Positions 1-64,000 of a DNA stretch of 64,000 nucleotides are shown one piece after another. The stretch is from Eledone cirrhosa (Eukaryota): positions 4,464,001-4,528,000 of the forward strand of contig OZ024752.1 of NCBI GenBank assembly GCA_964016885.1, written 5' to 3'. How positions within the stretch are numbered: the first letter of the stretch is position 1; every line of letters begins with the position of its first letter. Both the position numbers and the translations under genes were made by a program. The notes under the pieces were generated by a model that saw only the letters and a program-made list of their open reading frames with translations, was not told the DNA's origin and searched no databases.

Positions 1-1212
1 CCCTGGATCCTCACAAAGATGACACAAAAGGCATAGAATATTCAACCCTGAAGGCACTGCTCCAGTATGACCTTGGCCAAAAGCAATAAAACAACCTAAA
101 GAATACATACATATATATACACATACATACATACATACATACATACATGCATGTATACATACCTAGATATATACATACATACATATGCTAACCCATGCTA
201 GCGTGGAAGATGGACGTTAAACGATGATGATGATGATGATATGCATATACATATATATACATACGTATATACATATATACATACATATACATATTGCTTA
301 CATACATATATACATGCATGCATATATACACACACATACACACATTTATAAATTTCCATAAATTCATATGTATAATGAACACAAATATCTATATTAATGT
401 ATTTATGTTTACCCAGATGCATTTGCATATTTACATGTAAATATATCTATGTACACACTTAAAGGCATGTTTATATATATATATTATATATATATAAATA
501 TCTATGTACACACATATAGGCACATACATACATGTGTATATATTATATATATATATAAATATCTATAAAAAAAAAAAAATTAAAAAGAAAATTATCTATG
601 TACACACATATAGACACATACATACATGTGTATATATATATTAATATATCCATGTACACACTTACATGCTAACACACACGTGTATGTACATTAATATATC
701 TATGTACACATATACATACCCACATACGGACCCACCTCCCCTCCCCTACACATGTATACATAGTCAGGCATGTCGTGTATACACACACAAACTAGTTTTT
801 GTTGTTTAGCACCATGATAGCTCTGTAATTCAAGGCATTCCAGCTGTGACCATTCCATTACTACATTGTTCAGTGTATCTTCCCATTTATATGAAGGTAG
901 TGTGTGATTTGGAGTGAGGAAATTAGGGTTGCTGTTTCTAGCAGGTTGAATGATTGCAGAGAAGGCTCCTCATTGGCTTAATGCAAACAAGTAAATAGAT
1001 ATTCTTGCTGGCTAAACATTCTCCATTCACTTTATTCATTAAACCCCCAGCTCACTGTCATATACAGTTCACACACTCACACATGCACACATATATATAT
1101 ATATATGCATATATATATACACACACACACATGCATATATATATATATATACACACACTCTAACATACAAATGTATGAACAATGTATAAATACGTGTGTG
1201 GAAGGAGGGTTA

Positions 1213-1253
<41 letters not shown>

Positions 1254-1683
1254 ATGCGTGTTTATAGTGTTCAGGAACCATTGAGAGAATTTGGCAAGCG
1301 GCAGAAAACTGAATGCCTCTTGGCATCATTGAAATTGTCTGCATGCCAAAATGGATGTTAAAACCAGGCTGCATTCAACACCGGATAAGCTGATCCTTAG
1401 TAAGGAAACAAAACAGGATTTTCACAGTTTACTATTATGGTAGTGAAAGCTTAGAGGAAGGAGAGAAAGGAGAGTAAGGGTGGAAGGGAGTGGTGGAGAA
1501 ATAGGGGGAGATGGATAGAGAAGTGTAGGGGATGGAGAGCAAGGTGGAAAGTAATATAAAGGGATAGAAGAGAGAAAAGGGAGAGATATGAGAAGCAGAG
1601 AAATTAGTTTTGAAATTGTGAATAAAGGGGATGAATGTTTGTATGTTTGTATATTTGTATGTATATCTTTATAAGTGTGTGTG

Positions 1684-1723
<40 letters not shown>

Positions 1724-2029
1724 CACACACACACATTTTTTTATATCTGTGTGTGAATATGCGTGTGTAAACACACGCACGTGCACACGCGCTCACTAAA
1801 GTAAATGTACATGTTTAGCCTTTTGTTCAATGCTATTGTATATTATATTTATAGAATTTTTTTAGCCAACATTGTATACAATAAAGAAATAAACACCTTG
1901 TCTTTAAATACAATATCTTCATGAAGAGGAAATGGTAAGCTGAAGTAAATTCAATCTTGTGTTGGAGTTTCATCTGCATCTATGTACCTCTTTGAATTAT
2001 CTGTAGATATATACTGTAGTACAGTTGGA

Positions 2030-2315
2030 CGGCACTCTGTCGGTTATCATAACAAGTGTTCCAGTTGATTCGAAATTAATGTGCTCATGAAATTAACGTG
2101 TAAGTGGCTGAGCATTCCATAGATACACGTACCCTTAACGTACTTCTCAGGGAGATTCAGCATGACACAAAATGTACAATTCATTTTTGCCAGCTCAGTG
2201 GATTGGAACAACGTGAAATAAAGTGTCTTGCTCAAGGACATGACACGCCATCAGGAATCAACTCTCCCTTATGATTGTAAGCCAAATACCCTAACCACAA
2301 AGACACATGCCTTCA
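2030..2315 (-). mobile_element. tRNA-derived CORE-like SINE, tail type 1
   Basis: A/B-box-like head plus gtccttgagcaagacactttatttcac core; tail ..ccctgagaagtacgttaagggtac.. Confidence 0.75.
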
Positions 2316-3521
2316 CCGTAATACAGTTAATGCACCAGTAATTCCCTTTTGTCTGTATCATCCTAATTATATCAGCTTTTCTATGATTGTATGGGTTGGC
2401 TGAGTCCTCTCCAAAACAATATCTTACTATTTGTTATGTTCAGGTTTCACAGATCAGCTTTATCTACTTTTTGCCTTCATCTTTTTTGGCCAGCCACATA
2501 TATGGCTTCCTTCCATCCAGAGCTCCTGGCACATCTTGGCCAACTGTCAATACAAGTCCATATCAGCACAGTTATCTCTCTTGTACACAACATCTGGCTT
2601 CTTTTATGTCCAGTTTTTTCCTCAACTCATCTGTGTTTTGTCATTCATATTTTCTAACATAACACATGCAGCAGAGAAGGCTTGCTTGCTTGCTTCCTTT
2701 ATTTCCAGCCATCATCTTTTGCAGTTGAGGCCCATTTTTGCTGGCATGCATCTTTACATTACATACACAAACATCATGCAATCTCCCTTTTGATAGAAGA
2801 GAGAACCCCTTTATTACTAATAGAAGTAAAAGCACTCTGATCTTTTGGATAGCCCAAATGGTGTTGAAGTTTATTGAAATTGATGAACCAATAGTAACTT
2901 AGTTACACACACCAATAAACTATATATAAAAATAATCAAGACTCTAGAGGGATTTAGTAAATATACTTTAGTTGTTGAAGTGACGTCTGATCGAGTATCC
3001 TATATGTTAGTGTGATATCGATGAATGTTACTGCTGTTTCTAGTAGGCCCAATGACATATGTTAGTGATATCAGTGGTTCCTACTGCTGTTTCCAACAGA
3101 CCCAGTGACATATGTTACATCCGTGGATGTAACTGCTATTTCTAGCAGGTCCAGTGATATATGTTAGTGTAATATCAGTGAATGTAACTGCTGTTTCTAG
3201 CAGATCCATTTACCATGTAGAGACTCCCTCACAGGCTTGAAAAGAGACTAGTGGGTGTAATTTTTTTTGTCAAAAAATAGTTCTTGTGAGCATTTGTTAT
3301 GTCTAGCTGAGTTGAGATGGAAGTCTATTACTCTTGAGTGTGTGTTTATCTTATGATTAAGTTTGGGGTGGTGTGTCTGGGTGTGTATTGTATTGTCAGA
3401 GCTGAGGTGAGTTAAGATTGAAACTCATTGAAGTATATCTGTCTCTATATGTATCTCTGTCTATGTATGTGTGTATATGTGCGTGTATGTGTGTATATTT
3501 GTGTGTGTAAGCATACATGCA

Positions 3522-3592
<71 letters not shown>

Positions 3593-3883
3593 ATGTAGGT
3601 GTGCTTGCATCTGTGTGTACATGCATGTCTTTCTGTGTGTGTGTGTGTCTGCTCTGTCTATGAGCATTTTGTCTGTGTGTAAGTGTATGAAATGTGTGGG
3701 CAAGGTAATAGTGGGGAGGGGTAGTGTTCATTTACAGCAGGGGGAGGGGAATAAGGGGTTAACATCTTGTCCTATTTCCTACTATAAGGGTTATTATAAG
3801 AGAAATGATAAAGAAGAAATAGTAGAAAGACAAGAATAGCAGAACAAAAGTCTTTTAGGTTCCCTTCTCTTTAGTTTTTGGTG

Positions 3884-4304
3884 GTTGTTATTGTTGTTGT
3901 TGGTTGTTATTGTTGTTGTTATTGTGTTGTTGTTGGTTGTTATAGTTGTTGTTATTGTGTTGTTGTTGGTTGTTATAGTTGTTGTTATTGTGTTGTTGTT
4001 GGTTGTTATAGTTGTTGTTATTGTGCTGTTGTTGGTTGTTATAGTTGTTGTTATTGTGTTGTTGTTGGTTGTTATAGTTGTTGTTATTGTGTTGTTGTTG
4101 GTTGTTATAGTTGTTGTTATTGTGTTGTTGTTGGTTGTTATAGTTGTTGTTATTGTGCTGTTGTTGGTTGTTATTGTTGTTGTTATTGTGTTGTTGTTGG
4201 TTGTTATTGTTGTTGTTATTGTGTTGTTGTTGGTTGTTATTGTTGTTGTTATTGTGTTGTTGTTGGTTGTTATAGTTGTTGTTATTGTGCTGTTGTTGGT
4301 TGTT
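3884..4304. repeat. 33-bp minisatellite derived from (TTG)n
   Basis: Unit gttgttggttgttatagttgttgttattgtgtt; gives an 11-aa period in the ORF track. Confidence 0.9.
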
Positions 4305-4413
4305 TTTATTAACATTGAAAATTCATTCAGCAGTTTTACCATCATCACAACATTAATAACAAATGTCATGGCAACCATCATGATCATCATCATCATCATT
4401 ACAATGACAGTGA

Positions 4414-5218
4414 CTACCACCACCTCCACCTTAACTACGCCCCCACCTTAACTACCACCGCCTCCACCTTAACTACCACCACCTCCACTTTAACTACCCC
4501 CCCCCCCCACTCGCCTTAACTACCACCACCTCCACCTTAACTACCACCACCTCCACCTTAACTACCCCCCACCACCCCCACCTCCACCTTAACTATCACC
4601 ACCCCCACCTTAGCTACCACCACCCCACCTTATCTACCACCACCTCCACCTTAACTACCACCACCCCACCTTAACTACCACCACCCCCACCTTAACTATC
4701 ACCACCTCCACCTTAACTATCACCACCCCCACCTTAACTACCACCACCCCACCTTAACTACCACCACCCCCACCTTAACTACCACCACCCCACCTTATCT
4801 ACCACCACCTCCACCTTATCTACCACCACCTCCACCTTATCTACCACCACCCCCACCTTAACTATCACCACCCCCACCTTAACTCCCACCACCTCCACCG
4901 CAACTACCACCACCTCCACCTTAACTCCCACCACCTCCACCTTAACTATCACCACCTCCACCTTAACTCCCATCACCCCACCTTAACTCCCACCACCTCC
5001 ACCTTAACTACCACCACCTCCACCTTAACTCCCACCACCTCCACCTTAACTCCCACCACCTCCACCGCAACTACCACCACCTCCACCTTAACTCCCACCA
5101 CCTCCACCTTAACTCCCATCACCTCCACCTTAACTACCACCACCTCCACCTTAACTCCCATCACCCCACCTTAACTCCCACCACCTCCACCACCACCACC
5201 TCCACCACAACTACCACC
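4414..5218. repeat. About 21-bp minisatellite ccaccttaactaccaccacct
   Basis: Direct tandem units. Confidence 0.9.
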
Positions 5219-5660
5219 ATAATGGTGGTAATAGCAGTGGTGGTGATATCAGTATTCCTGGTAGTGGTAGTAGTAGTAGCAGCAGCAGCAGCAGTCTTGG
5301 TAATGCAAGTAGTTGTATTATTATTATTATTAGTAGTAGTAGTAGTAGTCATGTTAATGCAAGTAGTTGTAGTATTAGTAGTAGTTGTTATTGTTGAATA
5401 CTCTGGTCATTTCTGCTGGGCACGGAATTTTTTTTATATATATTACCTAATTCCCAAGGGTTTTAATGCATTTATTTATTTTCTATTCAATTATATATGT
5501 ATTACATTTATGTATTTGTATTGTACTTGACATAGAATTGTGTGTTGAACCAGATATTGTTATAATTGGGTAGGGTCATTTTGCCAATAAAAACATATGC
5601 ATTATTCAATTTTCACTTATTTATTTATGTATTCATTTATTTAATTTAAACGTTCATATA

Positions 5661-5968
5661 GAGGTGAAGGCTCAGGGGCTTAGTGGTTAGAGAGGTGGAT
5701 TTTGCAATTGTGAGGTTGTAAGTTCAATTCTTGGTCAGGGTGATGCGTTGTATCCTTGAGCAAGACACTTTGTTTCACATTGATATTTCTCCCAGGAATT
5801 GCGATGGTAGATAGTATTGGCAATGGAAACATTGTTCCTTGGTCCGAATTGATGAGGTCCACCCCACTCCACAAGCAAATGAGGCTTGGCCTCTTGTCAA
5901 TCATTCCTCTCCATAGAGCTAGTAAACCATGACAGACTAGGGGAAGTACTGAGTACTCCTTACAGTTG
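5661..5968 (+). mobile_element. CORE-like SINE, tail type 2
   Basis: ggcttagtggttagag..gttcaattc head plus core; body shared with 11238-11500. Confidence 0.7.
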
Positions 5969-6277
5969 GTAATCAAAAAGAGGTAATGAGACAAGTAATG
6001 AGAAAAAAAAAATAAAAAAAAGAGGAAAAAAAGATAAAATAAAATAAGAATAAAATGTCCAATATTGAAGGAGGCCAGTGGGAGGCAGATTATGGATGAG
6101 AAAACGAAGAACAAAAAGCAAAGAAGAGAAGCTGTAAAAGAGCTAGAAGTTTCTCTTGTTGAATATTTTCGTAGCTTCCATGTACGTGGACGACTGGTCT
6201 AACCCATGCAAGCATGGAAAAATGGTGCTAAACGGTGATGATATATATATATCATCTTTATGTCGGCCGCGGATGGC

Positions 6278-6560
6278 TAACATAACAACATCCAGTCCTA
6301 AATAAATGGGGTCGTGTAGGTGTCACAACAAAAAAAAACACACAGTCCACGCTGTAATGTGGCCGTGTAGGTAACACGGTAAAAACCTCCCAGTCCACAC
6401 TGTAAACGTGGTTGGGGTTAGGAAGGGCATCCAGCCGTAGAAAACCCGCCAGACAGTCCTATACGAGCAAGACAACCAATCTTGCCTCAAGTGGGACAAT
6501 TCCCGTCCAAACCCATGCAAGCGTGGAAGATGGACGTTAAACAATGATGATGATGATGAT

Positions 6561-6598
<38 letters not shown>

Positions 6599-6838
6599 CA
6601 TCATCATCACCATTTAATCAACTGGTTACATCTACTACCCAAGTTGGCCACAAGGATTTAAACACTGAATTATCATCATCATCATCATCATCAGGTTTAG
6701 CGTCCGTGTTCCACGCTTGCATGGGTTTGGATGGGGGTTTTCCCACTTGAGGCAAGAGTAGTTGTCTTGCTCGCATAGGACTGTCTGGCGGGTTTTCTAC
6801 AGTTGGATGCCCTTCCTAACACCAACCACATTTACAGT
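6278..6838. mobile_element. Two RTE family A 3' UTR fragments, tail-to-tail (+ 6278-6561; - 6672-6838)
   Basis: Both match the 34170-34397 UTR. Confidence 0.8.
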
Positions 6839-7623
6839 GTATATATATATATATGCACACACAAACCAGTGCACTCCCATACATACATACATACATGTGG
6901 GTATGTGTGTATGTATGTGTATACACACACACACACACACACATAATTGTTTCTACTTTCGACACAAGGCCAGCAATTACCCAGTATATTACTGGTACTT
7001 ATTTTATCGACCTCGTAAGGATGAAAGGCAAGAGAGAGATGTGTGAATATATTATCAACTTACATCCATTTTTCCAAGCTACCATATATACGCACACACA
7101 CACATATATACAGACACACACACATGCATTACATATATGTGGGTTTTTAACTGATAAATATGGAGTCACTCATGCACACAGATATAATTATATACGTACG
7201 TACATATATACATACATGCATGCCTGCATACATATGTATATATCTATATCTATAGCCATGTACATACATATGTACTCATGTTTACACAAGATAACTTGAA
7301 ATAGGATTATTTGCGTAAGAAATTACACCATACTAAATATTAAAACAGATCTTTAAAAAGAAGCAATGAGAGTAACTTATTCCTTTGATATGGAAGTCCT
7401 CATCTCTGTATGCGTGTCTGTGTTTACATATGAACATCTAGAACAAAAGCATGGCCATGTTGTTAAGATGTTTCCTTCAGATTCCAGTAGTTCTGGGTTC
7501 AGGTTCTTTGTATGATACTTTGAGTAAATATCTTCTACTCTAATCTCAGGTGTCTTTATATTGTTATTAGTTGCTGTGCAACAGCGATATAGTGTTAATG
7601 CGTGAGTGTGTGTCCATGAAACA

Positions 7624-7687
<64 letters not shown>

Positions 7688-7895
7688 CACACACCAGTTC
7701 CAAACACAAAGAAACCACCACTCCACTGTCACTCCCTCCATCTCACTATTATGAGCAAATGGGGTCCCCAACGCACTGGCTGCGTTGTCCAATATCTTGT
7801 GAGTAGAATTTGATTAACAAAAACTGTGCTGAAACCTGCCAAAAAAATATGTGCTTGTGTTTTTGTGTTTGTTTGTTTGCTTGTATGTGTCTTTT

Positions 7896-8905
7896 TGTGA
7901 TAGTTTGTGACTGAGATATAGAAACTCTGTAACTTGAGCAATTTGCTGGCTGTAGATTGTAAGTTGGAGATTGGCATTGATTTTATCAGTTGTCATACAT
8001 TTTGTTTTGGAGATGTTGATGTGTAAGCCAGCCTCCAGTGAATGTTTGGCCAGTACATTCAGAAAGTGTTGCAGATAAGTTTTAGAGTAACTCATGATGG
8101 CCAGATCGTCTGTATAGCTAAGATTTGATAGGATTTTACCTCCTATTTGATAGCCAGAGGAGCATTCTTCTTCAGTTTGGTAAATAAGTGCAGCTATAAC
8201 TATACAGAAAAGAAGTGGTGATAGTACATCCCACTGCTTAACTCCCTTCAAGATGTCTACATAGCGTTTAGTTCCCAAGTCTGTTTTGATATATCTATTA
8301 AGTTGGTATAAGTTTCTTTCAATAGGTTGATGTATACAACAATGGAATGTTTGTTGCACAGTAGCTCATCGCTCTAGGTTGGGTAGCCTTCAACAAGAAC
8401 AAGGAAGTACTAACATCAAAACGAGTTTCCTATCATTTGAAGGCTAAGATCTTTCATACTTACATCCTACCAGTTGTGTTATATGGTCTTAACTGTGTTA
8501 ATTGGACGACAAGGTCACTTCAGAAGCTCTCTACATTCCAGAACCACATCATGAGACTTATGACTGGCAAGCAGCTCAGCGACCGTATCTGTATCAGTGA
8601 GTTGCTCAACATTACCAAACTTAGACCAATTACATTAATTGTCAAGTCAAGAGTACTCAAACTATACGGCCATATAAAAAGATCAACTCGTGGTGTGAGT
8701 AGGTTATGCCTGGAAGGAAGGTTGACTGGTAAGAGAAGCAGAGGCCGGCAGCCAAAACGATGGCTTGACAATATCAACTTATGGACTGGACTTGATCTTT
8801 GCTCTTTGAACTCTGCTGCTGGTGATCGAACTTTGTGGAGAGAGATATCACATGTTAATGCGCAGTCTGCAACTGGCGGAGTTTAGCATCACAAGAAGAA
8901 GAGAG
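7896..8905. mobile_element. RTE-clade LINE, 5'-inverted insertion (RT part on -, C-terminal part on +), 11-bp TSD
   Basis: - ORF 7814..8359 has GVKQWDVLSPLLF, YTDD, KTKCM. + ORF 8437..8886 has LPVVLYG, GHIKR, GRQPKRW. TSD atgtgtctttt at 7885-7895 and 8906-8916. Confidence 0.88.
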
Positions 8906-9333
8906 ATGTGTCTTTTATTAATGTGCAGGGTGTATCAAAATGAATCATCCGATATACATACATATATATATCAACATCATTAACATCTATTTTTCTATGC
9001 TTGCAAGTTCAATTCCATTGTGTGGCACCAGAAGACAAGTGTTTTCTGTAATAGTCTCGGGTTGACCTATGTGAATGAAAATAGTCAAAGTCTGTGGAAG
9101 CTCATCAGATTTGTAGCTGGGTTTAACACTGCCATATGGCACTATTTTATCTCTTATTTTCTGTGGGCTTCTTAGACAGGTAGAAGAGAATATGAAAAAT
9201 ATACTTAAACAAGATACCTGGCCAGAACGCTTGAGAATGGAGTCTACTAAAGACTTAACACCATGTACTGCATAAAATTACATTGAGATATTCTTGAAAA
9301 GTACAAAACTGCACTATGATTGCATCACATTAA

Positions 9334-9554
9334 CCCTTTAGCATTTAAACCGGCCATATCTGACCAGAATTCTTTCACCTTCTTCTGTTCAAACTGGCTG
9401 TAACTGGCTGTATCTACTGATGTTAAGGTATTGTACTCAAAATAAATAACATCAAAATCTCATAGATTCAATATTATGAGAGATAAGTATGTAAGGTAAA
9501 GCTTTTACCGTGAAAATACAATAGTAAATATAGAGTAATGTAAATACTAAAGGG
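9334..9554 (+). mobile_element. piggyBac-like MITE
   Basis: TTAA-ccctttagcattta ... taaatactaaaggg-TTAA. Confidence 0.8.
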
Positions 9555-10651
9555 TTAAACATTAATGCTTTCACTCTAATAACACAAATTTTGACAATGA
9601 TCTGTTTTCAAATCAAGATACTATAAACATTTGAATTAACAATACTGTTTTCAGATAGTTTCTGCTAAATCAACATTACTGGATGCAGATGAAAAGATAT
9701 AAAGAAATCCAGGAAATATATAGGAAAATAAAAATATTTATGACATACCAATAATAATTGTTTCTACCAATAATAATAATGTTAAATAATATTGATGTAT
9801 TTTTTAAAACTTTGTCTTCTAAAATTATCATATAATGATAATAATAATCTGGGTTTTTTAATTAATCTATTTTTTTTTATCATTTTACTATTCTAAAGTG
9901 TTATTATCATAGAACTTGTTTACATAGTATCATTAAAATACTCAAGTCAGCAGTTATTTTTTTTATTATCATTATTATTTTTTTTACTTTTATTTATTTA
10001 TTTTTAGATTCTATTATTTATTTTAGATTTTAATTTTTTAATTTTAATTTTATTTTATAAGTTTGAGTCATAAAATGATATTAATTTTATGATCAATAAT
10101 TTAAAAATCACTCCATAACTTATATAAATAGATTTTTAAAAAATTTAATTTATGTTTACAACTAATATGAACATTAAGATCACCTAAAATATTTTTCATG
10201 TCCATATTTCTCACAACAATACACACTGTTTATGTGTTTAAATTAAATTAAATTAAATTAATTTTTTTTTTAATGAAGAATGTGGATTCTAGTGAAATAA
10301 CTATTTTCTTTTCTTCTACATTTATTGGTAAAATAAACTAGCATTTTGGAACCATACTTTGACAAAAGATAGCTGTTTACCTGTTGAAAATCTTCATGCT
10401 ATTATTATTCATATAATAATAATAAAATCTTTATTGAATTTTTAGATTTGTTCTTCCTTTATTCAAATTCTAATATCAACACTGCAGAAGAATTGGTAAC
10501 ATAACACTAGATTAGTCTCAGTTAGGCAGTTTTACGAGAAAGCTATTTATTGAGACAGAAACTAAACCAGTCAAAATTTATTCATTGCAACAAACATTTC
10601 AGTTGTAATATAATAGTCTAACTTCTTCTAGCTACAACATTTTTGTTTTAA

Positions 10652-11073
10652 CCCTTTAGCATTTACATTACTTGGTAGAACCTGAAAAATGCTGCACTTT
10701 TTTGCACATTGCCAATGTGGTTGGAGTTAGAAAGGGCATCTAACTGTAAAAATCCCAGCCCTAATACAGTTCCGTTTGAGCAGGGTACAGCATGGCCAAC
10801 CCACCAGACTTGTATCATAACGTGAACGACCTGTCTAATCCATGCAAGCATGGAAAAATAGACATTAAACAGTGATGATGATTACTCTATATATACTATT
10901 ATATTTTCGTTGTAAATGCTTTATCTCACATAATATCGAATCTATGAGATTTTGATATTATTTATTTTGAGAACAATACCTTAACATCAGTATGAGTAGC
11001 AAGTTAAGGCTGGTTTGAACAGAAGGAGGTGAGAGAATTCTAGCAGGATATGGCTGGTTTAAATAATAAAGGG
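10652..11073 (-). mobile_element. piggyBac-like MITE interrupted by a SINE 3' fragment
   Basis: TTAA-ccctttagc ... aaaggg-TTAA; insert at about 10672-10880. Confidence 0.75.
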
Positions 11074-11237
11074 TTAACCTTTGGTAGTCATATTTAAAAT
11101 GCAATAAACCACCAATATTGAAAATTATTCGCACTTTTGATATCAAACAGCTTAAAACTAGCTATTGTTCTGATAAAAAGTTGTATTATAAAATGTCTAT
11201 ACTTATTTAAAAACCTCCCTTTATAATTTTATGTAAA

Positions 11238-11500
11238 TGCATGTGGCTTAGTGGTTAGAGAATTGGATTTGCAATTGTGAAGTTGTGAGTTTGATTCCCA
11301 GAGCAGCCAATGCATTATGTCCTTGAGCAAGACACTTTATTTCATGTTGCTCCTTCTGCAAGAAGTTGCGACTGATAGATAGTATCGGCAATGGAAAGAC
11401 TAATGGAAACATTGCTTCCTTGGTTCAATTTGATGAATTCCACCCCACTCACTAAACAAATGAGATCTAGGAATGTATCAATTGACTCCCCACCCCATAA
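11238..11500 (+). mobile_element. CORE-like SINE, tail type 2
   Basis: Similar to 5661-5968. Confidence 0.7.
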
Positions 11501-11958
11501 TTTGATGTAAGAACTAAGTAGTGTTTTATCACTTGATGCCCTTGCTTTCACTAACTCTTATTAGTTACAGCTTATAGTACACAATGTACCTATTTATTAA
11601 AACTTGGGTTTCTGGAGGATTTTTAAGAAATAATCTAAAATTAGGAAAGATTTAGAAAAATAACTTTAATATTATTATTTCTTAATGACTCTAATGAGAA
11701 CACCACCAATATGTTTCAATTAATTTTTAATTGAAGTGGTTTTAAAAAGAAATTTTGTAACTTTATATATTAGTATATTATGGCTGGTGTTAATATCGTT
11801 CACATTGTAATGAGATTTTGATTGAGATATTTAGATATGACCAGTTTATTACAGGAAGTCACATGCAGGCTGGTTATCCTTTTAAAAAAGTGTTCTTTTA
11901 AATATATGTCTGAAGAAAGACTATAGCGCAAGGTTAAATTAAATAAGAACGTTTTTAA

Positions 11959-12153
11959 CTCTTTAGCACTTAAACCGGCCGTATCCAACCAGAATTCTCT
12001 CACCGTTCAAACCGGCCTTAATTTGCTACTCATACTGATGTTAAGGTATTGTTCTCAAAATAAATAACATCAAAATCTTGTAGCTTTGATATTATGGGAG
12101 ATAAAGCCTTTGCCAGGAAAATACAATAGTATGTATAAAGTAAAGCTAAAGGA
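11959..12153 (+). mobile_element. piggyBac-like MITE
   Basis: Same family, TTAA flanks. Confidence 0.75.
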
Positions 12154-12747
12154 TTAAATAAGGGTTTGGATTATAAAAGCAGGGATGATCACAGACTGGC
12201 TGATTATATATATTAAAAGGGATAGACTATTTTATATTCATTTAAAAGAAAAAAAATTATTGCTCAAGTTTGCAGGGGTAGAATTATTTATTTGTTGAAG
12301 GTACTGTTTATTTGTTGGGTGCCCTACTTATTGCTAACCCCTGAACCATAAAGTAGGTTTGTGGAACTTGTTTTGGGATTAGTCAGAAGTACAAGGGTCA
12401 ACAAAATTAGGTGTAGCCATGAGGTCAATAGGCTTGTCCTATTTCACAACTATTTTATTTTGTCAGGTATTGTTCGCGCATCACCATCATTTTATGTCCA
12501 TTTTATATGTGAGCACATGTGAAGATATTTGTACATGGTGTGTACATGGTGTGTACATGGTGTGTGTGTGCAAGTTTGTTTTTGTCTGCATATGTATGTG
12601 TAACTGTACATGGTGTGTACATGGTGTGTACATGGTGTGTGTGTGCAAGTTTGTTTTTGTCTGCATATGTATGTGTAACTGTACATGGTGTGTGTGTGTC
12701 TGAATGTAATGACATAGCATGAATAGGAATATGAAAGAAATTAATAA

Positions 12748-13369
12748 TGGTTTCTACTTTCGGCACAACGCCAGCAATTACCCAGTACATTACTGGTACT
12801 TTATTTTATCGACCTCATAAGGATGAAAGGCAAAGTTAACCTTGGCGGGATTTGAACTCAGATCGTAAAGGGACGTAACTCTATGCTGGAAAGCATGTCC
12901 AACCCTCTACCAACTCTGCCAATCCATCGCCCTTTGGAAAGAAATTAATAATGGTTTCTGATTTAGGCAGAAGGCCAACAATTTGGGGTGAGGGGAGAGG
13001 AAGGTTGATAAAATTGACACCAGTGCACTACTGGTATTTTATTTTATTAACCCCATAAGGATGAAAGGCAATTGATAATGATTCCTAGTATAGGCACAAT
13101 TTGGGGGGAGGGGAAAGTCGGTTAAATCGACCCCAGTGTGTGACTGGTACTTTATTTTATCGACCCTGAAAGGATGAAAGGCAAAGCTAACCTCGGTGGG
13201 ATTTCAACTCAGAACGTAAAGGGACGTAACTCTATGCTGCAAAGCATGTTGTCTGATGCTCTGCCAATCCACCACTCTTATATAATAATTGTTTCTATTT
13301 TTGGCACAAGGCCAGAAATTACCCAGTGTATTACTGGTACTTTATTTTATCGACCCTGTAAGGATGAAG
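12748..13369 (-). mobile_element. Stack of four Meta-like tRNA SINEs
   Basis: Repeated tggtactttattttatcgacc..aaggatgaaaggcaa. First copy has TSD gaaagaaattaataa (12733-12747 / 12937-12951). Confidence 0.85.
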
Positions 13370-14161
13370 GGAAAAAGAAAAGTGTCTGTCTTCAGTCCTT
13401 TTAACCTGGTCCACCATATAACCTCTTTCGCTACTGCCATCAGACAGAGGAAAATTTCCTGCTCTTCCTGACCTAAGGAAGGCGGCGGGTTGATCTTCAC
13501 TATGGATTCGGCCGATAGCCGGATTTGTTCCACACGCGACAGTAGCTGTTCGACATAACTCCACAAGTCAGTAATGTACGGACATTGGACAAGTGCGTGC
13601 AGAACGGTTTCGTCGTTCTGTGCGCATCTTGGGCAGGTCTGTCTGACACGACTTCCGTGCCTGTAGAGTTTATCCTGAACCGGCAGTGCCCCCCGGTAGC
13701 ACTGCCAAGCGAGGGATTTCTGGAAATTGTCCATCGTCCTCGGCTCGAAAGTCCTCTGGTACAGACTGGTCAGTTCGACTTCGTCGAGGCCCAAAGCTTC
13801 TCCGAGTGCATCATCGCACTTGCCCACCACTAATCCTCTATAGAACTCGAGAGTGGAAGTTCCACTGATCGCATTGCCCGCTTGGTAGAGGGCAGTGAGT
13901 GCTTGGCAACATTCCAGGTGCCAGTCACCCAGTCTCGGTCTCTTCTTGACCCAGGACTGCAGCTCAGTCAAAGAAATGAGCTGCGGAAAGGCCCATCTGA
14001 TAAACGGCGACCACACCTGTTCACCATTGTGGCAGAATATCTGGAGATGTCGCAGCCTCAACGCATGTCTACGCATCATTAACCACGGCATGCCCAGCCC
14101 TCCATGTAGAGGGTGCTGGCAGCAGATGGACTGCCTCACCAACGGAACTTGTCCCCTCCAC
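13370..14161 (-). pseudogene. Tx1-like ORF2 C-terminal fragment (related subfamily)
   Basis: ORF 13342..14205 aligns by eye to the C-terminus of the 22760-26197 ORF2 (PLVRQSICCQHP..GGLGMPWLM, CPRC..ETVLHALVQC). Both ends are fused to SINE sequence. Confidence 0.9.
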
Positions 14162-14343
14162 ATTGGCAGTATCTGTAGAGGGTCAGACGCCATGTTTTGA
14201 CACATAGAGTTACGGTCCTTGCCATTCTGAGTTCAAATCCCACCGAGGTTTACTTTGCCTTTCATCCTTACGGGGTCGATAAAATAAAGTACCTGTAATG
14301 CACTGGGTAATTGCTGGCCTTGTGCCAAAAAGTAGAAAAAATT
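14162..14343 (+). mobile_element. Meta-like SINE
   Basis: B-box gagttcaaatccc, tttgcctttcatccttacggggtcgataaaataaagtacc, tail ggccttgtgccaaaa. Confidence 0.85.
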
Positions 14344-14725
14344 ATTGTTATATGGGATATTCAAAATAATTGGGACACAAGATCAACTACACCTTCACCT
14401 CTTCTCCGAATAAAGAGGGTGGGTCAGACTTATGCAGAAGGGTGGATGTTTGTATCACAAGGGTACATACACCCACTCCTTTCTTCCACCCTTCATATTC
14501 CAGCATATTGAAGTGGGGTGGGGTGTAGTTGGAGCTGCAGTGGGTAGGAATTAGATAGATATCCCTGGGGGGTTCTTATTTGAGGATGTTGGAAGTGGGG
14601 GGGGGGGATAGGAAGTTTTTCAGAAGAGTCTTGTGGATGGGGTGTAGCAGAGAGATGGTGATGGGGGGGGGGGTATATGGCTCAGAGTGGGGTGTAGCAG
14701 AAGGGTGTAGGGTGACAAGGCTTAC

Positions 14726-14879
14726 CAACCCCAATCAATTTAGATAGCTTATCTAGTTCTGTAATTGAACCCAGCAAAACTAACTCCCATTACTTTGGTT
14801 TGGCTCAGCTGAAAGAGACTTGCAAGATCTGATAAAGCTGCATGTGTAAACTTAATATAATTACAACCATCATTGAACC
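14726..14879 (-). other. Candidate exon (non-coding or terminal coding)
   Basis: Acceptor tttcattttttcag and donor TTG|gtaagc; all three frames contain a stop. Confidence 0.35.
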
Positions 14880-14893
14880 CTGAAAAAATGAAA

Positions 14894-15228
14894 TGGTGGT
14901 GGTGATGGTGGTGTTGGTGATAGTGGTGATGGTGATGTGTATGGTGTTGGTGATAGTGGTGTTGGTGGTGGTGCTGGTGATAGTGGTAGTGGTGGTGCTG
15001 GTGGTAGTGGTGATAGTGGTGTTGGTGGTGGTGCTGGTGATAGTGGTAGTGGTGGTGCTGGTGATAGTGATGGAGGTAGTGGTGGTGATAGTGGTAGTGG
15101 TGGTGCTGGTGGTAGTGGTAGTGGTGGTGCTGGTGGTGGTGATAGTGGTAGTGGTGGTAGTGGTGGTGTGGGTGGTGATGGTGGTGGTAGTAGTGGTGGT
15201 AATGTTTGTGGTGGTGGTGGTGGTAGTA
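14894..15228. repeat. (GTG/GTA)n compound repeat
   Basis: Direct inspection. Confidence 0.9.
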
Positions 15229-16089
15229 GAACAGCAGGGTTAGATTATTTTCCATCACGATTTAAGAAATTAAGAAGTTTGAAATGAAAAAAAAAAGATG
15301 ACATGAAATAAATAGGGAAATGGAAGGGGCTAAGTTGTCAAGGTGAGGGGAAATAGCCCCAATCCTTTTTCTTAAAGGCTAGTTAGATGAGAAAGACAGT
15401 AAGCTGCAAGAAGTGGTGGAAGTGGGGGCTGTTTTTGGTTTAATAAGATTAGGGTTGGCTTCCTGTACACAGATACTTAAGTATTGAGAAGAGAGAGGAA
15501 AGGGAAAGTATAGTACCCACTTTTTAAAGTGCACTGTTTGGGGTTGACAGAAAGTGAGAGCAAAGCTCTCGAACTTCATTTTGATTTGCTAATCTATTTT
15601 ACAAATTGGAAGCATTCATGAAAGGTGGGACTGAAACAGAATTTTATAATGTTAAGTGAAGGGAAGGCAAATCTCCTCTTGGATAGATCAGATATTGGTC
15701 TAACCCTGGTAAGATTTACTCAACCTACAGGAGGCCACTGAGCTGAGTATTGCAAACCAACAAAATACAACTCATTAATTCCACAGTGTTGCCATCCTTT
15801 GGTCCCTATGTACAGCTGAATAGACTCAGCTATCAATGAACATTTATCAATTCTACATTGTTTAATAGCTAGAGAACTAGAAATTATTGTACAGTGTGAA
15901 AATTGTCTGATATGGTATGGTCCCGTAACTCCTGAGGAATTCGTAGGGCCACCATATTGACATACTCATACAGTATTTCTTGGGCATTTTAAGCCTGGTG
16001 GAGCTCATCCTTCTCCAGGCCTGACTACAGCAGAGATCTTTCAAAGAAGGATAGAAAGTGAGAAGAAGCGAGAAAGAGATATAGAGGAA

Positions 16090-16450
16090 GAATTGACCCC
16101 AGTACTTGACTGATACTTTTTTTATTCACCTCAAAAGGATGAAAGGCAACGTTAACCTTGGCAGGATTTGAACTCAGATAGCAGGGAGCTAGAATGAATA
16201 CCATAGAGCATTCTATCTAATATTCTAAGGACTTTACCAATTGATATATGATCAATATTATTTTGTGGATTGGCAGTATCAGTAGAGGGTCAGACACCAT
16301 GCTTTGTAGCAAAGAGTTACGGCCCTTTATGGTCTGAGTTCAAATCCCGCCAAAGTTAACTTTTCCTTTCATCCTTACGGGGTCGATAAAATAAAGTACC
16401 AGTAATACACTGGGATAATTGCTGGCCTTGTGCCAAAAGTAGAAACAATT
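16090..16450. mobile_element. Two Meta-like SINEs (old - copy, young + copy 16266-16450)
   Basis: Consensus motifs as above. Confidence 0.8.
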
Positions 16451-16695
16451 ATTTTAAGTGTGGTAGCAAAGACAAAGTTATTGAGTTTTGTTTTCATTAC
16501 TGTGACAATGTGATGGTTGACCAAGCCAGTGTTAAGTCTCATTAGTGACAGGAGAAAGGGTAATACTAGATGATGTACATGACTATTTGACCAGCTGATC
16601 TGGTGATAAGCCACTGTAAAGCAGAACTCATCCAACCAAAGCTAAAATAGACCAGTCAGAGTTCAAAATCTACAAAAGAGCCTTTGCATATTTAA

Positions 16696-17008
16696 ACCTT
16701 TATTATTTACATTACCCTGCCGAGGTTAACTTTGCCTTTCATCCTTACAGGGTCGATAAAATAAAGTACCAGTAATGTACTGGGATAATTACTGGCCTTG
16801 TGCCAAAAGTAGAAACAATTATTTACTCTATATTTACTATTGTATTTTCACAGTGAAGTATCTCACATACTATTGAATCTGAGATTTTGATATTATTTAT
16901 TTTGAGAACAATACCTTAACATCAGTATGAGCAGCCAGTTATGGCTGGTTTGAACAGAAAGAGGTGAGAGAATTCTGGCCAGATATGGCTGGTTTAAATG
17001 CTAAAGGG
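16696..17008 (-). mobile_element. piggyBac-like MITE interrupted by a Meta-like SINE fragment (16717-16821)
   Basis: Same family; ends ctaaaggg-TTAA. Confidence 0.75.
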
Positions 17009-17214
17009 TTAATCAATCTGCAAAAAATATATACATACAGGCATCATATAACTGCCCTTTCGTTCGTAGGAGAAACCCTTCTTTGTCAACGGAGGAAGCA
17101 GCTCCCTAAATTTCTTCCAACCCGTCCTTATTCTAGATACTATGGCCTCAAAGCACCCCCTCTCTTATCTGATCACCTAGGTATCGGAAGCTATCAGCGA
17201 CCTCTATAGAACTC

Positions 17215-18237
17215 ACCTATATTTGAAAAATGTATCTATCACTGCGACTTCTACTGTCAAATTTCCTTGTATGTCTACTGCATATGTAGTTTTCCCTACC
17301 TGTTAGTTTGCCTGCTCTCCCACTACACCTCTTGTGTTCCCAATATCTGCATTGTGTGCATTTTATAGAATTTATGCCAGTTCCTTTTTTGCGTATCGTA
17401 CACGGCCATTTCCCTGATGGAATCAGAGTTTTGTCCTCTTTTCTACTCATCAACACTTTAGTCTTTGTTAGGTTCACTCTCAGTCCTCTTGCTTCCAACT
17501 GCTATTTCCATAGCCAGAATTTATTCTCTAGTTCCTCTACTGATTCTGCTATAAGTACCAGATCGTCAGCATAAAGAAGTTCCCATGGGCAGCCAGTCTT
17601 AAACTCCTCTGTTATGGCTTAGAGGACTATAATTAACAAGAGCGGGCTGAGGACCGAACCCTGATGTTCTCCTAATTGTATCTGGAATTCCTTACTAAAC
17701 TCCATTCCTACTCTCATTTTACTGACAGCACCCCTGTACATAGCTTGCACTGTCCTTACAAGCCATTCCTCTACACCTAGTTTCCTTAGGGACCACCAGA
17801 TGACAGATCGGGGTACCCTTTCAAAGGCCAAACTGCATCTCATCTAATTTGACCCTTTTTCTAATTACTTGTGTTAGTATTCTTTCTGCCACTTTCATAA
17901 CCTGATCCATAAGTTTTATACCCCTATAATTGCTCCTCTCCAGAGCATCCCCTTTACCTTTGTAGCAATTCATAAGAATAGTGCTGCACCAGTCTTTAAG
18001 TATGACTCTGCCCTATATAGCTTGATTGATGATGTGTGCAACCAGTTTAGATCCTACTTCTGATGCTTTCAACATCTCAGCAACTATCTCTGGCGGCCCA
18101 GTGGCCGTACCACTTTTCATTTCTATCATTGCCTCTTGGACTGTATAGTCGTCAATCTCAATAGCTGGTCCCTCTGTTGGGTCTACTGGGGGTAGTTTCT
18201 CTCTCTCCCATTCATTCTCCACATTCATCAGTCTCAT
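17215..18237 (-). pseudogene. Degraded internal RTE LINE RT fragment
   Basis: Frameshifted ORFs with GPPEIVAEMLK, AFERVPR, HQGSVLSPLL, LYADDL (in DNA), KTKV and SGKWPC..C..C zinc-finger-like insert. Confidence 0.88.
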
Positions 18238-18609
18238 TTATATCATCATCATTGTGTAACATCTATCTTCCACGCTAGCATGGGTTATATATGAATACAT
18301 ACATACACACACACACACATATATATGGAGGCAAAAAAAAAAAAACCCCAATGGAAGATGATTATATATAGTAACTGATGTGTAGACACAATTCTGTGGG
18401 TGATTTGTACTTTAAACTGATTATCATATCTTTATTGACAGATTGATTTTTAGATGTTCATTCACACACACACACATCTGTGCAGAATCATACATAGTAT
18501 ATTATGTGATTTCTATGTGTGCACTTATATATATATATATATATATATATACCTATATATATATATAGGTATATATATATATATATATACTTGGATGTAT
18601 GTGTGTATG

Positions 18610-18660
<51 letters not shown>

Positions 18661-18709
18661 ATATATATATATATAGGTATATATATATATATACTTGGAT
18701 GTATGTGTG

Positions 18710-18770
<61 letters not shown>

Positions 18771-18792
18771 GGATGTATGTGTGTATATATAT

Positions 18793-19230
18793 ATCATCAT
18801 CATCATCATTGTTTAACGTCCATGTTCCACGCTTGCATGGGTTTGGACGGGAGTTTCCCCACTTGAGGCAAGAGTGGTTGTCATTGCTCGCATAGGACTG
18901 TCTGGCGGGTTTTCTACAGCTGGATGCCCTTCCTAACACCAACCACATTTACAGTGTGGGGCTGGGAGGTTTTTACCGTGTTGCCTACATGGCCACATTA
19001 CAGCGTGGACTGTGTGTTTTTTTGTCATGACACCTACACGATCTCATTTGTTTCGTGCTGGATGTTGTGGTACCAGCATAACTTTACATTGAAAGGGGTG
19101 GTGTGGATGGGGTGTGGGTAGTGGGACGGGGGTGTATTTTGTTAGAGGTGCCTACTGACTGTAGTAGGTTTCACTTTGTACTTAGGTAAGGCAGGTCTTC
19201 TCTATTACTGTGTAGCACCAAAGCTCTCGG
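18793..19230 (-). mobile_element. RTE family A 3' UTR copy
   Basis: Same UTR as 34060-34397 in reverse orientation, flanked by (TA)n. Confidence 0.85.
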
Positions 19231-19248
19231 TATATATATATATATATA

Positions 19249-19277
<29 letters not shown>

Positions 19278-19279
<2 letters not shown>

Positions 19280-19640
19280 ATATATATATATATATAATGG
19301 AGGCACATGGCTCTGTGGTTAGAGCATTGGCCTTGCAATCGAAAGGTTGTGAGTTCAATTCTCAGACCGGGTGATGTGTTGTTTCCTTGAGCAAGACACT
19401 TTATTTCTCATTGCTCCAGTTTGCTCAGCTGTAGAAATGAGATGATAGGGACTGGGGTCCATATCATTCCACTGTAAAGTGCACGTGTAGGCGCCACGGA
19501 AAAAAAGCACCCAGCACTCACTGTAAATGAGGTTGGTGTTAGGAAGGGCATCCAGCTGTAGAAATCAAGCCTGAATCAGTTCCCATCCCACCCTTGCAAG
19601 CAGGGAAAAGCGGACGTAAAAATGAAATGAAATGAAATGA
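19278..19640 (+). mobile_element. CORE-like SINE with RTE-B type tail
   Basis: Head plus core; ends cccacccttgcaagcagggaaaagcggacgtaaaa. Confidence 0.85.
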
Positions 19641-20989
19641 TATATATAAATTTTAAAGGATTGTAAATAAAACAAGTAAATCAAAGTTGGAATTCCTTTT
19701 ATTAATACAATCTATATACAATCATACACACCCGTGTATATTTATTTATATATATCTATATATGTATATATATATTATATATGTATATATATATTTATAT
19801 CTATATATCATCATCATCACTGTTTTACGTCCGTTCTTCCATGCTAGCATGAGTTAGACGGGTTGTCCTGTTGTGGGCAGTGTCTGGTAGGCTGACCATG
19901 CCTTGCTCATACAGGAACTGATTTTGGCTTGCTTTCTACAGCTGGATCCCCTTCCTATATATATATATTTATTTTATATCTATATATATATGATTATCTA
20001 TATATACAGTCCACGCTGAGAAAGTCTGAAATTTCCTTATTTGTCCTCTCGGCACGTGTCTCTTCCACAAATTCGGAGGTTCAAAATTATTCATAATCAA
20101 TTATTCTGAAAATAAATAATGGAAATATAGTCACTGTTTTTATGAAGACAAGAGTGACAACGGAAGTAAAAAAAATTTGCATAAAATTAGCAGTTGAAAA
20201 TTGCGAACAAATATCGTCCGCACCCTGTATATATATATGTGTGTGTATGTGTGTATATATGTATATGTACCAAATAAAACTTTGCAAAACTTAAAAGAAG
20301 GGTGCTGGGTGGATTAGAGAAGAAGATGGGGTTGAAAAAAATCTGAAAAATTAATAGTGGGGGGAGGGTTATTAGCGACCCCAGAGTAAGTATATTAATG
20401 TAAGATTGGATTTTTACAGACACTGTCGCACTTCCTATTACCCCCCAACACCACCACAACCAACAACACTAAAAACCCTAATACTACCACCGCTACCAAC
20501 CTCACCAATACTAATACCATCACTAAAAACACCAACACCACTACCAACACCACCACCACAGCTACACATAACCAATATCTCTAGAAATGTTAGCACCAGC
20601 ACCACTACTTGCACCATACACTACCAACTCTACCACACACCACCACCACCACCACTGTAAACATCAGTTCTATGACTAGCATACCATCAGCCACTACCAA
20701 CTCACTGCACCTCTACCGTATCAATATCTTTACAAACACCAATACCACCAATACTAATACTACATCATTACTACAAACAGCAATACTATGACTTCAATCA
20801 CTATTACCACCCCCACCATCAACACCCACTACTAACACCATCAACACCCACTACTAACACCATCAACACCCACTACTAACATCATCATCACCACCCAATA
20901 CATCATTCATCACCAATACCAAGACCAGCACAACCAATACTAATACTGCACCATCTCTACATCATTACTACAAACACCAATACTATGAC

Positions 20990-21485
20990 TACTAACACCA
21001 CCCCTACCCAATACTAACATCCACCACTATCACCACTACCACCACCCCTACCCAATACTAACATCCACCACTATCACCACTGCCACCACCCCTACCCAAT
21101 ACTAACATCCACCACTATCACCACTACCACCACCCCTACCCAATACTAACATCCACCACTATCACCACTGCCACCACCCCTACCCAATACTAACATCCAC
21201 CACTATCACCACTAACACCACCCCTACCCAATACTAACATCCACCACCATCACCACTAACACCACCCCTACCCAATACTAACATCCACCACCATCACCAC
21301 TAACACCACCCCTACCCAATACTAACATCCACCACCATCACCACTAACACCACCCCTACCCAATACTAACATCCACCACTATCACCACTAACACCACCCC
21401 TACCCAATACTAACATCCACCACCATCACCACTAACACCACCCCTACCCAATACTAACATCCACCACCATCACCACTACCACCAC
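20990..21485. repeat. 44-bp minisatellite
   Basis: cccctacccaatactaacatccaccactatcaccactaacacca repeated about 11 times. Confidence 0.9.
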
Positions 21486-21777
21486 AACCGCCATCATAAA
21501 TATGAGATACTTAAGGAGTTTGTTCTCTTTCATGTTTGCTCAGGAAATTCTAATTACTTTCTCTTTGAATATTTCCATGAAATAACAATGTGTCTGTGTT
21601 TATTATCTATTTTTATAGATGCACATATACACACATATAGCAAATAAGATGACCTATATGCATGTATTATCATCATCATCATCGTCATTTTCATGTCCAT
21701 TTTTCCATGACTGCATGGGTTGGATTAGTCCTCTTCAATATGGCATCTCTCCACTTGTCTTTCTCCTTTGTGAAGTG

Positions 21778-22112
<335 letters not shown>

Positions 22113-22249
22113 TTATTTGGCTGGGGGAGTAAACCGCTGATTAAATTGTAGCATTGGCCTTGGATTTTAAATGTGAAATAACCATAGTCATTATCATCTT
22201 TTTTGCTCCAAAGGATGTCATCTGAAACACCGCAATATACCGCAGAACA

Positions 22250-25200
22250 TTGCTTCTGAAGTGTTGCTTTGTTAGTACGGTCTGTAAGCAGTATATGGAT
22301 ATAAAGCTGGAGGGGAGATTAATTTCAAAAAACACCACACAAAAACAAAAACATGCATACACATACATAAACACAAGAAACAAAAAACTGTTAAACATTG
22401 TGTACAACAACAATCTAATAAAAACACAAGGGCCTAACTTCACCCAGGCAGGGGATTTCCCCCACCTCAAAATGATTAAGGCCCCACAGGACACCTATAA
22501 AACTTTAAAAAACAATTTTAAAGAGGACGTGGGTCCCCCCTGCGTCGGGCCCATTAACCGCGTCCTCCTAAAAAACTACCCCACCCCCTCCCCAAACACC
22601 CACACAACTCCAAGCTCCCCAACCACACAACACACTGATGCCCCTACACTTCCACAAACCACCACCCCACCCAACAACCCATCCCCCACCCTAATGGAAA
22701 TTGTGCAGCCCGATACCCGGGACGCAGAGAGGTAAGTGCCTTTTCTCTTCACCACCAACATGGCTATGCTAAGAGTAGGCTGTTTAAATGTGCGTGGCCT
22801 GGGCTCAACTTGGAAGCAAGCAATGCTTCTAAATGACCTCAGGTCACAACGTATAGATGTGATGGTTATTTGCGAGGCCTGGATCAGCAACGTGCGACAG
22901 CTGGCCCCCGCCTTTGATGACTTTGAGATGCACGCATCTCTCTGTCAGCCCGGAGGTGGGGGTGGAGTTGTCGTTCTGCTGTAAAAACATCTGGGTCTCG
23001 CAACACAGATGGTACATTTGGACCCGGAGGGTCGACTTGTGGTTCTGGACCTTGGCAGTGGTAAAGGCGGAGCGTTTAGGTTGGTAGCCGCCTACGGCCC
23101 TTTCGGGTCAATGCGGCTGGACTTCTTCCATCGTCTGGAGACTTTTCTAGGGACGTCCCGCTCCTTGCTATTAGTGGGGGACTGGAATGGTATCCTAGAT
23201 GCACGCTGGGACTACGTAGGGGCCTGCCCCGATAGAGAGGGGTGTAATAGCCTCAAAGGGTTAATCGGTCGATTTGACCTGGCCGATAGATATCGACTAG
23301 ATTTTCCGACTGCGCCAACCTGGACTTGGGCAAATCGTAGCGGATCATCTAGGTCGTACCTAGATAGGTTCTTAGTTAGAATTAAGGATAAGGACTTTTT
23401 AAGTTGTCCAAAAATGCGCATGGTTGGCTATTCAGACCACAAATTAGTGACCTGCATGGTCAACCTTGACAGAACTCATAGACAGGGACCCGGTTACTGG
23501 AAGCTCAACTTGTCCTTACCGGCAAGTAAGGCTTACAGGAACCGGATTAGCACTTTAGTTAAGGAGCGGTTGACGGGCGCCATCGTCAACAGCAGGTGGT
23601 GGGGATCTCTCAAAAGAGAGATTAGAGTAGTCTCTATAGAATTTAGTAAGGAGTTAGCCTCAAATAGAAATAGGAAGGAAAGGGAGTTGGTAGATAGTGT
23701 AGAAGAGGCAATTAGAAGCGGCGACGTGGCCAGAGTGCTAGCGTCGAGAACGGCCCTGGGCCAGTTCTTCGACACGAAACACGAAGGCTGCATCGTCCGA
23801 AGCAAAATACGTGCTCTGGGAAACGAGGGGACCAAAGCTGTTAGCTGGGCCCGCGTGACAGAAGCCAAAAGAGGGAGCAGATCCACTATCCGGTCTTTGC
23901 GAGACCAGGATGGACGGGTGATCCTTGAGCCTAAGCAGATGTGCGAGGCTTTTCAAAAGCACTTTGCCGGATTGTTCGGAAGGGGCGGGGGGCCGGTTGG
24001 GGACGTGGACTTCGGTCCATACCTCGACGGTCAGCCGCGTCTCTCGGACAGGGAGGCGAAGTCCTGCGAGGAGCCGATTTCAGCCGCTGAGATAGAGGAC
24101 GTGCTGAGCCAATGCGGCAAACGCAAATCCCCGGGTCTCGATGGTCTTCCATACGAACTATATCTAGCTATGCCGGACTTGTTCCCCGAACTCCTCGAGG
24201 CGGTCTACTGCAACTGGCAACAGAACGGGAGAATTCCCTGTGCTGTGACCAAGGGCGTAGTCATGCTAGTGAGGAAGGACGAGAACAAGGGGGACGATAT
24301 AAATAATTTCAGGCCCATAACTCTGCTAAATACAGAGTTACAGATTTTGGCCAAGGTGCTAGCAAAGAGGTTGGCGCTTGTCGTGGGCAACCTGGTGGGA
24401 GATGCGCAGACATGTGCTATCCCGTCCAGGTCCATCCACGATAACCTCCACCTCATGCGATACATCATAGAGAGGGTTGGGAACGAACCCGGCTTTGGTG
24501 GGGCCCTGATCAACTTGGATCAATATAAGGCATTCGATAGGGTCGACCATGGTTACCTGGATGTGGTGCTAGCGGCGGCAGGCTTCGGACCCGTTTTCAG
24601 GGGCTGGATCAATGCCATGCACAGGAGCCGCATCTGCTCTAGGGTCAAGGTGAACGGCTACCTCTCGGAGCCGTTCGAAATCGCGCGGTCCATCCGACAG
24701 GGGTGCCCTCTCTCCTCCCTTCTGTATGTAATGACTCTAGAGCCACTGCTGCGGAAGTTGGAGTTGTTGCAGGGCATCCCGTTGGAACCGGGATTGCGGA
24801 AAGCGGTGTCAGCCTACGCCGATGACGTAACAGTAATGGTGTCGACGGCCTCGGAAATCAGGGCGATCGGCACCTTACTGGAGGAGTACGAAAGGTTTAC
24901 AGGGGCTAAGCTGAACCGGGACAAGTCGATCGGTCTGCAACTCGGCACGTGGAGGGGCAGATCGATGCCCTCCGATGGCGTCGTCGGGCGCTGGACGGAG
25001 GGCCCGGTGAAGTTGCTCGGGGTCTGGTTCGGACCAGACCTCCCGATGGAGAAGAACTGGGGTGAGGTGACGAACAGGGTGTTTGCACTGACCCAGAAGT
25101 GGGCCGAGTGCAAACTGTCCCTGAAAGGACGGGCGGAGGTGGCGAACACTTATATAGCGTCCGTCATCTACTACCGCCTGACCGTTGTGCCTTGCCCAAG

Positions 25201-26457
25201 GGAAACGCTCGCCAAAATGGAGCGCGCACTCTTCCAATTCCTTTGGAAGAAGCGGGCTCCTATGGTGAGGAGATCCATCTGCTGTCAACACCCTTCGAAA
25301 GGAGGGCTGGGGATGCCGTGGCTAATGATACGTAAACACACATTAAGGCTACGGCACCTTCAGGTATTCCTCTCCGGTCAACCGGTGTGGGCCCCGTTTG
25401 TGAGGCGAGCCTTTCCCAGACTCGTCTCACTCACCGAGCTGCAATCCTGGGTCAAGCAAAGACCGAGAAAACTGGGCGCCTGGCACACCGAGTGTGCCCA
25501 GGCACTCACGGCTCTCTGGCAGGCGGACCCGGTTGTCAGTGGAGAATCCACCTCGTCATTCTATAGAGGGCTGGTGGTTAGCAGGTGCGACGACGCCCTC
25601 GGAGAAGCCCTAGGCATGGAGGAAGACGAACTGGCCAACCTGTTCGGTAGGACATTCAGCCCGGGACCCATGGATAACTTCCAGAGGTCCCTAGCCTGGC
25701 AATGCTACAGAAGGGCTCTGCCCGTTCGAGAAAGGCTCTACAGACACGGGCGCCCGGGTAGGGACCCATCGAAAAAGATCTGTCCCAGATGCGTGTGCGA
25801 CGAGGAAACCGTTGCACACGCATTGGTACACTGCTCGGGCATTGCCGATCTGTGGGGTTATGTCGAACAACTGCTGTCAAGGGTGGGACCAATCCGGTTG
25901 ACCACCGAGTTTATTGTAACGATCAAGCCGCCTCCCCTCTTCAAAAACGAAGGAGAGGCGGTGTTTCTGTGCGTAATAGCCATGGCGAAAGAGGTTGTAT
26001 GGTGGACGCGTCTGAAAGGACTGAGGTCAGACACCTTTCTCTCTGGCCAACAACTGGTCCGTTTCTTCCGATATCATTTCGGAAGAAGGATCAGGATGGA
26101 GAGAGAGGTGCTGCACCCCAGCCGTTTCTATGAAAGATGGGTGAAAGTGGCGAGAATGGCCCGTGTGAATGGGCCTTCACTCTACATCAGACTATAGGTG
26201 AGGAAGATGAAAGACCAAGGGAGCACCCCTTTGTGCTCCTGAGGAGAAGGGTTGCACACTTTTTTCGGGGGTGTGTGTGACCCCCCAAGGCGCCTCCTCT
26301 CTATTGAGGACTTTGTTATAAATTTTATTTTTTGTTATATTTTATTTTATCTTTATATATTGTTATTGCCTCCTCCTTATTGAGGACGCCTTGTTTTGTA
26401 AACTCCCCCCATTGTACTTGTCCCACTTTTGATGCCCTGGTGGCAAATAAAAGAAAC
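22250..26457 (+). mobile_element. Tx1/L1-like LINE copy (possible ORF1 remnant, ORF2, 3' UTR with stem-loop and AATAAA)
   Basis: GC-rich block. Pro/Thr-rich ORF 22250-22735 lies just before ORF2. 3' UTR ends ggcaaataaaagaaac, then (TA)n. The 5' boundary is uncertain. Confidence 0.85.
22760..26197 (+). CDS. L1/Tx1-clade non-LTR retrotransposon ORF2 (APE endonuclease + reverse transcriptase + C-terminal CCHC), one in-frame stop at 22982-22984
   Basis: ORFs 22736..22984 and 23009..26197 are in the same frame. APE motifs LNVRGL, GDWN, YLDRF, SDH, WKLN; RT motifs PGLDG, FRPITLLN, DQYKAFDRV, RQGCPLS, AYADD; zinc knuckle CPRC..ETVAHALVHC. Confidence 0.93.
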
Positions 26458-26534
26458 ATATATATATATATATAGATGCCTATATATATATATATATATA
26501 AAAGGTAGATTTTATTTTTTTATTTATTTATATA

Positions 26535-26867
26535 TACTGTGTTTCAAAAAATTTGATATCATTTGAGATGTAAATATCCCGGCAACTATCACATCTAGGA
26601 CAACAAGATGGGGCAGGCTTAATGTTGAACAATATAAGAGTTATTGCTACAAATTTTGACGCATAGAGTTACGGCCCTTGCCATTCTGAGTTCAAATCCT
26701 GCCGAGGTTAACTTTGCCTTTCATCCTTACAGGGTCGATAAAATAAAGTACCAGTAATGTACTGGGTAATTGCTGGCCTTGTGCCAAAAAGTAGAAACAA
26801 TTATGTATATCTTAATATGACAAGCTTGGGAAACAGGTCATGATATCATATGTTTTGAAACACCCTG
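26535..26867. mobile_element. Tc1/mariner-like MITE with nested Meta-like SINE (26655-26803)
   Basis: Imperfect TIRs tactgtgtttcaaaa / ttttgaaacaccctgt. Confidence 0.5.
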
Positions 26868-26914
26868 TGTGTATATATATATATATAGATAGATAGATAG
26901 ATAGATATATGTAT

Positions 26915-27142
26915 CCCGAGTTCAATCAGGCGTAACCACAGTAACATACTCAATACATAGCAGAGTATTAATATTTAATATATATATATATATGGAGAGA
27001 GAGAGGGAGAGAAGCCCTGATGATTTCTTTTGAATGAAACAGTTTTAGTCCTGTAGAAGCCATTTCTATATTAAACATGATGTATATACTTCACTAATGT
27101 ATTGAGTACCTTACTAACTGTGGTTGCCCCCGATTGAACCCA
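26915..27142. repeat. Degenerate inverted repeat flanking the hammerhead-like motif
   Basis: gagttcaatcaggcgtaaccacagtaacatactcaatacatag is the approximate reverse complement of ctaatgtattgagtacc..actgtggttgcccccgattgaaccc. Confidence 0.6.
27017..27055 (+). ncRNA. Decayed hammerhead-like motif
   Basis: CTGATGA-tttc tttt gaat-GAAA-cag..ctg-TA; stems II and III plausible, stem I absent. Confidence 0.4.
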
Positions 27143-27204
27143 TGGCACACACATTCATATGTGTGTGTGTTCACATATATCATTTAACATGGTTTATTTT
27201 ATGC

Positions 27205-27535
27205 AAACTCTGTTCTGTGAAGCAAATATAAACTATGAATGCACAGAAGATGCTGTGAAATGACAGACATGTTGATAGAGAAGAAGAAGTTTGTCTGCAC
27301 TGGAGTAGTTATCAGTCAGAGCAGCTATAAAATACATTTTTTCAAATACTTGGCACCTTATAAGAAGTAGTTGATAGATTTTCTTACCTAGATGACCTAA
27401 TTAGCAATACAAGTGGGTGTTCCGAAAGAATTGGGTAGAAAAAGTTCAAAGAACTTCTACTTCTGGTAGCAACAAAGTAATCCTCTCCTCGTGTGAATGG
27501 TAAATTGTATGATGCTTGAGTACTCAGTACAATAT
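27205..27535 (+). pseudogene. Highly decayed RTE LINE fragment
   Basis: ttcttacctagatgacc..gggtgttccgaaag..aaaaagttcaaagaac..aaattgtatgatgcttg resembles the YLGD..GGCSES..KKFREL..GRLYDAC region of the 41 kb copy. Confidence 0.55.
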
Positions 27536-28009
27536 TTTGTGAGCTTACTTTAAATGAAAAAAGTACTCAATTCTCTTTTAATTGGGTTATAGTCTTCTTT
27601 CATGGAAACCTGCTGGTAATTCAATGGATCACACACCATTAAGAATCTCAGGAATATCCACTAAATTTCCCTGTATCAAAGGTTACTTATATATGGTTCA
27701 AAGTTCAAAATTACCCAACAAAATTAATATCTTTTATAGTAGCCTCTGAGAATTTCTCTGATGCTCTCTCTCTCCCAGAGAAAGTGGGAGGGGGAGATTT
27801 GGCAGTTTTGAACTTTGTACCATATTTAAGAACCTCCAATACATGAGAGTTTAGAGAAACTTTCAGAGGAGATTCTTAATGGGATATAAATGTCAACTAA
27901 TTTGAAAAGATAAATGGGAAGAACTTATGAATGAATAAATATGATTTAATGAAATTTACTTTGATAAACTAGTTTAAAAATAGCAATATATTGATTAGAG
28001 TTAAGAAAA

Positions 28010-28262
28010 CTCTAGTGGTAAGGGTGTTGGACATACAATCATAATGCTGTGCATTCGATTCCTTGCATTCTTGAGCAAAATCCTTTTTTTCAATTTGTTC
28101 CAGTATACATAGCTGAAAATAAATACCAACAGCAGCAATAGTTTAACCCTGCAATGGAGTGCAAACCTGTCCAGGGGGAAGTCTTGTATTCTCAGGCACT
28201 TCATACCACAGACACCAGGATAAACTCCAGCCTGATGACCCTCTGGGCTTAAGGCAGACTTT
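28010..28262 (+). mobile_element. Old tRNA-derived SINE
   Basis: ctagtggtaaggg..attcgattcc head; aaccctgcaatgga..gtccagggggaag..cctgatga 3' part. Confidence 0.55.
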
Positions 28263-30317
28263 TACAAAAGAAAAAAGGTTAACAAAATATAGTGATAGGA
28301 GAATTTTGTTGCATGCCTTTATGTTTTGAGTTCAAATCTTTCCCATAGCCAGTACACCTTTTATTCTTTTAAGTTCAATAGAAAAAAAAACAAATAAGAG
28401 TTCTTCTTCTTTTCCCACTTATTCCAGAGAGGATCGTGGGGGCAGTGTCCTCAAACACTCATTCCAGCAGGTTTTGTCAGAAGCAACCATCAAATATCAG
28501 TTGATAAAGTAAATACTTGGATCAATGTAATCGATTACGCTGCAGAAGTCCGTGTGGCAGCATGTCTACAGTTCAATGACTGAAACCAGTCAAAGAATAC
28601 GCAATCATTTTTGTGCTTAGAAAAGAAGAAAGTAACACTCATTTAGATATTCTAGTAAATGTCACTGTCTCTAAAATCTGTAGTGAGTCCATATCTGAAA
28701 TTTAAGATGTTTTCAAGCTAACTCCTTTGATAATTCCAAGATTTGTAGAACAGCTGAAACCAAAGAAGATTCCAAAATCTTCTCCTGATAGTGTAAAGTT
28801 TCATAATACTGTTGAAATCCAGAATGCTTTCAAGTTTAAGCTATAATGGTCACAGAATTCATGATGTTTGAAAGATATTAGAATATATCCATGATCCTTT
28901 GGGAAGATTTTTGGTTCCATGAAATAGTATAATGTTGATGCTTTTATCTAACCTCCAAGCTATAATATCAGTCCTCTTGAGTGCTACAGAAAATTTTATG
29001 TATCTAGCACTTGGTTTTCTTTTTATCTTCCCATTTGCCTCTTCTTGCTATAATTAATTACATTAACGGACTATACCCAAATATGCAGTCTTTTATATGC
29101 ACCATTCTTCCCTAGGGCTCATTTGAGACAGTTAAGATGTAAGTTGATAACATCAGCAAGAAATGGAAAGAACGAAGGACAATATTTTCAACGTGACTTT
29201 CTTAATTAACTCCCAACAGATGAAGGATATGATACTGCAGTCACTTCCCTTTTACACTTCAATATTCAAATGCACCACGAAGCAGGAAATTTATGCTGAG
29301 TGTCACTTCGCTTATCCAAGGTTTTGGCATAAAAAGAAGAAAACCCTTAGGGCAATAACTATCAAAATATATGATCTAGTGAGGCTGCTTTTTATTCACA
29401 TCAATGCATGAAATACTTTATTGTCAGTCTTGAGATTATCAATAGCATTGCTGGAGCTAAACTCTATATAAATGGCAAAGAAATATGTTTAATGTAGAAA
29501 CAACACTTAGAGCAGTATTGACCTTAACTTTACAACTACTGCTGTCTTTTGTAACATAACTTTGTGGTTTTGCTTTGTCTTTCAACTTTTACTATAGTTA
29601 TCAGACCTGAATAAACAAGCTGCCAGTCACAGATGTTGCATTTTAGTGCAATAATTTCAATTTGAACTCCATGTCAGTAAAAATTTCTAAACGGTTTTTT
29701 TTTAGTGTTTTATGAAGTTAAAAATGCAATTGCAATGCTGTTTAAAATATGTATTATATTCGCTTCAATAGTGCTTTGTCAGCTATCTGAGAGATAAGTT
29801 TCAAACAATCCATTCTTATTTAAACAGCTTAGTCAGAATGACAAGCAGGGGGTTGGCAGAATTGTTAGTGTTAGACAAAACATCTTGAATTTTTTCCAGC
29901 TATTTATGTTCTGAGTTCAAATCCTACCAAGGTCAATGTAGCTTTCTGTTTTTTTTCTTTTTTCTTTTGGTGGTTGAGGAAATAAAGGAGCTGTCTATGG
30001 CAGTAAAAATGGTGGAATTGTAAGAGTATTACATTAGATACTTTTCAATATTTGTTGCAAGTCTTTATGGTCTGGGTTCACCAGTGATAATAATTGTGTC
30101 AAGCTGTAGAAATACTTGTCTTTAGTCATGGAGAAGGATGAATTACTGCATGGGCAACTACTGATCTACCTTTAAAACCTTGTTGAAACCTGAACCCCAA
30201 AGAACTTTCTTGATACAAATAACGGTCAACTCAGATCTGTGGAACATAGAGCTCGACTTCATCCTACAACCCATGCTAGCATAGAAAGCAAACATAAAAT
30301 GATGAAAAACACACACA

Positions 30318-30364
<47 letters not shown>

Positions 30365-30378
30365 GTATGCATGTATGT

Positions 30379-30409
<31 letters not shown>

Positions 30410-31133
30410 TTTGTGTGTGTATTTATGAAACATTGTGTGTGTGTGTATATATATACACACACACACACATGAGTCTTTGTACATACATACATACATACAT
30501 AAACCCACATAAAATTATTCTGCAAAAAGCACTCCTTGTTTGCATCCCCCTAGGGGAATAACCCCCCCCCCCCCCTTCCTTTCCACACTCCTACCTTTGT
30601 TTCAATGCCTCACAAAACAGAAATGAACTATGTATGTTTAAATTGACAAGGAACATTCACCTTAACATGCCCCCACTCCACTATATATATACAATACAAC
30701 CTACTTAGGGATTTTTACTTTATATATATTTTTTAAATTTTTATTTACAATTTTATTTTATTTTTAAAGACATTTCTGACATTTTAATAAACTCACAAAA
30801 ATGCATTCAATTATTTTGCTCTAGTAGTATGTTACTGATTTGGTTGTTATTGTTGTTGTCTTTTTTTTGGGGTTTTCTTGTTGCTGCTTATCATCCCTTC
30901 TTCATCTCACCCTGATTTTCTTCCCCAATCCGGATATTTTTTGGGAGGCTTTGAGTGTATTTGTATATGTGTGTAAATGTGCATGTGTTTGTCTTTGCAT
31001 GTGCATATGTGCAATCACACATTTTCATACATATGAGAGCACATACACATATATAACTATATATATATATATATACACAAACACACATACCACACATGTA
31101 GGTATATGTAGATATATGCACACATAGCGCGTA

Positions 31134-31164
<31 letters not shown>

Positions 31165-31622
31165 CCACATATCCACACACACACTGTGTTTGTGCATGTG
31201 TATTCATACACACACATACATATGTATAAATCAATTTCTGGTACATATAGAAGCCCTACACATGCTTATTGGGGAGAGCTAGTGATAAATAATAAGAGAA
31301 GAACAAAGGAGAGAGAGAGTGAGGGGGTGGAGAGATTAGATCGAGAGAGAGTGAGGGGGTGGAGAGATTAGAGAGAGAGTGAGGGAGAGAATCTGTAAGG
31401 AAGGGGTGTAGTGAGGGAATAGCAAAGCTTTAGAGATTTTAATGACAATTGGAAGAATGAAAAATCTTTGATATATACCAAGGTTGTCTCAAGTTTACTG
31501 CCTTCCCTCCACACACTTATGGATGATGTCTGAGGCATATTTAGAGAAGCTTACATATACATAGCATGAGACACATACATTTTAGATTTTTATTTAGACA
31601 TATACATGTGTGTGTATATTAA

Positions 31623-31834
31623 CCATTAGCATTTAAACTGGCCATATCTGGCCAGAATTCTGTTCAAATTGGCTGTTATTGGCCACCCATAATGATGTCA
31701 AGGTATTGTTCTCAAAGTAAATAATATCAAAATCTCGTAGATTTGATATTATGTGAGATAATTATGTGAAGTGAGATAAAGCCTTTACTGTGAAAATATA
31801 ATAGTAAATATAGAGTAATGTAAATGCTAAAGGG
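31623..31834 (+). mobile_element. piggyBac-like MITE
   Basis: Same family, TTAA flanks. Confidence 0.78.
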
Positions 31835-31983
31835 TTAAACTTATATTGTAATTGTGTTCTCTGAAGCATAACATTCTTGTAACTCCCGATTCTCTACATG
31901 ATGTCTAGGACACTGACAACACTTTGTATCTACCTAAATGTTCTAAAGACTAGGATTTTAATCACCTGTTTAGACATTTCCTA

Positions 31984-32030
31984 TGCTCTGATGATTCCAG
32001 ATATCCCTCTGGAAGAAACAATTGTCAGCA
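31984..32030 (+). ncRNA. Minimal type I hammerhead ribozyme (Penelope/retrozyme type)
   Basis: tgct-CTGATGA-ttccaga(tatccc)tctggaa-GAAA-c(aatt)g-TC-agca: 4-bp stem I, 7-bp stem II, palindromic ACAATTGT stem III, GUC site. Followed by AATAAA and (TA)n. Confidence 0.85.
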
Positions 32031-32187
32031 AATAAATGTATTAAAAGATTTGATTGTTTTAACATTATATATATATATATATATATATAAAGTAATAGAA
32101 TACATAAATATGTGTGTGTGATGTCCCACCTTCACCTGTTTTGCTCAATAACTGAACGAGTTAAAATAATCAGATGGATTATTACTA

Positions 32188-32531
32188 GGTTGATAAAATA
32201 AAGTACCAGTAATGCACCAGGGTCGATTTAATCGACTTTCCTCTCCTGCCAAATTTAGGCCTTGTGCCTAAATCAGAAACCAATATTAGGTCTGTTTGAT
32301 TAGAGCTGACCTAGGGTTAAACAGATAGAAACTACATTTCTATCATTATTTTGGCAGTATCGGTAGAGGGTCGGACGCCATGCTTTGACGTATAGAGTTA
32401 CGGCCCTTGCCATTCTGAGTTCAAATCCCGCTGAGGTTAACTTTGCCTTTCATTCTTACGGGGTCGATAAAATAAAGTACCAGTAATGCACTGGGTAATT
32501 GCTGGCTTTGTGCCAAAAGTAGAAACAATTA
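32188..32531 (+). mobile_element. Two Meta-like SINEs (fragment and full copy 32351-32531)
   Basis: Consensus motifs. Confidence 0.85.
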
Positions 32532-32977
32532 TTAGATGTTTTAGTTTTGTAGAACTAGTAGAACAGTAGATAGAAAGCCCTTATTTTGTTGATTACCTCC
32601 CTTTGTGACCTTCTCTGTCATATGATTTGACTGCTATTTTAGCAGGTTGAGAAATTATCTAGAGAATTTCTTAATACATTGTGCATTTGTATGTGTGTCT
32701 GTCTGTGTACCTGCATATGTGTGTGTGTGTGTCTGTGCATGTATATGTATATGTGTGTCTGTTTCTGTGCATCTGTCTCTGCATGTATTTGTGTGTCCGT
32801 GTCTGTGTGTATGTATATGTGTGTGTGTACGTCTGTGTGCATGTATATGTGTGTGTGCCCATGTGTGTGTGTGTGTGTGTACATATGTATATGTGTGTGT
32901 CATGTGTGTATGTTTGTGTGTGTCTATGTGTGTGTCTATATGTGTGTCTATATGTATGTATATGTGTGTTTGTTGTG

Positions 32978-33008
<31 letters not shown>

Positions 33009-33514
33009 CATATGTGTTTATGTGAGCACAGTTGTCTTTGTTATTGTAGTGGCTGTTTAGCCGCAAGTCATTGATGGAGCCAGCCCTATAATCAAAGATG
33101 ACCATCCAATCACCACATCTTATATTTTCCATGCAGGAAACACAACACCACAATATCTAATTATCTTTCTATTTTTACAGATCAAGTAATCTCTTCTTTG
33201 CTTAGATTGTCTTTATTCTATACAGAATGAATATATATAAGACAACAATGCCTCATGTATGTGGAAGAATATTTATATATACTACACTGTAACCCGTTGG
33301 GTCGCGGTCACTTCAAAATATTTTTTAGATAATTAAAATATACACAGACATGTATATAATGTGAAATGAAACTAGAAGGCCCATTTACATATATATATTA
33401 TATATATATGTTTGTGTGTGTTTGTGTGTGGGTGTCTGATCTATATACACTGGTCATAGACACACACACACACGTATATACACACACAGTCACATATATA
33501 TATATATATATCAT

Positions 33515-34397
33515 CATCAGTGGTGGAGGGTGCTCTGAAAGTACAGTAGCTAGAGTCAGAACTGGATGGAAAAAGTTCAGAGAGCTTATACAACTATTGG
33601 CCGCTAAAGGGTTCTCTCTAAAAATGAAAGGCAGGCTGTATGATACCTGCATACGAACAGCAATGTTACATGGCAGTGAGACCTGGGCATTGTGTGCAAA
33701 GGATATACGCAGACTGGAGAGGAACGAAGCTTCCATGCTCCGCTGGATGTGTAATAGTAATATACGTGAACGGCAAAGCATAAACGAAATAAGGGAGAAA
33801 TTAGGAATAAGAGGTATCAGATGTTGTTTACTCGAGAGAAGACTACGTTGGTATGGTCACGTGATGCGCATGAAAGACGACAGCTGTATAAAAAAGTGCA
33901 GAGCGATAAAAATAGATGGTAGCCACGGAGTAGGCAGACCCAGAAAAACCTGGGACGACTTGATAAATTCCGACCTCACACACTTACACCTCTCCAAGAC
34001 AATGTCACTGGACCGAGATCTTTGGCGCTACACAGTAATAAAGAAGACCCGCCTTGCCTAAGTACAAAGCGAAACCTACAGTCAGTAGGCATCTCTAACA
34101 AAAATACACCCCCGTCCCACTACCTCCACCCCATCCACACCACCCCTTTCAATGTAAAGTTATGTTGGTACCACAACATCCAGTCCGAAACAAATGAGGT
34201 CGTGTAGGTGTCACAACAAAAAAACACACAGTCCACGCTGTAAACGTGGTTGGTGTTAGGAAGGGCATCCAGCTGTAAAAAACCCACCAGACAGTCCTAT
34301 ACAAGCAAGACAACCACTCTTGCTTCAAGTGGGAAAATTCCCGTCCAAACCCATGCAAGCGTGGAAGATGGACGTTAAACGATGATGATGATGATGA
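33515..34397 (+). mobile_element. RTE LINE family A 3' part (ORF C-terminus + 3' UTR + (GAT)n tail)
   Basis: ISSGGGCSES..LHGSETW..RLRWYGHVMR..GRPRKTW; UTR ends gcgtggaagatggacgttaaacgatgatg. Confidence 0.92.
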
Positions 34398-34804
34398 TAT
34401 ATACACACAACACCACCACCAGCTCTCTTCCATTCTCCTTCTTTATCTCCTCTTTCTCTCTCTCTGTTTATGAAAGTACCCAGAAACCCCCATAACTCGG
34501 GAACCTGTGGTCAGATTTACGCGTAACTTGTTTTATTCCATTTGTATTCCCATTTCCGGGTCAACATCCTTTCAAAGTATTTCCCATTATGCGCCCCTTT
34601 TGGCTGTATTACATTACAGACATGCAAGCAATCACAGACTTTTAGTAATATATAGATATATGTATGTATATGTATGTATATATGTATATGTATGCATGTA
34701 TATATATGTATGCATGTATATATGTATATGCATATGCATGTGTATATGTATGTATATATATGTATGCATATGTATATATGCATGTATATGTATATGCATG
34801 TGTG

Positions 34805-35245
34805 TGAAGGCACATGGCTTAGTGGTTAGAGCATTGGGCTTGCAATCGAAAGGTTGTGAGTTCAATACTCGGACCGGGTGATGTGTTGTTTCCTTGAGCA
34901 AGATACTTTATTTCACATTGCTCCAGTTTACTCAGTTGTAAAAATGAGATGATAGGGACTGGGGTTCCTATCATTCCACTGCAAAGTGGTCATGGAGGTG
35001 CCACGGCAAAAAAGCACCCAGCCCACACTGTAAAGTGGACGTGTAGGCACCATGGAAAAAAAGCACCCAGCACTCACTGTAAATGAGGTTGGTGTTAGGA
35101 AGGGTATCCAGCTGTAGAAATCAAGCCTGAATCAGTTCCCGTATGAGCAAGTCAAGGTCAGCCGACCGGACAATGCCCACAATAGGACAGCCTGTCTAAC
35201 CCATGCTAGCGTGGAAGAACGGACGTAAAAAGTTGATGATGATGA
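34805..35245 (+). mobile_element. CORE-like SINE with RTE-A type tail
   Basis: Head plus core; ends aacccatgctagcgtggaagaacggacgtaaaa..(gat)n. Confidence 0.85.
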
Positions 35246-35284
35246 TATTATATGCATGTACAGACACTATCTAGCCTTACTAGA

Positions 35285-35337
<53 letters not shown>

Positions 35338-35346
35338 TATACATAT

Positions 35347-35517
35347 ATCGTTTCTACTTTTGGCACAAGACCAGCAATTACCCCAGTGCATTACTGGTAC
35401 TTTATTTTATCGACCCCGTAAGGATGAAAGGTAAAGTTAACCTCGGCGGGATTTGAACTCAGAATGGCAAGGGCCGTAACTCTATGCGTCAAAGCATGGT
35501 GTCCGACCCTCTACTGA
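35347..35517 (-). mobile_element. Meta-like SINE
   Basis: Consensus motifs. Confidence 0.85.
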
Positions 35518-35930
35518 TGTGTGTATATGTATATACATATACACATATATAAATATACTCATCATCATTTAACAGACACTAAATAACGATGATGATGATG
35601 ATGACGTATATATCATGTTCTATTGTATCCACATGCAATGTATTGTGTGGTAGAAATGTTTTTAATATTTTTTCTGTATTTTGCTGTTGGCCGGTTTATT
35701 GAATAAGTCTCAGACTTTACCCTCTCCAAGCAGCTTTATTGGCTTATTGTATTTACTATTTGCTGATTTCGATTTGGTTTGATGCATTGAGGAAATCTCT
35801 CCACCTTTAAAACCGCCATACATATTTGTGTGTATGTGTATGTATGCATGTGTATACACACATATATGTATCTATATGTGTGTGTATCTATATGTGTGTG
35901 TTTATATATATATGTGTGTGTATATATATG

Positions 35931-36033
35931 TACAATGTGTTCCAAAAAATATATACATACTTTGATTACCTGTACAGGCAATATTTATTAGAATGGTGCT
36001 GAAGTGTGTATACATTTTTTGAGACACCCTGTA
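35931..36033. mobile_element. Short Tc1/mariner-like MITE
   Basis: tacaatgtgttccaaaaaatatatacatacttt / aagtgtgtatacattttttgagacaccctgta. Confidence 0.5.
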
Positions 36034-36704
36034 TATATATATACATATATATATACACCTTAACATGCACATATACTCTCACACACACATATACATACAT
36101 GAATAAATTCGCACACATATAATTAATCCTTTGACTTCTCCATTCAAAAGGGTGTTTTTTTCTTTTTTTACTCCACATCTATATACACTTTTTCTTTTTT
36201 CCCTCTTTCTCTCCTCTTTTATTTATTGGTCATGCTCTATGCAATTTTTCATATGCCCAAATCAATCCATAGCAATTTTAACACTGAAAGCAGCACATTG
36301 CATGTTGTAAAAATGCAATTTCTGATCTCCATTTGTGTTTCTGAAGCCAGCTTTAATCAGAGTATGTGTGGCAAATAACTGGTTCAGTGCATATTTATTT
36401 TATTGAATATCTAGTTGTTTATCCTGATATCTATTTAGAGATTATGTTGTTCATACACAGGCTGCGAATTTGCTGAGTCTGTTGAGTGCAGGACAAAAAT
36501 GTCTTCTAGTATTTGTTCCTGCTCTGAGCTCAACTCCCATTGAGGTAAACTGTGTCGTTCTTTCAGGATCAGTGAAATCCAGTATGAGTAGAGGGCAGAG
36601 GGTTGCAGGAATACATATTTATTTATAAAGATCGAGGAAAATAGTGCTCAATCTGTTGCAAGAGAGCTTATTCAGTATTAACAAAGTTTCATACACTTAA
36701 CATG

Positions 36705-36907
36705 TATATTCTACCATTGGTTTTGGGGTCCAGTGATGGCCACCACTGTATATTGGAGGAGGCATTTTTAAACTGGCCCTTCATTCAGCCATGTGGACAA
36801 ATATGAAATGGCATTTCATATGCCTGAATGAAGGGCCAATTTAAAAGTGCCTCCTCCAATATTCAGTGGAGGCCATAACTGGACCCAAAAACCAATGGTA
36901 GCATATA
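36705..36907. mobile_element. Hairpin MITE / fold-back element, about 85-bp arms
   Basis: ctaccattggttttggggtccag..cccttcattcag pairs with ctgaatgaagggcc..ctggacccaaaaaccaatggtag; TA at the flanks. Confidence 0.75.
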
Positions 36908-37060
36908 GAATTTTGTGATGATTAGGAGAAGATATTGTGGTTTTTATAGCAACAAAAGTCTTGTGAGACTGTTGTAGTACAGCAAAAATAATTGCATCAA
37001 ATCAAACTACAAGGAAATTAGAATAAGGCTGTTTGCTTGCAAACAAATTGAATATTATTC

Positions 37061-37402
37061 GGGCGGTGGATTGGCAGTATTGGTAGAGGGTCGGACGCCA
37101 TGCTTTCCAGCATAGTTATGTCCCTTTACGGACCAAGGTTAACTTTGCCTTTTATCCTTACGGGGTCGATAAAATAAAGTACCAGTAATGTACTGAGTAA
37201 TTTGTTGGCCTTGTGCCAAAAGTAGAAACAATTATTAAGGGTCAGATGCCCTGCTTTTTGAAGCATAGAGTTCCGGCCCTTTACGTTCTGAGTTCAAATC
37301 CCGCTGAGGTTGACTTTGCCTTTCATCCTTATGGGTGGATAAAAGAAAGTATCAGTATTGCACTGGAATAATTGCTGGCCTTGTGCCAAAATTAGAAAAT
37401 TA
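37061..37402 (+). mobile_element. Tandem pair of Meta-like SINEs
   Basis: Two head-to-tail copies. Confidence 0.85.
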
Positions 37403-37712
37403 TTAGTATTTGATAAAAAAAAACTCACAAATGCATTGAAGTAAAGTTAAAAACTTTCCTAACTGTTACTCTGAGTTTTATGATTCAGTGAATAGTAAAT
37501 ATTGAAGTGAGTACAGTCTGTATATAGCAATATACTGCTACAATGATAGGGTGCTGGGATAGGAGAGTCTTCCTATTGCTATGTTTTGCATGTGATGCAT
37601 ATTATATCAAATATTTATGCTTTTTGGATAGAGGATTTTGAAATATAAATATAAATAAGGGCTCAAGTTGGTAGAGCACTCAGTCGAAAGGATGAGTTCA
37701 GTATACAGTTAA

Positions 37713-37824
37713 TTCCACAATAAGTAAACTATACTTGAGGACACGTTTCAGCAAACAGATTTTTAACTTCAAAATCTGTTTGCTGAAACACACGTCCTTG
37801 AGCATGGCTTACTAATTTGTTGTG

Positions 37825-37827
<3 letters not shown>
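37713..37827. repeat. Fold-back palindrome with GAAAC..GTC on both arms (different family)
   Basis: gtttcagcaaacagatttt / aaaatctgtttgctgaaac perfect core with degenerate outer arms. Confidence 0.7.
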
Positions 37828-37903
<76 letters not shown>

Positions 37904-38162
37904 ATGTATATATATGTGTGTGCATGAGTGTGTGTATGTTTATATATATATATATATATACAATATATTAATAAATGGAAACTATATTTATAAAACCATA
38001 TTTATTTTGTTATATATATTTCAAGGGCAACCAAGGGAAATTATGGTGCGCTTTCATCAGATAAAATACAGATTTATTTTATAAATAAATATTGACATAC
38101 CTGGAAAAAAGACAATATTGAATCCCAACAAATTAAATATAACCTCTGCATATATATATATA

Positions 38163-38195
<33 letters not shown>

Positions 38196-38837
38196 GTATA
38201 TAGTCATACATATTAAAATATGCATACATCCATTTATGCACATGTATATATGAATATGCGCATGTGTGTTTGTGTGTGTGTGTGTATATATGTGTGTATA
38301 TATATATATATATAGCATGTATGCATATGTCTGCCAGTGTAATTGGTACTTCTGCTGCTTTTCATTGATACTTCCACATAACTTACTGCTGCTATTGTTA
38401 CCACTACTACGACTACCAGCATTAATATAACTACTAGCACTACTACCAATACTACTAATTGCTACTACAACATCACAACAAGACAACAAAATTATGTCTA
38501 CTTGGATGTTTAAAAGTCTATTGCTCCCCCTGAAGTATCTACCACACTTTTGTGATCTCTTCAATATGTAATTAGTGTTCACATAGCTACTCACACAGCT
38601 TCCACATCAATATATTCTTACATCTAATACAACTCATTGTTTTCATTCTGATTTTCTGCTACTCTGCTTCTCTTTCTTCTCTTTCCCTTCAGTCTATCTG
38701 TCAGTCTGTCTGTCTGCCTGTCTCTTTTATAAATAAATATCATCATCATCATCATCATCATTTTACGTCCGCTCTTCCCTGCTTGCAAGGGTGGGACAGG
38801 TCTTATATATATATAAATATATATATATATACATATA

Positions 38838-38880
<43 letters not shown>

Positions 38881-38885
<5 letters not shown>

Positions 38886-39083
38886 AACGAGTAGGACCCC
38901 GACGGCTGAGCTCAAGCCGTTTCGACGGCTAATTCTGGACTAGAATTAGTCCAGAATTAGCCGTCGAAACGGCTTGAGCTCAGCCGTCGGGGTCCTATTC
39001 GTTCCTATCACCCACTCTACTACCCTAAGTATTGAGTACTTTGGTGCGTTATGGTCCATCTGGTTCCTTACCACATTTCCTTC

Positions 39084-39086
<3 letters not shown>
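38881..39086. mobile_element. Penelope-like fold-back element (about 60-bp near-perfect inverted arms) in (TA)n
   Basis: 38881-38942 is the reverse complement of 38947-39008; contains GAAAcggct..agccGTC. Confidence 0.7.
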
Positions 39087-39121
<35 letters not shown>

Positions 39122-39186
39122 AACACATATATATACATATATATATACATACATATACATGTGTGTGTGTGTGTGTGTGTATATAT

Positions 39187-39492
39187 CTAGGGCGGGTAAA
39201 ATTTCCGAGATCCATGGACGAGTTCTCTCCAGCGGTCTCTGTCCCTCATTATCGCTGCCATATCCTGCATCTCCAACAGACCAGTGTCTGTCATTAGGGC
39301 ATCAACATACGTTAACCTTGGTCTTCCTCTTCCTGTGTGTGTGTAGGGGCTCCCAAAGGAGCACTGAGTGCAATGTCAACTCTGGATGTCGGTGAGCATG
39401 TCCAGCTAACCTCAGTCTCCTCTGTGTCACTTTTGAGCTGACTTTTGGGAGGCTCCCATACAGCTCTGAGTTTTTCATCCTCAGTGTATACT
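39187..39492 (-). pseudogene. RTE family C 3' fragment
   Basis: Reverse complement of 40035-40350 with an internal deletion. Confidence 0.85.
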
Positions 39493-39494
39493 GA

Positions 39495-39925
<431 letters not shown>

Positions 39926-39926
<1 letters not shown>

Positions 39927-40351
39927 CTGTAGTGGAGTCTGTGCTGCTGTATGGGTCTGAGACTTGGACACTGACCAAGAGACTCACTCAGATGGTGGAT
40001 GGGTGCTACACGAGAATGCTGAGGATGGCTCTGAACATTAATCAGTATACACTGAGGATGAAAAACTCAGAGCTGTATGGGAGCATCCCAAAAGTCAGCT
40101 CAAAAGTGACACAGAGAAGACTGAGGTTGGCTGGACATGCTCACCGACATCCAGAGTTGACATTGCACTCAGTGCTCCTTTGGGAGCCCCTACATGGACA
40201 CACTAGAAGAGGAAGACCAAGGTTAACATATGTTGATGCCCTAAGGACAGACACTGGTCTGTTGGAGATGCAGGATATGGCAGCGATAATGAGGGACAGA
40301 GACCGCTGGAGAGAACTCGTCCATGGATCTCGGGAATTTTACCCGCCTTAG
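39926..40351 (+). pseudogene. RTE family C 3' fragment
   Basis: [30 protein letters not shown] motifs. Confidence 0.9.
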
Positions 40352-40493
40352 ATAGATAGATATATATATACTTATATATATATATATATACTTATATATA
40401 TATATATATATACTTATATATATATATATATATACTTATATATATATATATATATACTTATATATATATATATACTTATATATATATATACTT

Positions 40494-41876
40494 ATCATCA
40501 TCATCATCATCATCAGGTTTAGCGTCCGTGTTCCACGCTTGCATGGGTTTGGACGGGGGTTTTCCCACTTGAGGCAAGAGTGGTTGTCTTGCTCGCATAG
40601 GACTGTCTGGCGGGTTTTCTACAGTTGGATGCCCTTCCTAACACCAACCACATTTACAGTGTGGGGCTGGGAGGTTTTTACTGTGTTGCCTACACGGCCA
40701 CATTACAGCGTGGACTGTCTGGCGGGTTTTCTACAGCTGGATGCCCTTCCTAACACCAACCACATTTACAGTGTGGGGCTGGGAGGTTTTTACCGTGTTG
40801 CCTACACGGTCACATTTACAGCGTGGACTGTGTGTTTTTTTGTCGTGACACCTACACGATCTCATTTGTTTCGGCCTGGATGTTGTGGGACCAACATAAC
40901 TTTACATTGAAAGGGGCGGTGTGGATGGGGTGGAGGTGGTGGGACGGGGGGGGGGGGGGGGGGGGTTGATAGAGATGCCTACTGACTATAGTAGGTTTTT
41001 ACTTTGTATTTAGGTAAGGCGGGTCTTCTCTATTACTGAGTACCGCCAAAGGTCTCGGTCCAGTGACATTGTCTTGGAGAGGTGTAAGCGTGTGAGGTCG
41101 GAATTTATCAGCTCGTCCCATGTTTTTCTGGGTCTGCCTACTCCGTGGCTACCGTCTATCTTTATTGCCCTGCACTTTGTTATACAGCTGTCGTCTTTCA
41201 TGCGCATCACGTGACCGTACCAACGTAGCCTTCTCTCGAGTAAACAACATCTGATCCCTCTTATTTCTAATTTTTTCCTTAGTTCGTTTATGCTTTGCCG
41301 TTCACGTATATTACTACTGCACATCCAGCGGAGCATGCAAGCTTCGTTCCTCTCTAGTCTGCGTATATCCTCTGCACACAATGCCCAGGTCTCACTGCCA
41401 TGCAGCATTGCTGTTCGTATGCAGGCATCGTATAACCTGCCTTTCATTTTTAGGGAGAACCCTCTAGCGGCTAATAGTAGTATAAGCTCTCTGAACTTTT
41501 TCCATCCAGTTCTGACTCTAGCTACTGTACTTTCAGAGCACCCTCCCCCACTGCTGATTTTGTCACCCAGGTAACGGAAGCTGTCCACTATTTCTATAGA
41601 ACCCTCTGCGCAGTTGAAGGAGCTAGTATTTTTTGGGCACTTGCTGCTACTTATTGCACCAGAGCACCGGCCACATGTAAAATCTATGTTCTTAGTTAGC
41701 TTACCTGTGATCCCACTACATCTTTTATGCACCCATACTTTGCATTTGGGACATAAAATGGAGTTTCTACCTACGCCTTTCCTACACACTGAGCATGGCC
41801 ATTTCCCAGATGGGAATGCCGCCTTATTTTCTTTCCTACAAACTAGAACTTTAGTCTTAGCCATGTTAATTTTAAG
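40494..41876 (-). mobile_element. RTE LINE family A 3' part, longer copy with internal UTR duplication
   Basis: ORF 41010..41864 (284 aa, Cys-rich insert, FRYLGD, GSETW, GRPRKTW) is nearly identical to the 33.5 kb copy. A roughly 110-bp UTR segment is repeated within 40600-40830. Confidence 0.92.
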
Positions 41877-41998
41877 GCATATATATATATATATACTTAT
41901 ATATATATATATACTTATATACTTATATATATATATATATATACTTATATATAAGAGTGAGAAATGACATTTTATTTCATTTTTTACATTTATATATA

Positions 41999-42031
<33 letters not shown>

Positions 42032-42368
42032 TTTATGTATAATTTTTTTCTTTTTTGTTGTCTTTTCCTTAAGTATAATATTTGTTTTATTCTATTTTCT
42101 ATTTTTATTTCTCTTTTATTTCTACTATTTTTCTATTTGTATTATTTGTATTATTATTCTCTGTGCTACACAATTGTCATTTGAATTTCTATCACTTTTG
42201 TTCTTTGAATTGTCTTGTCTTCTTTCCTTCTTTCTTTCCTTGTGCTGCTGCCATTCTGCCATTCTGTGATTCTGTGATTCTGTGATTCTGTGATTCTGTG
42301 ATTCTGAAAACTGGTGTGTTTGGCTTTGAAAGAGAGATACTTGATTCCAGTCTTCTTTATATACATAT

Positions 42369-42369
<1 letters not shown>

Positions 42370-42409
<40 letters not shown>

Positions 42410-43080
42410 CATGCATGTGTGTGTGTATATATATGCATGTGTGTGTGTATGTATATGCACTTGTGTGTCTGTATGTGTATATATGCATGTGTGTGTATGT
42501 ATATGCACGTGTGTGTCTATGTATATATATGCATGTGTGTGTGTATGTATATGCATGTGTGTGTCTGTATGTATATATATGCATGTGTGTGTGTACGTAT
42601 ATGCATGTGTGTGTACGTATGTGCGTGTGTGTGTGTGTATATGTGTGTATGTATATGCATATGTGTGTGTATGTATATGCACGTGTGTGTGTACGTATAT
42701 GCACGTGTGTGTGTACGTATATGCATGTGTGTGTGTATGTATATGCGTGTGTGTGTATATGTATATGCATGTGTGTGTATATAAATGCGTGTGTGTGTAT
42801 ATGTGTGTATGTATATGCATGTGTGTGTGTATATGCATGTGTGTGCATATATATGCATATATGTGTGTGTATATATAAATGCATGTGTGTGTGTGTGTGT
42901 GTGTGAATATATATAGTAATGGTTATAGTATTGGAGGTAGTAGTAATAGTAGTGGTGGTAGTAGCAGTGGCAGTCGTAGTAGTAGTAGTAGTAGTGGTGG
43001 CAGTGGTAGTAGTAGTGGTGGTAGTAGCAGTGGCAGTCGTAGTAGTAGTGGTGGTAGTAGCAGTGGTAGTAGTAGTAGTG

Positions 43081-43124
<44 letters not shown>

Positions 43125-44050
43125 GGTGGTAGTAGCAGTGGCAGTCGTAGTAGTAGTAGTAGTGGTGGTAGCAGTGGCAGTGGTAGTAGTAGTAGTAGTA
43201 GTGGTGGTAGTGGTGGTAGTAGCAGTGGCAGTGGTAGTAGTAGTAGTGGTGGTGGTAGTAGCAGTGGCAGTCGTAGTAGTAGTAGTAGTAGCAGTGGCAG
43301 TGGTAGTAGTAGTGGTGGTAGTGGTGGCAGTGGCAGTCGTAGTAGTAGTAGTAGTGGTGGTAGTAGTAGCAGTGGCAGTGGTAGTAGTAGTAGTAGTGGT
43401 GGTAGTGGTTGTAGTAGCAGTGGTGATGAGGAAGAAGGATTGAGAGAGGAAACAATAAGTGGAAACAAAGGAGAACTGTTTAAAGTTGAAGTAGCTTCCA
43501 CTGATTTCCTGGCAATGAAACAACCTAGTGGCTGCTGCTGCTGCTGCTGCTGGTGGTGGTGGTGGTGGTGGTGGTGGTGGTGTAGGAGATGATGGTGGTG
43601 GTGGTGGTGGTGGTGTAGGAGGTGGTGGTGGTGGTGGTGGTGGTGTAGGAGATGGTGGTGGTGGTGGTGTAGGAGATGGTGGTGGTGGTGGTGGTGTAGG
43701 AGATGGTGGTGGTGGTGGTGGTGGTGTAGGAGATGGTGGTGGTGGTGGTGGTGGTGTAGGAGATGGTGGTGGTGGTGGTGGTGGTGTAGGAGATGGTGGT
43801 GGTGGTGGTGGTGGTGTAGGAGATGGTGGTGGTGGTGGTGGTGTAGGAGATGGTGGTGGTGGTGGTGGTGGTGTAGGAGATGGTGGTGGTGGTGGTGGTG
43901 GTGTAGGAGATGGTGGTGGTGGTGGTGGTGGTGTAGGAGATGGTGGTGGTGGTGGTGTAGGAGATGATGGTGTTGGTGGTGGTGTAGGAGATGATGGTGG
44001 TGCTGTTGGTGTAAGAGATGATGGTGGTGATGGTTGTATGGTTATTGTTG
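42370..44050. repeat. Compound low-complexity block: (TG/TA)n, (AGT/GGT)n and (GGT)n-gtaggagat minisatellite
   Basis: Direct inspection. Confidence 0.9.
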
Positions 44051-44560
44051 TTGATGGTGGTATAGATACTGGCGCTGGCGTTGGTTGTGGCAATAATGAT
44101 AAAGGTGTTGATGGTAGTGATAATGATATTGGTGGGGGTGAGGCGTTATGTTGAAAATGGCAGTGTGGGGGAAAGTACCCAGAGGCAGATCATGCTTTAG
44201 CCAGAGGTCCACAATATTTAAAGGGCTCTAAATCTTTGCTGCCATAAATATTAGCAGCCACCATCCAATGGAATTTTCAGCCGATGACTTAATTTACCCT
44301 TGGTGGCAGCAGTGACAGATAATCTGGAAGTAATGTTGTTGTTGTTATTGAACCTCAGATCAGCATTGATTGAGCAAACCTATGATCAAAGGCTTTCATT
44401 CCACTCTATGGCCACCTTTTAGAGGTAACTGTTCCTAATTTATATCAATAAAGCCTAACTGTTTCCAGACTATAGTGTTTGATTTGACGAATATTTGACT
44501 GTAGTTTCTAACAAAGAGATTGACACATAAACGTTCTCAAAGTTTTTCTTGTGTGCATAT

Positions 44561-44622
<62 letters not shown>

Positions 44623-45018
44623 ATATATATATATATATATATACAGGATGGCCGATTGAACAGGAAGTTAGAAATAGATAGTAATCTAACCACTACCATG
44701 CTAGTTGATACATCAATCTCCACCGTTTAATTGACCCTCTGAAACGATTGTAAAACAATTAACTAATTCCGTACTTACATCTGACTTCTGTTTTTATTGT
44801 TCAAACACATGTAAATGACTCTGTAACCTGGATTGATTTTCTTTTCTCAGTTCCTTTTCTGCATATCGAACATGGCCATTTCCCTGACGGAATCAGGGTT
44901 TTGTCCTCTTTTCTACTCATGATATATATATGTGTGTGTGGGGGGGGGGGGGGGGGAATAAATAACAACAAGGAGTACAGTTACGAAAGGTGTTAGGTAT
45001 TAGGTTCACGCTTGAGAG

Positions 45019-45054
<36 letters not shown>

Positions 45055-46111
45055 TGTTTAAATATAGGGGATAGAGAACCACCAAAGTGAGGAACATATT
45101 GTCTATGGAAGGAAAGGAGATGAATTAAAAGAATTAAAGTGTACAAACCATCCAATAATAACTATTACACCTGGACATGCTCAAATGAGAGAATGTTTTG
45201 CCACAAAAAGTGTAGATTCCGTATTGTAGAGGGATTCTCTACAGGTGCTCGACAATATGGCCTACACTTCTAAAAAAATATATTAGATAACTAAAACAAT
45301 GCACATGGTGTAGAGAGAAGATATGTGCGTTATATAGTCAATGTTCATGTGACTGGACCAAAAGACCGCTAAAAACAGCAGCTCAGAACCATTCAACTTA
45401 ACAAGCTCTACTTACATATAGAAATGAATTAGGAGGAAATATTTCAAATAAAAAAATGGAGTTTACAGACTCAGCTTAATCACCTATAATTTAATGAGCT
45501 CAAGGAATGGATTCCGAGCTCTTTTTAGGTGGGCATATAGCTGTTAGCAAGATGCAGCCCATAGCTTATCTATGAGGCCATACCCCCAGGAATGTACTGA
45601 ATTTGTCTTTGACAATCTTGCTAACACTTGCTAGCAAGGAAAATGGATGTAAGATATTGATGGTGATGATGAAGCTGAGGATGATGATGATAATTGTGTG
45701 TGTGGTGAGAAATAGACATACATATATGTCTATATACTGTCTCACACCCTCACACTATCTCTCCATCTCTCAATTTTTCTCTTTATCTCTCTCACTGTCT
45801 CTCTCTCTCTCTCAATCTCCCTCTCACTGCCTCTCACAATCTCTCTCTAGAAACATATCTATCTCTATATGTCTCCCACTCTCGCCACCGTCTCTGCCAT
45901 GGCCTCTATCTGTTTCTTTGCCTCTCACTTCACAACCTCCATAACCCTCTCGCTGTGTATTAGTAACTAAATAGTTATGTTTATTTGTTTGAGAGTCTAG
46001 TAAATACTGTCATACATAATACAATAAATACTTAACATAGCGATACATTACTTAACTTTTGCCTCCCACTAGTCACTTCACTTAGCTTATATATATATAT
46101 ATATATATATA

Positions 46112-46635
46112 TAAGAACCAGATCGTCAGCATAAAGAAGTTCCCATGGGCAGCCAGTCTTAAACTCCTCTGTTATGGCTTGGAGGACTATAATGAACAAG
46201 AGCGGGCTGAGGACCGAACCTTGATGTACTCCTACTTGTATCTGGAATTCCTCACTAAACTCCATTCCTACTCTCACTTTACTGACAACACCTCTGTACA
46301 TAGCTTGCACTGTCCTCACAAGCCATTCCTCTACCCCTAGTTTCCTTATGGACCAGCAGATGACAGATCGGAGTACCCTATCAAAAGCCTTCTCTAAGTC
46401 AACAAAGGCTAAGTATAGTGGCTTATTCTTCTCTAAGAACCTCTCTTGTAGTTTCTCACTAAGAAGAGAGCATCTGTTGTACTCTTCCCAGTCACAAAAC
46501 CAAACTGCATCTCATCTAATTTGACCCTTTCTCTAATTAGTTGTACTAATATTCTCTCTGCCACTTTCATAACCTGATCCATCAGTTTTATGCCCCTATA
46601 ATTGCTCCTCTCCAGAGCATCCCCTTTACCTTTGT
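46112..46635 (-). pseudogene. Internal RTE RT fragment bounded by (TA)n
   Basis: VGVHQGSVLSPLLF, ELLYADDL, FVDLEKAFDRV in DNA; near-identical to 17555-17965. Confidence 0.88.
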
Positions 46636-46781
46636 ATATATATATATAAATGAATATGGGTAGTTATATATGTATATATATATATATATATAGGTGTGTG
46701 TTGTATGTACATGATTATGTATGTGTATATATGTATATCATCATTGTTTAATATCTATTTTCCATGGGTTAGTCATATATA

Positions 46782-47200
46782 TCATCATCATCATCATCAT
46801 TTTACGGCCGCTTTTCCCTGCTTGCAAGAGTGGGATGGGTCTTATTCAGCACAGCATCTCTCCACTTGTCACGGTCCCTCGTCATCTCCACCGTGAGCTT
46901 CAGCGATCTGAGGTCTGTTCTCACCACCTCCGCCCATGTTTTTCGTGGTCTACCTCTACCACATCTTCCCTCAAATGGCATTTCCTGGCACTTCTTCACC
47001 CATCGGTCATCCTCCATGCGCATCACATGTCCATATCACCTCAGTCTCCTCTCTCGCACACTACATTCTGTCCCTGTCAAACAGTTTCTCTCTCAACACA
47101 TTCATGCTGGGTCGATCACGCACATTGACACTGCACATCCAACGGAGCATGCTTGCCTCATTTCTCTCCAGCCATCGCATATGCTCTGCACTTGCTGCCC
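46782..47200 (-). mobile_element. RTE family B 3' end
   Basis: LERNEASMLRWMC, MRMEDDRWVKK, GRPRKTW; tail cccactcttgcaagcagggaaaagcggccgtaaaatgatg. Confidence 0.85.
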
Positions 47201-47424
47201 ATTTACAGCATGGACTGGGTGCTTTTATTTGTGCCACCAGCACTAGAGAGGATGTCTTACTAGACTCAAAGGCCCTCTCTACCCCTCCATTTTACAGCAT
47301 GGTCATAAAAAAAACACACTTATTGACACAGCACGCACACACACACACGCACACACACACCAACACTCATGCATACAAACTACAAATACACATGCCACTC
47401 ACACACCAACACTCATGCATACAA

Positions 47425-47456
<32 letters not shown>

Positions 47457-47554
47457 TACCGTCAGTACTGATACAAAATCATGTCAACTGTTGACTTTTC
47501 CAGTCCAGTTCAGTTTTTATATAATAATAATAATAATAATTGTTTGCTTTACGC

Positions 47555-48030
47555 TGGTGATGGATGTGTTAGTGATGGGGGTGGGGGTGGATGGTGTCAG
47601 TGATGGTGATGGTGGTGGTGGTGGTGGTGGTGGTGCCAGTGACGGTGGTGAATGGTGATGGTGGTGAGTGGTGGTGGTGGATGGTGCCAGTGATAATGGT
47701 GGTGGTGGTGGTGGTGGATGGTGTCAGTGATGGCGATGGTGTTAGTGGTGGTGGTGGTGGAGGTGAAGGTGGTGGATAGTGTCAGTGATGGTGGTGGATG
47801 GTGACTGATGGTGGCGATGGTGGTGGTGGTGGAGGTAGTAGTGGTGGTGGTGAAGGTGGTGGATAGTGTCAGTGATGGCGGTGGTGGTGGAGGTAGTAGT
47901 GGTGGTGGTGAAGGTGGTGGATGGTGTCAGTGATGGTGGTTGTGGTGGTGGTAAAGGTGGTGGATGGTGTCAGGATGGTGTCAGTGATGGTGGTGGCAGT
48001 TGTTGTTGTTGCTGTTGTTGCTGCTGCCAT
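47555..48030. repeat. (GGT)n-derived minisatellite with ggatggtgtcagtgat units
   Basis: Direct inspection. Confidence 0.85.
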
Positions 48031-48872
48031 TGTTGTTCATTTCACTGATGCTGCTGCTGCAGACAATGGTGGTGTTATTGTTGCTGTTGAGGTAGTCGCT
48101 GGGTTGAAATTATATATATGATTATTTATACACACCATTTATGCATATATGTGTGTGTACATGCATACATATATATATAGATATGTATGCATATTCCTAC
48201 ACACATATCCTCTTCAAATCTGGCTCTTTATTTCTCTCTCCCTCTTCCTCGCAATTTCCCTACACACACACACACGCGCACATATTTACATACACATACA
48301 TTGTGAAAAAAAGTACTTTAAACACAACCTTAGTCTCTTCTTTCTCTTACAGTCTACTGGGGTACTTGATTTATTCAATTATTCATCATCATTGTTTATT
48401 GTCCATTTTCCATGTTAGCATTGGTTAGTTAAGTTGTCCTATTGTGAGACAAGTCAGATTGGGTGACCATGTCTTGCTTATACAAAATGGTTTCTGGCTT
48501 TGTTTCTATGACCAGATGCCCTTTCTAATGTTATTCACTTTACAGCATGGATTCGGTGCTTTTTATCATGGCACCCAAACAACCAACTGTGAGGTTGGGC
48601 TGGGTGCTTTTTCATTGTGTCAAGATACTATTTACAGTTATCAACTATTACTATACTTATGGCAAATATATCTTCATGGCTCCCTAAATACACACATGCT
48701 GTCCTGTAAAAAAAAGAAGAAATTTCCATTTCTTCCATTTCTTGTTCTATTTCTCATTCTATATTCGGATTAATGCCTGAAACATGAAGACCCTTTTTCT
48801 ATTATATCAAGCATTAAACTAATACATTTTGTACTGTATTATCCCCCATGTGGTTTTTCCTTGACTTTTCAC

Positions 48873-48905
<33 letters not shown>

Positions 48906-48918
48906 GGGCATTCGGCTG

Positions 48919-49080
48919 TAGACAACTACAAAAAAAATCTCATACCACTAATACCATCATGGAAAAGTGGATATAAAATGATGATATATATATATATATA
49001 CAAATATATCATTTTATATCTTTTTATATCCACTTTTCCATGATGGTATAAGTGGGATGAGATTTTTTTGTAGTTGTCTA
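48919..49080. repeat. Inverted duplication of a SINE/RTE-type 3' tail around (TA)n
   Basis: tagacaactacaaaaaaaatctc..ggaaaagtggatat is mirrored by atatccacttttcc..gagatttttttgtagttgtcta. Confidence 0.8.
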
Positions 49081-49156
49081 TATATATATATACACACACT
49101 TACTTATACACACACACACACACTCACATATGAACATTATCTGTAACTCCCCCCCT

Positions 49157-49431
49157 AACGGGTGGGATTGGTAATATCGGTAGAGGGTCGGACGCCATGC
49201 TTTCCAACATAGTTACGTCCCTTTACGATCTGAGTTCAAATCCCGCCGAGGTTGACTTTGCCTTTCATCCTTACGGGGTTGATAAAATAAAGTACTAGTA
49301 ATGCACTAGGTAATTGCTGGCCTTGTGCCTAAAGTAGAAACAATTATCTGTAACTCCCCCCTCCCCCCACCGCCAGCAATTATCCCAGTACATTACTGGT
49401 ACTTTATTTTATCGACCCCCGTAAGGATGAA
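49157..49431. mobile_element. Meta-like SINE (+, TSD attatctgtaactccccccct) and inverted fragment 49371-49431
   Basis: TSD at 49136-49156 and 49343-49363. Confidence 0.85.
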
Positions 49432-49458
49432 ATATATATATATATATATATATATAAC

Positions 49459-49554
49459 AAGTATGACCCCGACGGCAGAGCTCAAGCCGTTTCGACGGCT
49501 ATTTCTGGACTAGCCGTCGAAACGGCTTGAGCTCTGCCATCGGGGGTCATACTT
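49459..49554. mobile_element. Second fold-back copy of the same family
   Basis: Palindrome aagtatgaccccgacggcagagctc..gagctctgccatcgggggtcatactt, flanked by (TA)n. Confidence 0.7.
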
Positions 49555-49616
<62 letters not shown>

Positions 49617-49743
49617 ACACTACCTCTTTACAATATATATATACGATACAGACACACACACATATATGTTGTCACACAAACATATATATGTATAATACAC
49701 ACACACATGTGTTTGTCTGTATTTATAACATATATGTTTGTGT

Positions 49744-49795
<52 letters not shown>

Positions 49796-49918
49796 CTGTA
49801 TAGTAGTTTGATATTCTTGTCATATTTGGCACAGCAGGCAGCAGAGTGTGGTTTGATATCTTAAAGGAAGAAATTAATGTACATTTTTCTGATGTTTTGA
49901 AAAATTAAATCTTGTTAC

Positions 49919-50051
49919 CTTTACTGACAAGTTGATTGCAGGTTTTGTTATGTGTTTGAAGGCGGACACAGTATAGATGTATCTTTGAACAGCAGACTCT
50001 GCTGGGATTCCTCAATATGGTATTAAAAGAGATGAATAAGAATTTTTCCAT
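49919..50051 (-). CDS. Candidate coding exon MEKFLFISFNTILRNPSRVCCSKIHLYCVRLQTHNKTCNQLVSK (exon 49919-50098)
   Basis: Acceptor tttattttcccag, donor AAG|gtaaca, open frame from ATG to donor; unique sequence. Confidence 0.35.
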
Positions 50052-50549
50052 ATTTTTCAAGTTGTCACTTTATTTTATTGCTTCTTTCTGCTGCTCTTCT
50101 GGGAAAATAAACCAGAATTACATATATTGGAGACTCAACTTTTATCCATAATTCTTTCTCTCAGATTTACTTTGTTTTACTTTTTCCAAAGAAGAAGCTC
50201 ACCTAGATAGCCTTTCATATTTTTCTTTCATTTATTTGCTTTGTTTTTTTTTATTTGTTTTTTTTATTAGTTCTTCTTTCCTTTTATTTATTTCTCAATC
50301 ATTTTTTTCTTTTTCTTCCTCTGCCTTTCTTTCTTTCTCTCCTTTCTTTTCTTTTCTCCTTTCCCTTTTTGTTATTTTTCTCTCTCCTCCCTTTTTCTTT
50401 TCTTTTTTCTTTCCCTCCTTCTTTAATTCAATCTCTGTCTTTCTTTCTTTTGCTCATTCTTTCTTACTCTCTTCTTTTCTCCTGCTCTTCCATCTTTTCT
50501 CCATTCTTTCTCCATTTCTTTCTTCCTTCCTTCCATTCTTTCTTTCTTT

Positions 50550-50741
50550 AGGGCGATGGATTGGCAGTATCGGTAAAGGGTCTGACGCCACGCTTTGCAG
50601 CAAAGAGTTATGCCCCTTTATGGTCTGAGTTCAAATCCGCCGAGGTTAACTTTGTCTTTCATCCTTACGGGGGTCGATAAAATAAAGTACCAGTAATACA
50701 CTGGAATAATTGCTGGCCTTGTGCCAAAAGTAGAAACAATT
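50550..50741 (+). mobile_element. Meta-like SINE
   Basis: Consensus motifs, in a pyrimidine-rich tract. Confidence 0.85.
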
Positions 50742-52944
50742 ATTTATTTATTTCTTCCTTCCTTCTATTATTTCTTTCTTTTTCCTGTCATTTTCTCATT
50801 TTGTCTGTTGGAAAATCTTCCCTTTTCAGTAATATCTTTAGTTAGGTGAGAGGAGGGGGGGGGGGGTATTACAACACCAACAAGTAAAAAAACGAACAAC
50901 CACCAGAACACCAACATCAAAATTACTCTGATTTTCTTTGTAGAGTAAAAGTACAAATAAAACATTTCCAGAGAAATGTTTTTCTCCATCCTTGCTACTA
51001 TGTTCGTATCTTAGGTTATAGATTTGTTTTGTTTTTACATTATGTATGAGACATCAGCCTCTTGATATTTTGATCAGGTTATCTTATGCTTCATTCACTT
51101 CTTTTATTTATGTGTTTTTATGTAGCCATTCCTATGAATAGATAAATATTTCTGTAAAAAATAAATGGCTGAAGTTAATTTGGAGCAAACTAAATAAATA
51201 AATAAAGTTTGCTGTTTATATTGTTTAAAAACCTTATATATATATATACTTATATACACATATACATAAACACACACACACACATATATATATATATACA
51301 CGCACACACACATATACTTACACACACACATATGTATATATATATATATATACACATACACACATATATATATATACACATACATATATATATATATATA
51401 TAAACAAATTAACTTGAATATCAAGTTTGGGATGCGAGTGTATTAGAATTCATAGGAAAATGGAAAAACTCGGCGTATGGAAGCTGTTAAAGCAGCAAAA
51501 TACTGTGGAAGTGGCGTTGGGTAAAATATTACCTGGAAGGACAAAGATCAGCGACTCGGTGTGAGTTGACTCGAAGAAAAGAAGAGAAGATAGAAAGGAA
51601 GAAATAGAATGGATGAGAATAGATGACAAACATTAAAATATGTTCTTCACATCTCAACCTTCTGCAGTTTTGATACACACACTCATGTATACATGTTCAC
51701 ACACATACACATTATTACCATTATTTTCATGTTGGCATGGGTTTGACAGGACTTATGGAGGCAATGTTTTATTGCAGGCATATATAGCATATAGGCACAT
51801 GGTGTTCCTATTTTAAACCAGACACATGCATAGAATACTCTTCTGATTTGTGGTCTCCCCGGTCTCAACACGGCAGACTTTATATGTGTGTGTGTTTGCG
51901 TGTGTGTGTATGTATGTGTTTGTGTGTGCATGTTTTTGTGTGTGTGTGTGTTTGTGTATGTGTATTAAGCATTAAGAATTTGTGAGTTAAAGACGAAAAA
52001 AATGTTCAGTGAAAGAAGTGATAGCAGAAGAATGAAGTATCATGGCTTGTGTAAAGAGCTGATAACAAGAAGAAGAAGCAGTGTAGTAGTGTATTGTATT
52101 TAAATGATATATGAGTCCAGAAGGTTAAAGGAAATAATCAGAGAGCATTTATGATTGAAATTCTTTCATTTTGTTTTATTTTACATTATATATGTTACTG
52201 TGGATAAAAGAAAGTTATAATGAGCTTTCAGTGTTTGTAGATTTGAAAGGAGAATATAATTAGTTTTGTTATAATAAATTTAGTCATCAGTCTGTCTTTC
52301 TACTTTGGCAGATTTCTGATATAAATTTAAATGTAAATTACTTTCTAAACCCTGAATGGCTTTCAATGGCAAGTACTAGGCTCAGGTTTCAAAACATTGA
52401 GCTATATAGAGAGAGAAAAATCCACAATCTATTCTCCGAAGGGCTTTCAAAGGCTAATTCTGACTTCCACTTTCAGGATGTTAAGCTATAGAGAGAAATC
52501 TATCTCTTAAACCCTGGAGGGCTTTTAAAGGCCAATGCTGGGCTCTGGTTTCAAGTCATTAAAGTTATGGAGAGAGAAATTCAATCTTCCTCCTTGTTTG
52601 ATTCTATTCTATCTCTGGTAACATCTATGAGGATCTATCATTACATATATCTGAGAACGAGGTGGATTGGGACTCAGAGGATGAAATGTATAGTTCAAAT
52701 GGACAGCAATAGTCTCGCAGTGAATTTGAACCCAACGATTGTTTTGTTGATGTCTTTTGGTGATGACCACTATCATTATCATCATCATTATTATTATTAT
52801 CTGCTTGTTATACATCATTTATTGCTGGTGATGTAATGCAGATTCCAGCTGTCCACAAACAGTGGACTAAGGGGGCACCTTCAATAGTTAAACATTTTTC
52901 TGAGAATGCTTGCAGTTCCAAGGAGTGTTATTATTATTATTTGA

Positions 52945-53480
52945 AAGGCGGTGGTTTGGCAGCATTGGTGGAGTGTCAGCCGCCATGCTTTGCAGCATAG
53001 AGTTACGGCCCTTTACTGTATGAGTTCAAATCTCACCGAGGCTAACTTTGCCTTTCATTTTTACAGGGTCGATAAAATAAAGTACTAGTAATGCATTGGG
53101 ATAATTGCTGGCCTTGTGCCAAAAGTAGAAACAATTGTAATTATTTGAAACTTCCTTTGAGTTCTGCTTCTTTCCAATTCAAGCCGAGTGTCAAGCTGAG
53201 TGTCAACCTTGCACCTGAGGAGGCAACATTCAGTAATACACATATTTTACAACCAATTGACATACAAATAATGGTTTCTTATATAGGCACAAGGCCAGCA
53301 ATTTGGGAGGAGAGGAAGTCGATTAAATCGACCCCAGTATGTGACTGGTACTTTATTTTATCGACCCCATAAGGATGAAAGGCAAAGTTAACCTCGGCGG
53401 GATTTGAACTCAGATCATAAAGGGCCGTAACTCTATGTTGCAAAACAGGGCATTCGACCCTCTGCTGATACTGCCACTCC
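52945..53480. mobile_element. Two convergent Meta-like SINEs (+ 52945-53136; - 53268-53480)
   Basis: Consensus motifs. Confidence 0.83.
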
Positions 53481-53689
53481 ACAAGGGCATTAGTAGCAGC
53501 AGCAGTTGTAATAGCTGTATTAGTAGTATTAGTATTAGCTGTAGTAGTATAGGTATGAAGGTGTTGCTGAAGAGTTAGACTCAGTTTTAGTTATGGTTAT
53601 TATTAACGATTGTAAATTAACAAATATTGCTAAAGAGATTTGCTAACAGATTCAACACAACACTTTATCTCACTTCTTGGCTGTAAATA

Positions 53690-53690
53690 A

Positions 53691-53735
<45 letters not shown>

Positions 53736-53958
53736 GTTACTACTACTACTGTTACTACTACTGCTGCTGCTACTACTACTGCTGCTGCTACTACTACTGC
53801 TGCTGCTGCTACTACTGCTGCTGCTACTACTACTGCTGCTACTATTACTACTGCTGCTGCTACTACTGCCACTACCACTATTACTATTACTACTACCATG
53901 ACTACCACCACCACTGCCACTACCACCACCACCACCAACAACCACACCAACAACTACA
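53690..53958. repeat. (CTA/CTG)n repeat
   Basis: Direct inspection. Confidence 0.9.
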
Positions 53959-54323
53959 AAAAGAACCATTTCTATTCTTCAGAGATTGCATGAAAGCGTC
54001 ATAGTTTATATGTACCCTGCTACAGTTGCATTGTGTCGCTCCATTATATTCATAATTTGCCATCAAACCAGTATTTACATTATATGTCAGCACCCATTAC
54101 ATACATATTACTGCAGCATTGCTTTATTTCCTTCAATTGAAACTACCTACCATCACGTCTCTTCCCTTTTTACTCTAAAAACAAAGTGCTCTGCAGCCTT
54201 CAGGATGTAACCTAGATTCTTTGAATGTGTAGACTACAGGGTATTAATTATGATGTATATTGTTGCCATAAAATTCACTTAATGTTGATGTTGTTGTATG
54301 TGTGTGTGTAAATATATATATAT

Positions 54324-54666
54324 ATAGGAACGAGTAGGACCCCGACGGCTGAGCTCAAGCCGTTTCGACAGCTAATTCTGAGTCCAGAATTAGCCGTCAA
54401 AACGGCTTGAGCTCAGCCGTCGGGGTCCTACTCGTTCCTATTACCCACTCTACTACCCTAAGTATTGAGTACTTTGGTGCGTTATGGTCCACCTGGTTTC
54501 TTACCACATTTACTTCGTTACACGTGCTTTCCACCACATATTTACACCCTCAGCCTCCTGACCCCCCCCCCTCTATCCACACACGCACAGACACTCCGAC
54601 CCCCCCCACACACACACACACCTCTTCCTGAACATGCAACCCCGTTCTTCCCCCAACCCTTACTTT

Positions 54667-54699
<33 letters not shown>

Positions 54700-55070
54700 C
54701 ACCTTCAGCCCTCCCCGCTCGGACACCCCGTCTCCCTCTCCCCACTCCACCCGCCACCACCCCTACACACCCCACACCCTTCCACCACCTGTTTACCCCC
54801 CTTTTAATTTCAGTTTATTTTGATCATGCTTTATTTTTAAATTTATCTTTATTTTTTATTTTTTCATTCGCACCGTTTCCTTTCGCTATATGTCTCTCCA
54901 CCACTCCCCTACACACCCTTTGAACTCTGTTCCCACACACTTCCCACCTGAGGAAGGGTTTATGCCCGAAACGTCATCCCCCACCAACACCCCACTCTCC
55001 AGAGCGTGAAATTAATAAACATTCGTTGTACTGCCTCTCTGTTTTGTCCCTGTTCAAATTTTTCCATCCT
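54324..55070 (+). mobile_element. Longest copy of the Penelope-like non-autonomous element (5' fold-back, C-rich body, 3' hammerhead-like motif, AATAAA)
   Basis: First 190 bp match 38881-39086; (TA)n on both sides. Confidence 0.65.
54948..54976 (+). ncRNA. Minimal hammerhead-like core, stem I not evident
   Basis: CTGAGGA-aggg tttatg ccc-GAAA-CGTC, the layout of Penelope pLTR minimal hammerheads; AATAAA at about 55014. Confidence 0.55.
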
Positions 55071-55231
55071 ATATATATATATATATATATATGTAAAGTT
55101 ATATTTAAAATTGTTGGGTTACAACTAGTAAATATTTATAACTGATATAAAAGCACTCGACAAATACTTGGAGTATATTTACAATATTAAATAAATGGAA
55201 AACTATAAATATAGTTTTCCATTTATTTAAT

Positions 55232-55280
<49 letters not shown>

Positions 55281-55654
55281 TGATGTGTGTGTGTGTGTAT
55301 ACATGCACACAAATGCAAATGTGAGTGTGCATATGGCCATATGTATATGTGTGTATATATATATATGACCATTTTCTATGCTGGCAGTGGGTGGATATGG
55401 AGAGGTCATTATGGACAAAATCTGAACTCAATCAGTGCTACTGTCTCTCTAGACAAATTGGGAGACCATGTCTTCCGTATATGCTCCATATATATGTACA
55501 CACATACACACACATACATATATCAGGATTAAACCAGTTAGATCATTATTCAACCAAGTACTCGTTACTTGGGATGGTAGTGACTTTTTCTAATATATAT
55601 ATATATATCATAATTCTTGTACTCATATTTGTTTTGGCATTAATACACTGTTTG

Positions 55655-56030
55655 GACACCAGCACCACTTTACAGCATAGACTGGGTGCTTTCATTTGTG
55701 CCACCAGCACTAGAGTGGTTGTCTTACTGGACTCAGGGGCCCTCTCCACCCCCTCCATTTTACAGCATGGACCGCGTGCTTTTATTCGTGCTACCAGCAC
55801 TAGGGAAGTTGTCTTACTAGACTTAGGGGACTTCTCTACTCTACACCAATTTATTCGGAGAAGTAGCTCTCCTAGACAAGTTACTATAAATGAGGTTGGT
55901 GTTAGAAACCAAGCCCAAACCAGTTCTGTATGTGCAAGACATGGTCACCTGACTTAGTATTGCCCACAACTGGACAACTTGTCTAACCCATGCTGGCGTG
56001 GAAAAATTGACGTCAAACAGTGATGATGAT
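55655..56030 (+). mobile_element. SINE 3' half with duplicated internal unit
   Basis: Two ttacagcat..gtgct..ccagcactag units followed by an RTE-type tail aacccatgctggcgtggaaaa. Confidence 0.6.
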
Positions 56031-56221
56031 ATAAATAAAACACCAGGATCTGATTGGATATCCCATCCCTCGCTGCTCAAAATCCTGCCATCTGCACTAA
56101 ATATGGTTTGATGTGTAAATCAGCAACTGGACTAAAGTGTTGTTTAAGGCATAACCACAAAAACTTGATCTGAGAAGACTGTTGAACCCTCATACAACAA
56201 TACACATTAGGAGAGTCCATC

Positions 56222-56255
<34 letters not shown>

Positions 56256-56578
56256 ACTCATTATCATCATCATTTCATGTCCTCATTCCACATTGCCAGG
56301 GGTTAAATGGTCTGCATGACCCATTACCAAATGGTTTGGAATGACCAAACTTAAATATTTTATTCCATATTTGGCATGGTTTCTATAACTGGATGCCCTT
56401 CTTCACACCAAGCAACTTATAGGATGTGCTGGGTATGATTTTCATGATACCAATGCCAGTGTGCTTTTTGTGACACCAGCACTAACACTTTACAGAGTGG
56501 GCTGCATGTATTTCATTATGGTACCAACTCTAACACTTGACATTATATTGAGAGTATATATTAAATGTCAAATTAGAA

Positions 56579-56767
56579 GGGCGGTGGATTGGCAGTATCG
56601 GTAGAGGGTTGGACGCCATGCTTTGATGCATAGAGTTACGGCCCTTGCTATTCTGAGTTCAAATCCCGCCAAGGTTAACTTTGCCTTTCATCCTTACAGG
56701 GTCGATAAAATAAAGTACCAGTAATGCACTGGGTATTTCTGGCCTTGTGCCAAAAGTAGAAACAATT
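56579..56767 (+). mobile_element. Meta-like SINE
   Basis: Full copy; TSD-like atgtcaRattaga flanks. Confidence 0.87.
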
Positions 56768-57246
56768 ATATGTCAGATTAGAGATCTTATAACCAGAAAG
56801 ACCTGATAGTAGTATTCATGTAAAATAGTAGAATTGTACATTTTGGGGTTATTTGTGACAACCCCAGCAATCGTACATGGTGAAGAGGTGATTATATTTT
56901 GACATCCTGCAAAAAAAGAAAAACAAAACCTATGAAAGTGTGGATGAACTCAAGAGAGTCAAGGGCCACCTAATAGTGTGTGCACATATATATGTAGCTG
57001 CACATATATATGTAGCTGCACATATATATGTGCATTTATGTGTATGTTAAAGCATATGGGTGAAGGTTGACATGAAACCTGTGGTGTTTGTTGTGTATGG
57101 CCATCTTAGTTTTTTTTATTTGTTGCTAGTTATATGACTTGTAATATTCAGAGAGTGACATTCATGTAACACAAACATTTGTCACTATAACTTAATCTGC
57201 TGATACTCTTTCTTCCTCACTTATTCAGTCATGTGGCAAAAAATAA

Positions 57247-57433
57247 TTGTTTCTATGTTAGGCACAAGGCCAGTAAATTATCCAGTGTATTACTGGTACT
57301 TTATTTTATCGACCCCGTAAGGATGAAAGGCAAAGTTAACCTCGGCGGGATTTGAACTCAGAATGGCAAGGGCTGTAACTCTATGCGTCAAAGCATGGCG
57401 TCCGACCCTCTACCAATACTGCCAATCCACCTC
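57247..57433 (-). mobile_element. Meta-like SINE with 17-bp TSD
   Basis: catgtggcaaaaaataa at 57230-57246 and 57434-57450. Confidence 0.88.
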
Positions 57434-57597
57434 CATGTGGCAAAAAATAATGGTTTCTAATTTAGGCACTCAAATTTTAGGAAAGGGGAAAGCTGCTAAA
57501 ATTGACCCACATATATTTAAATTAAAAATCTCAGTTTATTGAATGTACAGTAAGTTGTGCATTAGAAAAATGGAAGTACAATAATGACCATATATTT

Positions 57598-57887
57598 CAT
57601 CATCATCATCATCATCATCATTTTACGTCCGCTTTTCCCTGCTTGCAAGGGTGGGTGGGGAACTGATTCTGGCTTGATTTCTACAGCTGGATGCCCTTCC
57701 TAACACCAACCTCATTTACAGTGAGTGCTGGGTGCTTTTTTGCCGTGGCACCTCCACGACCACTTTACAGTGGAATGATAGGGACCCCAGTCCCGATCAT
57801 CTCATTTCTACAGTGAGTAAACTGGAGCAATGTGAAATAAAGTGTCTTGCTCAAGGAAACAACACCTCACCCAGTCTGAGAATTGAA
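57598..57887 (-). mobile_element. CORE-like SINE with RTE-B type tail, 5'-truncated
   Basis: Reverse complement of the 19278-19640 type. Confidence 0.82.
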
Positions 57888-57984
57888 ATATATATATATA
57901 TCAAGCGTGAACCTAATATATAAAATATTGAACTTAAGCCCAAATCACACTTTGTGGGGATATAAGTCAAATATATATATATTT

Positions 57985-58323
57985 CTTGAGGCCCCCATCG
58001 GACACTAATGACCATGGTTTGCACTTAGAAAGTTTCCTTCTGAAGCACAAGTTTGGGCAAGGTTTGTATATAGAAGACCAGTAGTTGCCCATGTATACCA
58101 CTCTCCCCTCTCCACACCACCAATGTTGCCCAAGGGAAAGGCAATGGCTGATACAGCTTGACACCAGTAACATTGCAGCTCATTTCTACAGCTGAGTAAA
58201 CTGGAGCAACGTGAAATAAAATGTCTTGCTCAACGTCACAATGCATCACCCAGACCGAAAATCGAACTCACAACCTCTCAATTGCAAGCTCAACTATCTA
58301 ATCAGTAAGCCACGCACTTTCAC
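57985..58323 (-). mobile_element. CORE-like SINE, another tail type
   Basis: Head and core at 58180-58323; distinct 3' body. Confidence 0.72.
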
Positions 58324-58555
58324 CCCCCCCCCCCCCTTCACACACACACATACGCACACATATATATATATATACATATATACATATATGCCAATTTAGT
58401 TATCTATACACAGACAGTATAATATAGTAAAACAATGATGTGTGTGTGTATATACATCTGTGTATCTATTATCTACACACAACATATATTAATGCAGTAC
58501 AATTTAATAACCACAGTTGTAACTCTGAGAAATATCACATTTATTATATATGTAC

Positions 58556-58590
<35 letters not shown>

Positions 58591-58948
58591 AAATGGAAAG
58601 TTAAAAAAGTAAAAGAAAACATTTAGAAATCAAGAAAATAATTTTAATTAACATCTTAATGTGTGCACATTGATATTAAATAAGCTTTCAGGCATATTGC
58701 TGTTCTCTGTAACAACTTAATTAGAATATTGCAATCAAAGACTCTGTCTGTCTTCAATTGCAATGACACACGCCAACAACATACATGTTTAGCCAGAAAT
58801 TCTCATATCCTACGTGAAATTTCTAAATCTAAAATTTTTATTTGATAAGAGACAGATAGGATTCCTGCTTTACTTTCCCTCTCATTTGTCTTCTTATTTT
58901 GAATTATGTATGTTTTTATATATATATATATTATATACACACTCACAC

Positions 58949-59350
58949 ATCATCATCATCATCATCATCATCGTCGTTTAACGTCCATCTTCCACACTTG
59001 CATGGGTTTGGACGGGAATTTTCCCACTTGAGGCAAGAGTGGTTGTCTTGCTCGCATAGGACTGTCTGGTGGGTTTTCTACGGCTGGATGCCCTTCCTAA
59101 CACCAACCGCGTTTACAGTGTGGACTGGGAGGTTTTTACCGTATTACCTACACGGCCACATTACAGCGTAGACTGTGTGTTTTTTTTTGTCGTGACACCT
59201 ACACGACCTCATTTGTTTTGGACTGGATGTTGTGGTACCAACATAACTTCACATTTAAGGGGGTGGGGGTAGTGGGATAGGGGTGTATTTTTGTTAGGGG
59301 TGCCTACTGACTGTAGGTTTCGCTTTGTACTTAGGCAAGGCGGGTCTTCT
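58949..59350 (-). mobile_element. RTE family A 3' UTR copy
   Basis: Same UTR with a (CAT)n tail on the + strand; 5' end abuts (TA)n. Confidence 0.85.
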
Positions 59351-59552
59351 GTATATATATATAAAGGATAAAGATCCCATAACTCTTTGTGGAGTCATAG
59401 AACCACCATCATATGGTCTGCCTAGGGTACATTTTGACCCAGCAGAGCCCATCCCTCTCTCTATATATGTATGATAAACTTTTACCTGTATAAATACAGA
59501 ATGTAACTCAGACTGCAATAACGTGTATATACCATATATATATATAATGTCA

Positions 59553-59830
59553 TGGACACTGCAGAGGATGGTTGCGGAGTGGTGGTGCCGTCTGGCTGGC
59601 CACATTGTGCGCCTACCCAATGAACGACACTCGAAAACAGCAATGGACTGGACTCCACCTGGCGGCAAATGGAGATAAAGTTGCCCCAGAATCAACTGGC
59701 GACGAATGTTCCAAAAAGACCTGATTGCAGCCAACAACACTTGGCACAGGCGCGAAAAAGTCGCCGCTGATCATGAAAGTTGGCGAGTGCTTACTGCTCG
59801 ATGTGCCGAATGGCGCGGAAGATATCATGT
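59553..59830 (+). pseudogene. RTE LINE C-terminal fragment (another family)
   Basis: Hand translation gives RLAGHIVRLPNERHSKTAMDWTPPGG..PRINWRRMFQKDL..AADHESWR. Confidence 0.75.
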
Positions 59831-60265
59831 ATAATGTGTGAAGACATATAGCTTACTGCCTAGGCTGTTTGACTCCTGATTATATGCTATTGAGTTTGAT
59901 TCTTGGCAGTGTATTGTGTCTTTTATTCCATGTTGCCCTCGCTAGCAAAAATTAGTTGTATCTTTAATTCAATAGACCAGCCTTGTTACAGACTGTGTCA
60001 GGCTGAATATTCCTGAGAAGTATCTTAATGGCACATACATGCATGTGTGTGTGGACATATACTTATAACTTCTTTTTTCAGTTAGCTTTTCCATGCTGGC
60101 ATGGCATAAGCAGGAACTTGTTGAGGCAGGGTTTTATAGTTGAAAGCTCTTTCTAACACTTACCATTTTAGTTCCCTCATACAAGATGCAGGCAGGGATA
60201 TGGTGTTTTTATACTAAAACCCAGGATATACATAATACATATGGTGATTGTGGTGATGGTGATGG

Positions 60266-60304
<39 letters not shown>

Positions 60305-60449
60305 GTTTTACGTAGATAAAATGCGCACAGTACACTCTGTAATATGGTTGGCTTTGGAAAGGACATCCAGTCATAGAAACCATATATATATACATATATA
60401 TATACACCTATACATATATATATATATATATATATACATATATAGTAGA

Positions 60450-60981
60450 ATAATCGAGTATCGGAAAATCAGCTCACGAGTTTACGATAAACAAATCCGA
60501 CATGAGTGGCAGAGGGCTCAATAATTCAGATAAATCAGAGCTATAACTATCGTTAAAATACCAACACACAAAGATTATGCCTAAAATCACCCATGCGGCC
60601 GAAAAATAACGACCAGGAAGATTCGGGTCACTCAGATAAAATATCAATAAATCAATAATTCATATGAATGTAAAAAACTTACCCGGACCCACTAGAAAGA
60701 TGGTAAATCTAGCTTCTTGGGTTTCTGCAATTCCTTAATCCACCCCCCTATCAGCCCACATAAAAAAATATATAAGACTTCTAGAGAGCGGATGGACCGG
60801 AACACTTTATCAACGGGTCTTGTCCAAACGAATAAAGAAGCTAACCCTAGCTGAGACGCACATGGAGTCCAGCAAGGGAGATAACCACTATATCCGCGAA
60901 AGATTTTCGGTAATGTGGGAAACCACATATCGAATAAGAGTGCTCAATAGACATGTTATATATATATATATATATATACAC

Positions 60982-61048
<67 letters not shown>

Positions 61049-61140
61049 TATACATATCGTTTTTTTCGTTGTTCTGGTCCTAGCGGCTCGCTTTTCGGTC
61101 GCTGGTTTCAATTTGCATAGCTGTCTAAACGTAATCATTA
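60450..61140. promoter_or_regulatory. CpG-enriched promoter/first-exon-like region with strong minus-strand donor
   Basis: Many CpGs in non-repeat sequence; CCGG|gtaagt on - at 60682-60677. Confidence 0.4.
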
Positions 61141-61414
61141 TCAGTCCACTGTAAATGTGGTTGCTGTTAAGGACATCCAGTGATAGAAGCCATGCCAGAA
61201 ACAGTTCTATATGAGCAAGATACAGTCGTCTTAATTGACTTATCTCACAATGGGATAACTTGTTTAGCCCATGCTAGCAGTGAAAAAATCGACTTTAAAC
61301 AGTGTTGATGATGATGATATGTGGCAATAACTGTCTCTCCAATTAGTCCTATGCTACACTGCTCTTATACATGTTCTGCTTATTGTTTTCACCTCTCTAT
61401 CTCATCCTCTCCTT

Positions 61415-61588
61415 GGGTTGTACATTTTTTCGGGGTGTGTACAACCCCTGTGTAACACCTCCCCTCTGTTGGGTATATCAATTGTTATTTGTTAATTTAT
61501 TAATAGTTTTATTTTCATATACCTGTATGTAAACTCCCCATTTGTATTTGTCCCCTTCTTTTGTGCCCTTGTGGCTAATAAAGAAATT
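61415..61588 (+). mobile_element. 5'-truncated Tx1-family 3' UTR insertion with 17-bp TSD
   Basis: Matches the 26248-26457 UTR (gggttgtaca..tgtacaaccc hairpin, cccatttgtatttgtccc, aataaagaaa). TSD tatctcatcctctcctt at 61398-61414 and 61589-61605. Confidence 0.75.
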
Positions 61589-61842
61589 TATCTCATCCTC
61601 TCCTTTCCCTGACTCTATGACCCTGTATCTCCTAGTCTCTGTACCTGTACACAACTTTCTCTACCTGTTGTTATTTGTTTTGGCTACATAACACACCCAT
61701 CTTCATTTTCTCTTCTTAATATGTTATATGATGTCTTCTATTTTCTCTTTCTATCTTCTCCATTGACAAGGTTTTCTCTTCTTAGTGATACTTTAACATT
61801 CATCTTGCCATTCTTCTTTGTGTTGTTTTGAGGTTCTTTTCT

Positions 61843-61999
61843 TGAGCGTCAGATGCCATGCTTAATTATGGCCCTTTACGTTCTGAGTCAAATCCCGCCG
61901 AGGTTAACTTTGCCTTTCATTCTTACAGGGTTGATAAAATAAAGTACCAGTAATACACTGGGATAATTGCTGGCCTTGTGCCAAAAGTAGAAACAATTA
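61843..61999 (+). mobile_element. Meta-like SINE
   Basis: Consensus motifs. Confidence 0.82.
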
Positions 62000-62017
62000 T
62001 TTGAACATATTGATCCA

Positions 62018-62277
62018 AGTGGGCCTGCCTTAAGTATATGTATGGAATGGGACACTAGCACTAAGGGTCATGGTGACCATAGCTTTTTGAGGGCTTTCTC
62101 CATGAGTAACGTTCGGTCTACCCATTTTTAGTGAATTTATGTTAGATTCTTTTCAATGTTTATTTTCTTAGTTTCTGTTATAAATTTTATTTTACACAAA
62201 AAACCCTACACTGTACCATTCTGTTCTGTATTTAATGTTTTCTTAATGTGAACCCTGTGAGGCTAATAAAGAAATCA
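62018..62277 (+). mobile_element. Old Tx1-family 3' end remnant
   Basis: Ends ccctgtgaggctaataaagaaat, like the other Tx1 3' ends. Confidence 0.5.
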
Positions 62278-62369
62278 TTATATGAACCGTCTAACCCATG
62301 CTAGTGTGGAAGATGGACGTTAAATGATGATGATGATGATGAACATAACAGTTATCTATACGCATGCAT

Positions 62370-63080
62370 ACCATTATACTATATTTTATGTGTTATATAT
62401 ATATACCATTATAGTTATATACATACCATTATACTATATTTTATGTGTTATATATACATACCATTATAGTTATATACATACCATTATACTATATTTTATG
62501 TGTTATATATACATACCATTATACTATATTTTATGTGTTATATATACATACCATTATAGTTATATACATACCATTATACTATATTTTATGTGTTATATAT
62601 ATATACCATTATACTATATTTTATGATAGTTATATATATATTCCAGCATAGTTACGTCCCTTTACGATCTGAGTTCAAATCCCGCTGAGGTTGACTTTGC
62701 CTTTCATCCTTACGGGGTCAATAAAATAAAGTACCAGTAATGCACTGGGTGATTGCTGGCCTTGTGCCTAAAGTAGAAACAATTATAGTTATATACATAC
62801 CATTATACTATATTTTATGAGTTATATATATATACCATTATAGTTATATACATACCATTATACTATATTTTATGAGTTATATATATATACCATTATAGTT
62901 ATATACATACCATTATACTATATTTTATGAGTTATATACATGCATACCATTAATCCATTATAGTTATATCATTATATGATAGTTATATACATACCATTAT
63001 ACTATATTTTATGATAGTTATATATACCATTATAGTTATATACATGTCTGCCATTATACTATATTATATGATGGTTATAT
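62370..63080. repeat. AT-rich minisatellite (ccattatactatattttatg.. / ccattatagttatatacata)
   Basis: Alternating subunits, interrupted by a SINE. Confidence 0.88.
62641..62784 (+). mobile_element. Meta-like SINE inserted in a minisatellite
   Basis: Consensus motifs. Confidence 0.82.
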
Positions 63081-63195
63081 AACAAACATGCATATACTGA
63101 TAACTAAAATGCAATTATTTTTTTTATCTTGTAGGTATCAGTCAGATTTTGAAGTAACTATCCTGGAGACCCCCCCTTGCAACCAATGAGGAAAA

Positions 63196-63262
63196 ATGCG
63201 TACCAGCACATGGCTTTTATGTGGGAGTATTATGATTGGCTTATTCGTCCAGATTAGCTCAG
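63196..63262 (+). CDS. Probable first coding exon of a secreted/membrane protein (signal peptide MRTSTWLLCGSIMIGLFVQISS, phase-1 intron); exon 63135-63262
   Basis: Acceptor tttttttatcttgtag at 63134, donor CAG|gtaagt at 63263, aaaaATG context, basic-hydrophobic-small residue pattern. Confidence 0.65.
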
Positions 63263-63372
63263 GTAAGTCTTGAAATTTAATCTCCCTCATTCACCCTCTG
63301 TTTCTTTAATCTGTGATATGAAATAATGCACTCCTATTTATTTGATCAGTTCATCAAGAACACGTTTTCAGG

Positions 63373-63552
63373 GCCATTTTCTCCACTAATGGAACAGTTG
63401 GCCTTGGGACCTTTCTGAGGCTTAGCTCAGCTGAGCCACTTTCTCCACTAATGGAGCATTTAGCCGTGAGACCCTTCTGAGGCTTAGCTCAACAGCCATT
63501 TTCTCCACTAATAAAACAGTTAGCTTTGAGACCCTTCTGAGGCTTAGCTTAG
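63373..63552. repeat. Three copies of an about 60-bp unit
   Basis: gccattttctccactaat..ccttctgaggcttagct x3. Confidence 0.85.
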
Positions 63553-64000
63553 GTAACCCCTTTTTTTTTCTTTTAGTTTTTCAATCATGAGAATGTACAC
63601 TTTCCACAATGTACCTTACAATATTTCAAAACTCCTCATGGAAACCCTAAATTATATTTTCAATCAGATTACCCATGATCATAATATATCCACTGAACTC
63701 ATAATTCACCCGAACCCACAACTCATCTGCTATGTTTTCTTTTTTTAATTATGTATAGTCACTGATACATTTTCATTGGGATCTCACATTCTTTGCATAG
63801 AGTTAACAAAAAAAAAGAAAAAGAATCAGCGTGGAGCGATCATGATCATCCCATAATTTTCCATATATGGAGTAGAACATTCCACGGTAGAAGCACGTAG
63901 TTGTGGAGCAAACTTTTTAACTACACAGCCTACACTAGTTAATGAAATATTACAGTACTGGTCAGTATTGGTCAGGGCCAGACTTTCTTTATGTATATAT

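What the first reader, a model, noticed from the sequence alone, without database searches (positions are those of the whole stretch)
38881..39086. Palindromic insertions that fold back at a hammerhead stem II (three copies: 38881, 49459, 54324)
Seen: each copy is a near-perfect palindrome in (TA)n. The arm reads GAAA-cggct(tgagctc)agcc-GTC-ggggtcct, i.e. the 3' half of a type I hammerhead (GAAA, stem III, GUC site, stem I strand). The CUGANGA half is replaced by the mirror image. In all three the turn lies inside the hairpin gacggctag-tccagaa-ttagccgtc immediately 5' of GAAA, which is the predicted stem II, but at slightly different points. Known: Penelope-like elements carry hammerheads in their pLTRs and often have inverted pLTRs. 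Inference: nascent cDNA snaps back on the ribozyme stem II and self-primes second-strand synthesis, so the ribozyme doubles as a primer and generates hairpin insertions in microsatellites.
Basis: partly seen in the sequence, partly recalled or inferred. Interest (0 to 1): 0.8.

Follow-up and report, generated by a model that had tools for sequence, protein, structure and literature searches.

The report
Penelope stubs stop at RNA starts
These three palindromes are among many thousands of stub insertions of a ribozyme-bearing Penelope-type jumping gene, and their mirror halves stop at one fixed point that likely marks the capped start of the element's RNA (a minority stop at the ribozyme's predicted cut site), which would make the open question of how these elements insert directly testable.

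Summary
The three palindromes are real. They belong to a large family: 11,360 + 2,651 exact-arm palindromes and 40,993 tail hits in this genome. The family is the end (pLTR) of a Hydra-type Penelope-like element with an intact RT + GIY-YIG ORF and a type I hammerhead whose core is UUGANAA (U3-A8), not CUGANGA. Arms instead stop at a sharp wall (+1, an initiator-like YAGT in loop II): 62 of 97 sampled copies reach -5..+5 and none ends at -16..-61. A non-genomic C:G pair often sits at the wall (265 vs 51 A:T), as expected if a cap is copied. About 430 palindromes turn at the predicted ribozyme cut instead. Best reading (0.68): both ends of a nicked (TA)n site prime cDNA at two internal start sites (+61, +140), both run off the RNA 5' end, and the ends are joined. 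No RNA data were available. The inverted-pLTR-plus-tail layout is published, and this scan noted start-site-adjacent and cut-site palindromes before on other DNA.

The parts
38881..38942 (-). Copy 1, short inverted arm (element positions +61 to -1; +1 = A of the initiator-like YAGT)
38943..38946 (.). Copy 1, 4-nt non-native spacer at the turn
38947..39008 (+). Copy 1, forward arm (-1 to +61): inferred RNA 5' end at 38948, stem II 3' strand, GAAA 38966-38969, stem III, GUC 38986-38988 (predicted cut after 38988), stem I 3' strand, inferred RT start site 1 at 39008
   Evidence: RNA start and RT start are inferred
39009..39087 (+). Copy 1, one-sided tail (+62 to +140). In full elements it runs on into the ORF leader. 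Its end is inferred RT start site 2
38850..38883 (.). (TA)n target, left of copy 1
39086..39117 (.). (TA)n target, right of copy 1
49456..49512 (-). Copy 2, left arm (reaches +1/-1), sister subfamily with an AAATAG stem II strand
49511..49562 (+). Copy 2, right arm from +11, joined through a 2-nt TA overlap; no tail; (TA)n on both sides.
54324..54380 (-). Copy 3, short inverted arm (+61 to +5); (TA)n on its left
54381..54441 (+). Copy 3, forward arm starting exactly at +1; GUC 54419-54421
54442..54520 (+). Copy 3, one-sided tail, followed by a different repeat rather than (TA)n

Best explanation
The palindromes are stub insertions of a Hydra-type Penelope-like retrotransposon, likely made when both ends of a nicked (TA)n site prime reverse transcription at two internal start sites near the 5' end of the element's RNA, both copies likely run off its likely capped start inside hammerhead loop II, and the two ends are likely joined head to head. 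Shown: family, ORF linkage, hammerhead fold with compensatory changes, fixed outer ends (+61, +140), the wall at +1, the excess of a non-genomic C:G pair at the wall, and a second class turning at the predicted cut (G42). Inferred: +1 is a Pol II start and the extra C is copied from the cap; twin priming and end joining; the G42 class comes from self-cleaved read-through RNA; starting inside the ribozyme would leave the mRNA's 5' copy as an inactive half-ribozyme that keeps its cap, while the 3' copy is complete.
For: Wall: 24,332 hits from +4, 3,170 from -9, 3,241 for the core at about -47..-28. So about 87% are lost within 13 nt and none further over the next 40. In 97 tail-anchored copies, 62 reach -5..+5, 3 reach -6..-15, 0 end at -16..-61, 8 read through and 24 stop earlier. 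A sister family has a different loop and fold but the same YTAGT, and the same wall (420 palindromes). Cap-like base: with both arms at +1 and one base between them, C:G 265 vs A:T 51. 24 of 30 such loci carry subfamily tags other than the one with C at -1; among 44 read-through copies C at -1 is confined to that tag (4 of 4) and the other 40 have T. Base between a +1 arm and a +2 arm: C 87, T 7, G 6 of 100 listed. C 61, G 26, T 13 of 100. At the cut site an extra C is seen in 3 of 17 spaced junctions vs 25 of 50 at +1 (p=0.024). Twin priming: the inverted arm ends at +61 in 64 of 79; both start sites read UAU, which can pair with a (TA)n end; the extra G lies on the tail arm in 19 and on the short arm in 11 of 30; 0-1 nt loops are common (14 of 50 share one 1-nt junction in the sister family); two internal RT starts bounding the tail, with both strands extended, were shown in vitro for a Poseidon PLE (PMC11167929). 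Cut class: 21 of 50 listed of 1,033 (about 430) turn at G42 +/-1 with 0-6 foreign bases in all but one (16 bases); 19 of 20 fetched have one tail by pattern, and the 20th has a tail with a deletion.
Against: No RNA evidence for a start, cap or cleavage. In the sister family the +1/+2 test gave C 2, T 2, G 4 of 8, so the C excess was not reproduced there (the 4 G can be read as C after the +2 arm). Some extra-C junctions could arise by joining at +5 or +15 and slipping back on AG or GTC; such realigned forms exist (2 AGCC and 1 GGCC among 58 loci). The TATA-like word at -29 is not conserved, and I saw no DPE by recalled consensus. Arms are the same subfamily in 49 of 58 (14.0 expected), which fits one RNA used twice but fits a single folded cDNA equally. 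Only 1 of 30 ORF-bearing copies begins at +1 (L197); 25 extend upstream and 4 start downstream, so long copies need another template or a jump. Asymmetric arms could be later deletions: 24 of 50 are stem III collapses.
Confidence: 0.68

Rival explanations
1. Same RNA 5' end, but one cDNA primed at +140 folds back on itself there and copies back to +61, where it anneals to the (TA)n end.
For: Arms share subfamily sites in 49 of 58. Several common junctions have 1-4 nt of local self-complementarity. A TAT at +59..61 could pair with the target.
Against: 0-1 nt loops cannot be primed by fold-back. The extra G is on the short arm in 11 of 30. Copies whose tail arm starts beyond +61 while the other arm spans +3..+7 to +51/+61 (L123, L133, L156) need two primings unless deleted later. 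One locus has arms with different subfamily tags (L252).
Confidence: 0.14
2. The wall is an RT stall or processing point (RNA structure, bound protein, nuclease or splice site) inside a longer RNA, not a transcription start.
For: In family A the +1 region is predicted to pair in a distal helix of stem II. YAG at -1..+2 resembles a splice acceptor (recalled consensus). No RNA data exclude this.
Against: In the sister family the same word is predicted unpaired yet the wall is unchanged. No constant foreign exon or leader appears at the turns. A stall does not explain the C:G excess.
Confidence: 0.1
3. Self-priming on an antisense transcript makes the palindrome, as proposed for Adineta Penelope elements (PMC3846280).
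For: It is the published reading of palindromes at PLE inverted junctions.
Against: The walls coincide with two predicted 5' ends of the sense RNA (an initiator-like word and the hammerhead cut), and the extra base has the polarity of a sense-strand cap.
Confidence: 0.04
4. One reading: nascent cDNA snaps back on ribozyme stem II and self-primes.
For: Turns lie within the stem II/loop II region.
Against: Predicted junction 0 genome-wide for the commonest loop variant. 0 of 50 listed long-spacer palindromes hold the native loop. 0 of 97 copies end at -16..-61. One locus outside that sample reaches about -28 on one arm only (L080).
Confidence: 0.02
5. An ordinary DNA MITE, or one palindromic master copy amplified as a unit.
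For: Terminal inverted arms, TA target, and recurring identical junctions.
Against: Junctions are highly varied across listed loci, the tail is one-sided, and the arms are the pLTR of an RT + GIY-YIG element.
Confidence: 0.02

Closest known systems
Hydra-clade Penelope-like elements (Craig et al. 2021, PMC8557442; seen: passages, section 11, supplement part 2 of 59)
   Same: C-terminal GIY-YIG; RW[KR], DKT, CxCx5C linker, CxxC and CxH motifs; (TA)n targeting; hammerhead near the 3' end; inverted 5'-truncated copy plus optional tail.
   Different: Unit about 3.5 kb vs usually <3 kb. Tail 79 nt vs 30-40 nt. The Hydra hammerheads listed in File S2 have CUGA-type cores, loop II of 10 nt or less and short stem III; this one has U3-A8, a loop of about 37 nt and a 5-6 bp stem III. 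No turn-point hot spot is described in what I read.
Poseidon PAc of Anolis, internal RT initiation (Frangieh et al. 2024, PMC11167929; seen: parts 1-2 of 4)
   Same: Two internal RT start sites bounding the tail, downstream of the hammerhead; both target strands cut and extended; AT-rich target.
   Different: Different clade; its ORF starts in stem II. The parts I read do not treat inverted junctions or the RNA 5' end, and found no RNA reads ending at the cut site, whereas here about 430 insertions end there.
Palindromes at inverted pLTR junctions of Adineta Penelope elements (Arkhipova et al. 2013, PMC3846280; seen: passages and Discussion)
   Same: Head-to-head inverted pLTR, palindromic junction, one-sided tail, Inr-like word in the pLTR.
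   Different: Few copies, read as self-priming on an antisense template. Here the junctions map to predicted 5' ends of the sense RNA.
D. virilis Penelope promoter (Schostak et al. 2008, PMC2377424; seen: passages)
   Same: Transcript starts inside the upstream pLTR from a TATA-less promoter with an Inr.
   Different: Its start lies 46 bp before an intron whose end maps at hammerhead helix I (PMC4209133), so upstream of the ribozyme. Here the inferred start is inside loop II.
PLE hammerheads with U3-A8 core (Cervera and de la Pena 2014, PMC4209133; Perreault et al. 2011, PMC3088659; seen: passages, plus Discussion of the first)
   Same: The U3-A8 covariation is a known natural variant, active in vitro, and is seen in Schistosoma PLEs.
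   Different: Those metazoan PLE motifs are minimal and in vivo cleavage was unshown. This one has full stems and a genomic footprint at the predicted cut.
Retroviral/LTR minus-strand strong-stop DNA and LINE-1 twin priming (recalled, no call)
   Same: Short cDNA from an internal primer site to the capped 5' end; two primings giving an inversion.
   Different: The primer is target DNA, both cDNAs start at fixed sites, and no strand-transfer scar was found.

Membership tests
EN+ Penelope-like element | Single ORF with RT and GIY-YIG endonuclease linked to the repeat | tested here: met
   719-aa ORF from +232 in L062 with YRDD and VIY...YIG. Many copies with open frames of about 784 aa. The ORF itself has no Pfam hit; close homologues hit GIY-YIG below the curated stretch level.
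EN+ Penelope-like element | pLTR/partial tandem, inverted 5'-truncated copy, one-sided tail | tested here: met
   L061, L062; 25 of 30 ORF copies have upstream pLTR sequence; tandem units about 3.53 kb; tail on one arm.
Hydra clade | RWK-like, DKT, CxCx5C linker, CxxC and CxH; no GxKF/Y and no CX2-5CxxC | tested here: met
   RWR 37, DKT 117, CxCx5C 572, CxxC 670, CxH 698; GxK[FY] and CX2-5CxxC absent.
Hydra clade | Insertion into (TA)n | tested here: met
   Tail followed by (TA)3 in 95 of 97.
Hydra clade | Placement in an RT phylogeny with named Hydra families | not tested
Hydra clade | Generally short (<3 kb) | tested here: not met
   Tandem period about 3.53 kb because of a 3' UTR of about 1.2 kb. 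This is a described tendency, not a strict criterion.
Neptune/Nematis clades | CX2-5CxxC linker | tested here: not met
Type I hammerhead ribozyme | Three-way junction with conserved core (3-8 pair, G5, A6, GAAA, UH) | tested here: met
   The MFE fold is the junction (z only -0.46). U3-A8 in 16 of 17 rows, 89.8% of cells paired, three stem II pairs changed on both sides between families (rows are related and 11 were picked with core patterns, so not independent). No hammerhead among the 150 listed of 252 Rfam hits in the window, which holds only half-ribozymes of this family.
Type I hammerhead ribozyme | Self-cleavage 3' of GUC | not testable with these tools
   Indirect only: insertions ending at G42.
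Pol II core promoter at +1 | Capped transcripts starting at an initiator | tested here: inconclusive
   YYAGT conserved across two families and a C:G excess; no RNA run was listed. The Inr consensus is recalled.
MITE / DNA transposon | Fixed structure between TIRs; transposase partner | tested here: not met
   Variable centres, one-sided tail, retroelement partner.
Non-LTR retrozyme | Non-coding tandem units each with a full hammerhead | tested here: not met
   Stubs lack the 5' half, and the tandem units carry the ORF.

The most novel reading that the evidence does not exclude
This Penelope-like element transcribes from inside its own ribozyme. The mRNA is then capped at a half-ribozyme and ended by the complete one, which defines a 41-nt terminal repeat like a retroviral R region. 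Reverse transcription starts near the 5' end and makes a strong-stop DNA that normally jumps to the RNA's 3' end to build the partial tandems typical of PLEs, and the thousands of palindromes are failed jumps. For: the wall, the cap-like base, the cut-site class, and one locus where a copy ending exactly at +1 continues in 3' UTR sequence (L100). Against: no cap scar in read-through copies (G 6 in 3 loci vs A 6; insertions 0), and circular or read-through RNA explains long copies equally well.
Probability: 0.25. Interest if true: 0.85.

Novelty: new variant of a known kind. Interest (0 to 1): 0.6.

Why it matters
How Penelope-like elements make their inverted ends, where their RNA begins, and whether their hammerheads cut in vivo are stated as open in the papers read (PMC3846280, PMC4209133, PMC11167929). 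Here thousands of insertions act as a fossil primer-extension experiment. They give two fixed starts (+61, +140) and two fixed stops (+1 with a cap-like extra base, and the predicted ribozyme cut), all single-base predictions that one RACE/CAGE run and one in vitro assay can test. A start inside loop II would also explain how an mRNA can carry a ribozyme at both ends and still be translated; a plant retrozyme transcript that starts upstream of its hammerhead is cleaved and untranslatable (PMC12029980, section 2.1). The insertions themselves are dead stubs of a known kind.

Tried and rejected
True stem II snap-back junction: 0 (commonest loop variant only). Neptune assignment (my first guess, in note 1): dropped. 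TATA box at -29: not conserved, dropped. Splice or trans-splice acceptor at the wall: no constant foreign sequence. Cap scar in read-through copies: not found. Sister-family extra-base test: 8 loci, uninformative. RNA: no RNA holder listed; contigs of runs X1 and X4 cannot show starts. Pfam and PDB searches with the ORF: nothing significant. Rfam on the window: microsatellite-driven miRNA-type hits among the 150 listed, none at gathering score. Look-alike search of earlier findings by sequence: none. Fold z-scores are weak (-0.46 whole ribozyme, -1.81 stem II), so folding energy is not used as evidence. In one search two of the five measures did not beat shuffles (264/500 and 500/500). The tallies are by eye from the first 100 listed rows, mostly C1. 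The 97-copy sample is the first 100 tail hits on C1 minus rows 98-100. The 58 palindromes are mostly tail-anchored, so the 53 of 58 'short + tail' count is biased; loci L001-L030 were left out as biased to the query.

Full report
Observation. The three palindromes are present: 38881-39008 with a tail to 39087, 49456-49562, and 54324-54441 with a tail to 54520. Each arm holds the 3' half of a hammerhead. They belong to a very large family in this 3.0-Gb genome: 24,332 exact hits of an arm 23-mer, 40,993 of a tail word, 11,360 palindromes with up to 30 nt between the inner arm words and 2,651 with 31-60 nt, with reversed-pattern controls of 0. I number positions from the A of AGTCCAGAA as +1 (window 38948 and 54381).

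The source element. Non-inverted copies were found among the first 30 hits. Upstream of the arm they read acccc-TTGA(G/T)AA-G(A/C)TCGGCTA, then a loop of about 37 nt (3,241 hits). The region folds as a three-way junction. Across 17 aligned copies of two sister families, 89.8% of cells pair, three stem II pairs change on both sides, and U3-A8 holds in 16 (the rows are related and most were picked with core patterns). U3-A8 is a known natural variant that is active in vitro (PMC3088659, passages) and was seen in Schistosoma PLEs (PMC4209133, passages). In L062 the tail runs on into a 719-aa ORF starting at +232, with RT and C-terminal GIY-YIG motifs, followed by a 3' UTR and another copy of the ribozyme. 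Many copies with open frames of about 784 aa and 3.53-kb tandems exist. The motifs RWR, DKT, CxCx5C, CxxC and CxH, and the absence of GxKF/Y and CX2-5CxxC, match the Hydra clade as defined in PMC8557442 section 11. No tree was built.

The hairpin taken for stem II is created by the inversion in copy 2. A snap-back on the real stem II would leave the native loop between the arms. That junction has 0 hits, and none of the 50 listed long-spacer palindromes contains the loop; their spacers are A/T runs or re-copied arm pieces, and native sequence extends at most to about -6.

The wall. Hits fall from 24,332 at +4 to 3,170 at -9 and stay at 3,241 for the core. Of 97 tail-anchored copies (first 100 on C1 minus the last three), 62 reach -5..+5, 3 reach -6..-15, none ends at -16..-61, 8 read through and 24 stop 3' of +5. 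The inverted arm ends at +61 in 64 of 79, and the tail is followed by (TA)n in 95 of 97. A sister family has a different loop sequence and a different distal helix, in which the same YTAGT word is predicted unpaired, and it shows the same wall (420 palindromes). The word fits the recalled initiator consensus. The TATA-like word at -29 is not conserved. PLE transcripts are known to start within the pLTR (PMC2377424 passages; PMC8557442 passage).

A cap-like extra base. RTs often add a C opposite a 5' cap (recalled; search gave no paper to cite). Where both arms reach +1 with one base between them, it is C:G in 265 loci and A:T in 51. The native -1 base is T in 40 of 44 read-through copies and C only under one subfamily tag, and 24 of 30 fetched C:G loci do not carry that tag. 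Between a +1 arm and a +2 arm the base is C in 87, T in 7 and G in 6 of 100 listed. One search gives C 61, G 26, T 13. Against: the sister family gave C 2, T 2, G 4 of 8, and slippage from +5 or +15 could make some of these forms (realigned AGCC/GGCC spacers in 3 of 58 loci).

A second stop at the ribozyme cut. Of 1,033 palindromes turning near GUC, the 50 listed are: 21 turning at G42 +/-1 with foreign or no spacer, 24 stem III collapses, 4 with one arm at +42 and the other at +39, and 1 other. That scales to about 430. Twenty fetched examples have the same +61 and tail ends (19 by pattern, 1 with a deletion in the tail). An extra C is rarer there (3 of 17 vs 25 of 50; p=0.024; the C run makes this count soft), as expected for an uncapped end. 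This is indirect evidence of cleavage in vivo, which PMC4209133 (Discussion) and PMC11167929 did not have.

Mechanism. Both strands of a stub begin with antisense sequence attached to (TA)n, one at +61 and one at +140, and both sites read UAU. PMC11167929 (parts 1-2 of 4) showed two internal RT starts bounding the tail and extension of both target strands. I infer twin priming, run-off at the RNA 5' end, and end joining with trimming or added bases. The extra G lies on either arm (19 tail, 11 short of 30), and 0-1 nt loops are common; a single folding strand explains neither. Arms match in subfamily in 49 of 58 vs 14.0 expected, so one RNA or one source locus serves both; this does not separate the models. 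Long copies mostly extend upstream of +1 (25 of 30; one starts at it, four downstream) and need read-through or circular RNA, or a jump to the 3' pLTR. A test for a jump scar was negative; one locus shows a +1 end continuing in 3' UTR sequence (L100).

What is known. Inverted pLTR plus tail, junction palindromes (read as antisense self-priming, PMC3846280), pLTR hammerheads and Hydra elements in (TA)n are all published. Searches of the open library found no report of arms stopping at a capped start inside loop II or at the cut site; subscription journals, Repbase/Dfam notes and bioRxiv supplements were not visible and may bear on this. Of bioRxiv 10.64898/2026.07.22.740005 I read part 1 of 5, and of PMC12029980 the abstract and section 2.1. 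The Hydra hammerheads tabulated in the PMC8557442 supplement (part 2 of 59) have CUGA cores and short loops. Earlier notes of this scan report start-site-adjacent palindromes in other genomes and a cut-site palindrome in this one; they are unchecked leads, not support.

Verdict. Interest 0.6, because single-base, high-count predictions make the PLE insertion mechanism and in vivo ribozyme cleavage testable, but no RNA has been seen.

Noticed in passing
window 54521-55075: A different C-rich repeat abuts copy 3's tail and ends in (TA)n. It contains a minimal hammerhead-like motif (CTGAGGA...GAAAC) at 54948-54975, possibly the end of another Penelope-like family.
   Followed up: no
window 39086-40452: Next to copy 1, two inverted arms (88-96% complementary) flank an AT microsatellite. 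They translate as the C-terminal end of a LINE-type RT (RTE-like; label recalled).
   Followed up: partly
window 55531-55580 (-): 74% match over 50 nt to the tail (E 0.003), next to a TA run; perhaps the tail of a more distant sister family.
   Followed up: no
window about 49170-49435: A SINE-like dispersed repeat (by eye; label recalled) lies just left of copy 2's TA tract.
   Followed up: no
L100:470-1549: A tail arm ending exactly at +1 continues into 3' UTR sequence (-794..-681, same strand) and then a long inverted copy: looks like a template jump after run-off.
   Followed up: partly
L197: An ORF-bearing copy whose 5' end lies at -3/+1, with a short inverted arm: a full-length copy ending at the wall.
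   Followed up: partly
G000:C1:437.20-437.21 Mb, C1:91.47-91.49 Mb, C2:320.55 Mb, C2:51.28 Mb: Head-to-tail arrays of 3-5 whole elements with a period of about 3.53 kb and open ORFs; the family looks recently active.
   Followed up: no
L032, L063:7186-7316: Two copies of an older subfamily have C3 with A8 (a mismatch at the 3-8 pair), so their ribozyme may be impaired.
   Followed up: no
junctions listed: Many turns contain runs of up to about 20 non-native A or T, suggesting terminal-transferase activity at the cDNA end.
   Followed up: no
L062 tail (+56..+150); window 39009-39087: The tail is predicted to hold a hairpin around AAGTA...TACTT, shared by the sister family; a candidate RT-binding signal.
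   Followed up: partly
L252: One palindrome whose two arms carry different subfamily tags, hinting at two RNA templates.
   Followed up: no
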